Source: Planctomycetota bacterium
GTDB lineage: Bacteria; Planctomycetota; UBA11346
Length of the DNA: 64,000 bases
Assembly: GCA_023150565.1 (NCBI GenBank)
Contig: JAKLKR010000001.1
Coordinates: forward strand, 42,180-106,179
Reading direction: 5' to 3'
Below, piece after piece: positions 1-64,000 of the stretch. Position numbers and translations under genes: made by a program. Within the stretch, counting starts at the first letter, position 1. Each line of letters starts with the position of its first letter. The notes beneath the pieces were generated by a model. It made no database searches, was not told where the DNA came from, and saw only the letters and a program-made list of their open reading frames with translations.

Positions 1-1224
1 CTGGCACGGGCGGCGCGCATCCTGCTGCTGCTGGCCGAGGGGCGTTCCGGGGTGGCGATCGCGCGCGCGCTGGCGGTGTCGCCGCAGACGGTGTGCGCTT
101 GGCGCATGCGCTTCCGCCAGCGCCGGCTGGCGGCGCTGGAGCTGCCGGCCGCCGCACCGTCCCCGGCGGCGCAGCCCGCCCAAGACCCGGCGCCCCAGCC
201 GGTGACCCTGCAACGCATCGCCGCCCTGGTGGGGGTGCACAAGTCGACCGTCCATCGCGTGCTCCAGCATGGCGGCGATGACGATTCGCCGCTGGCGCAG
301 CGCATCCGCATCGCCGCCTACGAGCTCGGCTACCGCCCGGGGGCCGCCTACGCCGTGCGCCAGGGGGTGCGGCGACGCTTCCGCCCGGGCGACGCGCGCC
401 GCCAGGTGCTGTGCTTCCTGCCCGCCTGCAGCTTCCGTTCGCCCTACCACCTGCGCCTGTGGACCGGCATCACCGATGTGCTGGCGGATTCCGGTTACGA
501 CCTGCTGCTGCGCCTGGCGGGCGGCCTGATCGACCGCCAGCTGCCGGCCGCGGTCGCGCGCGGCGAGGTGGCGGCGGTGATCACCTCCGACACTCCGAGC
601 TGGCTGGGGGTGGTGCAGGGCATGCTCGCCGGCCAGCCGGCCGAGCGCCGTCCGGCGCTGATCGGCCTGCTCAGCGCCATCCCCGGGGCGTGGAGCGTCC
701 ACCTCGACTTCCATGGCCTGGGCCGCCAGGTCATGGGCCACCTGCTCGACCTCGGGCACCACCGCCTCATCGCCATCGAGGAGCGGCCGGAGCTCACCGC
801 CGGCTTCCGTGCCGAGCTGGCGGCCCGCGGTCTCGACCCCGGCGCCCTCCAGGTCTGCCACATGGTGCCCGATCCCGGGACTGCCGAGGAACGGTTGGCC
901 AGCACCTTGGCCCGGCTGCAGGCCGCCCAGCCGCAGGCCACCGCCTTTCTCGCGCCCAACGACCCCATCGCGCTGCTGGCGGTGCGGCATTTCACCGCAC
1001 AAGGGCTGGCGGTGCCGACGGCGATGAGCGTGGTCGGTTTCGACGGCACCCATGCCCTGCCCGGTGCCGACGGCGCCAACCTGCTGACCTCGGTGGCGCT
1101 GCCGCTCGAGGAGCTGGGGCAGGCCGCCGCACGCCTGGCCATGGACCCCGGGCCGGTGCCGCGCCAGGTGCTGTTGCCGGCGACCTTCCGTGTGCGCGCC
1201 ACCACCGCCCGGGCACCTGGATGA
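1..1224 (+). CDS. LacI-family transcriptional regulator with an extra N-terminal HTH (5' partial)
   Basis: Frame open from base 1 (LARAARILLLLAEGRSGVAIARALAVSPQTVCAWRMRF). Then LacI HTH (VTLQRIAALVGVHKSTVHRVL...ELGYRP) and sugar-binding C-terminal motifs (HLLDLGHHR, APNDPIA, SVVGFDG, LTSV). Confidence 0.85.
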   Translation: MARAARILLLLAEGRSGVAIARALAVSPQTVCAWRMRFRQRRLAALELPAAAPSPAAQPAQDPAPQPVTLQRIAALVGVHKSTVHRVLQHGGDDDSPLAQRIRIAAYELGYRPGAAYAVRQGVRRRFRPGDARRQVLCFLPACSFRSPYHLRLWTGITDVLADSGYDLLLRLAGGLIDRQLPAAVARGEVAAVITSDTPSWLGVVQGMLAGQPAERRPALIGLLSAIPGAWSVHLDFHGLGRQVMGHLLDLGHHRLIAIEERPELTAGFRAELAARGLDPGALQVCHMVPDPGTAEERLASTLARLQAAQPQATAFLAPNDPIALLAVRHFTAQGLAVPTAMSVVGFDGTHALPGADGANLLTSVALPLEELGQAAARLAMDPGPVPRQVLLPATFRVRATTARAPG

Positions 1225-1230
1225 GGCGGG

Positions 1231-1310
1231 GGTTCTTCAAGGACCCTGCCCGCGTGCAACCCGGGGCTGGAGAATGGCCCTCCACCCGGCCCGGTGGCCG
1301 GGATGCAAAG
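1231..1310 (+). promoter_or_regulatory. Putative regulatory motif, copy 1 (GGTTCTTCAAG-N14-GCAACC ... CCTCCA-N19-TGYAA)
   Basis: Same words and spacings recur at 7886-7955. Both copies lie ~210-220 nt upstream of glycan-related operons. Confidence 0.45.
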
Positions 1311-1451
1311 CCGCTGGCGACAAGGGTCTTCCTGGCCGCCACCGGGTTCGGCCGAGCGCTGCCGCCCAGGGAAAGACTTTTTGCGCCGCCGCCTGCTGGC
1401 GTGCACGATGACCGCTGCCGAGTTCCTGCGCCCGCCCACGGAAGGACGATC

Positions 1452-4400
1452 ATGACCAATTCCCGCCTGCGCTCCGTCTGCACCACCCTGCTGCTGCTCG
1501 CCGCGCCCCTGGCCTTCGCCGGTGGCGGTCGCGACCGCGTCGCCGGCGATGAGCTGCCGGTGCCGGTGACGCCCGGTCCGATCACGGTCGACGGCGACCT
1601 GGGCGAATGGGATCCGGCCCAGGCCAAGATCCTCGGCCTGGACATGAGCGGCGGCGAGGATTCGGCGCTGGTCCGGCCGGCTTTCGCCGACTACTCGGCG
1701 CGGGTGGCGCTGCGCCACGACGAGCAGGCGCTGTACGTGGCGGTGTGGTGGCGCACCCCCAGACCGCTCAGCGGAACCGGCGATGCGGCCCAGGTCCCGC
1801 CTGGCGACGGCCTGGTGCTGCACCTGCCGGTGCGCGGCATGACCCACCTGGCGCTGTGGCGCCAGGACGCGGACACCGCCCGGGCGGTGCTGGCGAGCGG
1901 CTCCGAGCCGTTCGCGGCCGGGCGTGCGGTGGCGGAGATCGCCCAGGCCTTCCGCGTCACCGGAGCGACCTCCTACACCCAGGAGGTGCGCATCCCCTGG
2001 AGCGCGCTCGGCGGCCGCCTCGCCGACAGCGCGGTGCACCGGGTGGGGGTCGAGCTGTGCTTCGCCGGCCTGGATCCGACCGCCGGCTACCAGGCCGCGC
2101 TGCGCGAACTCGACGCCACCGGCCAGTACCAGGGCAACCGCTGGGGCGGCATGATGTGCTGGGGTTACGTCGACGGGCTCGCCAACCTGGACATGACCCA
2201 GCCGAGCATGAATCCCGAATTGGGTGCCGAGGTGGCGCTGATGCCGGCCGGGTCCAAGGCCCCGGCCAACCCGGCGGTGCTGTACCTCGGCCACGAGCAG
2301 ACCCGCACCACGCGCATGATCGCGGTCCCTGCTGGCGCCATCGCCGTCGATGGCCTGCTGTCGCCCGGCGAGTGGGAAGCCGCCAGCGCCACCACCATCG
2401 CCTCCGAGCCGACCCTGATGCCCGGCCGCTATGCGGTGGATGTGCACTGGGCCTATGCCCCCGCCGGCCTCTACGTCGGCCTGCGCTGGCGCACCGCCGG
2501 GCCGCACCTCAACATCAGCGATCCCCAGCGCACCGACCACGGCTACGACGGCGGCGATGCGCTGCAGATCCGCTTGGCCACCGACCGCGTGACCCACATC
2601 GACGCCTGGTACCACGACCAGAGCCGCACCGGCACCATCGGCATGGTCTACGGCGCGCGCTTCAACGAGGGCAAGCTCGCCAACGCCCTGACCGCGGGCG
2701 CGCAGATGGCGCTCAAGGACACCCCCGGCGGCGGCTACACCCAGGAGCTGTTCCTGCCCTGGGCGCTGATCACCAGGGATGGCAAGCCCCTGGCCGAGGG
2801 CGGCAGGTTGCGCGCCATCCTCGACGTGTTCTTCAGCGGCCTGGAGGGCAACCGCCTGCCGTTCATCCTCAACGCGCGCCTGGAGTCCGGTGGTGGCCTG
2901 GCGCTGCCGGTGACGACTCCGCGCGACGGCTACTATTCCGCGGTGATCGAGGACCCCGACACCCGCCGGGTGGTGCGCCGGCTGTGGAACGCGGTCAAGG
3001 CCGGCAAGGGCCAGGGCCTGCCGCGCTGGGACGGTCTGACCGACGACGGCGCGGTGGCGCCGGCCAAGACCTACCAGGTGCGCGGCCTGCACCACACCGG
3101 GGTGGCGGCGCGCTACCTGTCGTCGCTCAACAACCCCGGCGCCCCGACCTGGCAGACCGACGACGGCACCGGCGACTGGGGCGGCGACCACGGCAATCCC
3201 AACAGCGTGGCCGCCGACGCCGACGGCGTGGTGCTGGGCTGGCCGGCGGCCGAGGACGGCTACGGGGTGATCGGCTGCGATGCCGACGGGAAGAAGAAGT
3301 GGGGCTTCTTCGGCACCCCCGCCAACCAGGGCTACGGCGACTGCGGCGTGGGCCTGGTGGCGGTCGACGGCGGCAGGGTGTACGTGGCCAGCGAGGTGCA
3401 CGTCAGCCCGCCCAAGGACGCCAAGTATCTGGCCGCCTTCCGCACCGCGGTGTCCTGCCTCGATCGCAGCACCGGCCGTCGCGCCGGGTTCTCGCTCAAG
3501 GAACCGTTCACCGTCATCGCCAATCTCGAATCGTCGAACACCCGCATGGGCTGGTGGTGGGACCTGTGGCCGACCCGGGACTTCTCGCTCGACACCCGCT
3601 CGATCTCCGAGGACTACGGCTTCAGCGGCCGGGTGATCGGCGGCAACCTGGTCGGCCTGGCCGCGCTTAAGGGGCGGGTCTTCGTCGCCTTCCGCAGCGA
3701 CGGCTGCATCAAGGTCTACGACGGCGCCACCATGGCCGAGCAGGCGGTGTGGAAGCTCGACAAGCCGGGCGGCCTGTGCGCGGCGCCCGACGGCGGTCTG
3801 CTGGCGATCAGCGGCACCCAGGTGGTGCGCCTCGACCCCGCCACCGGCGCCGCCACCCCGGTGGTGCGCAGCGGCCTCAAGGCCCCGGTGGCCCTGGCGG
3901 TGGCCAGGGACGGCGCCATCTACGTCTCGGAGTGGGCCGACGTGCAGTGCGTGCGGGTGTTCGCCCAGGATGGCAGCGCCCTGCGCACCATCGGCAAGCC
4001 CGGCGGCAGGCCGTGGGTCGGCGCCTATGATCCCGCCGGCATGCTCATGCCGCGCGGCCTCGCCCTCGACGCCAGGGGCCGCCTGTGGGTGGCCGAGGAC
4101 GACAACCACCCGCGCCGGGTCAGCGTGTGGGATGCCGCCAGCGGCAGGCTGGTGCAGGAGTTCAACGGCGGGACGCTCTACGGCGCCTCCTGCGGCGGCC
4201 AGATCGCGCCCTGGGATGCGTCGCGCGCCATCAGCGCCGGCATGTGGTACGGCATCGACCTGGGCAAGGAGGGCTACCGGCCGCTGGCGACCCTCGACCG
4301 CCGGCGCAGCCTCGACCAGCCGTTCTACTTCGACTTCCATGCCAACGCCGCCCCCGCCAAGCGCTTCCTGAGCGTCGGCGGGCGCCGCTTCCTGACCGCC

Positions 4401-6059
4401 GGCCAGCACCACCTCGCGCTCGGCGAACTCCAGGCCGACGGCACCTGGAAGCCGCTGTGCGCCATCGGCCGCGCCACCGGCAAGAGCGAGGCCCAGCTGC
4501 GCTGGCACGAGAGCCCGTGGCCGGCCTTCTTCCAGAAGCACCCGAAGGACAACTACATCTGGATCGACCGCAACCGCGACGGGGCCTGCCAGGAGGACGA
4601 GTTCCAGTGGCGGCCGGTGGACCAGGAGGTCGGCAGCTGGTCGGTCTACTGGAGCACCGGCGGCTTCGACGCGGGCTTCAACGCCTACCTCGGCGGCAAC
4701 GGCAACCGGGTGGTGAAGATCCCCTTCGGCGGCTGGGATGACGCCGGGCTGCCGCGCTTCGACATCGCCCAGGCCGCGGTGGCCGCGCGCCTGCCCGCCG
4801 GCGAGTTCCAGGCGGTGGCGGTGGATGCCGCGTCCGCCCAGATCTTCACCGTGGTCGAGGCCAACTCGCGCCGCTGGAAGAACAAGGACCCCGGCCTGTA
4901 CAGCTTCCGCGCCGACGGGTCGCTGTGGTGGCGCATCCTCGGCAACGAGGACGTGCGCCCGCTCGGCAACCTCAACGGCGAATGCGTGATGGGGCCGGTT
5001 GACGCGGGCGGCGAGCTCGGCGGCCTGCTCTCGACCACCCAGTGGCACGGCCTGCATGTGCCGCTGATCACCACCGACGGCATCTATGTCGGGCGCGTGC
5101 TGCGCGACCCCGCCGAGGGCGGCGAGCCCGGACCGGACATGTTCCGCGGCGAGTGCATCCAGTACCTCAACCGCCTTGAAGACGGGCGGGTGGTGCTGGC
5201 GCACGGCAAGAACGTCCACCACTTCTTCGCCATCGACGGGCTCGACACCGTCAGACGCTTCGCCACCACCGTCACGGTGTCGGCCGAGGACGTGGGCAGG
5301 GCCCAGGCCCGCCTGCAGGAGCGCGATGCCGGCGCCAGGCAGGCGGCAGCGGTCGCCATCGAGCTGCGCCGGGAAGCGGTGGTGGTGGTGGACGGCCGGC
5401 TCGACGAGTGGGCCGGGGTCGCGGCCACCCCGGTCGGCCCGGTTGAGGGCACCCCGCGCGCCCAGGTCATGCTGCGCAGCGATGGGCGCAGGCTCTACGC
5501 CGCCTGGAAGGTGGCCAAGAACGGCGGCTACCTCAACGCCGGCGAGGATCCCGCCCGCCTGTTCCTGAGCGGCGACGCGGTCGACCTGCACCTGTGCACC
5601 GATGCCGCGCCGGTGGCCGGCCGCGCCGAGCCGGGCGCCAGCGACTGCCGCATCGTCCTCGGCCGCTGCGGCAAGGAGGGGGTGGCGATGGTCTACCGGG
5701 TCAAGGCGCGCGGCCCGGCCAGGCCGCTGGCCTTCAGCTCGCCCAACCGCCAGGTGGAGTTCGAGCAGGTCGAGCGCCTGCCGGGGGCGCAGGTGGCGGT
5801 GGCCGATGCCGAAGGCGGCTACGTGGTCGAGGCGGCCCTGCCGGTGGCGGCGCTGTTCGAGGACCCCGACGCGCTGTGGCAGGGGCGGCGGATCCTCGGC
5901 GACGTGGGGGTGATCGTGGCCGACGCCACCGGCCGGCGGGTGGTGCGCCTGTACCGCTTCAACCAGGCGGCGCACATCGTCAACGACGTGCCCAGCGAAG
6001 CGGTGCTGCAGCCCGGCCAGTGGGGCACCCTGGAGGTGCGTCCGGTGGCCAGGCCGTGA
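1452..6059 (+). CDS. Large secreted multidomain protein (CBM9-like sugar-binding domains, FlgD-Ig-like segment, NHL/beta-propeller repeats), ~1535 aa
   Basis: ATG 1452 after GAAGGA. Signal peptide MTNSRLRSVCTTLLLLAAPLAFA. Three (I/V)xVDGxLxEW-type CBM9-like starts, WDGLTDDG FlgD-Ig-like motif, NHL-like repeats (PVALAVARDGAIYVSE, PRGLALDARGRLWVAE), DRNRDG loop. Confidence 0.75.
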   Translation: MTNSRLRSVCTTLLLLAAPLAFAGGGRDRVAGDELPVPVTPGPITVDGDLGEWDPAQAKILGLDMSGGEDSALVRPAFADYSARVALRHDEQALYVAVWWRTPRPLSGTGDAAQVPPGDGLVLHLPVRGMTHLALWRQDADTARAVLASGSEPFAAGRAVAEIAQAFRVTGATSYTQEVRIPWSALGGRLADSAVHRVGVELCFAGLDPTAGYQAALRELDATGQYQGNRWGGMMCWGYVDGLANLDMTQPSMNPELGAEVALMPAGSKAPANPAVLYLGHEQTRTTRMIAVPAGAIAVDGLLSPGEWEAASATTIASEPTLMPGRYAVDVHWAYAPAGLYVGLRWRTAGPHLNISDPQRTDHGYDGGDALQIRLATDRVTHIDAWYHDQSRTGTIGMVYGARFNEGKLANALTAGAQMALKDTPGGGYTQELFLPWALITRDGKPLAEGGRLRAILDVFFSGLEGNRLPFILNARLESGGGLALPVTTPRDGYYSAVIEDPDTRRVVRRLWNAVKAGKGQGLPRWDGLTDDGAVAPAKTYQVRGLHHTGVAARYLSSLNNPGAPTWQTDDGTGDWGGDHGNPNSVAADADGVVLGWPAAEDGYGVIGCDADGKKKWGFFGTPANQGYGDCGVGLVAVDGGRVYVASEVHVSPPKDAKYLAAFRTAVSCLDRSTGRRAGFSLKEPFTVIANLESSNTRMGWWWDLWPTRDFSLDTRSISEDYGFSGRVIGGNLVGLAALKGRVFVAFRSDGCIKVYDGATMAEQAVWKLDKPGGLCAAPDGGLLAISGTQVVRLDPATGAATPVVRSGLKAPVALAVARDGAIYVSEWADVQCVRVFAQDGSALRTIGKPGGRPWVGAYDPAGMLMPRGLALDARGRLWVAEDDNHPRRVSVWDAASGRLVQEFNGGTLYGASCGGQIAPWDASRAISAGMWYGIDLGKEGYRPLATLDRRRSLDQPFYFDFHANAAPAKRFLSVGGRRFLTAGQHHLALGELQADGTWKPLCAIGRATGKSEAQLRWHESPWPAFFQKHPKDNYIWIDRNRDGACQEDEFQWRPVDQEVGSWSVYWSTGGFDAGFNAYLGGNGNRVVKIPFGGWDDAGLPRFDIAQAAVAARLPAGEFQAVAVDAASAQIFTVVEANSRRWKNKDPGLYSFRADGSLWWRILGNEDVRPLGNLNGECVMGPVDAGGELGGLLSTTQWHGLHVPLITTDGIYVGRVLRDPAEGGEPGPDMFRGECIQYLNRLEDGRVVLAHGKNVHHFFAIDGLDTVRRFATTVTVSAEDVGRAQARLQERDAGARQAAAVAIELRREAVVVVDGRLDEWAGVAATPVGPVEGTPRAQVMLRSDGRRLYAAWKVAKNGGYLNAGEDPARLFLSGDAVDLHLCTDAAPVAGRAEPGASDCRIVLGRCGKEGVAMVYRVKARGPARPLAFSSPNRQVEFEQVERLPGAQVAVADAEGGYVVEAALPVAALFEDPDALWQGRRILGDVGVIVADATGRRVVRLYRFNQAAHIVNDVPSEAVLQPGQWGTLEVRPVARP

Positions 6060-6778
6060 TCCGCCCGGCCCTGCTGCTGCTGGCCTGCACCGCCCTCGCG
6101 GCGCAGGAGCCGCTGCTGGTCTACGACGTGACCTTCGACGACCAGCCGGCGGGCGGGCAGCTGCGCCTGGTGGACTTCGACGGCTGGGCCGCCGCCGAGC
6201 GGCCCGGCGACCGCGGCCTGCCCCTGCGCGCCCCGCGCTTCCTGCGCGGCGTCACCCCCACCCGCAGCGCGCAGGTGGTCGAGCAGGCGGCGGGGATGAC
6301 CCGCCCGGCGGTGCTCGCCTTCACCGACGGCGAGCAGCCGCACTGGGGGCCGACCCTGTGCTTCACCATCCCCCGCCGCCTGCTCGCGCCGGACGCGCGC
6401 TGGCGGGTCGGCCTCGATGCCGCCAAGAGCACCATCGCCATCTCGGGCGGCGTCCACCTGTGGGACGTCAGCGAGCTGGAATGGCACGAGGACGGCACCC
6501 TGCGCAACAACGGCGTCGAGGTCGGCCGCTACGCCGCCAACCGCAAGCAGCGCCTGGAGTTCACCGTCGACGGGGCGGCGCGCACGGTGGCGCTGGCGAT
6601 CGACGGGGTGGCGCTGCCGGTGCTGCCCTGGAAGCGCCCCAAAGGCACCTTCGGTGAACTGCGCGTGCACGGCCTGCTGCCAGGCGGCCACAACGAGGCG
6701 CCGAGCGCGATGGTGGTCGACAACATCCGCATCGAGCGCCTGCCCGCCCTGCCTTCTTCGGCTTCGGCAACGCGCTGA
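6056..6778 (+). CDS. Secreted hypothetical protein, possible lectin-like beta-sandwich
   Basis: GTGA overlap with upstream stop. Signal peptide (IRPALLLLACTALAA), starts VYDVTFDD, ends VVDNIRIE as in jelly-roll domains. Confidence 0.55.
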   Translation: MIRPALLLLACTALAAQEPLLVYDVTFDDQPAGGQLRLVDFDGWAAAERPGDRGLPLRAPRFLRGVTPTRSAQVVEQAAGMTRPAVLAFTDGEQPHWGPTLCFTIPRRLLAPDARWRVGLDAAKSTIAISGGVHLWDVSELEWHEDGTLRNNGVEVGRYAANRKQRLEFTVDGAARTVALAIDGVALPVLPWKRPKGTFGELRVHGLLPGGHNEAPSAMVVDNIRIERLPALPSSASATR

Positions 6779-6818
6779 GCGCCGCTTGGCAGGCCGGGTG
6801 CGGCGGGAAAGCTCCCGC

Positions 6819-7655
6819 ATGCCCGCCACCGCCCCCACCCCCGTCCTCACCCTCCCGCTGTGGGACGGCCCCGCCCCCGGCGAGCCGGCCGTGCCCGCCA
6901 AGCCCGAGCAGATGATCACCGAGGGCGGCGTCACCCGCGCCAACGACGTCAGCGTGCCCACCATCTCGGTCTACCAGCCCGCCGGCGGGCGCGGCAACGG
7001 CACCGCGGTGGTGGTGTGCCCCGGCGGCGGCTACCACATCCTGGCCTGGGACCTGGAAGGCACCGAGGTCGTGGAGTGGCTGCTGTCGTGCGGGATCACC
7101 GCCATCCTGCTCAAGTACCGCTGCCCGGTGCGCCACGACCGCCCGCGCCATGAGGCCGGGGTACAGGACCTGCAGCGCGCCCTCAGCCTGGTGCGCAGCC
7201 GCGCCGCCGAATGGGGCATCCGCCCCGACCGCATCGGCGCGCTCGGCTTCTCGGCCGGCGGCAACTGCGTGGCCTGCGCCTCGGCCGGCGCTCTGCCGCG
7301 GCTGTACCCGGCCGGCGATGCCGCCGACCAGGCCGCCTGCCGGCCGGACTTCTCGGTGCTGGTCTATCCCGCCTGGCTGGTGGACTACGGCACCCTGACC
7401 ATGGCGCCCGAGGTCACGCCCGCCGCCGGCGCCCCGCCGGCCTTCCTCGCCCACGCCCACGACGACGGCCATTCGAGCGAGAGCAGCATCGCCTACTACC
7501 TGGCGCTCAAGCGCCTGGGCATCAACGCCGAACTGCACATCTACGGCAGCGGCGGCCACGGCTACGGCCTGCGCCCCTCGGCGCACGCGGTGCACACCTG
7601 GCCGGCGCGCTGCCGCGAGTGGATGGCCGGGCGCGGTCTGATCCCAATGGCGTAA
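6819..7655 (+). CDS. Alpha/beta hydrolase (carbohydrate/acetyl esterase-like)
   Basis: CPGGGY oxyanion motif, GFSAGG nucleophile elbow, RPDFSVLVYP, HIYGSGGHGYG. Confidence 0.85.
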   Translation: MPATAPTPVLTLPLWDGPAPGEPAVPAKPEQMITEGGVTRANDVSVPTISVYQPAGGRGNGTAVVVCPGGGYHILAWDLEGTEVVEWLLSCGITAILLKYRCPVRHDRPRHEAGVQDLQRALSLVRSRAAEWGIRPDRIGALGFSAGGNCVACASAGALPRLYPAGDAADQAACRPDFSVLVYPAWLVDYGTLTMAPEVTPAAGAPPAFLAHAHDDGHSSESSIAYYLALKRLGINAELHIYGSGGHGYGLRPSAHAVHTWPARCREWMAGRGLIPMA

Positions 7656-7885
7656 AGCTGAGGCTGATCGAGCGCCGTGGACGGCGCTTGCGGAGCGTCG
7701 ACGCCCACGTCGACGCCGCGCTGACGCTGCCATGGTCCCAGATCGGCGCTTTACGCCATCGGCCTGACCCCGCCTGATCGTCAGGCCAGCGCCGCCTCGG
7801 CCATGACCGCGACGTTGGCCGGCGGCACGTCCGGCTGCCCGCCCTCGACCTTCCGCGCCCGCCATCGCGCCGGGCGGTGAAGGCG

Positions 7886-7955
7886 GGTTCTTCAAGTCCG
7901 TGTGCCGCCGGCAACCACGCGGGCCTCCATGGGGTTCGGGCGCTGATCTGTAAGA
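7886..7955 (+). promoter_or_regulatory. Putative regulatory motif, copy 2
   Basis: GGTTCTTCAAG(7886)-N14-GCAACC(7911), then CCTCCA-N19-TGTAA(7949). Matches 1231-1310. Confidence 0.45.
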
Positions 7956-8093
7956 AATGTCGGGGTAATTGCTTGTGAAAAGCCGAGGTGACCACCGCCA
8001 AGCCTCTTCAAGCTCATAAGAAGTTTGGCCGGCGAGAGGACGCGGGATAAGGTGGGGGCGTCGTTCTCCATCCCGAGCCGAGGTCAGGACGCC

Positions 8094-9578
8094 ATGCCGG
8101 CCACCTACTGCAATCCCCTGCCGCTGCCCGACTACCAGGCCGGGCGCGACTGCCTGCGGCCGGGTTTCGCCGGCCGCCACTTCCGCGAGATGGCGGATCC
8201 CACCGTGGTGCGGTTCAAGGGCCGCTGGTACCTCTTCCCGTCGGCGGGCATGCTGTGGCATTCCGACGACATGCTGGACTGGACCCACCACCGCATCGAG
8301 CCCTTCGATCCCGGCTACGCCCCCACCGTGGTGGTGCACGGCGACTGGCTGTACCTGAGCTCGTCGTGGGACGGCTCGGCGATCTGGCGCGCGCGCGATC
8401 CCCTCGGCAGCTGGGAACGCCTGGGCGAGCGCGGGCTGGACGAGGATGGCAACCCCACCTGGCTGCGCGACCACACCGGCCGGCCGGTGCGTTGGGGCGA
8501 TCCCTGCCTGTTCAGCGACGACGACGGCGAACTGTACTGCTACTGCAACCTCGCCCTCGACCATCTGCCGTCGCCCGACCACCCCTGGCGGCTCAAGCCG
8601 GCGGCGGGGGCGATCTTCGGTGTGCGGCTGCGCCGCGACGACCCCACCCGCTTCGCCGAGGCGCCGCGCGAGCTGGTCGCCTTCAATCCCGGGCTGCATC
8701 CCTGGGAGGCCACCGGCAGCAGCAACCAGGACCACCTGAATCCGGTGCTGGAGGGGGCGTGGCTGACCAAGCACGGTGGGCGCTACTACCTGCAATACAG
8801 CGCCAATGGCACCGAGTTCCGCAACTACGCCCTGGGCTGCTATGTCGGCGATTCGCCCCTGGGTCCCTTCCGTCCGCAGCGGCGCAATCCCATCCTGGTG
8901 GGGGCGCACGGTCTGGTGAACGGCTGCGCCCACCATTCGGTGGTCGAGGGGCCGGACGGCGGCCTGTGGTGCTTCTACACCTGCCGGGTGCGCATCGACC
9001 ACCCCATGGAGCGGCGCATCGGCATGGATCCGGTGCGCTTCACCGCCGAGGGCGAGATGCACGTCGACGGCCCCAGCGACACCCCGCGGGCGGCGCCGGC
9101 GGCCGGCGGCGGCCGGCTCGGCCTGGTGGCGCTGTCGGTCGACGCCGGCTGCAGCGCCTCGAGCGCGCGCGACGGCCATCCGGCGTTCTACGCCTGCGAC
9201 GACAGCATCCGCACCTGGTGGCAGGCCGCCGACGCCGCGGTGCCGCAGTGGCTCGAAAGCGACCTCCACGCCGCCTTCGAGACCGCCGGTGCGCGGGTGA
9301 TGTTCGCCGACCGCGGCCTCGACTGGCGCACCGGGGTGGTGCCCGGCCCCTACCGCTACCGCATCCTCGGACGCGAGCATGCCCGCCAGGAGTGGTCGCT
9401 GCTGGTGGACCGCAGCGACAACGCCATCGACCGCCACATCGCCTACGAGACCTGGCCGGCCCGGCGCGTGCGCCACGTGCGCCTCGAGATCCTCGCCGCC
9501 CCGCCCGGGATGGCGATCGCGGTGTGGCAGTTCACCGTCTTCGGCCTCCCTCATGGCGTGGCCGCCATCCCCGGCTGA
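8094..9578 (+). CDS. GH43-family glycoside hydrolase with C-terminal F5/8 type C (discoidin)-like domain
   Basis: TYCNPL, ADPTVV, YAPTVV, GDPCLFSDDDG, LEGAWLTKHGGRYYLQYS, SPLGPF, ERRIG motifs. C-terminal ACDDSIRTWW...QWLESDL...RHVRL. Confidence 0.85.
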   Translation: MPATYCNPLPLPDYQAGRDCLRPGFAGRHFREMADPTVVRFKGRWYLFPSAGMLWHSDDMLDWTHHRIEPFDPGYAPTVVVHGDWLYLSSSWDGSAIWRARDPLGSWERLGERGLDEDGNPTWLRDHTGRPVRWGDPCLFSDDDGELYCYCNLALDHLPSPDHPWRLKPAAGAIFGVRLRRDDPTRFAEAPRELVAFNPGLHPWEATGSSNQDHLNPVLEGAWLTKHGGRYYLQYSANGTEFRNYALGCYVGDSPLGPFRPQRRNPILVGAHGLVNGCAHHSVVEGPDGGLWCFYTCRVRIDHPMERRIGMDPVRFTAEGEMHVDGPSDTPRAAPAAGGGRLGLVALSVDAGCSASSARDGHPAFYACDDSIRTWWQAADAAVPQWLESDLHAAFETAGARVMFADRGLDWRTGVVPGPYRYRILGREHARQEWSLLVDRSDNAIDRHIAYETWPARRVRHVRLEILAAPPGMAIAVWQFTVFGLPHGVAAIPG

Positions 9579-9586
9579 GGCATCGC

Positions 9587-11440
9587 ATGCGCATCGAACA
9601 CGGCCTGCTGCCCGGACACGTCCTGCAGCGCACCCCGCGCGGGGCGCGGGCCGCCATCACCGGCACCTGCGCCGCCAGCGGTCCGGTCACCGCCACCGTC
9701 CGGCGTGGCGGCAGGCTGCTGCTCCGCGCCCGGCGCGTCGGTGCGGCCCGGGACGGGCGCTTCCAGGCGGTGATCACCGGTCTGCCCGCAGGCGGCCCCT
9801 ACGTGGTCGAACTGGCCTGCGCCAAGCAGCGGGTGGTGGTGGATCCGGTCTTCGTCGGCGACCTGTGGCTGATGGCCGGGCAGAGCAACATGGAGGGGGT
9901 CGGCAACCTCGCCGCTGCCCCCGCGCCGCACCCCCTGGTGCGCTGCTTCGGCATGGACCGGGTGTGGCGCCAGGCGCGCGATCCCCTGCACCAGCTCTAT
10001 GCCTCGCCGGATGCGGTGCACTGGAAGTGCTGCGACCTCTCCCTCGCCCGCAAGCGCCCGTTCACCCCGCTGGAGGCCGAGGCCGAGGCCCGGCGCCAGG
10101 CCAAGGGGGTCGGTATCGGGGTGTTCTTCGGCACGCTGATGCTGGAGCGCAGCGACGTGCCCCAGGGCCTGATCGCCACCGCCCACGGCGGCACCGGCAT
10201 GGCGGAATGGGACCCCGCGCTGGGCAATCGCGGCGGCGAATCGCTCTACGGCTCGCTGATGCTGAGCGTGCAGGCGGTCGGGCAGCCTCTTGCCGGGGTG
10301 CTGTGGTACCAGGGCTGCAGCGACGCCACCGCGCAGCTGGTCGATGGCTACACCGCTCGCATGCAGGCGCTGGTGGCCGGCCTGCGCCGCGACCTGCGCC
10401 AGCCGCGCCTGCCGTGGATCGCGGTGCAGATCGCCCGGGTGGTCAGCGACACCCAGGACGGGGCGTCCTGGAACCGCCTGCAGGAGCAGCAGCGCCTGCT
10501 GCCGCAGATCATCCCCCGCCTCGACGTGGTGCCGGCGGTGGACCTCGAGATGGACGACAGCATCCACATCGGCAGCAACGGCAACGCGCTGCTGGCGGCG
10601 CGCATGGCCTCGGCCGCCGGCCGCCTGGTGCTGCGCGACCGCCGCGAGCGGCCGGCGATCCAGCCGCTGTCGGCGCGCCTGCTGCCGCTCGGCAGCGACC
10701 GCAACCTGGCGGTCGAGGTGCGCTTCGCCAACGTGCTCGGTGGGCTGGAATCCGCCGGACTGCCTCGCGGTTTCAGCGTGCTGGACGAGGCTGGGCGGGT
10801 GCTGCAGCTGATCCACAAGACCGAGCTGGATGGCGACCGGGTGCGCCTGCTGCTGACCTGCCGGGTGACCGGTCCGCTGCAGGTCTGCTATGGCCGCGGC
10901 ACCGACCCTGTGTGCACCATCCACGACCGCCGCGGCATGGGCCTGCCGGTGTTCACAGCCATGCCGGTGGAGATGCCGGCCGGGCTCAGCCTCTGGTTCC
11001 GCCGCTGGCGGGTGACCCCGCTGCAACCGGGCGAGGACATCGGCGGCCTGCCGCGGCCGCCGGCCGACGATGCGCGCGCCCAGGAACGCAGGTTCGAGCC
11101 GATCTTCGCCGACATGCATGCCGAATGGCTGGGTCGTACCGGCCACGCCGCCTTCCACAGCGAGGTCGAGATCCCGGCCGACATGGCGGTGGAGGTGCGC
11201 ACCGGCTATGACGGCCCCTTCCGGCTGTGGCTCGGCGAGCGCGAGGTGCACACCGACCTGGCGGGAAGCAATCCCGCCCTGCCCGACGACCGCCTGCTGC
11301 GCGTGCGCCTGGCGCGCGGCCGCCACCCGGTGACCGTGCTGATGGCGCTCAACGGCGGCCGGGCCTGGGGCTTCTACCTGCGTCTGCGCCGCCTGGGCAT
11401 CCCGGCCGGCCAGACGGCACCGGTGCCGGTGCCATGGTGA
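9587..11440 (+). CDS. Sialate O-acetylesterase (SASA/DUF303, SGNH) with C-terminal accessory domain
   Basis: VGDLWLMAGQSNMEG, GVLWYQGCSD, DDSIH (DxxH) motifs. Confidence 0.85.
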   Translation: MRIEHGLLPGHVLQRTPRGARAAITGTCAASGPVTATVRRGGRLLLRARRVGAARDGRFQAVITGLPAGGPYVVELACAKQRVVVDPVFVGDLWLMAGQSNMEGVGNLAAAPAPHPLVRCFGMDRVWRQARDPLHQLYASPDAVHWKCCDLSLARKRPFTPLEAEAEARRQAKGVGIGVFFGTLMLERSDVPQGLIATAHGGTGMAEWDPALGNRGGESLYGSLMLSVQAVGQPLAGVLWYQGCSDATAQLVDGYTARMQALVAGLRRDLRQPRLPWIAVQIARVVSDTQDGASWNRLQEQQRLLPQIIPRLDVVPAVDLEMDDSIHIGSNGNALLAARMASAAGRLVLRDRRERPAIQPLSARLLPLGSDRNLAVEVRFANVLGGLESAGLPRGFSVLDEAGRVLQLIHKTELDGDRVRLLLTCRVTGPLQVCYGRGTDPVCTIHDRRGMGLPVFTAMPVEMPAGLSLWFRRWRVTPLQPGEDIGGLPRPPADDARAQERRFEPIFADMHAEWLGRTGHAAFHSEVEIPADMAVEVRTGYDGPFRLWLGEREVHTDLAGSNPALPDDRLLRVRLARGRHPVTVLMALNGGRAWGFYLRLRRLGIPAGQTAPVPVPW

Positions 11441-12108
11441 GCCGTTGCAGACTGCCGGGGGGCGCCGCCTTCACCCTGATCGAGCTGCTGGTGGTCATCG
11501 CCATCGTCGCGGTGCTGGCCGGCATGCTCATGCCGGCCCTCGGCCTGGTCCAGCGCGCGGCCCGCACGACCAGCTGCCAGGCGAACATGCGCCAGGTCTA
11601 CCTGGCCTATGCCATCTACGCCGAAGACTGGGAGGGGCGTCTGCCGCGCCTGTGGGCGGGTGGGGTGGAGCAGGCCCAGAGCGGCGGCAATATGAACTAT
11701 CGTGGGCAGTTCGTGCCGCTGAGCGAGGCGGCCTGCATTGCCGGCCTGGGCTGGTGCCACAGCCCGGCCATCACCGTCTGCCCGAACACCGCCAGGGCCA
11801 CGGTGCGGAACAACGAAGGCTACGTCTGCTACCAGTCGCCGACCTATGCCCCCAACCTGTGCGCCTGGAACGCCTGGAGCCAGTGGGGCAGGCCCAGGAC
11901 CAGCCATCTGCCGAGCGGGACCAGCGCCTCCTCGCTGGTGCTGCTGTGCGAGGCCCTGCCCGCGAAGGGCGCCTGCTGGGACAGTCCGGTGGCGAACTAC
12001 GTGTCCTTCACCCACAACGGCAAGGCCAACGCGCTGTGCTTCGATGGCCATGTCACCGCCTTCCAGCCGACCCAGGCGCTGTCGTACATGGTCGACGGCC
12101 AGTTCTGA
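11434..12108 (+). CDS. Prepilin-type N-terminal cleavage/methylation protein with H-X9-DG domain (DUF1559-like)
   Basis: [33 protein letters not shown]-terminal HNGKANALCFDGHV. Confidence 0.9.
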   Translation: MVSRCRLPGGAAFTLIELLVVIAIVAVLAGMLMPALGLVQRAARTTSCQANMRQVYLAYAIYAEDWEGRLPRLWAGGVEQAQSGGNMNYRGQFVPLSEAACIAGLGWCHSPAITVCPNTARATVRNNEGYVCYQSPTYAPNLCAWNAWSQWGRPRTSHLPSGTSASSLVLLCEALPAKGACWDSPVANYVSFTHNGKANALCFDGHVTAFQPTQALSYMVDGQF

Positions 12109-12120
12109 GCCGGGGAGGTC

Positions 12121-14199
12121 ATGGTGCAGAATGCGAATCACCCCGAATCCTTCCCGCGCGGCGCGGCGGCGCTGATCCCGCCGCCGCGCCAGCTGTCGGC
12201 CTGCGGCGGCCATTGGCGCCTGCCGGCGGCGGTGAGCATCGCGGTGCGCGATCCCGCCCTCGCCGATCTCGCGGCGCTCCTCGCCGGGCATCTGCGCGCC
12301 GCCGGCCTGGGCGGCCTCGATCCTGCGGTGGTGGCCGATCCCGCCCAGGCCGGGATCGTGCTCGCGCTCGATCCGGCCCTGGCCGAGGAGGCCCATGTCC
12401 TCGCGGTGGTCGAGGGCGGCGCGACCCTGACCGGCGGGTCCGCCGCCGGGGTGGCCTGGGCCGCCGCCAGCCTGGTCCAGGCCCTGGTGGTCGAGCACGC
12501 CGAGCGCCGGCTGCCGCTGATGCGCGTTGCGGACGCCCCGCAGTTCGGCTACCGCGGCCTGATGGTCGACGTGGCCCGCCACCCCCACAGCCTGGTCACC
12601 CTGAAGAAGGTGGTGGTGCTGTGCTGGTTCTACAAGGTACGGTTCCTGCAACTCCACCTCGCCGACGTGGAGGCCTTCGCCTTCCCCAGCACCGCCTTTC
12701 CCGATCTGGCGACCCCCGGCCGCCACCTGCCCCTGGAGGACTGGCGCGAGTTGGAGGCGTTCGCCGCCCGCCACCAGGTGGTGATCGTGCCGGAACTGGA
12801 CGTGCCCGGCCACGCCAACCAGGCCCTGCGCCGGCTGTGCCCCACCGATCCGCCCACCGGCGCGCCGGTGGTCAACCCGGTCAGCGAGCGCACCTTCGCG
12901 GTCCTGGCCACCCTGCTCGACGAGATCCTGGCGGTGTTCCCGCGCACGCCGTTCGTGCACATCGGCGCCGACGAGGTCGCCTATGACGGCTGGGCCAGGT
13001 GCCGGGACTGCGCCGCCTTCCTGCGCGAGCGCGGCCTGACCTCCATCGAGGAGGCCTACCGCCATTTCATCGCCCGCATGCACGGCCTCGTCACCGCCCG
13101 CGGCCGGCGCATGATCGTGTGGGAGGGCTTCGCCGCCGAAGGCGTCATCCCCATCCCGTTCGACGTCATCGTGCAGTTCTTCGACGTGGAATACCTCCAG
13201 CCCGAGCAGGCCATCGCGCGTGGCCACCAGGTGATCAACTCGTCGTGGGGGCCGCTTTACGTGGTGCCCGGCAACGCCACCTGCCCGCTGCCGCTGGTCC
13301 ATCAGTGGTATCCCGGGATCTTCGGCGGCAACGCCCTCAGCTGCGTGCCCGACGCGCTGGCGCAGGCGCCGGCCTTCGCCGCCTGCGACCGCCTCGACCC
13401 CTTCTTCGCGCGCCCGCTGGCGGGCAGGCGCCACCCCTTCGCCAAGGCCCTGCCGGCCGCCGACCCCGCCCTGCTCGGGGCCATGATGTGCTCCTGGGAG
13501 ATGCTCGAGGGCGACCAGGTCCCGGCCCTGCGCCGCCACCTGGCGGCGATGTCCGAGCGCTGCTGGAACCCGCAGGCCGGGCGTCCCTTCACCGACTTCC
13601 TGCTGCGCCTGGAGAGCACCGACTGGCGCCTGGCCGGCCTGCTGCGCGCGGTGGTGCTGGCCGACCGCAACCGCATCCCCGACTTCGGGCCATGCGGACC
13701 GGAATACGGCCCGTTCATCAACGATCTCGAGGCGGGCATCCGCGACGACGGCCCGGTCGCGCGCATCGCCGCGCCTCCCGCCGGGCTGGCGCTGCCGCGG
13801 CGCGCCTTCGCCGGCGACTTCTGCGACCTGCATCGCGAACTGCAGGAGCGCGCCGCCGGCACCGCGTGGTTCGTGCACCGCTTCACCGCGGTCCATGCGG
13901 CCGAGCCGACCGTGCCGACCGCGTTGCTGGGCTATGACGGTCCGGTGCGGGTGTGGTTGAACGGCGTCGAGGTCTTCACCGACCGCAGTGGAGCCAATCC
14001 GGCGCTGCGCGACATGGCCGCCATCCCGCTCGCGCCGCGTTCCGGCGCCAACGAACTGGCCATCGCACTCGACGCCGATGGCGGCAAGGCCTGGGGCATC
14101 TACCTACGGCTGCGCTCTGACATGCGCGCCAGCGGCACGCGCGGGCAGATCGCATCCAGTCCAGGCAGCCCGAGCGTGAAGGCCCAGCAACCAGCATAA
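12121..14199 (+). CDS. GH20 beta-N-acetylhexosaminidase with C-terminal accessory domain
   Basis: DAPQFGYRGLMVDVARH, LQLHLAD, IVPELDVPGH, catalytic HIGADE. Confidence 0.9.
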   Translation: MVQNANHPESFPRGAAALIPPPRQLSACGGHWRLPAAVSIAVRDPALADLAALLAGHLRAAGLGGLDPAVVADPAQAGIVLALDPALAEEAHVLAVVEGGATLTGGSAAGVAWAAASLVQALVVEHAERRLPLMRVADAPQFGYRGLMVDVARHPHSLVTLKKVVVLCWFYKVRFLQLHLADVEAFAFPSTAFPDLATPGRHLPLEDWRELEAFAARHQVVIVPELDVPGHANQALRRLCPTDPPTGAPVVNPVSERTFAVLATLLDEILAVFPRTPFVHIGADEVAYDGWARCRDCAAFLRERGLTSIEEAYRHFIARMHGLVTARGRRMIVWEGFAAEGVIPIPFDVIVQFFDVEYLQPEQAIARGHQVINSSWGPLYVVPGNATCPLPLVHQWYPGIFGGNALSCVPDALAQAPAFAACDRLDPFFARPLAGRRHPFAKALPAADPALLGAMMCSWEMLEGDQVPALRRHLAAMSERCWNPQAGRPFTDFLLRLESTDWRLAGLLRAVVLADRNRIPDFGPCGPEYGPFINDLEAGIRDDGPVARIAAPPAGLALPRRAFAGDFCDLHRELQERAAGTAWFVHRFTAVHAAEPTVPTALLGYDGPVRVWLNGVEVFTDRSGANPALRDMAAIPLAPRSGANELAIALDADGGKAWGIYLRLRSDMRASGTRGQIASSPGSPSVKAQQPA

Positions 14200-14257
14200 C
14201 GCCGCTGGGTGGCGCGCGGCGCATGGGGTTGCCCGCAAGGTGGACCAAAGAGTGTTA

Positions 14258-14271
14258 GACAACCGGTTGTC
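14258..14271. promoter_or_regulatory. LacI-type operator-like palindrome GACAACCGGTTGTC
   Basis: Perfect 14-bp palindrome with AAnCGnTT core in the intergenic region upstream of the symporter. Confidence 0.55.
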
Positions 14272-14571
14272 ATTTGGCCTGTCGACCATCAACTATGGCT
14301 CATCAACGGCTACTTCAGGGATTGATCTGACGTCAAGTGGGCCTCGTTGTCAGGGGCTTGTGGCACGGCCATGCATGAATGGAGGGGGGAGCCCTGGAAT
14401 GCTATGACAACGCGTATAGCCTCCCGCCCTCCCGTCGCCATCACCCCGACGATCGTCAAGGAGCAGGGTATCCTTTTTGCGGTAATTCCGCTGAAATAGC
14501 CGACGCGGCGCCGGCCGCCAAGCATACCCCGCCCACCCCTCCCCACCAGAGAGCACAAGGAAGCAGACCAC

Positions 14572-16923
14572 ATGCAATGGATCGACTGGGCGATCGTCGC
14601 CTTTCCCGTCATATTCGTCCTTGGTCTGGCAATCTACTGCCGCAAATACATCCGAGGGGTGTCCGACTATGTCGCCGCAGGGCGCGTGGCTGGCCGTTAT
14701 GTGATGTGCGTTGCCGGTCTGGAATCGGGCCTGGGCATCATGTATCTGGTTAGTATGACTGAGGTAAAATACCAGGCCGGCTTCGCCATGGCGTTCTGGT
14801 ACATGCTCGGTGCGCCGGTCGCCATGATCCTCGGGCTCACCGGTTTCTGCATCTACCGCTTCCGCGAGACCAAGGCCCTCTCCCTGGGCCAGTTCCTGGA
14901 GATGCGCTACAGCCGCTCGTTCCGCATTTTCGCCGCCTCCGTGCGCACGCTTGCCGAGATGCTCTGCAACGGCATCGCGCCGGCCATCGCCGCCGGGTTC
15001 TTCATCTACTTCCTGGGACTGCCCCACAAGATCACGGTGCTGGGTTTCACCATCCCGACCTTCTCCATCGTGGTGGGTTCGGTGCTGACCATGTCGATCG
15101 TCATCATGTGGAACGGCGGCCGCCTGTCGCTGCTGGTCACGGACACCATCCAGGGCCTGCTGAGCTACCCGATCTTCGTCATCATCGTCGTCTTCGTCCT
15201 CTACCACTTCTCGTGGGATGTTCAGATCGCTCCCGTCATGGCCGATCGCGTGGCCGGGGAAAGCTTCCTCAACCCGTTCGATGCCAGCCAGTTGCGTGAC
15301 TTCAACCTGTTCATGGTGATCGCCGGCATCGCGCTCAGCGTGATCAACCGCGGCAACTGGCTGGGCAATGACGGCACCAATGCCGGACGCACCCCGCACG
15401 AGCAGAAGATGGCCGGCGTGCTCGGCGCCTGGCGCGGCGGCTTCTCCGGCCTGATGGCCCTGGTGATCGCCCTGGCGGTGATCACCTTCATGTGCCACAA
15501 GGATTTCGCGGTCCAGTCCCGCGAGGCGCGCCTGGAACTGGCGGGCAAGGCGGCGGAGGCGGTGGTGCCGGATGTCGAGACCAGGCAGAAGCTGGCCGAG
15601 AACCTGGCCGCCATCCCGCCCTCGACCCACACCATCGGCGTCGACGACCCCTATTCGCATAAGAAGAATGCCGACACGCCCTATATGCAGGCGGCCGGCG
15701 ACACCTTCGGGCACGATCCCAAGGGCAATGACATCTTCCAGAGCTTCCGCACCGCCTACCACCAGATGATGATGCCGCTGGTGATGCGTCATCTGCTGCC
15801 CACCGGCATGCTCGGCATGTTCTGCCTGATGATGGTGACGATGATGCTGGCCACTGAGACCTCGCGCATGTTCAACAGCTCCTCCACCCTGATCCAGGAC
15901 GTGGTGCTGCCCTTGCACAAGAATCCGATGACGCCGGAGCGGCACATGACCTGGCTGCGCGCCGGGGGCGTGATCGTGGCCGTGCTCTTCTTCGTCTTCT
16001 CGCTCTTCTTCCGCTCGGTCGACTTCATCGTGATGTTCACCACCATCGTGCTCTCGATCTGGATGGGCGGCGCCGGCTCGGTGATCCTCGGCGGCCTGTA
16101 CTCACGCTTCGGCAACACCGCCGGGGCTTACGCCTCGATCATCACCGGTGCGGTGATCTCGGTGGCGGCGATCATCGTGCAGCAGACCTGGGCGGCCCAC
16201 GTCTATCCCTTCATCGATGCGCATGGTTGGACGCAGGGCATCGGCGCCTTCCTCGAGGCGGCCACCAAGCACACCGCTCCCTATGTGCAGTGGAAGATGG
16301 ATGCGGTGAAGTTCCCCATCAACTCCATCGAGATCTCGGTGATCGCCACCCTCTTCAGTATGGTGGCCTACGTCGCGGTCTCGCTGCTGACCTACCGCGG
16401 CGCCTACAACCTGGAGCGCATGCTGCACCGCGGCCAGTACAACACCGATGGCGACCAGCATGTCACCGAGGAGACGAAATCGTTCAAGACCTTCATGGCC
16501 AAGCTCATCGGACTCTCGCCCGAGTGCTCCAAGGGCGACAAGATCCTGATCTGGTCGGTGTTCATGTGGTCGTTCGTCTACCAGGTGATCATCTGCTTCG
16601 TGGTGGTGCTGATCTGGAACCTGATCTGGCCCTGGCCGACCTCGTGGTGGACCCAGTACTTCTTCTACACCTCGATGGTGGTGGCGGGGATCGTCGGCAT
16701 CATCACCACGGTGTGGTTCATGATCGGCGGCTTCATCGACACCCGGCGGATGTTCAAGGACCTGGAGAACAGCGTGAACAACCCGCTGGATGACGGCTGG
16801 GTCAAGGGGCACGTGTCCCTGATGGACGTCGAGAAGCTCGGATCCGATGACGAGAGCTCCAGGCGCCTGGCGGTGCCCCCCAAGTCCGACAAGTCGGACA
16901 AATCGGACAAGCCGCAGCACTGA
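14572..16923 (+). CDS. Sodium:solute symporter (SSS) family transporter
   Basis: IDWAIV...DYVAAGR, RFRETKALSLGQFLEMRYS, TDTIQG, GGLYSRFGNTAGA, many TM segments. RBS AAGGAAG. Confidence 0.85.
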   Translation: MQWIDWAIVAFPVIFVLGLAIYCRKYIRGVSDYVAAGRVAGRYVMCVAGLESGLGIMYLVSMTEVKYQAGFAMAFWYMLGAPVAMILGLTGFCIYRFRETKALSLGQFLEMRYSRSFRIFAASVRTLAEMLCNGIAPAIAAGFFIYFLGLPHKITVLGFTIPTFSIVVGSVLTMSIVIMWNGGRLSLLVTDTIQGLLSYPIFVIIVVFVLYHFSWDVQIAPVMADRVAGESFLNPFDASQLRDFNLFMVIAGIALSVINRGNWLGNDGTNAGRTPHEQKMAGVLGAWRGGFSGLMALVIALAVITFMCHKDFAVQSREARLELAGKAAEAVVPDVETRQKLAENLAAIPPSTHTIGVDDPYSHKKNADTPYMQAAGDTFGHDPKGNDIFQSFRTAYHQMMMPLVMRHLLPTGMLGMFCLMMVTMMLATETSRMFNSSSTLIQDVVLPLHKNPMTPERHMTWLRAGGVIVAVLFFVFSLFFRSVDFIVMFTTIVLSIWMGGAGSVILGGLYSRFGNTAGAYASIITGAVISVAAIIVQQTWAAHVYPFIDAHGWTQGIGAFLEAATKHTAPYVQWKMDAVKFPINSIEISVIATLFSMVAYVAVSLLTYRGAYNLERMLHRGQYNTDGDQHVTEETKSFKTFMAKLIGLSPECSKGDKILIWSVFMWSFVYQVIICFVVVLIWNLIWPWPTSWWTQYFFYTSMVVAGIVGIITTVWFMIGGFIDTRRMFKDLENSVNNPLDDGWVKGHVSLMDVEKLGSDDESSRRLAVPPKSDKSDKSDKPQH

Positions 16924-16936
16924 TCGCTGTGGCTCG

Positions 16937-16970
16937 AAGCCCGGCCGGCAGCCCGCCGGCCGGGCTTTTT
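16937..16970 (+). terminator. Rho-independent terminator
   Basis: 13-bp stem AAGCCCGGCCGGC / GCCGGCCGGGCTT with 5-nt loop and T-run, just after the symporter stop. Confidence 0.85.
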
Positions 16971-17045
16971 CGTGTCGTCCCCCCCCGGGCGGCCGCCGGC
17001 GCATTCCCGGTTGAGTCGAGGCGCGCCCGGCCACCGTGCCGCCCC

Positions 17046-17792
17046 ATGCCCGCGCCCGTCTCGGCGGTGATCATCGTCAAGGATGGCGAGCGGCACCTGG
17101 CCCAGGTGCTGGCGGCGGTGGCGTGGTGCGCCGAGGTGCTGGTGCTCGATTCCGGCAGCACCGATCGCACCCTGGAGATCTCCCGCGCCGCCGGGGCGCG
17201 GGTCGAGCACCAGGACTTCCTGGGCTATGGGCCGCAGAAGCGCGCGGCGGTGGCCATGGCCCGGCACGACTGGATCCTCTCCCTCGACGCCGACGAGGTG
17301 CTGGACGCCGAGGCGGCGGCGGCGATCCGCGCCCTGGCGCTCGGCGATCCTGCGATCGGCTACCGCATCCGCCGGCGCAACCACATCGGGGCGCGCGAGG
17401 TGCGCCATGGCCTGTGGAGCCCCGACCGCTGCCTGCGGCTGTTCAACCGCACCCGCGCCAACTTCAACGAGGTGCGCATCCACGAGGCGGTGGTGGCGGG
17501 CGGGCCGGTGCGCGACCTGCCCGGGTCGATCATCCACTATACCTTCCGCGACTGCGCCGACGTTTTCGGGCGCATGCCGCCCTATTCCCGCGCCAAGGCC
17601 GCGGCCTACCGCGCCCGCGGCCGGCGCGCCGGTGCCACGCTGCTGCTGGCGCGCGCGGCCTGGGGCTTCGTGCGCAGCTACGTGCTCAAACGCGGCTTCC
17701 TCGACGGCCGCCTGGGGGTGGTGGTGGCGCTCAGCGTGGCGGTCGACGCGGTGCTCGGCCTGGCCCTGGCGGGCGAGGACGAGGCGCCGTGA
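17046..17792 (+). CDS. GT2 glycosyltransferase (LPS beta-1,4-glucosyltransferase-like)
   Basis: VLDSGSTDRT, WILSLDADE, RLFNR, IHE, GFLDG motifs. Confidence 0.9.
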   Translation: MPAPVSAVIIVKDGERHLAQVLAAVAWCAEVLVLDSGSTDRTLEISRAAGARVEHQDFLGYGPQKRAAVAMARHDWILSLDADEVLDAEAAAAIRALALGDPAIGYRIRRRNHIGAREVRHGLWSPDRCLRLFNRTRANFNEVRIHEAVVAGGPVRDLPGSIIHYTFRDCADVFGRMPPYSRAKAAAYRARGRRAGATLLLARAAWGFVRSYVLKRGFLDGRLGVVVALSVAVDAVLGLALAGEDEAP

Positions 17793-18868
17793 GGATCGCC
17801 TACGACGTCACCCCCACCTGCCACCGCCACCGTTCCGGGGTGGCGCGCTATGCCGTGGACCTGGCCGAGTCCCTGGTCGCGGCCGGCGTGCAGGTCGAGC
17901 CGTGGTGCCGGCTGTCGCGCTGGCGCAAGCGCGGCTGGTGCCACCGCCCCGGCGGCGCCGCCATCCGCTGGTACCAGGAGGGCCTGTGGCCGTGGCGCTG
18001 CGGCGCCGAGGTGGTCCACGGCACCGATGTGCGCGTGCCGGGCTGGGGTCCGTGCGCGCGGGTGGCGACCATCCACGACGTGTTCCACTGCCTGCCCATG
18101 GCGGTGGGCTGGTCGAGCCCGGCATTCGCCGCGCGGGCGCGCGTCCACTATGCCCAGAGCGCGGCGCGCGCCCACCTGCTGGTGGCGGTGAGCGAGGCCA
18201 CCCGCCAGGACGTGATCGCCCACCTCGGCGTCGATCCCGCGCGCATCGTCGCGGTGCCGCACGGCATCGACGGGCGGTTCGCCCCCCAGCCGCCGGCGGC
18301 GGTGGCGGCGGCGCGCTCGGCGCTGGGCCTGCCGGAGGGCTATCTGCTCTATGTCGGCGCCATCGCCATCCGCAAGAACCTGCCGGCGCTGGTGCGGGCC
18401 TATGCCGCCTCGACCCTGCGCGGGCGGCTGCCGCTGGTGCTGGCGGGCGGCGCCAGCGATGCCAGCGCGGCGGTGGCCGAGGCGGTGCGCGCCTGCGCCC
18501 TGGGCGACTGGGTGCGGGTGGTCGACTTCGTGCCCGACGCCCACCTGCCGGGGCTGTACGCCGGCGCGGCGGCGGTGTGCCTGCCCAGCCTGTATGAGGG
18601 CTTCGGGCTGCCGGTGCTCGAGGCCATGGCCTGCGGTGCGCCGGTGTTCACCAGCGACCGCGGCGCGTTGGCGGAGGTCGCCGGCGGCCATGCCGTCACC
18701 GCCGATCCGGATTCGGTCGAGGCCATGGCCGCGGCCCTGCCTCGCGCCCTCGACCTGTCGGCCGAGGCGCGCGCGCGCGCCCGCGACCACGCCCGCACCT
18801 TCACCTGGGCGCGCTGCGCCCAGGGTCATCTCGCCGCCTACCGCCGCGCCATCGAATTGCGCGGATAA
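17789..18868 (+). CDS. GT4 glycosyltransferase
   Basis: GTGA overlap. TIHD, VSEATRQD, RKNL, PSLYEGFGLPVLEAMACG, FTW motifs. Confidence 0.9.
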   Translation: MRIAYDVTPTCHRHRSGVARYAVDLAESLVAAGVQVEPWCRLSRWRKRGWCHRPGGAAIRWYQEGLWPWRCGAEVVHGTDVRVPGWGPCARVATIHDVFHCLPMAVGWSSPAFAARARVHYAQSAARAHLLVAVSEATRQDVIAHLGVDPARIVAVPHGIDGRFAPQPPAAVAAARSALGLPEGYLLYVGAIAIRKNLPALVRAYAASTLRGRLPLVLAGGASDASAAVAEAVRACALGDWVRVVDFVPDAHLPGLYAGAAAVCLPSLYEGFGLPVLEAMACGAPVFTSDRGALAEVAGGHAVTADPDSVEAMAAALPRALDLSAEARARARDHARTFTWARCAQGHLAAYRRAIELRG

Positions 18869-18879
18869 CCAGGAAAAAC

Positions 18880-19563
18880 ATGCGTCCCATCTCCTTCCAG
18901 CGCTCCTTCGTCAAGCATCCCGCCGGCTCCTGCCTGGTCTCGTTCGGCGACACCCGGGTGCTGTGCACGGTGTCGATCGAGAAGGAGGTGCCGCCCCACC
19001 GCAAGGCCAGCGGCGCCGGCTGGCTGACCGCCGAATACGCCATGCTGCCCGGCTCCACCAGCCCGCGGAAGCGCCGTGACGGGGTCAAGCAGGACGGGCG
19101 CAGCGTCGAGATCCAGCGCCTGGTCGGGCGCAGCCTGCGCGCCGCGGTCGACCTCGACAAGCTGCCGCCGGTGACCATCGCCATCGACTGCGACGTGCTC
19201 CAGGCCGACGGTGGCACCCGCACCGCCGCCATCACCGGCGCCTGGGTGGCGCTCCATGACGCCCTCGGCCGGCTGGCGCGCGACCACAAGCGCGAGGGCA
19301 CCGGCGGCTGGCTGCTCGGCCAGGTGGCGGCCCTGAGCGTGGGGGTGGTCGAGGGCAAGGTCGAGGTCGACCTCGACTACATCAAGGACAGCCGGGCCGA
19401 GGTAGACATGAACGTGGTGATGCGCGGCGGCGATTTCATCGAGGTGCAGGGCACCGGCGAGCACGGGGTGTTCGACCGCGCCCGCCTTGATGAACTGCTC
19501 GACGCCGCCGCTGGCGGCATCGCCCAGGTGATGGCCGAGCAGCGTCGGGCGCTGGGGATCTGA
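18880..19563 (+). CDS. rph: Ribonuclease PH
   Basis: GWLTAEYAMLPGST, EIQRLVGRSLRA, DCDVLQADGGTRTAAITGA, DMNVVM, EVQGTGE. Confidence 0.97.
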   Translation: MRPISFQRSFVKHPAGSCLVSFGDTRVLCTVSIEKEVPPHRKASGAGWLTAEYAMLPGSTSPRKRRDGVKQDGRSVEIQRLVGRSLRAAVDLDKLPPVTIAIDCDVLQADGGTRTAAITGAWVALHDALGRLARDHKREGTGGWLLGQVAALSVGVVEGKVEVDLDYIKDSRAEVDMNVVMRGGDFIEVQGTGEHGVFDRARLDELLDAAAGGIAQVMAEQRRALGI

Positions 19564-19565
19564 CC

Positions 19566-19775
19566 ATGGCGGCGCTCAAGCTCACCATGGGCGAGCGCGA
19601 GCAGCTTTCGGACTGCCGGCTGCTCTTCGCCGCCGCCGAACACGACATCCAGGTGGTGGTGCGCGGCCAGAGCCCGGATTGTGGCGAAGCCCTGGAGCAT
19701 GCCTTGGAACAGGCTGAACAGGCCCTGGCGGGGTTGCGTCGGGTGCGTGCCGCGGTTGCTGCACGCCGCAACTGA
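19566..19775 (+). CDS. Small hypothetical protein (69 aa)
   Basis: ATG 2 nt after the rph stop, helical composition. No recognised motif. Confidence 0.45.
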   Translation: MAALKLTMGEREQLSDCRLLFAAAEHDIQVVVRGQSPDCGEALEHALEQAEQALAGLRRVRAAVAARRN

Positions 19776-19948
19776 ACGGCGGTCGGGGGTATTGCCCCTC
19801 AACGTTCGCGGTCCATCCAGGTACAATCATCGGGCCTCGATGCTCCGCCGTCCGCTCGTGGGACGGCGCTATGCAACCGGTGCCATCTCGCCTTGATCGT
19901 CCTTTTTAGACCTTAGTCTCCGTTTCCCCTCGTTTGGGGCCGGAATTC

Positions 19949-20917
19949 ATGACCAACCCGTCCATACATCCTGCCCGTCGTCTCCTCGCCCCGGCGCTGC
20001 TGGTTGTTGCCGCTGCCGTCATTGCCGGCTGCGGCGTCGGTGGGGCCTCCGTCAACAAGACCCCAGAGCAATTGGTCGAGCAGGGGTTGGACGAGTTGGG
20101 CCGATACGAATTTGCAGAGGCATACGAGACCTTCGCCTTGGTGCGAGCCAAGGCGCCAGCGGGCAGCGAGGTCCGTCGGAAAGCCACCTTCGCCCAGGCG
20201 GTGGCCTGCCATCAATGGCAGCCGGCCAGTGAGGCACGCATCAGCGAGGCTGAGAGCCTTTATCTTCAGTTGGCGGATGCAGGCGAGGGAGAAGAGGCGG
20301 TCCAATCCTTGCTTCGGCTTGGTCGCTTGGCCGAACTGAGCGATTATTTCGGTGACAAGGAGGATCTGGCCAAGGCACGCGAGGTCTATCAGCAGGTGAT
20401 GACGCGTTGGCCGCAGCGCCCCGAAGCGGGCGAAGCGTGCCTGCGCCTGGCTGCCGCCTGGGCTCAGACCCTGGATCCGGCGGATGTGCGCAAGGGCATC
20501 GCGGTGATCGATGCCTGGCTCAAGGCCCACCCGGACGAGCCCAAGGCGGCGATCATGTTGCAGTACCTGAGCGAACTGCATTGGACCTTCCTCAAGGATG
20601 CCAAGAACTCGGTAGCCTGCCTGGTCGAGGCGGATCGGCGCGGGTTTGACTGCGATGGACGGGAATGGCAGTATTGCTGGCGCATCGCCCGCCTGGCCGA
20701 GGAGCAGCTCAAGGACCGCGATCTGGCCATCCGCTACTACCGCAAGATCATCATCGACTACCCCAAGAGCGGGTCGGCCTGGGAATCCCAGCAGGAGCTC
20801 AAGCGTCTGGGCGTCGAGCCGCCCCCCATCCGTCTCTTCGATCCTACGGCCGTGGCGCGCAAGAGCGCCGCTCGGCCGGGTGCCACCGTCGCCCCCGTCA
20901 AGGAGGCAAAGCCGTGA
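19949..20917 (+). CDS. TPR-repeat lipoprotein
   Basis: Lipobox VIAG-C. TPR-like repeats (AREVYQQVMTRWP, AIRYYRKIIIDYPKS). Confidence 0.75.
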   Translation: MTNPSIHPARRLLAPALLVVAAAVIAGCGVGGASVNKTPEQLVEQGLDELGRYEFAEAYETFALVRAKAPAGSEVRRKATFAQAVACHQWQPASEARISEAESLYLQLADAGEGEEAVQSLLRLGRLAELSDYFGDKEDLAKAREVYQQVMTRWPQRPEAGEACLRLAAAWAQTLDPADVRKGIAVIDAWLKAHPDEPKAAIMLQYLSELHWTFLKDAKNSVACLVEADRRGFDCDGREWQYCWRIARLAEEQLKDRDLAIRYYRKIIIDYPKSGSAWESQQELKRLGVEPPPIRLFDPTAVARKSAARPGATVAPVKEAKP

Positions 20918-22671
20918 GCGAACCCGCCGAGAGCGAGTACCGCCCGCCGTCAACCTGGCGCAAGCTGCTCAATTGGAACACCCTCGGGGTGCTGGTGGTG
21001 ATCAGCGCGGTATCGGTCAGCCTGTGGAAGGTCGCTTCGATCCAGCGCAACTACTACAGCGGCGCCCGCACCATCGTGCGCATGGCCCACTGGCAGCTCG
21101 AGGGCGGCTACCGCGAAGCCCTGCAGATCGTCATCGACGATTACAACAAGCTGATGGCGGAACGCTTCAAGCGGGGCGAGATCGCCAAGCCGGTGGAGGT
21201 GGTGCAGGTGCCTGTGACCGAGAAGGTCTATGGCCAGCTGATCAATACCAACCTGCTGGCGCGCTCCGCCCCTGACATCATTTCGATGGGCTTCGCCAAC
21301 AAGATCAACGGGGCGCAGAAGGCGCAGTTCTTCCTCTCGCTCGACGAGCAGGTGCGCGAACCGAACCCCTACAATTCCCCTGAATTCCTCGCTGGCGCCG
21401 AGATCGACCCTGAACTGGCGCGGGCCCTGCCGGCGCTGCCCTGGCGCGACACCGCCATGGACGGCATGCGCAGCACCTTCGACATCGACCTGCAGGGCAT
21501 CTACGCCATCCCCACCAACTTCGTCAACGCGGGCCGCCTGTCCTACAACAAGGACCTGTTCAAGGCCGCCACCGGCAGCGACGAGCCGCCGCGCACCCTC
21601 GGGCAGCTGCTCGACATCTGCGCCAAGATCAAGGCCTACGGCGACAAGCAGGGCAGGCGCATCACCCCCATCGCCGGCACCCGCTACAACGTCAACCACT
21701 TCGACAGCTACAACTTGCCGTTCTTCGCCTGCTACCGCGATCAGCTCGACCTCAACCGTGATGGCATCGTGGGCGCGATGGAGGGCTGGGGCGCCTTCGG
21801 CAGCGGGGTGTTCAACCTCGAGGACAAGCCCTTCGTCGAGCTGACCGAGGCCTGCCAGGCGATCTCCAACCAGTTCCCGCCCGGATTCCTGGCCCTCGAG
21901 CGCGATTCCGCCACCTACCTGTTCACCCAGGGTGAGGCGGCGATGCACCTCACCGGTTCGTGGGATGCCGGCACCCTCTTCCGCCTCACCGCGGGCAAGT
22001 TCCGCATGGGCATCACCGACTTCCCGCTGCCGGCTCCCGGCGAGAGATGGGGAGACCCGGTCAAGCACCCCGCCAGCGAGGCGAGCAAGACCGGCGGCAA
22101 CTCCTTCGGCGTCTACAAGTTCGGCAACGTCCCCGAATCCATAGACTTCCTGCGCTACCTGACCAGCTACGTGCAGAACCAGCGCTACAACCGCGCCGCC
22201 GACTGGGTGCCCAACATCATCGGCACCTCGCCCGATGCGCGCATGGCGGCCTACGTCCCGCGCCTGGATGGCATCCAGCCCACCACCTGGGTGCCTGATG
22301 GCGCCGAGGGCAAGCAGGTGGCATCGATCTTCAATGGCCAGATGCAGTCGCTGCTGAGCGGCGAGGCTGATGCCGCCCAGGTGATCGCCAAGGTCAAGAA
22401 TGCCTACGCCGATCCCGCAATCGGCGAACCGGTGATCTGGTCGGAATTCTACGACAATCAGAAGGTCTACCTGCGCACGCTCGAGCGCACCCTGGCTGTC
22501 CAGAGCGCGATCTCGCAGATCGCCGGCGCCGATCAGGCCGAGGCCGACCGGCGATACCGCACCCTGCTCGCCACCCAGGTGGTGCGGACCAACGCCGAGG
22601 ATCTGCGCCTGATCTGGTTGCAGACCATCGGAGCCAAGACCAACAAGCCCTTCCCGGAGCCGAACCGATGA
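20914..22671 (+). CDS. Carbohydrate ABC transporter substrate-binding protein (N-terminal TM anchor)
   Basis: GTGA overlap. APDII, YAIP, YNKDLFK, PPRT, FTQGEAAMHLTGSW, FPLP, DFLRYLTS motifs. Confidence 0.85.
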   Translation: MSEPAESEYRPPSTWRKLLNWNTLGVLVVISAVSVSLWKVASIQRNYYSGARTIVRMAHWQLEGGYREALQIVIDDYNKLMAERFKRGEIAKPVEVVQVPVTEKVYGQLINTNLLARSAPDIISMGFANKINGAQKAQFFLSLDEQVREPNPYNSPEFLAGAEIDPELARALPALPWRDTAMDGMRSTFDIDLQGIYAIPTNFVNAGRLSYNKDLFKAATGSDEPPRTLGQLLDICAKIKAYGDKQGRRITPIAGTRYNVNHFDSYNLPFFACYRDQLDLNRDGIVGAMEGWGAFGSGVFNLEDKPFVELTEACQAISNQFPPGFLALERDSATYLFTQGEAAMHLTGSWDAGTLFRLTAGKFRMGITDFPLPAPGERWGDPVKHPASEASKTGGNSFGVYKFGNVPESIDFLRYLTSYVQNQRYNRAADWVPNIIGTSPDARMAAYVPRLDGIQPTTWVPDGAEGKQVASIFNGQMQSLLSGEADAAQVIAKVKNAYADPAIGEPVIWSEFYDNQKVYLRTLERTLAVQSAISQIAGADQAEADRRYRTLLATQVVRTNAEDLRLIWLQTIGAKTNKPFPEPNR

Positions 22672-24122
22672 GCGGCGATAGCACCCCCCGTACCGGGGAG
22701 ACCCGGCGCGCCGCCGCCGCCGGGACGATCGAGATCCCGGTCGACGGTGCCGGCTCGATGGCGCGCTGGTGGCCGCGCGCCCGTTTCGTCGCCATGCTCT
22801 GGCTGATGATGCTGCCCACCATCGCCGGGCTGGCGATCTTCACCTACTTCCCCAATCTCGAGACGGTCAAGTATTCGCTCTACAAGTGGGATGGCGGCGC
22901 GGTCGAGGAATTCCGCCTCTTCTACAACTTCAAGCAGATCTTCGGCGGCGGGGATCCGCGCTACTGGGCGGCGTTCTCGCTCATCGGCGTGCTGCTGGCG
23001 GCCAACCTGGTGAAGATGTGGCCGTCGATCTTCACCGCTATCGTGCTGCACCGGCTCAAGAGCGAGCGCTGGCAGTTCTTCTACCGCGTGCTGTTCGTGG
23101 TGCCGATGGTGATCCCCGGCCTGGTCGGGCTGCTGCTGTGGAAGGGCTATTACGATCCCAACGTGGGTTTGTTCAACAAGCTGCTCAACGGCATCGGGCT
23201 GATGCCGGTCCTCAACAGCCTCGACACCGCCATGCCGGCCCTAGCCGCCTTCGTGAACGGCAACCTGCTGGTGTGGAATTCCGCCAACCCGCTGTGGTCG
23301 ATCCTTCTGCTTCCCACCCAGATCATCACCCCGCTCTTCGGCGGGCTGTGGGGCATGCTGGTGTTCGGCTTCGTCCTGCTGCTGCTGCGCGATGGCGTGC
23401 AGACCATACCCGGGCGCTGGATGCTGTGGGTGATGGTGATGGCCTTCGCGGTGCTCACCTGGGGCCCCAATCCCTTCGAGAATCCCCTGCCCTTCCTCGC
23501 CCGTGGGCTCATCCTGCTCGGCGGCGGCGCGCTGCTGGTGGAATGGCTGCGCAAGCGCGACTCGATCGAAGGCAAGGACGTGGTCGCCCGCATCGCCGCC
23601 GGGGTGCTGATCACCGCCGGCCTGCTGGTGCTGCTGTCCAAGATCTGGGTCGATCCCACCAACGCCTTCATCAACGGCAACCCGTCGTGGCTCGGCCACA
23701 GCAAGCTGGTGGTGCCGGCGGTGATCGTGTGGGGCTTCCCCTGGATCGGCACCGTCGGCGTGCTGATCTACCTCGCCGGCCTGGCCAACATCAGCAAGGA
23801 GGTCTATGAGGCCGCCGAACTCGATGGCATCGGCTTCTGGGGCAAGATCTTCCGCATCGAGATCCCGCTCATCCTGACCCAGGTGCGTATCAACCTCATC
23901 TTCCTCACCATCGGCACCCTCAACGAATACGGCTTCTTCCTCATCCTGCTCGGTCCCGACGGGGGACCCGACAACGCCGGCCTCACCCCCGGGTTGTACA
24001 TGTACCAGAAGGCCTTCATCCAGAGCGAGATGGGCTATGCCTGCGCGCTCGGCATGGTGATGTTCACCCTCATCCTGTTCCTGACCATCGTGTACCAGAG
24101 GCACCTCAAGGTGGACAAGTGA
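22668..24122 (+). CDS. Carbohydrate ABC transporter permease with a large extra membrane insertion
   Basis: YRVLFVVPMVIP, GLFNKLL, YLAGLANISKEVYEAAELDG (EAA motif), GYACALG. Confidence 0.9.
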   Translation: MSGDSTPRTGETRRAAAAGTIEIPVDGAGSMARWWPRARFVAMLWLMMLPTIAGLAIFTYFPNLETVKYSLYKWDGGAVEEFRLFYNFKQIFGGGDPRYWAAFSLIGVLLAANLVKMWPSIFTAIVLHRLKSERWQFFYRVLFVVPMVIPGLVGLLLWKGYYDPNVGLFNKLLNGIGLMPVLNSLDTAMPALAAFVNGNLLVWNSANPLWSILLLPTQIITPLFGGLWGMLVFGFVLLLLRDGVQTIPGRWMLWVMVMAFAVLTWGPNPFENPLPFLARGLILLGGGALLVEWLRKRDSIEGKDVVARIAAGVLITAGLLVLLSKIWVDPTNAFINGNPSWLGHSKLVVPAVIVWGFPWIGTVGVLIYLAGLANISKEVYEAAELDGIGFWGKIFRIEIPLILTQVRINLIFLTIGTLNEYGFFLILLGPDGGPDNAGLTPGLYMYQKAFIQSEMGYACALGMVMFTLILFLTIVYQRHLKVDK

Positions 24123-24123
24123 C

Positions 24124-24963
24124 ATGACCCACCAGTCCCACCTCCGTTTCAAGGAATGGTGCAAGCACGCCCTGCTGTGCTGCGTGCTGTTCTTCGCCTT
24201 CGTGCCGTTCTTCCTGATGCTGATGATCAGCCTCAAGACCAACGACCAGTACACCACCAACCCCTGGTGGTTCGATGCGCCCTCGCAATGGTGCTGGGCC
24301 AACTGGACCAAGGGCTGGAACACCGTCGGCCACTACATCACCAATTCGATCGTGGTGGCGGTGGGCTCGGTGCTGCTGTGCCTGACCATCAGCATCCCCA
24401 CCAGCTATGTCATCGCCCGCTACCGCTTCCCGGGGCGCGAACTGGTCTACTACGCGCTGATGGCCACCATGTTCCTGCCCGGCGGTGCCGCCGCGCTGGT
24501 GACCACCTTCAAGCTGATCAGCTCGATGGGCCTGGTGAACAACCTCGCCGCGCTGGTGCTGCTCTCGGGCATCGGCGGCCAGGTGAGCTGCGTGTTCATC
24601 CTGCGCCAGTTCATCGAGGAGATCCCCAAGGAGCTGTTCGAATCGGCCTCGATCGACGGCGCCGGCCATCTGCGCCAGATGTGGTCGATCATGCTGCCGC
24701 TGTCCGGGCCGGTGATCGGCACCCTGGCGATCATGAACTTCCTCGGCGCCTGGAACGACCTGATCATGCCGCTGATCCTCCTGCGCGACGACCAGATGCT
24801 CACCATCCCGGTCGGCCTGATGCGCCTCGACGGCGAGTACGTCAAGATGTGGGGCGAGCTGATGGCCGGCTATTCGATCGCCGCCATCCCCCTGGTCATC
24901 CTCTTCCTGTTCACCATTCGTCTCTTCGTCCGCGGCCTCACCGCGGGCGCGGTCAAGGGCTGA
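24124..24963 (+). CDS. Carbohydrate ABC transporter permease
   Basis: RYRFPGR, IPKELFESASIDGA, WNDL, RGLTAGAVKG C-terminus. Confidence 0.93.
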   Translation: MTHQSHLRFKEWCKHALLCCVLFFAFVPFFLMLMISLKTNDQYTTNPWWFDAPSQWCWANWTKGWNTVGHYITNSIVVAVGSVLLCLTISIPTSYVIARYRFPGRELVYYALMATMFLPGGAAALVTTFKLISSMGLVNNLAALVLLSGIGGQVSCVFILRQFIEEIPKELFESASIDGAGHLRQMWSIMLPLSGPVIGTLAIMNFLGAWNDLIMPLILLRDDQMLTIPVGLMRLDGEYVKMWGELMAGYSIAAIPLVILFLFTIRLFVRGLTAGAVKG

Positions 24964-24966
24964 GCC

Positions 24967-26106
24967 ATGGCAGGCATCCTCATCAAGGATCTCCAGAAGA
25001 TCTACGACAACGGCTATCACGCGGTCAAGGACGCCAACCTCGAGATTCGCGACAGGGAGTTCATGGTCCTGGTCGGGCCCTCGGGTTGCGGCAAGACCAC
25101 CACCCTGCGCATGATCGCCGGGCTGGAGGACATCAGCGGCGGCGAGATCCGCATCGGTGAGCGCCGGCTCAACGAGGTGGCGCCCAAGGACCGCGACATC
25201 GCCATGGTGTTCCAGAGCTACGCGCTCTACCCGCACATGTCGGTGTACGAGAACATGGCCTTCGCCCTGCGTCTGCGCAAGATGCCCAAGCCCGAGATCC
25301 ATGCCAAGGTGATGGAAGCGGCCAAGATGCTCAGCCTGGGCAACCAGCTCGAGAAGCTGCCCAAGCAGCTTTCCGGCGGCCAGCGCCAGCGCGTCGCCCT
25401 CGGGCGTGCGATCGTGCGCCAGCCCAAGGCATTCCTCTTCGATGAGCCGCTCTCGAACCTCGACGCCAAGCTGCGCGGCGAGATGCGCTATGAGCTCAAG
25501 TCGCTGCAGACCCGCCTGGCCACCACCGCGGTGTACGTGACCCACGACCAGATCGAGGCCATGACCCTGGGCGACCGCATCACGGTGATGAGCGTGGGCG
25601 AGATCCAGCAGGTGGCCCCGCCCACGGTGGTCTACGAGTTCCCCTACAACCGCTTCGTGGCCAGCTTCATCGGCACCCCGCCGATGAATTTCGTGACCGG
25701 CAAGCTGGTGCGCGAAGGCGACACCTGGTCGTGCGAGATGGCCAAGGGCCAGCGCTTCACCCTGGGCATGAAGGAGCGCGGCAAGCTGGCCGAGAACCTG
25801 GGCAAGGACGTGGTCCTGGGCGTCCGTCCGGAGCACCTGCATGCGCCCCAGGTGGCGCCGGCGGGCTGCGCCGTCTGCCCGATGAAGGTCGACGTGGTCG
25901 AGCACATGGGCGACCACCAGTACATCTACCTGCTCCTCGATGGCGTCGAGGACACCGTGATCATGAAGGCGCCGCCCCAGGTGAAGGCCGCCCCCGGCGA
26001 CATCATGCCGGTGCATCTCGACACCGCTGCCGGCCACTTGTTCGCCGGTACCCACGAGCACGCCCCCAACATCACCCTGCCGGCGGGATTCCCGCGCCAG
26101 CAGTGA
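24967..26106 (+). CDS. Sugar ABC transporter ATP-binding protein (MalK/UgpC/MsmK type)
   Basis: Walker [49 protein letters not shown]. Confidence 0.97.
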
Positions 26107-26131
26107 CCGTGGTTTGCTGAGGGAAACGGCA

Positions 26132-26166
26132 CAGCCGCGGCCCAAAGGTCGCGGCTGGCTTGTTTT
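26132..26166 (+). terminator. Putative terminator after the ABC operon
   Basis: Stem CAGCCGCGGCC / GGTCGCGGCTG followed by GCTTGTTTT. Confidence 0.5.
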
Positions 26167-26260
26167 CCGGGATCAGGCGCTACTCGGCCCTTGCCCGAGG
26201 GGGGGTGTCGTCCATGATCCCGCCCCCCATAAACGAGAACAGAACGTTCGCGGAGCAGTC

Positions 26261-28360
26261 ATGGCCCTGAACCTCGCCAAGATGCGCAATTTCGGCATCG
26301 TCGCCCACATCGACTCGGGCAAGACCACGGTGTCCGAGCGCATTCTCTACTACACCGGCAAGAAGCACAAGATCGGCGAGGTGCACGAGGGTGCCACCAC
26401 CACCGACTGGATGAAGGAGGAGCAGGAGCGCGGCATCACCATCACGGCCGCGGCCGTGTTCTGCTCGTGGCGCGACCACTACATCAACCTCATCGACACC
26501 CCCGGACACGTGGACTTCACCGCCGAGGTGGAACGCTCCTGCCGCGTCCTCGATGGCGCGGTGGTGGTGTTCTGCGCAGTCGCCGGGGTGCAGGCCCAGT
26601 CCGAGACGGTGTGGCGCCAGGCCAACAAGTACTCGGTGCCCCGTCTGGTGTTCGTCAACAAGATGGATCGCATGGGCGCCAACTTCGAGCGCGTGGTCGG
26701 CCAGGTGAAGGAGCGCCTGGGCGGCAACCCGGTGCCCATCCAGATGCCGATCGGCGCTGGCGACGAATACATCGGCCTGATCGACCTGCTGACCATGAAG
26801 GCCTACTACTATGAAGGCGATAAGGGTGAGGACCAGGTCGAGCGCGACATCCCCGCCGAGCTCAAGGCCGAGGCCGAGAAGCGCCGCCACGCGATGATGG
26901 ATGCCATCGCCTCGAATTGCGGCGAGGAGGAGATCGAGATGGCCTATCTCGACAAGGGCGAGCTGACCAACGACCAGATCATGGCTGGTCTTCGCGCCGG
27001 CTGCCGCACCTTCAAGCTCCAGCCCATGCTCCAGGGGTCGGCCCTGCGCAACAAGGGCGTGCAGAAGCTGCTCGACGCGGTGATCGACATCCTGCCCAAC
27101 CCCAAGGATGCGCATTCGATCAAGCAGTTCGAACTCGAGGACATCACCAAGTCCAATCCGTCGCCGACCGCCTGCGATCCCAAGGCGCCGCTGCGCGCCA
27201 TGGTGTTCAAGATCATGAACATGCCCAACCTCGGCGACGTGTCGTTCGTGCGCGTCTACCAGGGCCTGCTCCAGGAAGGCGACCAGCTGGTGTGCCAGCC
27301 CTCAGGCAAGACCGAGCGCGCCGGGCGCCTGGTCAAGCTGGTGGGTTCCGCCCCGCACAAGATCGAGGATTCGCCCGCCGGCGACATCTGCGCCATCGTC
27401 GGGCTCAAGAACACCCAGACCGGCGACACCCTCTGCCACCAGAGCGACAACAAGCCGATGATGCTCGAAGGCATCACCTTCGCCAAGCCGGTCATCACCA
27501 TGGCCATCGAGCCCAAGTCCAACCAGGACAAGGAGAAGATGGCCTACGCCCTGCAGCGCCTGGAGCGCGAGGACCCCACCTTCAAGAAGTGGACCGACCC
27601 CGAGACCTCGCAGCTGATCATCGCCGGCATGGGCGAGCTGCACCTCGAGGTGCTCAGCCACCGTATCCGCGACGAATACAAGGTCGACGCGGTGGTCGGC
27701 AAGCCCAAGGTGAGCTACCGCGAGACCATCTCCAAGTCGCTCGAGATCCGCGGCAAGCACGTCAAGCAGTCGGGTGGACGCGGCCAGTACGGCGATTGCG
27801 TGGTCAAGATCCGCCCGCTCACCGACGAGGAGAAGGCGGCCGGCAACGAGTTCATCTGGCTCGACTCGATCAGCCAGGGCCGCGTGCCGCGCGAATACCG
27901 CCCGGCGATCGAGGAGGGCGTGCGCTACGAGCTGCAGCGCGGCTACCTCGCCGGCTTCCCCTGCATCAACGTGCACGTCGAGCTGATCGACGGTTCCTAC
28001 CATGATGTCGACTCCAGCCAGGAGGCCTTCATCGCCGCCGGCCGCCTCGCCATCCGTGAAGCCTACCCCAAGCTCGGCATGCAGCTGCTCGAGCCGTGGA
28101 TGAAGGTCGAGGTCGAGACCCCCGACCAGTTCACCGGCACCATCATGGGCTCGTTGCAGTCCAAGCGTGCGATGATCACCGAGACCCTCGACCGCGGCAC
28201 CAACAAGATCATCCGCTGCGAGGTCCCCCTCGGCGAGATGTTCGGCTACACCACCGAGCTGCGCTCGATGTCGCAGGGCCGCGCCGGCTTCTCGATGGAG
28301 CCGAGCGAGTACAAGACCGTGCCCCAGTCGATGGTCGAGAAGGTCGCCAAGAAGGGCTGA
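26261..28360 (+). CDS. fusA: Elongation factor G
   Basis: [71 protein letters not shown]. Confidence 0.97.
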
Positions 28361-28387
28361 TCCCCCTCGGAGCGGACTCGGACCACG

Positions 28388-28422
28388 GGGGTCGCGCCAT
28401 CGGCGCGGCCCCTGTCCTTTTT
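28388..28422 (+). terminator. Terminator between convergent fusA and pilC
   Basis: Stem GGGGTCGCGCC-ATC-GGCGCGGCCCC followed by TGTCCTTTTT. Confidence 0.65.
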
Positions 28423-29399
28423 CAGCCGCCGCCCATCGCCTCGTCGGCCATCGCCATCGCACCGCCCATCGCCTGGCTCCACATCATCAGCACGGTGCAG
28501 GCGGCGGTGATCATGGCGATCGCGTAGACGATCCCGGTGGCGATCTTGGCGGTCCAGCGCAGGCGCGAGGCGAAGCGCTCCTCGGCCAGGGTGGCGACCT
28601 GGGCGAGGGCGCGGTCGAGGCGTCCGCCGGCTTCGCCGGTCTGGACCAACGCCAGGAGGTCGCCGCCGATCCCGCCGTGGGCGAGGCCCTCGGCGACGCT
28701 GCCCAGGCGCCGTTCCTCGATGCTCACCCCGGCCTCCGCCAGGCGGGCGCCCATCGCCTGGTTGCCGCAGGCGCCGGCGGCGAGCGCGAACGCCGCCTGG
28801 ACGCGCATGCCGGCCGAGAACGCCGCCTCCAGCACCGCGGCGGTATTCGCGGTCAGCATCGGCATGGCCAGGAACGTGAACGGCCGGCGCAGCATCAGCC
28901 GGCCGAACAGGCCGCTGCGTCCGGTGGCCCAGCCGGCTGCCGCCAGTGCGGCGATGATGCCCCACAGGCAGGCCGGTCCGGCCAGCAGCCAGAGGGGGTC
29001 GCTGCGTCCGAGCACCGCCCCTGGCACCGCCGGGGCGATCAGCGCCGCATGCAGCAGCAGGGCCGGGTAGATCAGGCGCCCTACCGCTTCATCGCGGGTG
29101 CGGGCCAGGCGTTCGCAGATGCCGGCGATGCGGCGGCAGCAGTCCGGCAGGCGGCCGCTCTCCTCGCCGGCGCGCACCAGCGCCACCACCAGCGGGGCTT
29201 CGCCCGAGGCCTCCAGGACCGTCCACAGATGGGTGCCGGCTTCGCAGGATGCCGACCAGGAGGCGCTGGTCGTGGTCATCGCTCCGCCGGCGGTGGCTCC
29301 GGCCAGCACCAGCGAGCGTCCGATCGGCAGGCCCGCATCGAGGAGGCCGGCGAGCTGGCCATGGAACAGCGCCGTGCGCCGCCAGCCGGCCAGGGTCAT
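28422..29399 (-). CDS. pilC: Type II secretion system F family / PilC platform protein
   Basis: QLAGLLDAGLPI, VRAGEESGRL, LIYP, VQTGEAGGRLDRAL. Two T2SSF domains with TM segments. Confidence 0.8.
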   Translation of the reverse strand: MTLAGWRRTALFHGQLAGLLDAGLPIGRSLVLAGATAGGAMTTTSASWSASCEAGTHLWTVLEASGEAPLVVALVRAGEESGRLPDCCRRIAGICERLARTRDEAVGRLIYPALLLHAALIAPAVPGAVLGRSDPLWLLAGPACLWGIIAALAAAGWATGRSGLFGRLMLRRPFTFLAMPMLTANTAAVLEAAFSAGMRVQAAFALAAGACGNQAMGARLAEAGVSIEERRLGSVAEGLAHGGIGGDLLALVQTGEAGGRLDRALAQVATLAEERFASRLRWTAKIATGIVYAIAMITAACTVLMMWSQAMGGAMAMADEAMGGG

Positions 29400-29863
29400 G
29401 GCGGGGGGGCGGTCAGGGCGGCGGCGACCGCGGGCGGCACCAGCGCCTCGATGCCCAGGCCGGCGGCATGGACCTGGCGCACGAAGCTGGAACTGAGGTG
29501 CGCGAGCGCCCCCGGGGCGAGCAGCAGGATGGTGTCGAGGCCGAGCTGGCGGTGGTGCTCGGCCATCGCCCGCTCGTGGTCGAGGTCGGCGGCCGAGCGC
29601 ACTCCGCGCAGCAGGGCATCGAGATGCCGCTCGCGGGCGAAATGCAGGGTCGCCCCCTGGTAGGTGGCGACCTCGACCCGGGCGAGGTGGGCGCAGCAGG
29701 CGCGCAGCAATGAGACCCGGTGCTCGACCGGCAGCCATCCGCGCTTGTCCGGATGCACGGCCACCGCCACCACAAGCCGGCCGCCCAGGGCCGCCCCGCG
29801 GGTGATCAGGTCGAGATGCCCGAGGTGGGGCGGATCGAAGGACCCGGGAAACAGCAGGTTCAT
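29396..29863 (-). CDS. coaD: Phosphopantetheine adenylyltransferase
   Basis: FPGSFDPPHLGHLD, LLRGVRSAAD, LSSSFVRQ. Confidence 0.93.
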   Translation of the reverse strand: MNLLFPGSFDPPHLGHLDLITRGAALGGRLVVAVAVHPDKRGWLPVEHRVSLLRACCAHLARVEVATYQGATLHFARERHLDALLRGVRSAADLDHERAMAEHHRQLGLDTILLLAPGALAHLSSSFVRQVHAAGLGIEALVPPAVAAALTAPPP

Positions 29864-29897
29864 GATGTGGAGGTCTACGGTGTGGACGTACGCGCGG

Positions 29898-30587
29898 TTA
29901 CTGCGCGTCTTCCTGGATGCGCGCGATGAGGTCGGCGGCCAGGGTCTCTTCGCCGCCACCATCGGTATGCGCCACCCGTACCGACACCAAGGTGCCGTCG
30001 GCGTCGACCCGGCGCGAGATCAGGTAGTACATCTTGGTGCCGCCCTGGCGGAAATAGATGCGCACCGGCTTGCCGAGATCGTCGGGGGCCTGGCGCTTTT
30101 CCGCCCTGGCCTCAGCCGCGGTGGCCGGGGTGGCGGGGTTGCCGTCCGGCTTGGCGATCTCTGACTCGACCTTCTTGATCTCCTTCTCGACCTTGGCCAA
30201 TGCCTGCTTGGTCTTCTGCTGTTCCTGCCACTTGCCGTACCACGCCTGCCAGTCCGCCGGCCGCTTGGGGCGGTCGGCGCTGCCATCCCCGGGACCTCCG
30301 GCCTGCAGGCCGGTGCGCGTGCGCAGGGCCGACATCACCGCCTCGGCGGCCTGGCGGTCGTCGACCTTGGCCATCAGGATGGGCACGATGTCGGCATCGT
30401 CGCCGCTCGATTTCGCGGCCAGTGCCGCCACCGCCGCCTTCTTGGCGCTGGCATCGTCGCCGGCGAAGGCCTTGTTGAAGGCCTCGACCGCCTTGGCGTT
30501 CACCGGCGTCTTCTTGGGGGCATCGGCGGCGGCGGCTCCGGCGCACAGGGCCAGGGCCAGGAAGAGGGCAGGGGCGCGGTGGGTCAT
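29898..30587 (-). CDS. Secreted hypothetical protein (helical N-terminal region, coiled coil, small C-terminal beta domain)
   Basis: Signal peptide MTHRAPALFLALALCAGAAAA. ATGA overlap with the upstream DJ-1 gene. Confidence 0.6.
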   Translation of the reverse strand: MTHRAPALFLALALCAGAAAADAPKKTPVNAKAVEAFNKAFAGDDASAKKAAVAALAAKSSGDDADIVPILMAKVDDRQAAEAVMSALRTRTGLQAGGPGDGSADRPKRPADWQAWYGKWQEQQKTKQALAKVEKEIKKVESEIAKPDGNPATPATAAEARAEKRQAPDDLGKPVRIYFRQGGTKMYYLISRRVDADGTLVSVRVAHTDGGGEETLAADLIARIQEDAQ

Positions 30588-31156
30588 GGCGTCGGCGGGG
30601 CAGGGGGGATGACGAGGGCTTGGGCGACGGTGCGGGCGGTGGCTTCGCCGGCGAGCAGGCGCACCAGCGACAGCCCCAGGTGCAGGGCGGTGCCGGCGCT
30701 CTGGCTGGTGACGAGATTGCCGTCCACCACCACCGGTTGATCGAGCCAGGCGGCGGCGTGGGGTTCCACCGCCACGCGCGAAGCAGGGTACGAGGTCACC
30801 CGCCGTCCGGCGCACAGCCCTCGCGGCACCAGGGCGATGGGGCAGGCGCAGATCGCCGCCAGCAGGCGGCCGGAGCGGAGCTGGCGTTCGGCCAGATCCT
30901 GCACCGCCGCATCGTCACGGCAGAATTCCGCCGAGCCCTTGCCGCCGGGCAGGTAGACGAGGTCGAAGGGGCGCGCGGCCACCGAGGCCAGGCTGGTGTG
31001 GGCGCACAGGGGCAGGCCGCGGCTGCCGCGTACCACCGGCAGGTCGACCGCGCTCGCCACCAGCACCTCGGCACCGCCGCGCACCAGCAGGTCGGCCACC
31101 GCGATGGTCTCGATCTCCTCGGCGCCGGGGGCAAGGACGATGCAGCAGGACGGCAT
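30584..31156 (-). CDS. DJ-1/PfpI (YajL/ThiJ-type) protein
   Basis: GAEEIE, LPGG, AICACP (nucleophilic Cys), VVVDGNLVTSQ. Confidence 0.9.
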   Translation of the reverse strand: MPSCCIVLAPGAEEIETIAVADLLVRGGAEVLVASAVDLPVVRGSRGLPLCAHTSLASVAARPFDLVYLPGGKGSAEFCRDDAAVQDLAERQLRSGRLLAAICACPIALVPRGLCAGRRVTSYPASRVAVEPHAAAWLDQPVVVDGNLVTSQSAGTALHLGLSLVRLLAGEATARTVAQALVIPPAPPTP

Positions 31157-31203
31157 GCAGGCTCCGGGTTGCCAGGGGGGAAGGTGCCCCGATCCTGGCG
31201 CTG

Positions 31204-31893
31204 ATGACCACCGGTGCAATCCGTGCCTGCCTGTGCCTCTGCCTGTGCGCCTTCGGGTTGGCGCTGTCCGCCCAGGATGGCGCGGTGGCGGATAAGCCGC
31301 CGGCCGAGGTCGCGGCCCTGGCGGAGCGCCACCAGCGCTCGCGCACCCTGCGCGGCTCATTCTCCTGGCTGGTGCGCCCGATCCTGGGGCCGGTCGACCC
31401 GGCCAGGCGGGCGCGCAGCGGCGATTTCGCCTTCGCGGTGCCGGCCAGCTACAACATCGTCGTGCGCGACGGGGCCGATGGGCCGGTCGACCGCTGGTGT
31501 TCCGACGGCAAGGCCCGTTGGGAGGTCTCCCGTCTCAGCCCGGGTGACCCCGCCGATGTGCGGGGGCCGCTGGCGGTCGATGGCGGGGATGCCGACTACC
31601 GCCGGGTGATCGCCTGCCTGCGCCTGGATCTTGACCAGTTGGTCAGGGACCACATTCCCACCTGGCGTGGCCAGGAACGGGTGCTGGAACTGCGCCCGAG
31701 GGAGAAGGATGCGGGTGCGCGCGGCCCCCAGGTTGCCGCCATCGCCATCCAACTGGGCCCAGAAGGGGATCCTCAGCGGGTTGATATAGACCATACCGAT
31801 GGCAATCGCTGGGCGGTGGAGGTGACGCGCCTGGAGCGCGATGTCGCGCTGCCGCCGGAGCTGTTCTCCCCCCCGCTCGCCCAGCCGCGCTGA
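31204..31893 (+). CDS. LolA-like outer-membrane lipoprotein carrier/sorting protein
   Basis: Signal peptide, LRGSF...SGDFAFAVP...SDGKARW, C-terminal VALPPELFS typical of LolA-fold proteins. Confidence 0.55.
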   Translation: MTTGAIRACLCLCLCAFGLALSAQDGAVADKPPAEVAALAERHQRSRTLRGSFSWLVRPILGPVDPARRARSGDFAFAVPASYNIVVRDGADGPVDRWCSDGKARWEVSRLSPGDPADVRGPLAVDGGDADYRRVIACLRLDLDQLVRDHIPTWRGQERVLELRPREKDAGARGPQVAAIAIQLGPEGDPQRVDIDHTDGNRWAVEVTRLERDVALPPELFSPPLAQPR

Positions 31894-32033
31894 GCGCTGG
31901 GGAGACGAGGGGGAGTGCCACACCCTCGCGGCGGTTCGCTGTTCCAGCCTTTGACCCGCTTCCTGCCCGCACTTAGGTTGCCCACCCTCGCTCCGGCGGT
32001 GCCGGGGCCGCCACGCCAGAGGGACTTCGCGTC

Positions 32034-33869
32034 ATGCATAGATATCCGGTCGCCTGGGGCTTGGACATCGGTCACGCCAGCATCAAGGCGGTCAAGGTCC
32101 AACGGCTGAAGGACCAGGTCTCGGTCCTCGCCTACACCATCGAGCCGATCGCGATTCCCGAAGGCGGGGATCGTGACGAAGCCCTGATCACCGCCCTGCA
32201 GCAGATGGCGGCGCGCGAGGAATTCGGCGACACCCCGGTGGTGGCGGCGCTGTCCGGCCGCCAGGTGTGGACCAAGACGGTCAACATCCCGCTGGTGGGC
32301 ACCAAGAACGTCGAGCGCATGGTCGAACTCGAGGCGCGCCAGCAGGTGCCCGGCGACTTCGACGATGTCGAGTGGGGCTACCACACCACCCCGGCGGCCG
32401 ACGGCTCCAGCCTCGACGTGGCGTTGTTCGCGGTGAAGCGCGAGATCGCGCAGGACCTGGTGGCCAAGACCAAGCGCACCGGCCTCAATCTGGTGGGCAT
32501 CTCGGTGTCCAGCCTGGGTCTGTACAACTTCGTGCGCTACGACCAGGAGTTCCCCGAGGAGGAGACGGTCATCATCCTCGATGTCGGGGCCGAGAACACC
32601 GACCTGGTGCTCTACCAGGGCGAAGGCCTGTGGATGCGCACCCTGGCGGTGTCCGGCAACGACATCACCAAGGCGTTCATGAAGAAGTTCCGCGTCTCCT
32701 TCGAGGAGGCGGAACAGCTCAAGCGCCAGGCGGTCGACAGCCGCCAGGCCGACAAGATCATCAAGGTGATCGAGGCCAGCCTGGGCGAGCTGGCGAGCGA
32801 GGTGCAGCGCAGCCTGGGCTTCTACAAGCAGCAGAACAAGGAGGCCAAGCTCGAGAACCTGGTGATCAGCGGCAGCACCTTCCGCCTGCCCGGCCTGCCC
32901 GAATACATGGCCGAGCGCCTGCGCTACCAGGTCAACATCCTCGAAGATCTCGACAAGATCAAGGTTGCCAACGGACTCGAGCGCGACCACTTCATGCACG
33001 ACCTGCAGTCGCTGGGCGTGGCCATGGGTCTGGCCCTGCAGGGCACCGGGGCGGCGCGCGCCAACGTCGACCTGATGCCGGCCGATCTCCAGCTTGAGCG
33101 TGTGCTGCGCAGCAAGCGCTGGGCGGGGGTGCTGGTGGCGGGCGCCCTGGCGGCGACCCTGGTGGTCGACCTCTCGGTCGCCGGTTCGGTGTTCGAGCAG
33201 AACAACGCCCTGGTCGAGCGCGCCAAGAAGAACTTCAAGGAGTTCACCGGGCGCCAGAGCGAGGCCCGTACCGCCCTCGATGAGGTCCCCAAGAAGGCGC
33301 AGGAGCTCAAGGCTTTCGACCCCTACGGCGCCCACCAGGGGGTGATCTACGGCATCGCCGCCTCGGTGGTGGGCGTGCTGCAGGATGTGGTCAAGGAGCG
33401 CGGCAAGATCGAGGTCGACCTCAAGGACCGGGATCGCACCAACGCGCCGATGGTGCAGGCCGCCTATCTGCGCTCCCTGACCATTCCCGAGGTGCCATGG
33501 TTCGAGGACAGCGGCCCCTTCCGCCCCCTGGCCAAGAAGCGCGACCTCATCCTTGAGGTCAGCATCCCGCGCGACGCCAAGCCCGACGAGATCAGCCGCC
33601 AGGTGATCGATCGCCTCAAGGCGCTGCCGGTACCGGGCATGGTGGCTGATCCCGCCGCCCGGCTGTTCAGCGACGTGCAGGCGCGCGGCACCCGGCTCGA
33701 GGACGAGACCTACTGGGTGATCGACCGCAACCATGTCGATCCAGAGACCAAGAACCCCAAGCCGCTGGAGGAGGAACGCAAGGTGAAGGCCTCGGTGTTC
33801 ACCTTCGTCTGCACCCTCAACGTCCCGGCCTCGGCATCCGCTCCGGCGGCCCCGGAGGTGAAGCCATGA
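32034..33869 (+). CDS. pilM: Type IV pilus assembly protein PilM fused to a PilN-like C-terminal region
   Basis: WGLDIGHASIKAV, EARQQVP, ILDVGAENT, GNDIT, EVQRSLGFY, LGVAMGLALQG. Then VDLMP (PilN INLLP-like), TM helix, coiled coil and periplasmic domain. Confidence 0.88.
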   Translation: MHRYPVAWGLDIGHASIKAVKVQRLKDQVSVLAYTIEPIAIPEGGDRDEALITALQQMAAREEFGDTPVVAALSGRQVWTKTVNIPLVGTKNVERMVELEARQQVPGDFDDVEWGYHTTPAADGSSLDVALFAVKREIAQDLVAKTKRTGLNLVGISVSSLGLYNFVRYDQEFPEEETVIILDVGAENTDLVLYQGEGLWMRTLAVSGNDITKAFMKKFRVSFEEAEQLKRQAVDSRQADKIIKVIEASLGELASEVQRSLGFYKQQNKEAKLENLVISGSTFRLPGLPEYMAERLRYQVNILEDLDKIKVANGLERDHFMHDLQSLGVAMGLALQGTGAARANVDLMPADLQLERVLRSKRWAGVLVAGALAATLVVDLSVAGSVFEQNNALVERAKKNFKEFTGRQSEARTALDEVPKKAQELKAFDPYGAHQGVIYGIAASVVGVLQDVVKERGKIEVDLKDRDRTNAPMVQAAYLRSLTIPEVPWFEDSGPFRPLAKKRDLILEVSIPRDAKPDEISRQVIDRLKALPVPGMVADPAARLFSDVQARGTRLEDETYWVIDRNHVDPETKNPKPLEEERKVKASVFTFVCTLNVPASASAPAAPEVKP

Positions 33870-35149
33870 GCAAGCTCAAGCCCTACCTGTTCTGGGTGGT
33901 GATAGGCGCGGTGGTGCTGGTCGAGGTGGTGGTATTCGTGCTTGCCCTGCCGGATGTCGACGTGATTGGCAGCCTCAACGGCGCCCGCGAGACGAAGAAC
34001 ACGCTCGACAAGGACTACAAGCAGCTCGAAGAGTTGGCGGTGCGCGCCAAAGAGGGCATCCCCCCCGGCCAGTTCGATGCCGAGCAGCCGGCCGAGATCG
34101 ACAACCTGGTGAAGAAGTACCTCATCACCCCGGCTTGGAAGCCGGTGCTGGAACGCCAGGTCGAGGATTACCGCAAGACCTCGGCCGCCATTCAGCGCTA
34201 CCTGGCCCAGCGCAGCAAGCCGTTGCTGCGCCACGTCGCCGACACCGAGGACAAGCTCGAATGGTACACCGCCTACCAGAAGGAGACGGTCGAGTTGCTG
34301 CGCACCCTGCACGCCGAGCGTCGCCTGCAGCTGCCCGAGGTCCCGGTCGCCGAAGGAGTGGCCGCCGAACCTGATTTCACTGATGATGCCCGCATGCGTG
34401 AAGTGATCGGGCTCTATACCAAGCCCGGCGACTTTCCGGATCCGAAGGAGCATCCGCTGATCACTGGCCGCCTGCGCGCGGTGGAGCAGATCGCGGCCGC
34501 CCTGCGCCGGGCCAAGGCCCAGGTGGTGGTCAACCCGGTGGCGGCTGTCGGCGGCGAGGGTCTGCGTCCGGCGCGGGTCAGCGCCCTGCGCTGGGAGGGC
34601 ATGGAGGCGGCCAAGGCCGCCGCCGCCGCCCTTGCGGCCAAGGCGGCCGCGGCCGCAGCTGCGGCTGCGGGCCCTGCCGGTGGCCCGGGCATGATGATCC
34701 CCGGCATGAACTTTCCCGGCATGGAGGCCCCCATGGGTCCCACTGCCGCGGTGACGGTCGCCAAGCCGGTCAGCGATCGTGGCGATGTTGAGATGCCCGG
34801 CCAGCTGGCGGGGCTGGCTACCGGTTGGCGTGCGGTGATCGACCTGGTCGGTCCGTTGCCGTCGGTGATGGCGGCAGAGGCTGCGCTGGAGCATGGCGAC
34901 CCCCAGGGTCCGGTGCTGGTGGTGACCGCCTTCGAGATCAAGCGCAAGGAATCCTTCCGCCAGGCTGAGCGCAAGGATGTTGCCGCTGAGGATATCCGCG
35001 CCCAGGTTGCGGTGCTGGTGCTCGACTTCACCAAGGCCGGCGAACTGGCGGTGGGGGCTGAGAAGAAGGCGCAGGAGGATGCCGCTGCAGCCGCCGCTGC
35101 CGCGGCAGCCGAGCGTCCGAAATCGAAATCCAAGAAGGCGAAGGATTGA
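33866..35149 (+). CDS. Membrane-anchored hypothetical protein, PilO-position subunit
   Basis: ATGA overlap with pilM. N-terminal TM, coiled coil, Ala/Gly/Met/Pro-rich linker. Assignment is by position only. Confidence 0.55.
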   Translation: MSKLKPYLFWVVIGAVVLVEVVVFVLALPDVDVIGSLNGARETKNTLDKDYKQLEELAVRAKEGIPPGQFDAEQPAEIDNLVKKYLITPAWKPVLERQVEDYRKTSAAIQRYLAQRSKPLLRHVADTEDKLEWYTAYQKETVELLRTLHAERRLQLPEVPVAEGVAAEPDFTDDARMREVIGLYTKPGDFPDPKEHPLITGRLRAVEQIAAALRRAKAQVVVNPVAAVGGEGLRPARVSALRWEGMEAAKAAAAALAAKAAAAAAAAAGPAGGPGMMIPGMNFPGMEAPMGPTAAVTVAKPVSDRGDVEMPGQLAGLATGWRAVIDLVGPLPSVMAAEAALEHGDPQGPVLVVTAFEIKRKESFRQAERKDVAAEDIRAQVAVLVLDFTKAGELAVGAEKKAQEDAAAAAAAAAAERPKSKSKKAKD

Positions 35150-35158
35150 GGATCAGCC

Positions 35159-37099
35159 ATGGCCATGAAACCCCTGTTGATTGCTCACGGCGAGAAGGCC
35201 CTGGTGGTGGTGGTGGTGGGCCTGTGCGCCCTCGAGGTGTGGACCACCCTCGATGATCCCAGCATCCGTCCCGACAAGGCCAGCCCGGCCGAGATCGAAC
35301 TCAAGGTCGCGCTCATCGACAAGGCTCTGCGTGGTGGCGGTGCCCCCCAGCTCAAGCCGGTTCCGGCCTATCTCGAGAACCTCCAGCAGCGTTTCCGCGC
35401 CGAATTCGCCCAGCCGGGGCAGATGCCCTGGCTGACCGCGATGCCCGACCGCGGACCGAGCGACACCATCCTGCTTTACGTCTACGAACTGGCGGCTCCG
35501 ACCATCGAGGCGCGCGATCTGTCCGGTAGCGTCGAGTTGGCCATCTCGCTGCCGCAAGCGGTGCGGCAGGGTGATCGCCGGGTGTCGGATGCGGCGCAGG
35601 TGGTGTGGAGCACCCCCGCTGGGGTGAAGAATTCGGCGCGCATGGTCGGGGTGCTGGTCGAGACCCGGCCCGGCGCCGACAAGCCCTGGGCCCCGGTGAA
35701 GACCAAGGATGCGCCCAACGGCATCCTGGCCCTGCCTGGCGCCGGGGTGCCCCCACGCGCAGCTGTGCCCGAACCGCGGCCGGCAGCGCCGGGCCCCGCC
35801 CTTGGCGCCATGCCTGGTGCCGCCGCCGGCCCTGGCCCCGGCATGGACATGATGGGGGGGCCTCCGGCTCCGGTCGCGGTGGCGGAACCGGCACGCGGTG
35901 CCCTGTCGCTGCGCATCGACGGACTGGAATCCTGGACCCTGCACGAGTTCCGCGCCACCCTGGTGGCGGTGGCCACCGGCGCCACCTTGGGCAAGGAGGC
36001 GAGCAAGAGCGGATACGGCGTGCTGGTCACCGCGGGACGGGTGGTGCCCGAAAACGCCTCGATCGACGAGTTGCCCTGGGACCAGTGGCGCAAGGGGCTG
36101 GAAGGCAATGTGCCCGAGGTGGTTGGCCGCTTCCTGACCGGCCGCGCTGGGCCGCTGCCGGCGGGAATGGAATTAACCCCCGGCGAGCAGGCCTACCTTG
36201 GCCAGCCGATGGCCAAGGGGGTTCCGGTCCAGGTCACCTCCGACGTGCGGTTTGCACTCGAGCGCATCGTCAATGACCCCAACGGGGTGGCCCAGGCCCA
36301 GGTGCTGGTGACCAAGCAGTTCTCGATCCCGGGCGGCGGGGTGGTGTGGCTCAAGGAGCCACGTGGCTTCAAGGTCGCCGTGGGCAGCCGCCTGGGCGGT
36401 CCGGTGCAGGTTCCGGATCCCCGCCCTGGCCGCAATGGCATCGTCAATGCCGACCTCTCGACCCCGTTCGTGGTCGCGGAGATCCGCCGTGGGGTCGAGC
36501 GGGTCTATTACCATGAACTGCGCGAGGTGCCGCGTCAGGGTGCCAAGGGCCGTGACCTCCAGGTGGTGCCCAAGAAGGGTCTGACCGACGTGGTGGTCCT
36601 GCGCAACGAGCGCAGCGGCTCGACCTTCGAGCTGGTGCGCTTGGGCAAGGTGCCAGCGCCGGCAAAGGCGGGCACGGTCACCTATCCCACCCTCAAGGGC
36701 GAGATCGACGAGCGCGGCGAATTCGTCGCCGACCCGCTCGCCTTCCAGGTGCCGCCGTTGGAGCAACCGGCCCCGGTGCGCTGGGAGGCCGACAAGGGCC
36801 CGCTCGCCAAGCTGCGCGAGGAGCATCCCGAGGATCGGGATCTCTATACCACCGACACCGCCTACTTCGCGTTTGCGGACGGGCGGCTGGTGTGGTGGGA
36901 GAAGCTCAACAAGGTGGTGCGGCAGTGGCCGGAGCCGGCCCCTGGTGCGGTCACGGCTCCTGTTTCTGGGCCCGAGACCGCTCCACCGGTGGAGCCGCAT
37001 GCCCCGCTCCCTCCCCATCCGGGTGCCAAGCCGCCCAGGGGTGCGCCGGTCGAGCCGATGCCGCCCGGTCCCGGCCCGGTCGGGCCCAAGACGCGCTGA
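35159..37099 (+). CDS. Membrane-anchored hypothetical protein, PilP-position subunit
   Basis: HGEKALVVVVVGL N-terminal anchor, Pro-rich linkers, located between pilM/O-like genes and the secretins. Confidence 0.55.
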   Translation: MAMKPLLIAHGEKALVVVVVGLCALEVWTTLDDPSIRPDKASPAEIELKVALIDKALRGGGAPQLKPVPAYLENLQQRFRAEFAQPGQMPWLTAMPDRGPSDTILLYVYELAAPTIEARDLSGSVELAISLPQAVRQGDRRVSDAAQVVWSTPAGVKNSARMVGVLVETRPGADKPWAPVKTKDAPNGILALPGAGVPPRAAVPEPRPAAPGPALGAMPGAAAGPGPGMDMMGGPPAPVAVAEPARGALSLRIDGLESWTLHEFRATLVAVATGATLGKEASKSGYGVLVTAGRVVPENASIDELPWDQWRKGLEGNVPEVVGRFLTGRAGPLPAGMELTPGEQAYLGQPMAKGVPVQVTSDVRFALERIVNDPNGVAQAQVLVTKQFSIPGGGVVWLKEPRGFKVAVGSRLGGPVQVPDPRPGRNGIVNADLSTPFVVAEIRRGVERVYYHELREVPRQGAKGRDLQVVPKKGLTDVVVLRNERSGSTFELVRLGKVPAPAKAGTVTYPTLKGEIDERGEFVADPLAFQVPPLEQPAPVRWEADKGPLAKLREEHPEDRDLYTTDTAYFAFADGRLVWWEKLNKVVRQWPEPAPGAVTAPVSGPETAPPVEPHAPLPPHPGAKPPRGAPVEPMPPGPGPVGPKTR

Positions 37100-37315
37100 C
37101 TGCACCACACACGCGCATACCGTGAGTGACACGAACTGCGGCGCCGACCCGGCGCCGGTTTCTTCCGGGGGTTCCACCATACGGTGCGACCGTTCCCGGG
37201 CGGGCGGCCCTGCCCGCGACCACCAAGATCAAGGCGGGACGGCATTTCCCGCATCGTCCGGCATCCTTGCGATGCCGGACCGCAGCCGTCCCCTGCCACC
37301 GCGAGGAGCTGAACG

Positions 37316-39775
37316 ATGACCCGTCGGAACCTGCCCCTGACCCCGCTGATGTTGGCGTTGGCAGTGGCCCTCCCGCTCGATGTCTCCGCTGCCGAGCCGG
37401 GTCCTGGGCCCGACGCCGGTCAGGCGACGGGTACCCAGATGGCCGCCGCCGATGCCGCCTACGGGCAGGCGGTCGCCGCCTTCCGGGACGCGCGTTTCGC
37501 CGAGGCCTCGACCAAGGTGGATGAGGCCCTGCGCCTCATGCCCAGCCACCCTCAGGCGCTCGCCCTGCGCAAGGATGTGCAGGCGGTGCTCGGCCAGCGC
37601 GACGACCGGCTGGAAATGGCCGCCACCTGGTTCAAGAGCATCCAGGACGTGCAGATGCAGGAGACCGCCATCCGCATCCGCGCCCTGGTCGAGGGCGGCG
37701 ACCGCAAGTTCGCCGCCGGCGACTATGCCGGTGCCGAGTTGGACTACGACCGTGCCGAGGTCAGCCTGCGTGCGGTGCCCTACCGCTTCGACTGGGGCGG
37801 CCTGCCGGCGCAGATCGGCGGCAAGCGCGCCGAGGCGCGGGCGGCGGCGCGCAAGCAGTCGATCGACCGCGACGCCCAGGCGCGCGACCTCGCCCAGGCC
37901 CGCGCCAAGGAGCAGAACGAACTGCAGGAGCAGGCGCTCAAGGCCAAGGTCGACGAACTGCTGCGCCGCGCCAAGGAGGCCTACGGGCGCAAGGACTACC
38001 GCCGCGCCGAGGTCGATTCCTGGAACGCCTACGAACTCGACCGCCGCCGCGAGGACGCCCGCGACCTCTATCTCAAATCCCGCCGCGAAGGCCATGTGTT
38101 CTTCGACCAGCGCTACGAGGACGAGCGCCTTGAGCGCCTGGCCCGGCTGAACGAAGAGATCTACCGCTCGATGATCCCGCAGAGCGAGGTGCTGGTCTAT
38201 CCTGAGGACTGGCAGCGCCGTTCGCTGCGCAAGCCGCGCGAGATCGGTTCCAAGAAGGAGGAGCCGTGGCTGGCCCAGCTGCGCGACAAGCTCGAGCAGC
38301 GGGTGACCTTCGAGTTCACCGAGGCGCCCTTCGAGGACGTGATCGCCTTCCTGCGTTCGGTCACCCAGGTCAACATCGTGGTCGCGCCGAGCGTGATCGC
38401 CAGGGCCGGCGGCGGCACCGTCACCCTGCGCGTCAAGGACATGCGCTTCGGTGACGCCCTCAAGTGGGTGCTGCAGATCACCAGCCTGCGCATGGCGCTG
38501 CAGGACCAGGCGATCTTCATCAGCGACCAGCCGATCGCCGGCGCGGTGGTGCTGCGCATGTACGACGTCGCCGACATCATCAGCGTGCGCAAGAACTTCC
38601 CCGGCCGCGAGCTGGCGTTCTCGTCGGCCGGTGGCGGCGGGGCCTCGGGCAGCCTGTTCACCGCTCCGGCCGCCACCGATGACGCCAACAAGGCGATCTC
38701 GGTCGACGACCTGGTCGAACTGATCAAGAAGAACGTCGACGCCAAGAGCTGGGAGGGCAACACCAAGGTCGGCATCGAGCAGCGCGCCGGCTCGACCCTG
38801 TTCATCACCCACACCCCCGAGATCCAGGACCAGATCAACGAACTGCTGACCAACCTGCGCAACCAGGATGCGTTGCAGGTCAAGATCGACATGCGCCTGC
38901 TCAATGTGCGCAAGAACTACTTCGAGGAGATCGGCTTCGACTGGATCTCGCAGAGCGGCGGCCGGCCGGTGCTGTTCGCCATCCCGCCGGGCGGGTCGGG
39001 CTACATGCGCGAGAACTCCAATTCGCAGATCCTCGGCAACGTCACCAACACCCAGGCCCTGCCCGCCAATGCGGTCAACTTCTCCCAGGCCCAGGGCGGC
39101 ACCACCCGCGGCCTGCTGCTGCAGGGGGTCAACAACTACGGCAACTTCCTCTCGTCCGACCAGATCAGCGTGATCTTCAGCGCGGTCGAGAACGAGAGCG
39201 ACCTCCAGCAGGTGTCGCGCCCGCAGATCACCTGCTTCAATGGCCAGCAGGCCAACGCCTCCTTCATCACCCAGTTCGCCTACATCAAGAGCTACGAGGT
39301 GGTGAGCCAGAACCTCGACCCCAAGATGGAGGTGCTGGTGTTCGGCGACCTCATCGACATCAAGCCGGTGGTGAGTTCCGACCGCAAGTACGTGATGATG
39401 GAGGTCAAGCCGACCTCGGTCGACCTGGTGGGGGTGTTCACCGAGCAGATCGTCGCCCCGCGCGTGGTCGGCACCGGTGGCACCACCGGTGGTGTGGTAC
39501 TGCCGCCGATCTTCACCTATCCGCTCGAACTGCCCAACTTCGAGGTCAAGGGCCTGCGCTCGACCGTGATGCTGCCGGACAAGGGCAGCCTGCTGCTGGG
39601 CGGATTCCAGTCGAGCGTGCGCCAGCGCACCCACACCGGCATCCCCTTCCTGAGCCACATCCCGTTCCTCGGCCGCCTGTTCAGCCGCAACGGCAGCTAC
39701 GACGACAACCGCAAGCTCTACTACCTGCTCGGCGCCGAGATCATCCATCTCAAAGAGAAAGAAGATCTGCAGTGA
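37316..39775 (+). CDS. Secretin (PilQ/GspD family) paralog 1 with N-terminal TPR/coiled coil and STN/N3-like domains
   Basis: RBS GAGGAG, signal peptide, VTFEFTEAPFEDVI, QVKIDMR, PQITCFNGQQA, TVMLPDKGSLLLGG, GIPFLSHIPFLGRLF. Confidence 0.9.
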   Translation: MTRRNLPLTPLMLALAVALPLDVSAAEPGPGPDAGQATGTQMAAADAAYGQAVAAFRDARFAEASTKVDEALRLMPSHPQALALRKDVQAVLGQRDDRLEMAATWFKSIQDVQMQETAIRIRALVEGGDRKFAAGDYAGAELDYDRAEVSLRAVPYRFDWGGLPAQIGGKRAEARAAARKQSIDRDAQARDLAQARAKEQNELQEQALKAKVDELLRRAKEAYGRKDYRRAEVDSWNAYELDRRREDARDLYLKSRREGHVFFDQRYEDERLERLARLNEEIYRSMIPQSEVLVYPEDWQRRSLRKPREIGSKKEEPWLAQLRDKLEQRVTFEFTEAPFEDVIAFLRSVTQVNIVVAPSVIARAGGGTVTLRVKDMRFGDALKWVLQITSLRMALQDQAIFISDQPIAGAVVLRMYDVADIISVRKNFPGRELAFSSAGGGGASGSLFTAPAATDDANKAISVDDLVELIKKNVDAKSWEGNTKVGIEQRAGSTLFITHTPEIQDQINELLTNLRNQDALQVKIDMRLLNVRKNYFEEIGFDWISQSGGRPVLFAIPPGGSGYMRENSNSQILGNVTNTQALPANAVNFSQAQGGTTRGLLLQGVNNYGNFLSSDQISVIFSAVENESDLQQVSRPQITCFNGQQANASFITQFAYIKSYEVVSQNLDPKMEVLVFGDLIDIKPVVSSDRKYVMMEVKPTSVDLVGVFTEQIVAPRVVGTGGTTGGVVLPPIFTYPLELPNFEVKGLRSTVMLPDKGSLLLGGFQSSVRQRTHTGIPFLSHIPFLGRLFSRNGSYDDNRKLYYLLGAEIIHLKEKEDLQ

Positions 39776-42009
39776 CCGGTGGGCACCCGCCCTGCTCGTG
39801 CGGAGCGGGACCGCGGCCGGTGGCCGCGGTCGCTCGGGTGCCGTCGCGTCTGATCGCCTTCCCGGTCGCAGCCATGCTCGCCGCCGGGTGCGCGGCTGCA
39901 GAGCCGGCCGCTGGTGCCGACCGGGTGGCGGTCGCCCAGGCCGAACAAGCCGCCGACCGGGCCGCCGCCGCCGGCCGCCCGGCAGACGGCATCGCCGGGC
40001 TCGAGGCCGCGCTGGTGGTGGCGCGGGACCAGGGTTACGAGGCCGCGGTCATCGCCCGCATCCAGGCCCGCCTGACCGAATTGCGCCGGCAGTCGGCTGC
40101 CGCTGCGGCCGCTGCCGATGACCGGGACCGGCACGAATCCCTGGCCACCGCCATCGGCACCGCCGACGAGACCGCCGGGCGTGGGCGCGGGGTGCGTGGC
40201 GAACGCCTGGCACGGGTGCGCGAGGCCCAGGCCCGCGGCCATCTTGAAGCCGCGATGGGCGACTGCCGTCGTCTGGCCGACGATCATCCCGGGGACGAGG
40301 AGATCGAGCGGCTCTATGCCCGCATCCTCGCCGACCTGCATGACCGCCGCCGCCTCGATCATCGCGCGGCACTCGATGAACTGCGCCAGGAGATCGCGCT
40401 GCGCACCGAGATGGACATGCTGCCGATGGGCAGCGATGGCTGGCCGCGCTTCCCCTCCGATTGGCAGGCACGCTCGGCCCGCCGCCAGGAGGCGCGCTCG
40501 TCCGAGGTCCGCCCGGCCTGGCGCGAAGTGCTGGACGACCGTCTGGCCGAACGGGTGTCGCTGTCGGTCGACAACGTCAGCGGGGTCGAGGTCCTGCAGA
40601 ACCTGGCCAGGATGCACCGGTTCAGCCTGGTGATCGATCCGGCGGTGGTGGCGGGCAAGGACGTGGCGGTGACCCTGCGGGTGCCGGCCATGCGCCTCGA
40701 CCACCTGCTGTCGTGGGTGACCCGCTCGATGGGCACCAGCTGGTCGTTGTCCAAGGGTGCGGTGTGGATCGGTGATGGCTCCGAGCAGGAACTGGTGCTG
40801 GGCGTGCATGATGTGGGTGCGCTGCTGTCCCAGGCGGTCGACATGCCCGAACGCCAAGTGTCCCTGACCACCACCGGTGCCAGCGGCGCCAGCCTGTTCA
40901 CCACCCAGCAGGATACCGCCGGCAAGGCGATGACCGCCGAGGAGGTCGCCGATCTGATCAAGGCGGGGGTGGGGGCGGCGCTGTGGGATCGCCCGGGCTA
41001 CGGCATCACCATCCGTGGCCATACCCTGTTGGTGGCGGCGCCGGCCGAGATCCACAAACTCATCGGCGAGTTCATCCGCGCCCAGGAGCGCCAGGCTAAT
41101 CTACAAGTGCGCATCGAGTCGCGCTGGCTCGAGGTGCAGGACCGCTTCATGGAGGAGATCGGCGTCGATTGGACCACCAACCGTTCCCAGACCCCGTTCC
41201 AGGGCGGCTGGGCCGGTCATGGCTTCTACCGCCAGAGCCCCAACGCCCAGACCTCCGCCGATGTCACCAACCTGCTGCCGGCCACCGCCATGGCGATCAA
41301 TCCCGCCATCGGCGGTACCGGCCTGACCCTGGGCACGGTGCTGCTCGACCAGATCCAGGCTTCCGCGGTGCTGGTGGCGGTCGAGCGTTCGAGCAAGGCG
41401 CGGGTGGTCGAAGGTTCCTCGGTGGTCACCCTCAATGGCATCCGCGCCAACATCTTCACCGGCGACCAGGTGGCCTACATCTCGACCTACGAGGTGGTGA
41501 GCGGCAACCTCGACCCCAAGATCCAGACCATCACCACCGGGCTCAACCTGGATGTGCGGCCGATCATCTCCTCCGACCGCCGCTATGTGACCCTGGAGTT
41601 CCGCCCCTCGGTATCGACCCTCAGGTTCTTCACCGAGACGGTCCAGGCGGCGCGCTCGCTCCCTTCCGGTCGGATCAATGTCTTTCTCGGCGATTTCATC
41701 ACTCCCATCGACCCGATCAGACCGCCCCCTGGACTCTTGTACCAGGCGACCTATCCGATCGAACTGCCGCATGTGCAACTGCGCGAGGCGAGCACCACCG
41801 CCACCCTGCCCGACCGCGGCTCGCTGCTGGCCGGTGGCTTCAATTCCTCGCTCGATCAGGCCACCCGCGCCCAGGTGCCTTACCTGGGCAGCATCCCTTG
41901 GCTCGGCCGTCTGTTCGGACGGCGGGGCCGCTATTCGCAGCACGACCGCCTGTTCCTGCTCACGTCCGCCACCATCATCGCCTACGACGAACTGGAGACG
42001 AAACTGTGA
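39772..42009 (+). CDS. Secretin paralog 2 (possible lipoprotein; start may be GTG 39838)
   Basis: GTGA overlap, LAAG-C lipobox-like, QVRIESR, LDVRPIISSDRRYV, ATLPDRGSLLAGG, VPYLGSIPWLGRLF. Confidence 0.88.
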   Translation: MTGGHPPCSCGAGPRPVAAVARVPSRLIAFPVAAMLAAGCAAAEPAAGADRVAVAQAEQAADRAAAAGRPADGIAGLEAALVVARDQGYEAAVIARIQARLTELRRQSAAAAAAADDRDRHESLATAIGTADETAGRGRGVRGERLARVREAQARGHLEAAMGDCRRLADDHPGDEEIERLYARILADLHDRRRLDHRAALDELRQEIALRTEMDMLPMGSDGWPRFPSDWQARSARRQEARSSEVRPAWREVLDDRLAERVSLSVDNVSGVEVLQNLARMHRFSLVIDPAVVAGKDVAVTLRVPAMRLDHLLSWVTRSMGTSWSLSKGAVWIGDGSEQELVLGVHDVGALLSQAVDMPERQVSLTTTGASGASLFTTQQDTAGKAMTAEEVADLIKAGVGAALWDRPGYGITIRGHTLLVAAPAEIHKLIGEFIRAQERQANLQVRIESRWLEVQDRFMEEIGVDWTTNRSQTPFQGGWAGHGFYRQSPNAQTSADVTNLLPATAMAINPAIGGTGLTLGTVLLDQIQASAVLVAVERSSKARVVEGSSVVTLNGIRANIFTGDQVAYISTYEVVSGNLDPKIQTITTGLNLDVRPIISSDRRYVTLEFRPSVSTLRFFTETVQAARSLPSGRINVFLGDFITPIDPIRPPPGLLYQATYPIELPHVQLREASTTATLPDRGSLLAGGFNSSLDQATRAQVPYLGSIPWLGRLFGRRGRYSQHDRLFLLTSATIIAYDELETKL

Positions 42010-44630
42010 CCTCCCCGACGACCCTCCGGCACCCCATCCACCTGCGCGCTCTCACCTTGGGCATGCTTGCGGTCTGCGGCCTGGCCGGCGTCGCCCGTGC
42101 CGAGGAGGCCGGCGGTGCTCCCCAGGACGGAACCCAGCCAGCGGGCGCGGCCACCGAGGCCCAGACCGCCCCTGCGGCGGTAGCGCCGGCCCAGGAAGGC
42201 CCCGGCGCCCAGGCCGCGGCCGAGGAACGCCGGCTTGCTGCCGGCGCCGCCCTCTACCAGGAGGGCGTGCGCGCACGCGACCAGGGGCGCATCGACGAGG
42301 CGCTGCGTGCGCTCACCGCCGCGGTCGAACGCGACTCCGCCAATGCCCTCTACCGCAAGACCCTCGATGGGGTGCGGGCGATGGCCGGCGCCGATGGCGG
42401 CGCGCGCGGGGCGGCGGTCGACCGGGTCACCGACGAACTGATGGTGCGCCAGCAGCAGCTGCTGATCGAGGCCACCGCCAAGCTCGAAGACGCCGAGAAG
42501 CTGATCGCCTCCGGCCGCTACGGCGATGCCGAGCGGGAACTGCAGATGGCACGCGCCCGCCTCGAAGGCCTGCCCTTCGCGGATGGCCGGCGCGAGCAGG
42601 GCCTGCGTCGGGCCGACAGCCTGCTGGCCGAGGCCGCCGCCCGTCGCGCGGCGCAGGATCGCAGCGAGTCCGCCGCCCGTGCCCAGGCCGCCCTCGACCA
42701 GCAGGCCGCCCTGCGCGATATGAGCCTCAAGATCGAACGCGACCGCATCGAGGCGATGATCTCCCGCGCCCAGCGCGCGCGCGATCGCCGCGACTTCGAC
42801 GAGGCGATCCTGCTCTGCGAGCAGGTGCTCAAGCTCAACCGCGCCGAGGACCGCGCCGCCAGCCTGCTGGCCAAGTGCCGCCGCGAGCGCCACGCCTACC
42901 TGCGCCAGATCACCGCCGACCGCTGGGATGAGGAGCATCAGCTGCTCTCGGAGCAGATCCGCACCGCCCTGCTGCCCCAGCTGGAGATCATCAAGTACTC
43001 CAGCGACTGGCCCGAGATCGACTTCCGCCGCACCGCGCCCTCGCGTGCGGGCGCCAAGGACGCCTCCTCGGAGGCCTGGCGCAAGGACATCGACAACAAG
43101 CTGGAACAGGAGGTCTCGCTCGACTTCCAGGACCAGGACCTGGCCGAAGTGGTGGGTTTCCTGCAACAGGTGACCAACGCCAACATCGTGCTCGATCCCC
43201 AGGTGATCGCCGCCAGCCCGCCGCCGATCACCCTGCGCGTCGACAAGATGAAGCTGCGCTACGTGCTCGACTTCATCATGAAGATCACCAGCCTGACCTA
43301 CGCGCTCAAGGACGAGGCGATCTTCATCAGCAGCGCGGCCGGCGTGCGCGGCGACGCGTTCATGAAGATCTACGACATCCGCGACCTCACCCACGCGCCC
43401 AAGAGCTTCCCCGGCCCGGAGATGGACATCCCCCAGCCGGGCGGCACCGGCGCCACCTTGCTGCCGGCGATCGAGGCGGAGCAGCAGCCCGAGGCCAACG
43501 AGTTCATCGACATCATCAAGAAGGTGGTCGCCCCCGACACCTGGCTGCCCGAGAACGGCACCGACATCGGCGAGTTCAACGGCAACATGGTGGTGACCCA
43601 GACCGCCGACGTGCACCGCCTGGTCGAGGAGATGCTGCGCGCCCTGCGCAACCAGAAGGGCACCCAGATCCACGTGAAGTGCAAGTTCCTCAATATCGAG
43701 AACGCCGCGGTCGAGGAGATCGGGGTCAACTGGCGCAACTTCACCGGGCCCATCGGTGGCAGCATCACCGGTGGCCAGCAGCTCGGTCCCGGCACCGCCA
43801 ACAATGGCGGCGGCGTACTGCTGCCGGGCACGGTCAACCCGGTGGGCGCCTACTGGGCCGATCCCGCCAACCAGATCGCCGGCGCCGGCACCCTCAACAA
43901 TCCCTTGCCCGCCTTCACCACCGCGCGCGGCGTCACCACCGGGGTCAACGAAGGCCTGGTGCTGAACACCCAGATGTGGCAGGTGGCCAACAACCTGTAT
44001 GCCTCGGCGGTGATCAACGCGGTCGAGAAGGAACGCAAGGGCAACATCATCCTGGAACCCGATCTGACCATGTTCAACGGTCAGCAGGCGCACCTGGTCC
44101 AGCTCAACCAGCAGTCCTACATCTCGGACTACGACGTGGTCCAGTCGCAGTACCAGCCGGTGATCGCCACCCTTGCCTACGGCACCGTGCTCGACGTGAT
44201 GGCGATCGCCTCGGCCGACAAGAAGTACATCACCCTCACCCTGCGCCCCACCAGCGCGCGGGTCGACAGCTGGCGCCGCTTCGGCCCACCGGTCGGCGCC
44301 GGCACCTTCCCGGGCGGTAACGTCAATCAGGCTGGTTCTGCCATCGGTTCCGGCGGCGCCGGCTTCGGCCTCAACCCCATCCTGGTGCCGGCGATCAAGT
44401 ATGAAGCCGTACGCACCTCGGTCACCATCCCCGATGGCGGCTCGCTGGTGATCGGCGGCATGACCAATGGCGACAGCGAGCGCACCCATGCCGGGGTGCC
44501 CTTCCTCAGCCACATCCCCTTCCTCGGCCGCCTGTTCTCCAGCAACGGCCGCAAGGAGACCCAGCTCCAGACCATGATCGTGGTCCAGGCCGACGTGGTG
44601 CTGTTCGAGGAGATCGAGAAGAACCTCTGA
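42006..44630 (+). CDS. Secretin paralog 3 with N-terminal TPR/coiled coil
   Basis: GTGA overlap, signal peptide, VSLDFQDQDLAEVV, PDLTMFNGQQA, SVTIPDGGSLVIGG, GVPFLSHIPFLGRLF. Confidence 0.9.
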   Translation: MTSPTTLRHPIHLRALTLGMLAVCGLAGVARAEEAGGAPQDGTQPAGAATEAQTAPAAVAPAQEGPGAQAAAEERRLAAGAALYQEGVRARDQGRIDEALRALTAAVERDSANALYRKTLDGVRAMAGADGGARGAAVDRVTDELMVRQQQLLIEATAKLEDAEKLIASGRYGDAERELQMARARLEGLPFADGRREQGLRRADSLLAEAAARRAAQDRSESAARAQAALDQQAALRDMSLKIERDRIEAMISRAQRARDRRDFDEAILLCEQVLKLNRAEDRAASLLAKCRRERHAYLRQITADRWDEEHQLLSEQIRTALLPQLEIIKYSSDWPEIDFRRTAPSRAGAKDASSEAWRKDIDNKLEQEVSLDFQDQDLAEVVGFLQQVTNANIVLDPQVIAASPPPITLRVDKMKLRYVLDFIMKITSLTYALKDEAIFISSAAGVRGDAFMKIYDIRDLTHAPKSFPGPEMDIPQPGGTGATLLPAIEAEQQPEANEFIDIIKKVVAPDTWLPENGTDIGEFNGNMVVTQTADVHRLVEEMLRALRNQKGTQIHVKCKFLNIENAAVEEIGVNWRNFTGPIGGSITGGQQLGPGTANNGGGVLLPGTVNPVGAYWADPANQIAGAGTLNNPLPAFTTARGVTTGVNEGLVLNTQMWQVANNLYASAVINAVEKERKGNIILEPDLTMFNGQQAHLVQLNQQSYISDYDVVQSQYQPVIATLAYGTVLDVMAIASADKKYITLTLRPTSARVDSWRRFGPPVGAGTFPGGNVNQAGSAIGSGGAGFGLNPILVPAIKYEAVRTSVTIPDGGSLVIGGMTNGDSERTHAGVPFLSHIPFLGRLFSSNGRKETQLQTMIVVQADVVLFEEIEKNL

Positions 44631-44707
44631 GGTTCGGCTGATCTCCGAGAGTCGATCGCGGGCGCGCCTTGCCAGGTGCGCCCGCAATCGTTATGCCCTG
44701 GCCCATC

Positions 44708-46195
44708 ATGCGTCCGATCCCCTCCTCGCCCCGCATCCTGTTCTGGGGATGCTGGATCGCCCTGGTCACCACCTCGTTCGGCTTCCTGCTGCGCGTCCTG
44801 CTGATGGACGACTGGGCCCGGCAGTTCCATCTCACCGAGACGCAGAAGGGCGAGTTGTTCGGGGTCGGGTTGTGGCCCTTCGCCATCTCGATCGTGGTGT
44901 TCAGCCTGGTGATCGACCGCATCGGCTACAAGACCGCGATGCTGTTCGGCTTCGCCTGCCATCTCGCCTCGCTGCTCATGACCGTGAACGCCACCAGCTA
45001 CGAGGGCCTCTACTGGGCCAACTTCGTGGTCGCGCTCGGCAACGGCACCGTCGAGGCGTACATCAACCCGGTGGTGGCGACGCAGTTCCGCGAGCAGAAG
45101 ACGGTGTGGCTGAACCGCCTGCATGCCGGCTGGCCGGCCGGCTTCGTGATCGCCGGGCTGCTCGCCCTGCTGCTGGGCTCGGACTGGAGCTGGCAGTCGC
45201 GCATGTGGCTGCTGCTGGCGCCGGCGCTGGCCTATGCCGCCATCCTGCTGTTCCAGGAGTTCCCGGTGAACGAGCGCGTCGCCGCCGGGGTGCCCTACCG
45301 CGCCATGCTCGCCGAGGTGGGCGCGGTGGGCGCGTTCCTCATCACCTGGCTGGTGGCGGCCGAGCTGCTGCGCTCGCTCGCCCTGGGTGCCAACCCGCTC
45401 CTGCACGGTGCGGTGGCGGCGGCGGTGGTGGCGGCGGGGGTGTTCGCGGCGGTGCGCAGCCTCGGCCGGCCGTTCTTCATCCTCATGCTGCTGGTGATGC
45501 TGCCGCTGGCGACCACCGAGCTGGGGGTCGACTCCTGGGTCTCCGACCTGCTCGGGCCGGTGCTGGGCGGCAAGGGCATCTGGGTGCTGCTCTACACCGC
45601 CAGCCTGATGATGGTGCTGCGCTTCTGCGCCGGCGCGGTGGTGCACCGGCTGTCGCCGCTCGGGCTGCTGGCGCTGTGCTCGGCGGTGGCGGCGGCCGGC
45701 CTGGTGGCGCTGTCCTCGGCGGCGGGCGCGGTGGCGGTGTTCGCCGCCGCCACCCTCTATGCCGCCGGCAAGGCCTTCTTCTGGCCGACCATGCTCGGGG
45801 TGGTGGCCGAGCAGTGTCCGCGCGGTGGGGCGCTGACCCTCAATGCCACTGGCGGGGTGGGCATGCTCGGGGTCGGCGTGCTGGGGGCGATGCTGCTGGG
45901 CAACATCCAGGACCGCGGGCTCGACCGTGCCCTCGCCGAGCGTGCGCCCCAGGTCCACCAGGCGGTGATGGTCGAGCAGCAGGGCCTGCTCGGGACCTAT
46001 CGCGCGGTCGATGACCGGCGCCTGGCCGCCGCGCCGCCGGAAGCGGCCCAGGAGGTCGAGCGCACCCGCGCCGAAGTGAAGCGGCAGGCCTTGTTCCAGG
46101 TCGCGGCGCTGCCGCTGCTGATGCTGGCGGTCTACCTCGCCCTGGCCTGGTGGTTCCGCCGGCGCGGCGGCTACCGGCCGGTGGCGGTGGGCTGA
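44708..46195 (+). CDS. MFS transporter
   Basis: DRIGYK loop, GNGTVEAYINP, LHAGWPAG, GKAFFWPTMLGVVAEQCPRGG, ~12 TM segments. Confidence 0.85.
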   Translation: MRPIPSSPRILFWGCWIALVTTSFGFLLRVLLMDDWARQFHLTETQKGELFGVGLWPFAISIVVFSLVIDRIGYKTAMLFGFACHLASLLMTVNATSYEGLYWANFVVALGNGTVEAYINPVVATQFREQKTVWLNRLHAGWPAGFVIAGLLALLLGSDWSWQSRMWLLLAPALAYAAILLFQEFPVNERVAAGVPYRAMLAEVGAVGAFLITWLVAAELLRSLALGANPLLHGAVAAAVVAAGVFAAVRSLGRPFFILMLLVMLPLATTELGVDSWVSDLLGPVLGGKGIWVLLYTASLMMVLRFCAGAVVHRLSPLGLLALCSAVAAAGLVALSSAAGAVAVFAAATLYAAGKAFFWPTMLGVVAEQCPRGGALTLNATGGVGMLGVGVLGAMLLGNIQDRGLDRALAERAPQVHQAVMVEQQGLLGTYRAVDDRRLAAAPPEAAQEVERTRAEVKRQALFQVAALPLLMLAVYLALAWWFRRRGGYRPVAVG

Positions 46196-46200
46196 ACGGA

Positions 46201-46229
46201 AACGGCGGCGGGCATCGCCCGCCGCCGTT
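46201..46229. terminator. Hairpin between convergent genes (probable bidirectional terminator)
   Basis: AACGGCGGCGGGC-ATC-GCCCGCCGCCGTT, perfect 13-bp stem. Confidence 0.65.
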
Positions 46230-46258
46230 GGTCCGCACCCCTTGGGGGGTCCTGGCGC

Positions 46259-47608
46259 CTACTTGATCTCGACGTCGTCGGCCTGGATCTGGGTCTGGAT
46301 GGCGAACGACTCGGTGGCCACCGCCTCGCCGACGTTGCCGGCGGCGTCGACCGCGGTCACCTTGATGCGCGCCTGCTTGGTCTCGACGTTGGGGATCTCG
46401 AAGCGGAAGGCGACGTCGGCCGGCAGCTTGCTGCCCAGCTCCTGCCAGGGCTTGGCGGGATCGGGCTGGAACAACACGGTGACGGTGTTGGGCGAGAGGT
46501 TGGCGTCCTTGACCGAGAACGGCACCTGCACGCGGTCGCCGGGCTTGAAGTCGCGCTTCACCCCGGGGTTGGCCTGGTCGGCGGGCTGGATGCCGATCGC
46601 CGAGGAGAGCTGGATGGTGGGCGCGGTGGTGTCGGCGATGAGCTGGAACTGGTCGTCGGTCTTGCCCTTGGGGATCGAGCTCTTGTTGGCGGCCTTGTCC
46701 TCGGCGACCACCGCCAGGCGGTAGCGGCCGTCGGCAGGGGCCTTCCAGCCCACCTGCTTGTAGTCCTGCACCACCGGGCCCTGGGTCCACGAGCCGCCGT
46801 CGTCCTGGCTGACCCACACCTGGGCGTTGGCCAGGCCGGCCGGGCCCTCGTCCTTGATGTCGAGTTCGAGCGCCACGTCGTGGCGGGCGGCGATCGCCGG
46901 GCCCACCACCTTGCCGCGCGGCTTGATGCTGTCGACGGTGATGCCGGTGGATTCGGCGCCGCCCACGTTGCCGGCCTTGTCGGTGGCCTCGATGCGCAGC
47001 ACCCCGCTGGTGGTCATGTCCTTGGGCACGGTCCATTCATAGGAGCCGTTGTTGGGGATGTTGGCGGCAACCACCTCGCCCTGGCTCTTGCCGTCGCGCG
47101 ACCAGGTGATGGTCACCGGGCCCGAGCGCAGGTAGCGGTCGTTGGCGTCCCAGGTCACGATGTACTTCTGGCCGCCGGCGAGGATGGCCTTGTTGGCGGG
47201 GAACTTCACCGCCACCTGCGGTGCGCTGCGGTCGATGATGAACTCGCCGTGCGGCCTGGTGTCGGCCGCCGGCTCGGACATCGACAGTCCACTGGTGAGG
47301 ATCTTGCGCACGTAGACCTGCCAGTGGCCTTCTGGCGGGGCCCAGGTGATCGGCGCCTCCTTGCTGAAGGCCTGGCCGTGCTTCTGCCAGGCGCCCCAGG
47401 CCTTGCCGTCGAAGCTGCGGTACCACAGCTCGCGCGAGGACACGTCGGGGTCCTGCTTGACGTTGAGGTTGACCTCCTTCTTGGGCCACACCGGCACCTG
47501 GCGGTTGTCGACCGTCTCCTTCTCGTCGGGGAGGACGTCCGCCGCGCAGGCGGTGGCGGCGAGGAGGGCGGCTGACAACGTGGAGGGGAGGGAGCGGAAG
47601 TGGCGCAT
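46259..47608 (-). CDS. Secreted protein with tandem Ig-like domains
   Basis: Signal peptide. Repeated D(R/S/T)xxP ... A(T/E/V)DxA(G/A)N Ig-like units, PNNGSYEWTVP. Confidence 0.7.
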   Translation of the reverse strand: MRHFRSLPSTLSAALLAATACAADVLPDEKETVDNRQVPVWPKKEVNLNVKQDPDVSSRELWYRSFDGKAWGAWQKHGQAFSKEAPITWAPPEGHWQVYVRKILTSGLSMSEPAADTRPHGEFIIDRSAPQVAVKFPANKAILAGGQKYIVTWDANDRYLRSGPVTITWSRDGKSQGEVVAANIPNNGSYEWTVPKDMTTSGVLRIEATDKAGNVGGAESTGITVDSIKPRGKVVGPAIAARHDVALELDIKDEGPAGLANAQVWVSQDDGGSWTQGPVVQDYKQVGWKAPADGRYRLAVVAEDKAANKSSIPKGKTDDQFQLIADTTAPTIQLSSAIGIQPADQANPGVKRDFKPGDRVQVPFSVKDANLSPNTVTVLFQPDPAKPWQELGSKLPADVAFRFEIPNVETKQARIKVTAVDAAGNVGEAVATESFAIQTQIQADDVEIK

Positions 47609-47617
47609 AGCGTTCTC

Positions 47618-48373
47618 TCAGGCGGCCGTGAGGTGCCGGATGGCGGTGCGGAAGAAGCGGACCCCGTCGCCCTCGGGCTTGCGGGCTTCGCGGGTCCAGC
47701 GGGGGTGGTTTTCCCAGCGCAGGAAGCGCTCGGGGTGGGGCATGAGGCCGAAGACGCGGCCGGTGGGGTCGCAGATCCCGGCGACGTCGCCCTGGGAGCC
47801 GTTGGGATTGGTGCCGCCGGAGTAGCGGATCGCCACCTGGCCGGCGGCCTCGAGCCGCGCCAGCAGCGCGGGCGGGGCGGCGAAGCGGCCTTCGGCGTGC
47901 GCCACCGGCAGTTCGACCTCGTCGCGGTCGGCGATCCACTTGCACAGGCGCGGATCGCCGGCGGCGCGCACCCAGCAGTCGCGGTACACGCCCGAGGTGT
48001 TGTCGGTGAGGGTGGCGGTCTGGGCGGTGCCGGCGGCGGCGTCGCTGGGCAGCAGGCCGGATTTGACCAGCACCTGGAAGCCGTTGCAGATGCCGATGGC
48101 GAAGCCGCCACGGGCGACGAAGCCGAGCAGTTCGTCGCGCAGGCGGGTGGTCAGCTCGTTGGCGAAGATGCGCCCGCTGGCGACGTCGTCGCCATAGCTG
48201 AAGCCGCCGGGGATGGCCAGGACCTGGAACTCGCGCAGGAGGGCGGGACGTTCGCGCAGGCGGTTGACATGTAGCACGGTGGGCTTGGCCCCCACCAGCT
48301 CGAACGCGTACGCGGTCTCGACATCGCAGTTGGTGCCTGCAGCGCGCAGCACGCATACCGCCGGTATGGCCAT
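47618..48373 (-). CDS. purQ: Phosphoribosylformylglycinamidine synthase subunit PurQ
   Basis: GTNCD, PGGFSYGD, GICNGFQ, PVAHAEG, NPNGS, MPHPER. Confidence 0.95.
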   Translation of the reverse strand: MAIPAVCVLRAAGTNCDVETAYAFELVGAKPTVLHVNRLRERPALLREFQVLAIPGGFSYGDDVASGRIFANELTTRLRDELLGFVARGGFAIGICNGFQVLVKSGLLPSDAAAGTAQTATLTDNTSGVYRDCWVRAAGDPRLCKWIADRDEVELPVAHAEGRFAAPPALLARLEAAGQVAIRYSGGTNPNGSQGDVAGICDPTGRVFGLMPHPERFLRWENHPRWTREARKPEGDGVRFFRTAIRHLTAA

Positions 48374-48509
48374 CGTTCCTCCGTCCCGCGAGGGACGTCG
48401 GATCAGAACGGTCCCGGGCCACGGGTCAACCTGGGGTACGCGGTCCCTACTTGCGCCCGCGCCCGGCGCGCGCTTCCCTGGCGGGGGCATCGGGCCAGGG
48501 TGCGGCGCC

Positions 48510-49043
48510 ATGGCCGCCCGCCGCGAGGTCGTGACCTCCATCCTGCTGTTCCTGGGCGTGGCCGGCGGCCTCGCCGGGCTCGGCCTTGTGCTGCGCCTGG
48601 CGGTGGGATCGCCGCCGGCGGCGGCGCTGGCGGTGCCGGCGGGCGGCGACGCCGCCTTCCACCTCGACCCCGCCGACCCCCAGCTCGGCCGGCGCGCCTA
48701 CGCCTTCTGCCAGGGCTGCCACCAGCCCGACGGGGCGGGCATCGCCGGCACCTATCCGCCCCTGGCCGGCCATCCCCGCGTGCTGGGATCGGCGGGGGAC
48801 CTCATCCGGGTCACCTTGCACGGCTACGATGCGCGCAGCGGGCTGTGGAACGGCGCCATGCCGGGCTTCGGCGAGCGCCTGGCCGACCACGAGCTGGCGG
48901 GGGCTCTGAGCTGGATCCGCGGCCAGTGGGGCAACCAGGCTGCGGCCGTGACCGCGGCCGAGGTGGCGGCGGTGCGCCGCGCCGAGGCGGCGCGCACCCG
49001 GCCCTGGACCCCGGCCGAGCTGGGCCATCCTGGGCCGCCCTGA
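48510..49043 (+). CDS. Membrane-anchored monoheme cytochrome c
   Basis: N-terminal TM, CQGCH, G.YPPLAG, MPGF axial Met, WIRGQWGN. Confidence 0.88.
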   Translation: MAARREVVTSILLFLGVAGGLAGLGLVLRLAVGSPPAAALAVPAGGDAAFHLDPADPQLGRRAYAFCQGCHQPDGAGIAGTYPPLAGHPRVLGSAGDLIRVTLHGYDARSGLWNGAMPGFGERLADHELAGALSWIRGQWGNQAAAVTAAEVAAVRRAEAARTRPWTPAELGHPGPP

Positions 49044-49621
49044 TGCGCCGCCTTCCCCTCATCGTCACCGTCCTGGTCCTGGCCGCCGCCGGGGTGCTGC
49101 TGGCGCTGGTGGCGCGGCGCGAGCCCGCCCCGGTCGCCGCCCCGGTGCATTTCGCCCTCACCGGCCACCACGGCCGGCCGGTGACCGAGGCCGATCTCGC
49201 CGGCCGGCCGGTGCTGCTCTACTTCGGCTACACCTTCTGCCCCGATGTGTGCCCCACCGAGCTGGGTTACGTCGCGCGCGTGCTGCGCGCCCTCGGCCCC
49301 GAGGCGGCGCAGGTCCAGCCGGTGATGGTCACCATCGATCCCGCGCGCGACACCGCGGCCAAGCTCGCCGACTATGTGCCGCTGTACCATGAGCGCCTGC
49401 TCGGCCTCACCGGCACCCCGGAGCAGGTGGCGGCACTCGCCGACCAGTTCGGGGTGCACTACCAGCGCGCCAACGTGGCCACCGCCAAGCCCGGCTATTA
49501 CCTGATGGACCACACCGCCACCACCTTCCTGCTCGACCGCCAGGGCCGCCTGGCGCTGAAGATCGACAGCCACACCGTGCCGGTGGAAACCGCCGCCGCC
49601 GAGATCCGGAGCCGCCTGTGA
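49043..49621 (+). CDS. SCO1/SenC copper chaperone
   Basis: YFGYTFCPDVCPT, TIDPARDT, LTGT, MDH. Confidence 0.95.
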   Translation: MRRLPLIVTVLVLAAAGVLLALVARREPAPVAAPVHFALTGHHGRPVTEADLAGRPVLLYFGYTFCPDVCPTELGYVARVLRALGPEAAQVQPVMVTIDPARDTAAKLADYVPLYHERLLGLTGTPEQVAALADQFGVHYQRANVATAKPGYYLMDHTATTFLLDRQGRLALKIDSHTVPVETAAAEIRSRL

Positions 49622-50103
49622 AGACCGCCATCCTGCTCGCCGCCTGCCTGTCCGCCCCCCTGGCCGCCTCCGAGGCGGTGCTGGAGGGGGCGTGGGCGCG
49701 CGCCACCGCGCCCGGTGCCCAGGCCGGGGCGGTGTTCGGCACCCTGCGCGGCGGTGATGGCGACGACCGCCTGGTGCGCGCCGCCTGCGCGGTGGCCGAC
49801 GTGGTCGAGCTGCACACCCACCTGCGCGGCGAGGACGGCGTCATGCGCATGCGTCCGGTCGAGGCCATGGCGGTGCCGGCCGGCGGCACGGTGCTGCTCA
49901 AGCCCGGAGCCGAGCACATCATGCTCATCGGCCTCAAGCGCGCGCTGGCGGCGGGCGAGCGCCTGCCGCTGCAGCTGACCTTCGCCCGCGCCGGTCAGGT
50001 CGAGGTGGTCGCCCTGGTGGGCGAGGCCACCGCCTCCGCCGCCCCCGCTCCGGCCGGTGCCGCGAGCGGCGCCGCCGCCGGCGGCTGCTGCGGTCATCGC
50101 TGA
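49618..50103 (+). CDS. PCu(A)C copper chaperone
   Basis: AWARAT, VELHTH...GVMRMR, LKPGAEHIMLIGL. C-terminal GGCCGHR tail. Confidence 0.92.
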   Translation: MKTAILLAACLSAPLAASEAVLEGAWARATAPGAQAGAVFGTLRGGDGDDRLVRAACAVADVVELHTHLRGEDGVMRMRPVEAMAVPAGGTVLLKPGAEHIMLIGLKRALAAGERLPLQLTFARAGQVEVVALVGEATASAAPAPAGAASGAAAGGCCGHR

Positions 50104-50170
50104 GACGGCGCTTCCTGGCCGGGCAACCTCGCTGGTGATTTTTCCGACGGGGGTGCTAGCTTGGGCCCCC

Positions 50171-51214
50171 ATGCGCCCCATCCATGCCCTGCTCGCTTTC
50201 GCAACCGTCCTCCTTTGCGCCGGCTGCAGCCTGCCAGGCGGATCCGGGGGTGGCTCCGGCAGCGCGGTCCTGCCCTCCACCGGCGCCCTGACCACCGACT
50301 ACAACCAGGCGCTGTCGGACGAGGCCTCCGCCACCAGTTCCGGCGGTTCGCTGATGGGGCGCCTGTCGCAGGCGGCGAGCGAGGCGGTGCTGGGCACCGC
50401 CGGCAGCTCCACCGCCGCGACCGCGGCCGCGGTCGCACCCGCCCTCGATCGTGCGGTCGCCGGCAGCATGGTGATCGACCTCGCCACTCTCAAGACCGGG
50501 TCGCGCGCGGTGTTTCCGGATGCCACCGGCACCGTCACCGTGACCTGGACCGGCACCGTGGTCACCAGCTGGCCGGTGGGGACCACCACCGTGGCCGGGG
50601 CCGACCTCACCCTGGCCTTCAACCAGGTGGTGCTGACCACCGCCAGCGGCAACAAGCTCACCATCCCCTCGGGTGCCGCGGCGGTGCGGCTGGAAGCCCA
50701 GGCTTCGGTGGTCGACGCCGGCAACTGGGTGCTGACCTGCACCACCACCACCACCGTGCCGGCGGCGGCGGCGATCACCGGCAACCTGATCGCCGGCGGT
50801 CGCACCACCACCCTCAGCCTGTCCGGCCAGCGCCAGGCCATCTGGGTGATCACCCGCACCCGCACCCCCGACCCCGACAACGCCGGTAGCTACCTGGTCG
50901 ACCGCCGTGACGTCTCGGTGACGGTGGGCGGTCCGGCCAGCATCGGCAATGTCGGCGGCTTCTCGACCTGGACCATCAGCCGCGGCTCGCTGCCGGTGGT
51001 GTGGAACCGCAAGGCCCGGGTGTCGTGGCGTGAGGACCTGCTGGTGCCGGTGGCGGTGCCGCCGGTGACCGTGAGCGAGGATGCCATCTACATCAGCGCC
51101 ACCATCCCCATCATCAACGCCACCGTCCGGCTCGGGCCTTACTCCATCGCCGAACTGGCGGCCAAGGTCAGGCTGGCCGCGGCGGAGCAGGGCCTGCTCG
51201 CGGCTTATTTGTGA
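50171..51214 (+). CDS. Hypothetical lipoprotein, Thr/Val-rich beta-strand protein
   Basis: Lipobox LCAG-C followed by Gly/Ser linker. No recognised domain. Confidence 0.65.
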   Translation: MRPIHALLAFATVLLCAGCSLPGGSGGGSGSAVLPSTGALTTDYNQALSDEASATSSGGSLMGRLSQAASEAVLGTAGSSTAATAAAVAPALDRAVAGSMVIDLATLKTGSRAVFPDATGTVTVTWTGTVVTSWPVGTTTVAGADLTLAFNQVVLTTASGNKLTIPSGAAAVRLEAQASVVDAGNWVLTCTTTTTVPAAAAITGNLIAGGRTTTLSLSGQRQAIWVITRTRTPDPDNAGSYLVDRRDVSVTVGGPASIGNVGGFSTWTISRGSLPVVWNRKARVSWREDLLVPVAVPPVTVSEDAIYISATIPIINATVRLGPYSIAELAAKVRLAAAEQGLLAAYL

Positions 51215-51239
51215 ATTGCGATTCAGGTGACGGGGATTG

Positions 51240-51517
51240 CGTTTCAGGCCGGTAGGCCTGAAACGACCCGGCTGCGCCGGGTGCCGCGCTACGCGCAGCC
51301 AATCCCCTGCCGACGCGGTGCTCGCAGGCTCCGCCCCGGTCGGCGCTGTTCGCGGGGCGCTGCCCCGCTACGCCCCGCCAGGGAGGTGCCCTCCCTGGAC
51401 CCTCCCGTGGTCCAGCTCGCTTCGCTCGCTGCCAGGGGTTTGCACCCCTGGACCCCGGGGATCCAGGATCCAGCTCGCTGCGCTCGCTGCCGAGGTTTGC
51501 CCCTGGACCCCGGGGAT
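51240..51517. repeat. REP-like hairpin cluster with ~50-nt tandem units
   Basis: Hairpin CGTTTCAGGCC-GGTA-GGCCTGAAACG (51240-51265). CCAGGG...CCCTGGACCC at 51378-51402. Near-identical units TCCAGCTCGCTnCGCTCGCTGCC...CCCCTGGACCCCGGGGAT at 51411-51462 and 51469-51517. Confidence 0.75.
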
Positions 51518-51588
51518 GCTCTTCCCTGGGACCGCCGGGCTCCAGCCCGGCAATTCCTTCTTCTCCCCGGCCTTCCGGGCAGGCCGAC

Positions 51589-52380
51589 TCAGGCGCCGAG
51601 GCTCACCCGCACCGTCAGCCTTCGGCGCACCTCGGCCAGGGTGGCTTCGCCTTCGTCGCTGGTGGCGCTGGCCAGGCCGGGGAAGCGGGCGGACATGCGG
51701 CCGGCGTTGATCTTGTCGGCGATGCCCCACCACAGCCGCTCGCGCGCCGCCAGCGAACGCAGGCAGCCCGCGCGGATCAGCGCCTGGTTGCGCTCGCCCT
51801 CGGCCAGCCGCTGCAGGGCCTCCTCCAGCCAGGCGCCGTGGTCCTTGTCCTGCTCCACGTGCAGGGTGAAATAGCCGATCTCGTGCTCGCCGAAGCCGGC
51901 CGCGCGCAGGCCCTTGAGCACTTCGTGGAACATCGCCGGGATGGCCCATTCGTGGCCGGGGCCGACCGCGCCCAGGCCGAGCAGGAACTCGTCCTGGCTG
52001 CACATGCGCAGGTGCTCCTCGAGGAACTGCGGCACCGCCGGGTGCAGGCGGATGGCCTCCATGCCGGCGTCGTCCCAGCCGCAGGCGCGCATGAAGATGC
52101 GGTAGTGGGCGGCGTGGTCGGCGCCCTCGCTGCGCTCGCCGTACTCGTCCACCAGCACCTTGGCCAGCCACACCTTCTCGTCGCTGGCGGGGGCGTTGAG
52201 CAGCAGCAGTTCGAGGTAGCGGGTGAAGGTCCCCACCAGCGGGTAGTGCTGGCCGGAGAAGATGCGGAAGTCGGCGCGCGCGCGCGGGTCGATGCTCATG
52301 CGCCCGAGCAGGCTGTGGCCGACCCCGGGGTGGTGTTCGACCTCGGTGCGCAGTTCGCGGAGGAAGGTGCGTGCGTCCAT
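51589..52380 (-). CDS. Heme-oxygenase-like diiron enzyme (PqqC/CADD/TenA superfamily)
   Basis: LVDEYG...DH, GHEWAIP, YFTLHVEQDKDHG (H-x3-D-x2-H) ligand pattern. Confidence 0.8.
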   Translation of the reverse strand: MDARTFLRELRTEVEHHPGVGHSLLGRMSIDPRARADFRIFSGQHYPLVGTFTRYLELLLLNAPASDEKVWLAKVLVDEYGERSEGADHAAHYRIFMRACGWDDAGMEAIRLHPAVPQFLEEHLRMCSQDEFLLGLGAVGPGHEWAIPAMFHEVLKGLRAAGFGEHEIGYFTLHVEQDKDHGAWLEEALQRLAEGERNQALIRAGCLRSLAARERLWWGIADKINAGRMSARFPGLASATSDEGEATLAEVRRRLTVRVSLGA

Positions 52381-52460
52381 GGCCGGGCCATTCCAGCGCG
52401 CGGGCGCTGCCGGTCGAGAGCGGGAATGCGTATGGCGGGGACGATCCCGGCGGCGCCCGG

Positions 52461-54557
52461 TCAGCCCGGCCGGGGATCGGCGCCGGGCCGCATCGCCGCC
52501 TGCACGGCGGCGGCCAGCGCCTCCTGGGTGTAGGGCTTCTGCAGGAAACCGTCGGGCGGGCCGTCGCCGAAGCGCAGGCCGATCTCCTGGGCGGTATAGC
52601 CGCTGGTCACCACCACCCGCACCGCCGGGTCGATGGCGCGCAGCCGGCGCAGGGTGTCGACCCCGCCCAGGCGCGGCATGGTGAGGTCGAGCAGCACCAG
52701 GTCGATGCGCCGGCGCTCGGCCAGGAAGGCCTCGACCGCCGCCAGCCCGTCGCCGGCCTCGAGGGTCTCGATCGCGAGCCCGGCCAGCATCTCGCGCGCG
52801 AGGTCGCGCAGCGGGGCCTCGTCGTCGACCACCAGCACCCGTCCGGTCAGGGCGGCGGGCGGGCGTGGCGGCCCGCCGGCCGGGATCGGCCGTTCGCTGG
52901 GCGGCAGCAGCACGCGGAAGGTGGTGCCGCCGCCCGGCCGCGAATCGATGGCGATGGTGCCGTGGTGGCCGCGCACGATGCCCTGCACCGCCGCCAGCCC
53001 GAGCCCGCGGCCGGTGGCCTTGGTGGTGAAGAAGGGCTCGAAGACGCGCGCGATGGTGGCCTGGTCCATGCCGCAGCCGGTGTCGCTGACCGCCAGCTCG
53101 AGCTGGCGCCCGGGCGCCGGCGCGTCGCATCCGGGCGCGGCCGGCGCCTCGGCGCGGCACCAGCGCAGCGCGGTCGACACCCGGATGGTGCCGGGTGCGC
53201 CGCCGAGGGCGTCTGAGGCGTTGGTGATCAGGTTCATCACCACCTGGCGCAGCTGGGTGGCGTCGCCCTCGACCGGCGGCAGCCCGGGCGCGAGGTCGAG
53301 GTCGAGCACCGCGGTCCGGGCGACGGTGGCCCCGAGCAGGTCGGCCATCTCGGCGACCAGGGCGCCGAGGTCGAGCGGGGCGGTGATGAAGCGCCCCTTG
53401 CCGGCATAGGCGAGCATCTGCCGGCAGAGGTCGGCGGCGCGGCTGCTCGCGGTCTCGATGCGCGCGAGCGCGGCGGCGGCGGGATCGCCGGCGGCCAGCC
53501 GCCGCCGCGCCAGCTCGGCGTTGCCCTGGATCACCCCCAGCAGGTTGTTGAAGTCGTGGGCCAGGCCGCCGGCGAGCAGGCCCAGGCTCTCGAGCTTCTG
53601 CAGCTCGAGCATGCCGCGCTCCAGCTCGCGGCGGGCGGCCTCGGCGCGGTGGCGTTCGCGGTTGCTCAGCGCCAGGGCGACCTGGTCGGCGAGCTGGCAG
53701 ACGAAGGCGATCTCGTCGTCGCTCCAGCGGTGCGGCCGGCCGACATGCTCGCAGCAGAGGGTGCCGACGCTGCGCCCGTCCAGGCGGATGACGCCGTCGA
53801 GCATGGCGCTGATGCCGAGCGGGCGCAGGTAGCCGTCGACATAGCCGGCGGTGCGCGGATCGCTGAGCGGGTCGTCGGCGGCGACGAACTTGCTCCGGCG
53901 CAGGTGGGCGAACTCCTCGCGGTACTGCGCCTCGTACAGCACCCCGCCGCCGGAGTGCCGGCGCGGCCCGCATTCGTACAGGTCGAGGCAGCGCAGCTCG
54001 CTGCCGTCGGCGTCGAACAGCCACACCCCCACCCGGGCGATGGCGAAGGAGTCCCCCACCGCGGCGCAGATCACCTCGGCCTGGCGTTCGACCTCGCCGG
54101 CGAGGGTGGCGGGGTCGAGCGAGATGCGGTGCAGGATCTCGTTCTGGCGGCGGATGCGCTCGGCGGTCTCGGCCGCGGACTGCTCAGCCTGGCGGCTGGC
54201 GGTGAGGTCGACCACCATGCCGTCGCAGCGGCAGCCGTCGGCCGACGTCGTCGCGCTCAACGCCAGCAGCAGCCTTCGGCCGTCGGCGAACAGCAGGTGG
54301 TGGACGAGGTCGCGTCCGCGCCGGGCCGCCTGCAGGGCGCCGGCGGCGGCGGCGCGCTGGCCGGGGTCGAGGCGGTCGAGCAGGCGATCGCCCCAGGTGG
54401 CGGCCGGTTCGTCGGCGATCCCCAGCAGGGCGGTGGCGGCGGGCGACATCCACGTCGAGCGGCAGGCGCCGTCGGCAGCGAACTCCAGCACGAACACCGG
54501 CAGCCGTTGCACCAGTGCGGGAGCGGTGTCGGGAAGGAGGTCGGGAACGTGCACCAT
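52461..54557 (-). CDS. Hybrid sensor histidine kinase (PAS-like, GAF, HisKA, HATPase, REC)
   Basis: GAF (YLRPLGISAMLD..., CCEH), LAGGLAHDFNNLL, QVVMNLITNA, DTGCGM, FEPFFTTK, GRGLGL, VVDDE...LLDLTMP...SGY...KP. Confidence 0.93.
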   Translation of the reverse strand: MVHVPDLLPDTAPALVQRLPVFVLEFAADGACRSTWMSPAATALLGIADEPAATWGDRLLDRLDPGQRAAAAGALQAARRGRDLVHHLLFADGRRLLLALSATTSADGCRCDGMVVDLTASRQAEQSAAETAERIRRQNEILHRISLDPATLAGEVERQAEVICAAVGDSFAIARVGVWLFDADGSELRCLDLYECGPRRHSGGGVLYEAQYREEFAHLRRSKFVAADDPLSDPRTAGYVDGYLRPLGISAMLDGVIRLDGRSVGTLCCEHVGRPHRWSDDEIAFVCQLADQVALALSNRERHRAEAARRELERGMLELQKLESLGLLAGGLAHDFNNLLGVIQGNAELARRRLAAGDPAAAALARIETASSRAADLCRQMLAYAGKGRFITAPLDLGALVAEMADLLGATVARTAVLDLDLAPGLPPVEGDATQLRQVVMNLITNASDALGGAPGTIRVSTALRWCRAEAPAAPGCDAPAPGRQLELAVSDTGCGMDQATIARVFEPFFTTKATGRGLGLAAVQGIVRGHHGTIAIDSRPGGGTTFRVLLPPSERPIPAGGPPRPPAALTGRVLVVDDEAPLRDLAREMLAGLAIETLEAGDGLAAVEAFLAERRRIDLVLLDLTMPRLGGVDTLRRLRAIDPAVRVVVTSGYTAQEIGLRFGDGPPDGFLQKPYTQEALAAAVQAAMRPGADPRPG

Positions 54558-54745
54558 CAGAATCGCTCTATAGGGGTGCTAAGGCGATACGCAAATTAAG
54601 ATTCAGTAGGTATTTACGACATCAGTGGAGAACCTAGTCGGAATTCCGGGGCGGCGGCGGCCGAGACCGCAACCAATGCCCCGGCGACAGGATCAACCAG
54701 GGTGCCGCCGTCCCTGCCGGAGCCGCCCCAGCTATCCTGGCGGCC

Positions 54746-56839
54746 ATGCCCGTTCCCACCCGCGTCTGGCCGCTGCTGTTCCTGCTGCTGGCGGCCTGCG
54801 GCACCAAGCCCCAGGCGCCGGTGCCAGTGCCGGTGCCGCCCGCCCTGCCGGCCACCGCCGCGGCGGTGCCGCCGACCGGCGACGACCCCACCGCCCTGCC
54901 CGGACCCGACGGCCGCCTCTACCCCGACTGGCGCTGGGCGGGGGTGCCGGGCGGCATCCCCGCCCCGGCGGTGGTGGCCACGGTGGCGGCCTGCGGCGGG
55001 GTGCCCGACGACGGCCAGGACGACAGCGCCGCCTTCCGCCAGGCCATCGCCCGCGCCGCCGCCGCCGGCGGCGGCGCGGTGGCGGTGGGCCCCGGCACCT
55101 GGCACCTCGAGCGCAGCCTGGCCATCGAGGATCACGGGGTGGTGCTGCGCGGCGCCGGCGCCGACCGCACCGTGCTGGTGGTGCGCCACGGCGAGCCGCC
55201 AGCCGGGCGCCTGCGCGTGATCGCCCCCGACGACGGGGCGGCGGTGGGGCCGGGCGACCGCTGCGAGGTCCACGCCCACCCCGACGGCCTCGCCGAGCTG
55301 GTGCTGACCGTGGCCGGCGCCGAGGTGGCGCGCTGCGGCGCCGATACCTCCGGCGGGGGCGCCACCTGGCTGGTCGAACGCTGGAGCCGTCTGGCCGCCG
55401 GGCGCGCGCCCGGACCGCTGGCGGTGGAGGCGCGGGCGCGCTGGCAGGACGGGCGCGAGGACCGTGCCGCCTGGACGGTGCGCTGGGATCCCGCCCGCGC
55501 CGCCCCCGCCGGCGGTTGGAGCGGCGCCGACGCCCGCCACGCCATCCACCTCGCCGGGCGCACCGCCGGCGCCCCGGTGGCGCTGGCCGCCGACGCCCGC
55601 CGCGGCGGGCGCGTGCTGACCCTGGCCGCGCCCATCCCCGCCCTGGCGGTCGGCGACGTGCTCCAGCTCGGCGCCCCTGCCACCCCGCGCTGGAACCAGG
55701 AGATCGGCTCGCGGCTGGAGGGCGCGCGCGCCCAGCGCCTGGTGCGCGCGGTGGTGGCGGCGGTGGACGGTGCGCGGGTGGAGCTCGACCGCCCGCTGCG
55801 CTGCGACCTGCTGGTGGCCGACGGCGCCACCGCCCTGCGCGCGGCCCCGCTGCGCGGCGCCGGGGTCGAGGCCCTGGCCATCCGCCAGGAGGTGCGCAGC
55901 TACACCGACGCCATCGCCCTGCAGGACGTCTACGCCTGCTTCGTGCGCGAGGTGCGCATCGAGCGCGCCGGCCGCCATCCGGTGTGGGTGAACAAGGCCC
56001 TGCGCTGCGAGCTGCGCGGGCTCGACCTCGACGGCGCCTGGTATGTCAAGGGCGGCGGCACCGCCTACCTCGGGCTGGAGTTCGCCCACGACTGCCTGGT
56101 CGACGGCGCCCGCGTGCGCGGCCTGCGCCACGCCCCCAACGTGCAGTGGTCGTCATTCGCCAACGTCTTCCGCCAGGTCGCGAGCGTGGGCGCCGACATG
56201 CAGTGGCACGCCGGCTACACCACCGACAACCTCTTCGAACAGTGCGTGGTCGACGCCCGCCGCGGCCAGGGCGGCGGCAGCTATGGCCATGCCGCCTTCG
56301 CCAGCGGCCCCGACTGCCTGTCGCACGGGCCCCAGGGCCCGCGCAACGTGGTGTGGTACTGCGACGCCCAGTGCGACCTCGACGCGCTCATGCTGCGCGG
56401 CGGCGAGGCCTGCCGCGGCTGGGTGGTGGCCCACAGCCGCTTCCTCATCCGCCAGGGCGGGCCGGCGCTGTCGCTCCAGCTCGGCGGCGGCGACCACCTG
56501 CTGCTGGGCAACGTTGTCGCCACCGCCGACCCGGTCGGCCGGCCCGACTACTGGGCCAAGCCGGCGCTCAAGGTGCCTTACAACCAGGAGGGCGCGGCGG
56601 TGTGGTTCCAGCGCGGTTCGCGCATCGACGGCGAGGCCAGCTTCCCCCACCGCCCGGTGGCCGGGGTGCAACTGGTGGGCAACCGCTTCCATGGCTTCCG
56701 TACCCTCGCGGCCGGCGCCGGCGCGCTCGGCGGCGAGCAGGGCAACCAGCTGCTGCCGGCCACCACCGCCGATCCGCCGCGCCCGCAGCCGCCGGTGGAA
56801 TCCCTGTTCCTGTGGCAGCGCCAGCGCTGGCCGCGCTGA
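54746..56839 (+). CDS. Lipoprotein with pectate-lyase-3-like right-handed beta-helix (putative glycan-active)
   Basis: Lipobox LLAA-C, YPDWRWAG, GGVPDDGQDDSAAFRQAI...GGGAVAVGPGTW...VVLRGAG. Confidence 0.75.
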   Translation: MPVPTRVWPLLFLLLAACGTKPQAPVPVPVPPALPATAAAVPPTGDDPTALPGPDGRLYPDWRWAGVPGGIPAPAVVATVAACGGVPDDGQDDSAAFRQAIARAAAAGGGAVAVGPGTWHLERSLAIEDHGVVLRGAGADRTVLVVRHGEPPAGRLRVIAPDDGAAVGPGDRCEVHAHPDGLAELVLTVAGAEVARCGADTSGGGATWLVERWSRLAAGRAPGPLAVEARARWQDGREDRAAWTVRWDPARAAPAGGWSGADARHAIHLAGRTAGAPVALAADARRGGRVLTLAAPIPALAVGDVLQLGAPATPRWNQEIGSRLEGARAQRLVRAVVAAVDGARVELDRPLRCDLLVADGATALRAAPLRGAGVEALAIRQEVRSYTDAIALQDVYACFVREVRIERAGRHPVWVNKALRCELRGLDLDGAWYVKGGGTAYLGLEFAHDCLVDGARVRGLRHAPNVQWSSFANVFRQVASVGADMQWHAGYTTDNLFEQCVVDARRGQGGGSYGHAAFASGPDCLSHGPQGPRNVVWYCDAQCDLDALMLRGGEACRGWVVAHSRFLIRQGGPALSLQLGGGDHLLLGNVVATADPVGRPDYWAKPALKVPYNQEGAAVWFQRGSRIDGEASFPHRPVAGVQLVGNRFHGFRTLAAGAGALGGEQGNQLLPATTADPPRPQPPVESLFLWQRQRWPR

Positions 56840-56843
56840 CCGG

Positions 56844-58517
56844 CTAGGGCTGGCTGGCCACCACCACCCAGCGGTCGGAGCTGATCTGCCAGCGCTGCAC
56901 GATCGTCGAACGCTCGACCAGGGTGGCGCGGTATTCATCGCTCAGCACCAGCCGCCCGGGCGCGGTCTCCAGCCAGGCCGTGACCTCGGTGGGCTGGCGC
57001 AGGAAGACCAGCCGACGGCCGCCCAGGTGGCAGAGCCAGGCGGGGCGCTTGCTGGATTCGCGGCCGGGTACGAAGAAGCCGACCGCCGCATCCGGGGCCA
57101 GCCGTGCGTCCAGCCAGGCGGCCGCCGGCTGGTAGCTGCGTTGGCGGTCGATGGCGGGCAGCACCAGCCACATCACCCCCGACCAGGCCACCACCATGGT
57201 GAGCGCGATCGCCGCCCACGCCTGCACCCGCGCGCGCCAGGCCTGGTGCAGGGCGATTCCGCCCCCCGCCAGCAGGAGCGTCCCCAGCACCAGCGCCGCC
57301 GGGCGCAAGGCGGTGAAGGTCTCTGCCGCGACCGGGCCGGGGACCGGCAGCCGCGGCCAGGCGAGGCCCGCGGCCAGGGCGGCCGCCCCGGCCAGGACCA
57401 GGCCGCCGGCGCAGATGCGCCCGGCCCAGGTGCGCCAGCGCTCCTCCCAGCCGGCGCGGTCGCCCAGCAGCCATCCCGCCACCAGCAGGGCGATGGCGGG
57501 ATAGATCGGCACCAGGTACACGTTGCGCTTGGTCGAGGCCAGGGTGAAGAACAGCAGCGGGGCGAGGCACCAGACCGCCAGCAGCCGCCAGCTGCGCTGG
57601 TCGCGCCGGTGGCGGAAGCCGCTGACCAGGGCGGGGACGAGCAGGGCGAACCAGGGCGCCGCGTCGGCCGGCAGCCGGGTCAGATGGTAGAGGACGCCCT
57701 TGCCGCCATGGCCGCGCTGGGTCTGGCCGAAGCGGTCGAGGTTCTGCAGGTACAGCTCGCGCAGTACGGTCTCGCTGCCGAGCCGTTCGCAGAGCAGGAG
57801 GTACCAGGGCAGCGCCACCGCCAGCGCGACCAGGGCGAGCGGCGCCAGCTGCACCAGCCGGCGCCATTCCCGGTTCCACAGGTGCCAGAGGGTGAGGATG
57901 AGACCGGGCAGGAGCAGGCCCAGGGGGCCCTTGCCGAGCATGGCCAGGCCGAAGGCGGCGAAGCCGGCCGCCCGCCAGGCCCAGCCCGAGGCCCCGCTGC
58001 GCCGGTCCCCGGCCAGGTAGAGCGCGATCCCGCCGGCTATGGCGGCGGCGAAGCCGAGATCGACCTGGAGGTTGCCAGCCTGGAACCACAGCAGCGGCAT
58101 CGCCAGCAGGCACAGCCCGGCGTAGAGGGCGGTGCGGGCATCGCCCAGCCGGCGGGCGATGGCCACCGTGACCGCCACCAGGACGGCGAAGAACAGCACC
58201 ATCGGCAGGCGGGTGGCGAACGGGGTGACCCCGCCCAGCAGCACCCCCGCCAGCCGGGCGCCCCAGTAGGCGAGCGGGGGATAGTCCAGCCAGGCCTGGC
58301 CGTTGTGGGTGGGGACCAGCCAGTCCCCGCGGGCCGCCATCTCGATCACCGGCAACGCCACATCGGGTTCGTCGGGATACCACCAGTCGCGCAGCCCGAG
58401 CGGGGGGATGAACAGCGCGCCCACCGCGAGCACCAGGAGGGGGATGGCGAAGCGCGCGATCAGCGCGCCCGCCGGTCCGGCCGCCGGCCCGGCGACCGGG
58501 TCACTCGGGGCGGGCAT
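56844..58517 (-). CDS. ArnT-family (GT83/PMT-like) membrane glycosyltransferase
   Basis: PDEP, EMAARGDWLVP, DYPPLAYW, KGPLG, ALPWY, STKRNVYLVP. Confidence 0.88.
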   Translation of the reverse strand: MPAPSDPVAGPAAGPAGALIARFAIPLLVLAVGALFIPPLGLRDWWYPDEPDVALPVIEMAARGDWLVPTHNGQAWLDYPPLAYWGARLAGVLLGGVTPFATRLPMVLFFAVLVAVTVAIARRLGDARTALYAGLCLLAMPLLWFQAGNLQVDLGFAAAIAGGIALYLAGDRRSGASGWAWRAAGFAAFGLAMLGKGPLGLLLPGLILTLWHLWNREWRRLVQLAPLALVALAVALPWYLLLCERLGSETVLRELYLQNLDRFGQTQRGHGGKGVLYHLTRLPADAAPWFALLVPALVSGFRHRRDQRSWRLLAVWCLAPLLFFTLASTKRNVYLVPIYPAIALLVAGWLLGDRAGWEERWRTWAGRICAGGLVLAGAAALAAGLAWPRLPVPGPVAAETFTALRPAALVLGTLLLAGGGIALHQAWRARVQAWAAIALTMVVAWSGVMWLVLPAIDRQRSYQPAAAWLDARLAPDAAVGFFVPGRESSKRPAWLCHLGGRRLVFLRQPTEVTAWLETAPGRLVLSDEYRATLVERSTIVQRWQISSDRWVVVASQP

Positions 58518-59589
58518 GGCCGCTCCAGGACAGGTCGCGGTTGAGGAAGTAGTTCCAGGCGGTGGAGATGGCGATCCCTCCCGCCATGGCCAGCCACAGC
58601 GGGGCGGCGAACTGCTCGTGGTAGTAGAAGGTCAGGGCATGGTTGATCATCGCCCCGGTGCCCGAGACGAGCAGGAACAAGCCCAGGCCGCGCATCACGT
58701 TTCCCACACCGGAATGGGCGCGGTCGCGGAAGGTCCACAGGTTGTTGATGACATAGTTGGACACCGCCGCGGTGGCGATGGCGCAGGCGGTGGCGGCGTG
58801 CTCGCTGGCCAGGCGGTCCCACAGCAGGAAGAAGCTGGCGAACTGGACCACCACCCCGCTGCCTCCGACCAGGCCATACTTGAGGAAGCGGGCGCTGACC
58901 AGGCGGCGGGTGGCGAGTTCGGCCAGCGACAGGGCGAAGTCCCACACCACCTGGCCGGAGAGCTTGCTCTCACCGGCCGAGCGCGGGGCGAAATGGTAGG
59001 GCACCTCGCCGATGCGGGCCGGACGGAGCACATGCAGCAGCTCCATCAGGATCTTGTAGCCGCGCGGATTCAGCCGGGGGACGATGGCCAGGAAGTCGGG
59101 GCGGCGCAGGGCGAAGAAGCCGCTCATGGGATCGGTGGTGCGCACCCCCAGCACCAGGTTGCAGGCGGCGGTGGCCAGGGTCGAGGCCAGCCGGCGGCGT
59201 TTCGACCACCGGCCGGTGCCGCCTCCGGGTGCATAGCGGGTGGCGACCGCGACCGGGGCGTCGTCGAGGGCCTGGAGCAGCTGGGGGACCACCGCGGTGT
59301 CGTGCTGGAGGTCGGCATCCATGACCACCAGGAGCCTGCCGGTGGCCAGGCTCAGGCCATCGACGATGGCCGACGACAGCCCGCGGCGATCGGTGCGGCG
59401 ATAGCAGCGGATGCGCGGATCGGCCTCGCCCAGGGCCTGGGCCAGCTCCCAGGTCCGGTCCGGGGAGTCGTCGTCGACCACCACGATCTCGTAGGGGCCG
59501 CAGGCGGCCAGCGCCTGGTGCAGCCGCGCCACCGCGGTGGGCAGGTTCTCGCGCTCGTTGTAGGTCGGCAGGATGACGGAGACGTTCAT
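58501..59589 (-). CDS. Polyprenol-phosphate glycosyltransferase (GT2, DPM1-like) fused to GtrA domain
   Basis: VILPTYNERENL, VVDDDSPDRT, MDADLQH, DPMSGFF, GESKL. C-terminal FLKYGLVG...NNLWTF...NYFLN GtrA domain. Confidence 0.92.
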   Translation of the reverse strand: MNVSVILPTYNERENLPTAVARLHQALAACGPYEIVVVDDDSPDRTWELAQALGEADPRIRCYRRTDRRGLSSAIVDGLSLATGRLLVVMDADLQHDTAVVPQLLQALDDAPVAVATRYAPGGGTGRWSKRRRLASTLATAACNLVLGVRTTDPMSGFFALRRPDFLAIVPRLNPRGYKILMELLHVLRPARIGEVPYHFAPRSAGESKLSGQVVWDFALSLAELATRRLVSARFLKYGLVGGSGVVVQFASFFLLWDRLASEHAATACAIATAAVSNYVINNLWTFRDRAHSGVGNVMRGLGLFLLVSGTGAMINHALTFYYHEQFAAPLWLAMAGGIAISTAWNYFLNRDLSWSGHARPE

Positions 59590-59691
59590 GGGCGACCTGC
59601 TTCCGGGAGGCTCTGTGCTGGTCAAGCGGATTTCGGACTCGGGTTGCTGAAGACATAGGAGCGCGATGGTCAACGCGTTGGTCGCCCGACC

Positions 59692-59910
59692 CCCTTGACG
59701 CCGAGCACGGCGGGCCTGATCGCCGAGGGCGAAGGGACCGGTGCATGGTTGGTGGCCACGAGGGTCCTTGGTCCCTTCGCCCACGTCGAGCATGCCCACC
59801 GTGCTCGGCGTCAAGGGCTGCGCGCCGGCGCGGCGCTTGCCGCCTGCGGCGGGGCCTCGCTGGTTGCCAGGCGAGGCGGTCATCCGCAGGGCTCAGCTAA
59901 CCGCTGCATG
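59692..59910. ncRNA. Putative structured non-coding module, copy 1 (IS3 3' region)
   Basis: Long imperfect hairpin CCCTTGAC...GTCAAGGG (59692-59817), small hairpins, then GGGCTCAGCTAACCGCTGCATG. Homologous to 60998-61224. Transcription not shown. Confidence 0.45.
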
Positions 59911-59922
59911 ATCAGTGGCCGG

Positions 59923-60897
59923 TCATGCGGCGGTCTGGGCTTTCCAGTAGGCTCGACGTTTGGCGTCGGCTTCATCGAAGGTGGCTTTGCGTTGGGCGAG
60001 TTTGGCGGCGATGTGGGCGGGGCCGCGCAGGGCGTCAGCCGGGGTCAGGTAGTGGATGGCGCTGTGCAGTCGGACGGTGTTGTAGTGGAGGACGTAGGCG
60101 GCAACGACAACTCGAGCTTCTTCGAGATCGCCGAGGGCGGTGCGTCGGATGCACTCGGTCTTGATGCTCTTGTGCCAGCGTTCGATTTTTCCATTCGACT
60201 GGGGATGGCGGACCCGGGCTTTGGAGTGGGCGCAGCCGGCGTCACGCAGGAAGACCTTGAACTGGGCCGACACGTATTGGCTGCCGTTGTCGCTGATGAT
60301 CCGTGGCCGAGGCGTGCCCTTGGGCAGCGTGTCGAGGGCGCGTTGCATGACGATCTCGACGTCTGCGGTCTCCATGCGCAGACGGATCTCGTGATGGATG
60401 ATCGCGCGGGAAAAGCCGTCCAGCACGCTGATCAGGAAATACTGGGTTCCCAGGATGTTCAGGTAGGCGATGTCGGTGTGCCACTGCTCGTGCGGGCCTT
60501 CGGGTTGGTCGAAGCCCTTCTTGTGCGCCCCGGAGGTCGGTTGCTTCCAGCGACCGATCAGACCCGCGTCCTTCAGGATCAGGTACACCGTGCTCGGACG
60601 GACCGCCGCCACGCCCGCATCCGCGATCATGAACGCCAGACGCCGGTACCCCTCCTCCGGATGTTCGCGGGAAAACGCGATCACCGCCGCCTGCTCCTCA
60701 GGCGTGAGGTGATGCGACTGAGGCACCAGCACCACCGGACGCGCTGACTTCCCGCCACTGCGAGCCCAGTCGAAATACGTCGAACGCGGCAACGCCAATA
60801 CCGTCAACGCCTGCTTCACCGGAAACTCGGACCGCTCCTGCAGACGCTGCACCACCGCCACCACCTCGGCACTGACCTGGGGCGAAACCTGACGCAC
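59923..60897 (-). CDS. IS3-family transposase OrfB (rve integrase core)
   Basis: GYRR, WHTDIAY, LDGFSR, IISDNGSQY, HPQSNGKIER, YNTVRLHSAIHYLTP. The -1 frame is open back to the slippery site (KKSTWGDLTVRQ). Confidence 0.92.
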   Translation of the reverse strand: MRQVSPQVSAEVVAVVQRLQERSEFPVKQALTVLALPRSTYFDWARSGGKSARPVVLVPQSHHLTPEEQAAVIAFSREHPEEGYRRLAFMIADAGVAAVRPSTVYLILKDAGLIGRWKQPTSGAHKKGFDQPEGPHEQWHTDIAYLNILGTQYFLISVLDGFSRAIIHHEIRLRMETADVEIVMQRALDTLPKGTPRPRIISDNGSQYVSAQFKVFLRDAGCAHSKARVRHPQSNGKIERWHKSIKTECIRRTALGDLEEARVVVAAYVLHYNTVRLHSAIHYLTPADALRGPAHIAAKLAQRKATFDEADAKRRAYWKAQTAA

Positions 60898-60997
60898 GGT
60901 CAGGTCGCCCCACGTGCTTTTTTTGGGTCTTCCGGCGAATTCGTGGGTCGGATGACCGCCTGACGGCGGCTTGAGCGGCCGTCCGTATGCGCCGGCA

Positions 60998-61224
60998 CCC
61001 TTGACCGCTTGCGCGCGGCAGGCGTGTCGCCGTGGGCGAAGGGACCGATGGATGTCAGCGAGCGCGGCGTCTTCGGCCCTTCGCCCCCGTCGAGCGTGCC
61101 CGCCGTGCTCGCGGTCAAGGGCATCGCGCCGGAGTCGGCGCTTGCCGCCTGCGGCGGTGCCTCAATGCAGGCGGGGTCGTGGTCGGTCGCGGCCTCCGGC
61201 GGGGGCTCAGCTACCCGCTGGATG
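60998..61224. ncRNA. Putative structured non-coding module, copy 2 (ISL3 5' region)
   Basis: Hairpin CCCTTGAC...GTCAAGGG (60998-61121), GCGCTTGCCGCCTGCGGCGG, GGGCTCAGCTACCCGCTGGATG. Compensatory changes relative to copy 1. Confidence 0.45.
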
Positions 61225-61297
61225 GAGGCAGCAGAAGAACGTGCATCGCTTCGGCTGACCGGTGAATCCGGCCCTGTGAAGAGGGGAGGCCGGAGCG

Positions 61298-62566
61298 ATG
61301 CACATTGAGACTCTGCTGCGCCATGTCCATCCGATCAAGGGATTCAGCTACGAGACCATGCGCCTGTCCGGCGAGCGCGGCAGCGAACGGCTGTGCTGTC
61401 CGATCCGGCCGCACCGCCGCAATCAGGCGATCTGCTCGGCCTGCGGGACGGCAGGACCGACCTACGACCACTTGCCGCCAAGGACCTTCCAGATGGTGCC
61501 GCTGTGGGGCATCCCGGTGCTCCTGCTGTACGCCATGCGGCGCGTGTCCTGTCCCCAGTGCCAGCGCATCGTGGTCGAGCGGGTGCCGTGGGCGGAGGGC
61601 AAGAGCCCGATGACCACTGTCTTCCTGGTCTTCCTGGCGAGTTGGGCGAAGGTGACCACCTGGAAGGAGGTCGGCAGCCGCTTCTACGTCGGCTGGGACG
61701 CCGTGTATCGGGCCGTTGCCTGGGTGGTCGCCTACGGCAAGGAGCACCGCGTTCTGGACAACGTCACCGCCATCGGCGTCGACGAGATCCAGCGCTCCCA
61801 CGGGCAGCGCTACCTGACCATGGTCTATCAGATCGACCGGGGATGTCGGCGGCTGCTGTGGATCGGTCGAGGGCGCACCAAGAAGTCCTTCAAGCCGTTC
61901 TTCACGTGGTTCGGGCCAGAGCGCTGCGCCAGGATCCGCTTCTTCTGCACCGACATGTGGAAGCCCTACCTCGACCTCATCGCCAAGAACGCCCCCAACG
62001 CCATCAACGTCCTCGATCGCTTCCACCTGGTGGCCAAGCTCGGCCTGGCTGTCGACGAGGTCCGCCGCAAGGAGATGGCCAAACTGCGCGCGATGGGCAA
62101 GGCGGTCCTGGTGCGCACCCGGTGGATCTGGCTCAAGCGTCCGGCGAACCTCACCCGCAAGCAGCGGCGGCACCGACAGGACCTCTTCGCCAATCCGGTC
62201 AACCTCAACCTCAAGACCATCAAGGCCTACTTCTTCCGCCTCGACCTCGACCGCCTGTGGACCTTCTCCATCCCCGAGCACGCCGGGGCCTTCCTCGACG
62301 ACTGGTGCCGACGCGTCATGCGCTCGCGCATCAAGCCCATGATGGCCATGGCCAGGACCTTCCGCGTCCATCGCCACCTGATCCTCAACTACTTCCGCGC
62401 CTGCAAGGTGTTCTCCTCCGGCGTCGTCGAAGGGCTCAACAACAAGGCCAAGGTCGGCATGCGGCGCGCATACGGGAATCGCAGCGACGACGTGCTGGAA
62501 ATCGCGCTATTTCACCAGCTTGGAGCACTGCCTGAGCCGCCGGTGACCCACAGATTCTGCGGATGA
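61298..62566 (+). CDS. ISL3-family transposase
   Basis: Zinc finger CSACG...CPQC, VPWA, AIGVDE, CTDMWKPY, LDRFH, SSGVVEGLNNKAK, THRF C-terminus overlapping the IR. Confidence 0.95.
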   Translation: MHIETLLRHVHPIKGFSYETMRLSGERGSERLCCPIRPHRRNQAICSACGTAGPTYDHLPPRTFQMVPLWGIPVLLLYAMRRVSCPQCQRIVVERVPWAEGKSPMTTVFLVFLASWAKVTTWKEVGSRFYVGWDAVYRAVAWVVAYGKEHRVLDNVTAIGVDEIQRSHGQRYLTMVYQIDRGCRRLLWIGRGRTKKSFKPFFTWFGPERCARIRFFCTDMWKPYLDLIAKNAPNAINVLDRFHLVAKLGLAVDEVRRKEMAKLRAMGKAVLVRTRWIWLKRPANLTRKQRRHRQDLFANPVNLNLKTIKAYFFRLDLDRLWTFSIPEHAGAFLDDWCRRVMRSRIKPMMAMARTFRVHRHLILNYFRACKVFSSGVVEGLNNKAKVGMRRAYGNRSDDVLEIALFHQLGALPEPPVTHRFCG

Positions 62567-62647
62567 GGCAGAAAAGGTGAGTTTACGAAATATCATCTTT
62601 GATGATACCGACCCGTCGCCTGCCGCGTTGACCGCGTCGGGCACGGT

Positions 62648-63403
62648 TCAGGGCAGCTTCTGGGGATTGCGCAGGGCGGTGATGGCGTCGGTGGCGGTGC
62701 GGTTGGCGACGTGGCCGTCGAAGAACAGCACGTTGACCCGGTTGCCGCGATGGCGCGGCCCGCCCAGGTATTGGGTGATGGTCGGATCGCTGGTGCGCGA
62801 GGCGAACATCACCGGGCTGTAGGTCTTGAGATGCCAGTCGTTGCTGTCGGCGATCAGCAGCCGGCTGCTGGTGAAGGTGATGGTGCCCAGGGCGAAGGTC
62901 CGCTTCACCGGGCCGTTCCAGAAGGCGATGCCTTCGTTGTTCTGGTCGTCGCTGCCCGGCACCAGGTTGCCGGCCGCGTCCAGGGCCAGGGCGGGCTGGT
63001 CGTTGAGGCCGTAGCTGAATTTGGAGGGTTCCAGCGATCCCGTCACCTTGGGGATGCCCTGGAAGCTCGGACAGCCCCACAGCACGGTGCCGCGACTGCG
63101 CATGCCGATGGCGGTGATGTTGTAGGAGTGGTCGGCATCGACATAGGTGCGCAGCCGGCCGTACCAGCTGTAGGACTCGGGGTTGATGGCGCTGTAGTTC
63201 GACGCCATCGCCACCAGCAGGCCGTCGTTGTCCTCGGCATAGGCCTGCACCGCCAGGCCGAGCTGGCGCTGCGACGACTGGCAGCGGGTCGACTGCGCGG
63301 CCTCGCGCACCACGTTGACCGCCGGCAGCAGCATGCCGGCGAGGATCGCCACGATGGCGATCACCACCAGCAGCTCGATGAGGGTGAATGCGCAGGCCCG
63401 CAT
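62648..63403 (-). CDS. Prepilin-type N-terminal cleavage/methylation protein with H-X9-DG domain (DUF1559-like)
   Basis: [53 protein letters not shown]. Confidence 0.9.
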
Positions 63404-63482
63404 CGCTGCATCATGTCCCCTGCCGAGCCTCACGCACCGCCCGGATTGTGACATCGCGGACGGTCCTGTGATCAGACCCCGC

Positions 63483-64000
63483 CTACAGCCAGACCCAGGC
63501 CGGCTCGGGGTCGTAGCGCACCCGCTCCAGGCACAGGCCCTCGGGCGGGGCGATGTTGCCGATGCGCGCCACCCCTTCGGCGCCGGCGACCAGGGCGTGG
63601 AACTCGGCGGCGCTGCGCCGGCCCTGGGCCACGTGCACCATCGCCCCCACCAGCCCGCGCACCTGCTTGTAGAGGAAGCCGGTGGCGCTGATGCGCAGCT
63701 CGTGGCAGGTGCCGCAGGCGTCGTCGCGGCGCGCCCATTCCGCCGCCAGGATCTCGCGCGTGCCGTCGTCGTCGTCGCTGTCGTCGTGGCGCAGGCAGGC
63801 GAAGGCGCGCAGGTCGCGCCGGCCGGTGAGCGCGCCCGCCAGCTCGCGCAGCAGGTGCGGGTGGTCGAGCCGGCGCAGCCACCAGGCGCGCGGGTCCAGC
63901 ACCGGGCGGCTGTCGCGCACCCGCACCCGGTAGCGGTAGCACTTCGAGCGCGCGCTGCGGATGCTGTGGAATCCCGCCTCGACCGCGGCCGCGGCGCGCA
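63483..64000 (-). CDS. truA: tRNA pseudouridine(38-40) synthase, 3' part (5' end beyond window)
   Basis: [46 protein letters not shown]. Confidence 0.88.

Follow-up and report, generated by a model that had tools for sequence, protein, structure and literature searches.

Within the window, the complete stretch of 64,000 nucleotides of Planctomycetota DNA analysed here, two insertion sequences (IS) of the unrelated families IS3 and ISL3 carry diverged copies of the same non-coding segment, which raises the question of what this segment is, how it reached both elements and why it is kept. The original prediction had placed two copies in the same orientation at 59692-59910 and 60998-61224, each consisting of an imperfect hairpin of about 125 nt followed by conserved boxes, the first inside an IS3 end and the second inside ISL3 between the left repeat and the transposase gene. 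Both copies were found exactly there (Table 1), with hairpins of 124-126 nt; the borders must be drawn somewhat wider on the left, as homology between contexts starts ~6 to 30 nt upstream of CCCTTGAC and ends near GCTAACCGCTG(C/G)A, with limits that vary from transfer to transfer.

Table 1. Features of the two cassette copies and of their IS carriers (positions refer to the window).
Feature	Position	Strand	Remarks
IS3 right terminal region	59614..59691	-	inverted repeat TGTGCTGGTCAAGCGGATTTCGGACT and spacer; IS3 end at 59614
Copy 1, left extension	from ~59665		starts within the IS3 terminal region
Copy 1, long imperfect hairpin	59692..59817	+	126 nt; folds and covariation; basal stem CCCTTGAC/GTCAAGGG, apical stem GGGCGAAGGGAC/GTCCCTTCGCCC, variable loop
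Copy 1, 3' domain	59818..59910	+	
Copy 1, optional GC hairpin	59822-59836		GCGCCGGCGCGGCGC; in 3' domain
Copy 1, first box	59840-59852		CCGCCTGCGGCGG; in 3' domain, followed by variable stretch
Copy 1, second box	59889-59902		GGGCTCAGCTAACC; in 3' domain
IS3 orfB, integrase-core transposase part	59923..60897	-	ORF list and translation; rve domains in relatives L193, L183, L188
Target duplication of ISL3 insertion	60917..60924	.	CTTTTTTT, 8 bp
ISL3-family element	60925..62569	+	left repeat 60925-60949; right repeat 62545-62569; transposase 61298-62566
Copy 2, long imperfect hairpin	60998..61121	+	124 nt; folds
Copy 2, 3' domain	61122..61224	+	
Copy 2, GC hairpin	61126-61141		GCGCCGGAGTCGGCGC; in 3' domain
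Copy 2, first box	61145-61157		CCGCCTGCGGCGG; in 3' domain
Copy 2, second box	61203-61216		GGGCTCAGCTACCC; in 3' domain
ISL3 leader hairpin	61235..61304	+	ISL3's own, outside the cassette

The cassette and its carriers in the window

The segment is a discrete non-coding unit of ~220-250 nt, hereafter the cassette. Its parts follow each other in the order short left extension, imperfect hairpin of 124-130 nt, optional small GC hairpin, CCGCCTGCGGCGG, variable stretch and GGGGCTCAGCTAACC. The two copies of the window share 75.8% identity over 231 nt (blastn), and a 371-column alignment that includes the flanks gave a mean column identity of 78%. A coding role was considered and dismissed, because every reading frame is broken by indels, which amount to 1, 2, 3, 5 and 14 nt between the two copies and recur throughout an alignment of 39 cassette sequences (A4). 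In this alignment the boxes are invariant and the loops variable; the basal (CCCTTGAC/GTCAAGGG) and apical (GGGCGAAGGGAC/GTCCCTTCGCCC) stems of the hairpin are likewise invariant, the base in 39/39 sequences, with a replacement of the apical stem by GGTGCCCCGG/CCGGGGCG on an unchanged base in genome G013.

The IS3 orfB gene converges with copy 1, and its stop codon lies 13 nt past the end of the cassette. The terminal sequence TGTGCTGGTCAAGCGGATTTCGGACT agrees in 19/26 positions (manual count) with the other IS3 end, located on contig C396. There, the octamer CTTTTTTT is found again 3' of the ISL3 right end, where IS3 orfA resumes; on the minus strand the same octamer doubles as the A7G frameshift motif of IS3. 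The ends of ISL3 are fixed by at least three different flanks within one genome (contigs C55, C406 and C396), and its family is documented by a DDE_Tnp_ISL3 domain (Pfam) in the relative L002. In the leader hairpin of ISL3, the ribosome-binding site and start codon are paired with an upstream segment, and this helix recurs, with compensatory changes, in the minimum-energy folds of three ISL3 variants. A CCUCC sequence of the cassette had been considered as anti-Shine-Dalgarno partner of this ribosome-binding site; the folds pair the site with the ISL3 leader instead.

As assembled, the contig that contains the window joins sequence across a repeated ISL3, and one may ask whether copy 1 is simply the leftover of a second ISL3, or whether the two GC-rich segments resemble each other by chance. 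Such an artefact is hardly credible. In other genomes and metagenomes, the cassette recurs 78-82 nt inside TGTGCTGG at 15 IS3 right ends that differ in their outside flanks, which disposes of the relic that the original prediction had named as a refuting case; ISL3 left ends with 8 different flanks have it 72-73 nt inside. Furthermore, a contig from another sample (X4) bridges copy 1, IS3 and the ISL3 left end (59778-60956) with 0 differences, and the copies reach covariance-model scores of 172-206 bits.

Fold and covariation

As RNA, the two copies fold with -143.5 and -151 kcal/mol (z = -6.96 and -6.19, respectively; 0/200 shuffles as good), and the DNA hairpin gives z from -4.8 to -11.5 on either strand. 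In alignment A4, 97.7% of the cells are paired. Both-sided changes occur at 9 pairs, compared to 4.8±1.1 in shuffles (0/500 shuffles reach 9), with compensatory changes in 50 cells vs 13.6±2.7, and a covariation score of 0.118 vs 0.051 in shuffles and 0.018-0.045 with the partners slid; because the 39 sequences are related and non-independent, these statistics are to be taken as support, not as a probability. The stem change originally seen between the two copies (GAC-GCC/GGC-GTC vs GAC-CGC/GCG-GTC) is real and corresponds to pair 16/133, which is CG in 35, GC in 3 and unpaired in 1 of the 39 rows; pair 31/120 varies between GC (25 rows), CG (11) and UA (3), pair 29/122 between GC (23) and AU (14). 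Covariation thus holds in the larger alignment, and compensatory substitutions that keep the helix, the hallmark of a structured functional RNA or single-stranded DNA element in the generic sense, are observed. The cassette is kept by selection.

Conserved transversion mismatches occupy about 7/48 stem positions. Two weak strand tests favour the plus strand, with wobble-type mismatches at 63 vs 33 and a better fold of this strand in 28/39 sequences. No consistent pairing or covariation was seen in the alignments for a helix closing the left extension onto the 3' box.

Distribution among elements and genomes

A covariance model and a metagenome scan yielded 47 distinct copies, 43 of which reside in mobile elements, in the non-coding spacer near the end, adjoining a recognisable terminus or gene. 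The carriers comprise IS3, ISL3, two IS110 lineages (IS110-A and IS110-B), several IS21 lineages and an element encoding AAA_22 and AAA_25 ATPases, in line with the Pfam domains of the neighbouring ORFs (IS110, IstB/IS21, rve, ISL3, and AAA_22 with AAA_25). In these carriers the cassette takes up the dispensable stretch that separates the outermost gene from the terminal repeats. The remaining four copies (L194, L175, L161 and L173) have no mobile-element gene in the flanking DNA at hand, and three of them are degenerate. The core of the original prediction, a structure-selected non-coding module hitch-hiking between unrelated IS families, is therefore well supported, and the sharing extends to IS110, IS21 and the ATPase element.

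Among the genomes searched, the cassette is present in 13/48 of one Planctomycetota family and in 0/144 of other families; neither viral contigs (0 matches) nor plasmid records matched it. An earlier scan of a genome collection with the pattern GGCGAAGGGAC N15-45 CCCTTCGCC was too loose, as unrelated phyla matched, such that no taxonomic limit could be drawn from it; among the matches listed, at least six loci have the cassette (L032, L060, L088, L128, L137 and L143), and the three of these that were identified are Planctomycetota metagenome-assembled genomes. No paper on a non-coding module common to different IS families was among those listed by full-text literature searches.

Two contigs from RNA libraries cover the ISL3 copy, one (X14, depth 2-4) comprising the ISL3 left end and part of the hairpin with 100% identity over 60925-61065, the other (X19) spanning 60950-61163 with 12 differences; copy 1 is not covered. 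These contigs bear on the proposal that the cassette is a small RNA gene carried as cargo, whose trans-acting product would be processed, for instance, from the 3' untranslated region of the transposase mRNA, with the single-stranded box GGUUAGCUGAGCCCC of the minus strand as seed and the long hairpin as 3' end. On this strand, a seed-like box, a small hairpin and a large terminal hairpin follow each other directly after the stop codon, an order which resembles that of small RNAs derived from 3' untranslated regions. On the other hand, strand and transcript ends are invisible in contigs, DNA carry-over is possible, a scan of 59550-61350 returned 0 promoter-like sites in either copy, the cassette of ISL3 is oppositely oriented relative to its gene, and the mismatch statistics slightly favour the plus strand. 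A small RNA gene is therefore regarded as distinctly improbable. In addition, the basal TTGAC of the hairpin was examined as a -35 box and rejected, since neither arm has a -10-like hexamer 16-18 nt away.

Transfer between elements

The cassette has been gained independently many times, and its carriers kept transposing and diverging. Its tree requires several transfers between element types: L187, an IS21 copy, branches within the IS110-A clade, the IS3 group includes the IS21 'X' copies together with one copy of the ATPase element, and the deepest split sets the two IS110 lineages apart from the rest. In G013, two IS21 elements hold the cassette in opposite orientations relative to istB. Many diverged cassette-bearing copies are found at different sites, from which it follows that the carriers are transposition-competent with the cassette on board. 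At the junction of L187, the IstB C-terminus reads AKG*, as in the IS110-A transposase, with the TAG stop within GCTAACC. Altogether, the cassette appears to have supplied the stop codon to the abutting gene in three contexts, and a few C-terminal codons in one. Candidate empty sites did not stand up to inspection: the IS3 relatives L216 (orfB 74% identical) and L218 (44%) are devoid of the cassette and of the TGTGCTGG end as well, and L016, the only empty-looking case, differs from a full-length relative by a deletion that runs from one internal CTTG repeat to another.

We infer that the cassette moves by rare illegitimate recombination between nested elements, and would have no transposition chemistry of its own; this route may be considered alongside the fuzzy borders, the missing target duplication and the lack of carrier-like end boxes. 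An alternative, unlikely but deserving serious attention, is a selfish non-autonomous hitch-hiker, inserted by a trans-acting enzyme into the non-coding ends of other elements as safe havens, the conserved boxes being the recognition sites of this enzyme. The precedent is ssr9/MITEPpu9 on ISPpu9, an IS110-family element of Pseudomonas putida; in PMC12288879, ssr9 is described as a non-coding, RNA-type module downstream of the transposase gene, which is dispensable for transposition, occurs with or without the IS, makes its own minicircles via the ISPpu9 transposase, and is read as a hitch-hiker with a possible regulatory role. The cassette shares with ssr9 its non-coding, RNA-type nature and its place downstream of a transposase gene, and it is likewise a discrete unit with roughly constant limits (CCGGCNCCCTTGAC to GCTAACCNNTG(C/G)). 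At least eight acquisitions by unrelated carriers are required, copies with no mobile-element gene in the DNA beside them amount to only 4/47, and the deep separation of the two IS110 lineages in the tree also fits such a mobile unit.

However, ssr9 as portrayed there (PMC12288879) is tied to one IS, flanked by the end boxes of this IS and mobilised by its recombinase, whereas the cassette resides in at least six unrelated element types of different chemistry and has no such boxes. Inspection of IS110-B, where at most 20 nt separate the transposase stop from the cassette, showed no further copy of its left or right end sequence (CTTGTAGCCGG... and ...AATGCTTGCT) next to the cassette, in the manner of A'/B'-type boxes; with the ends of both IS110-A and IS110-B located, and no end-like boxes next to the cassette, ssr9-style mobilisation by IS110 was discarded. 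So were Y1/HUH transposases as mobilisers, as Y1 transposases are present in 42/48 genomes of the family and do not track the cassette with its 13/48. The variable borders and the lack of terminal repeats and target duplication also speak against a hitch-hiker, as does the conservation of boxes and pairing within each carrier lineage even though transfers are rare, which argues for selection via the carrier's own fitness.

Comparison with known systems

In Rfam, the best match overlapping the cassette in 59000-63000 was mir-2060 (20 bits vs a gathering score of 54.5, E 0.8), and six related loci gave 0 matches at E ≤ 0.1. Neither this search nor a comparison with the properties of REPs and MITEs, matches to which would have refuted the original prediction, pointed to a known family. 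REP/BIME are palindromes of 20-40 nt in high-copy extragenic host DNA, compared to a hairpin of 124-130 nt with 43/47 copies inside mobile elements. Terminal inverted repeats that match the ends of an autonomous IS, as in a MITE, are missing: the arms of the hairpin are internal and the unit runs ~90 nt past the right arm; the arms are unlike the termini of IS3, ISL3, IS110-A and IS110-B, and no flanking direct repeat was found in any context class. ERIC, Correia and RPE sequences are imperfect palindromes of ~100-150 nt as well, multicopy and RNA-folding, which can affect transcription or RNA stability. They lie dispersed between the genes of the host chromosome and are marked by terminal repeats or target duplications, in contrast to the cassette, which is nearly confined to the interior of other mobile elements, lacks a target duplication and has an asymmetric 3' domain of 90 nt.

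Structured RNAs from non-coding IS ends are familiar as the bridge RNA of IS110 and the omega RNA of IS200/IS605. Each of these serves a single recombinase or nuclease family as an obligate partner, the bridge RNA with loops that match the ends and target of its own element, whereas the cassette also accompanies the DDE transposases of IS3, ISL3 and IS21, and hence has no exclusive association with IS110/IS1111; the IS110 carriers keep a separate non-coding left end of 200-300 nt. Elements of the IS10/IS50 type sequester their start codon in hairpins against read-through, and thus provide a cis-acting RNA structure near the IS end that uncouples the element from outside transcription, a device which ISL3 itself possesses. 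Theirs is element-specific and overlaps the ribosome-binding site; the cassette is common to several families and mostly placed after the last gene.

Integron attC sites carry an inverse core RYYYAAC and a core GTTRRRY at the base of their hairpin. The cassette resembles them in its similar-sized imperfect hairpin with conserved base, variable tip and conserved mismatches, and in being portable between contexts. The loosely attC-like shape originally suggested nevertheless fails at the defining core: CCTTGAC/GTCAAGG takes the place of RYYYAAC/GTTRRRY, GTCAAGG departing from the consensus at positions 3 and 7, and there is no cassette array or integrase context.

A related proposal holds that the hairpin forms on one strand of the DNA while the element is being replicated, and serves as a priming, recombination or oriT-like site, to the benefit of elements that move via replicated or circular intermediates. 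The IS families among the carriers (IS3, ISL3, IS21 and IS110) move through circular double-stranded intermediates. PMC12288879 states this for IS110. The hairpin folds well as DNA on both strands, sites that are read as folded single strands typically have conserved mismatches in their stems, in 7/8 context classes the cassette turns the same side towards the nearest terminus, and the cassette of the ATPase element adjoins a NikA-like mobilisation gene (L197). Against this, the attC core is absent, the orientation rule is broken by L160 and, with eight classes, is not significant, and, with 2 matches per genome in 4/5 genomes, transposases of the IS4/IS5 type are too scarce to show an avoidance of cut-and-paste elements. 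Overall, a signal in single-stranded DNA seems quite improbable.

A proposed cis-acting structure at the edge of mobile elements

We tentatively favour, while giving it somewhat less than an even chance, a portable structured element that acts in cis at the margin of its carrier, as a read-through barrier or RNA-end structure, and that would be exchanged by illegitimate recombination. Its presumed mode of action, in cis and independent of the transposase type, is the weakest step of this proposal. The very stable, roughly symmetric hairpin may act on nascent RNA both as a barrier and as an RNA-end structure. In most carriers, where the cassette separates the last gene from the terminal repeat, transposase transcripts would be kept from crossing the repeat and leaving the element; in ISL3, with the cassette between left repeat and transposase gene, outside transcripts would be kept from entering. 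The placement fits such a barrier, for the cassette lies directly 3' of the stop codon of the last gene in IS3, IS110-A, IS110-B, 4/5 IS21 contexts and the ATPase element, or, in ISL3, in the interval between left repeat and gene. Furthermore, the invariance of the boxes suggests recognition of the cassette by a host factor, for which four CCCTT(G/C) motifs are candidate contacts.

An intrinsic (Rho-independent) terminator is not what the sequence offers. No T/U run follows the GC-rich hairpin on either strand in the two copies inspected, and the scan of 59550-61350 found 0 terminator-like sites in either copy, its three terminator-like sites all being within IS3 orfB. Several further points weigh against a barrier. 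The invariant primary sequence and the asymmetric 3' domain exceed what a barrier hairpin needs. If the transposase transcript matters, the functional strand would be plus in ISL3 and minus in the other carriers, and yet the asymmetric boxes are retained in ISL3 with slight decay (GCTACCC, GCCACCC). The stem has conserved transversion mismatches, ISL3 already sequesters its ribosome-binding site in a leader hairpin of its own, and most IS elements do without such a structure.

A broader proposal, which we consider rather unlikely, is that the cassette is a family-independent plug-in, either a structured RNA or a folded single DNA strand read by a host factor, that raises the fitness of any carrier. 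This gain would drive its horizontal spread among unrelated transposons, and the replicated or circular intermediates of the carriers would point to a role in that step, for example in priming or protecting the copied-out strand, or in shielding the joined ends from transcription.

Implications

Known non-coding accessories of transposons, such as RNA-OUT, omega RNA, bridge RNA and ssr9, are each confined to one element family. Within a single planctomycete family, the cassette has passed repeatedly among no fewer than six unrelated kinds of mobile element. If true, a covarying cassette in at least six unrelated types would mean that transposons can swap a common non-coding function in the way they swap passenger genes. 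Since such a function would be independent of any one transposase, it points to a host-side process common to all these elements; transcription across ends, replication of intermediates and RNA decay are candidates that could be probed with one sequence. If hitch-hiking is all it does, the cassette would occupy an unusual niche as a parasite of parasites. In the poorly studied Planctomycetota it also provides a sharp marker for recombination between nested mobile elements.

Cassette Copies in the Window and Their Carriers

The layout of the two cassette copies (a non-coding module of ~220 nt, consisting of a 124–130-nt imperfect hairpin and conserved 3′ boxes) and of their IS3 and ISL3 carriers, obtained by reading positions 57500–64000 and enumerating the ORFs, is compiled below. 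The copies align with 75.8% identity across 231 nt, with indels whose lengths are not multiples of three.

Features of the cassette region in the window
Feature	Position	Strand	Basis
Gene start	to 59591	−	sequence reading and ORF list
Cassette copy 1	59692–59910	+	sequence reading and ORF list
IS3 orfB	59923–60897	−	sequence reading and ORF list
Cassette copy 2	60998–61224	+	sequence reading and ORF list
ISL3 transposase	61298–62566	+	sequence reading and ORF list

The genome of the window is an assembly of 558 contigs. Two of these, C55 and C406, terminate in the 73 nt preceding copy 2 and have different outside flanks, and the first bases of a third, C396, are the ISL3 right end; the limits of ISL3 are therefore 60925–62569. 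Its left flank, the octamer CTTTTTTT (60917–60924), recurs after the ISL3 right end on C396, and the minus strand past that octamer codes for IS3 orfA (C-terminus ...LQLKK). Thus, ISL3 was inserted into the IS3 with an 8-bp duplication, exactly at the A7G programmed-frameshift motif (minus strand AAAAAAAG), severing orfA on C396 from orfB. The right flank, AGAAAAGG (62570–62577), disagrees with the left one and is identical to the left flank of the ISL3 copy on C55; as the mismatched flanks have their partners on C396 and C55, the contig links two ISL3 insertion sites by way of either a collapsed repeat or a recombination. The remaining IS3 parts, orfA and the left repeat, were found on C396. 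The far IS3 end there, TGTGCTGCCTAAGTTGAATCCGGACT, agrees with 59614–59639 of the window at 19 of 26 positions (counted by eye), which places copy 1 within the IS3, in the interval from the orfB stop to the right repeat, and bears out the original prediction on this point. Independent support comes from a DNA contig of another sample (run X4), which covers 59778–60956 with 0 differences and so connects copy 1, through the IS3, to the left end of ISL3.

The ISL3 leader (61235–61304, and its equivalents at loci L002 and L210) contains a helix of ~16 bp, in which the RBS and the AUG are paired to an upstream segment, with compensatory changes in three variants (CGCUUCGGCU/GGCCGGAGCG, CGCCCUGGCU/GGCCAGGGCG and CGCCCCGGUU/GGCCGGGGCG). 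Contig C557 (locus L019), from the same assembly, carries a cassette-bearing ISL3 variant of 92% identity that is cut off after ~155 codons and fused to a second, inverted left repeat of its own; the product is a short MITE-like derivative.

Distribution and Carrier Contexts

A DNA search matched 18 of 61 related genomes (E ≤ 0.001), among them 15 of the 36 others of the same family and, in other families, two weak matches (E 6e-4 and 8.5e-4); many matches lay at contig ends, as expected for a repeat. The IS3 terminus TGTGCTGG..., followed by the cassette after 78 nt, was present in the window and at five genome loci with a different outside flank in each; other copies of this IS3 do carry the module, in line with its assignment to the element. 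The covariance-model search proposed originally was run with R1, built on an alignment of nine full copies (A2), and complemented by a hairpin-pattern scan of metagenomes. In the family, whose 48 genomes also make up the whole order in the genome set searched, 13 genomes gave a cassette match with R1. In an even phylum sample, R1 matched 2 of 151 genomes (E ≤ 1e-8), both of the same family, and none of the 144 that represent 77 other families; most of these genomes are incomplete MAGs, such that neither 13/48 nor 0/144 establishes absence from a single genome. The metagenome scan returned 36 loci, 35 with a full-length match and one (L181) cut by a contig end. In total, 54 full instances were obtained, 47 of them distinct; there are also incomplete copies at contig ends, which belong to the IS3 or ISL3 type. 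Viral contigs, plasmid records and Rfam gave no cassette match, the last having been a check suggested at the outset.

Context classes were assigned from flanking sequence and Pfam matches on adjacent ORFs. Inside mobile elements were 43 of the 47 distinct copies, always in the spacer between a terminal repeat and the outermost gene.

Carrier contexts of the distinct cassette copies
Context	Distinct copies	Arrangement
IS3	11	convergent, after orfB; 78–82 nt inside right repeat
ISL3	4	co-directional, between left repeat and transposase; 72–73 nt inside
IS110 lineage A	9	convergent; transposase TAG stop within GCTAACC
IS110 lineage B	6	convergent
AAA_22 (TniB/TnsC-like) + AAA_25 ATPase element	8	terminus-like array GTTTCCC...GGGAAAC
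IS21 contexts (L180/L198, L187, L160, L168)	5	orientation varies
No mobile-element gene in DNA available (L194, L175, L161, L173)	4	

With respect to istB, the cassette is co-directional in L160 and convergent in L168, L180 and L187. The ATPase element (L197, L203, L166, L004) has its AAA_22 and AAA_25 genes adjacent and the repeat array at its end, with a NikA-like gene adjoining in L197; a Tn7/Tn5053/Mu-like transposon and a mobilisable plasmid segment are the candidate types for it. In three unrelated carriers, namely L187, IS110-A (L021, L008) and the ATPase element (L166), the convergent gene has its TAG stop within the box GCTAACC. The left ends of IS110-B (L184, L214, L205, L179, L190) are conserved and non-coding over ~300 nt, with first bases CTTGTAGCCGGAGTGGCGCC, and this is where a bridge RNA would be expected to sit. 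In two genomes of one genus (L021, L007), the IS110-A insertion directly follows the 3′ end of a glmS-like gene (SIS domain).

Hairpin Structure and Conservation

Folded as RNA, copies 1 and 2 reach z = −6.96 and −6.19 against shuffles. The covariation initially proposed for the stem of these two copies holds in A4, in which 39 well-conserved copies were aligned with MAFFT (mean column identity, 68%) and 97.7% of the cells are paired on the RNAalifold structure. Both-side changes occur in 9 pairs, compared to 4.8 ± 1.1 under shuffling (none of 500 shuffles attained nine), several pairs occur as three different pair types, and the covariation score is 0.118, versus 0.051 in shuffles and 0.018–0.045 with partners slid by 1–3 columns; these figures support the helix, although, coming from related sequences, they are not to be read as probabilities. 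Invariant columns cluster in CCCTTGAC, GGGCGAAGGG, CGTGCTCG..GTCAAGGGC, CCGCCTGCGGCGG and GGGCTC.GC, and the terminal loop and the stretch ahead of the 3′ box vary freely. A small GC hairpin is optional, missing in both IS110 lineages and alternating between GCGCCG/CGGCGC and GCGCGC/GCGCGC. A variant in genome G013 (L160, L168, L175), present in both orientations relative to istB, has the basal stem and the CCGCCTGCGGCGG box as in the others, the apical stem being replaced by GGTGCCCCGG/CCGGGGCG and the 3′ box GGGCTCAGCTAACC being absent.

The hairpin might alternatively serve as a single-stranded-DNA signal: as DNA hairpins, both copies give z values between −4.8 and −11.5, whichever strand is folded. 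An arm-against-arm comparison, which by design favours neither strand, counted 63 would-be G–U mismatches on the plus strand versus 33 on the minus strand (transversion mismatches, 273; Watson–Crick positions, 1473), and 28 of the 39 A4 sequences fold better on the plus strand. A small RNA gene is a further rival, to which RNA-library contigs are relevant; they cover the ISL3 cassette copy and give neither strand nor ends.

Transfer between Elements

In a maximum-likelihood tree of 39 cassettes, the grouping mostly follows the carrier: ISL3, IS110-A and 'X' (an IS21 group) each form one well-supported clade, and the deepest split separates the two IS110 lineages from the rest. The two IS21 'X' copies and one ATPase-element copy fall within the IS3 group, and the row named IS110A_L187 actually adjoins an IstB gene; an IS21 element therefore carries an IS110-A-type cassette. 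These exceptions, together with the two IS21 orientations, require at least eight acquisitions, and the movement between IS families anticipated originally extends over IS3, ISL3, IS110, IS21 and the ATPase element.

Pairwise alignments of these recent transfers show differing homology limits: upstream of the hairpin base, homology reaches back 5 nt in L187 and 25–30 nt in L180 and L192. The IstB protein of L187 ends in AKG*, the same as the IS110-A transposase, so that a few codons and the stop travelled with the cassette. As the borders vary and target duplications are absent, illegitimate recombination between nested elements is the better fit when set against a defined transposition reaction. 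Such nesting occurs frequently here, as with the window ISL3 inside the IS3 and in L193, where an IS3 adjoins an ISL3 gene. In the L016 IS3 (G010:C349), two CTTG tetranucleotides mark the exact limits of a gap that has removed the long hairpin together with the small GC one; the cassette is intact outside this gap and the element is otherwise identical to its full-length relative L189, hence the loss is a secondary deletion, and the sequence points to slippage across the palindrome as its probable cause.

Relation to Known Elements and Proposed Role

The cassette differs from MITEs in having neither end repeats matching a carrier nor a target duplication, from REP/BIME elements in size and location, from intrinsic terminators in the absence of a T run, and from bridge RNAs in not being limited to IS110. 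The loosely attC-like shape first noted does not extend to the core sequence, the defining test, in which the cassette differs from attC. The nearest described case is ssr9 on ISPpu9 (PMC12288879), a module tied to that single IS and using its end boxes, whereas the cassette is common to several families; full-text literature searches listed no paper on a non-coding module common to different IS families. Insertion sequences are already known to carry non-coding passengers or hitch-hikers, and what is unusual here is the sharing across families.

A role as cofactor of one transposase is excluded, because the cassette is present in DDE elements and IS110 recombinase elements alike. Its constant placement, right after the last stop codon and ahead of the terminal repeat, or separating the left repeat from the gene as in ISL3, suggests a function as a barrier and RNA-end structure, which would uncouple the ends and the gene of the element from read-through. 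On the other hand, the cassette has no U run and was not called in a simple terminator scan, the invariant boxes and the asymmetric 3′ domain are more than a barrier requires, and the leader helix of ISL3 already hides the RBS; consequently, this reading is given only moderate weight. Another rival view is that of a selfish hitch-hiker, which might resemble ssr9/MITEPpu9 (PMC12288879). Boxes and pairing are, however, kept within each carrier lineage while transfers are rare, a pattern of conservation that speaks for selection by way of the carrier element, so that a function in cis would be likelier than pure parasitism.
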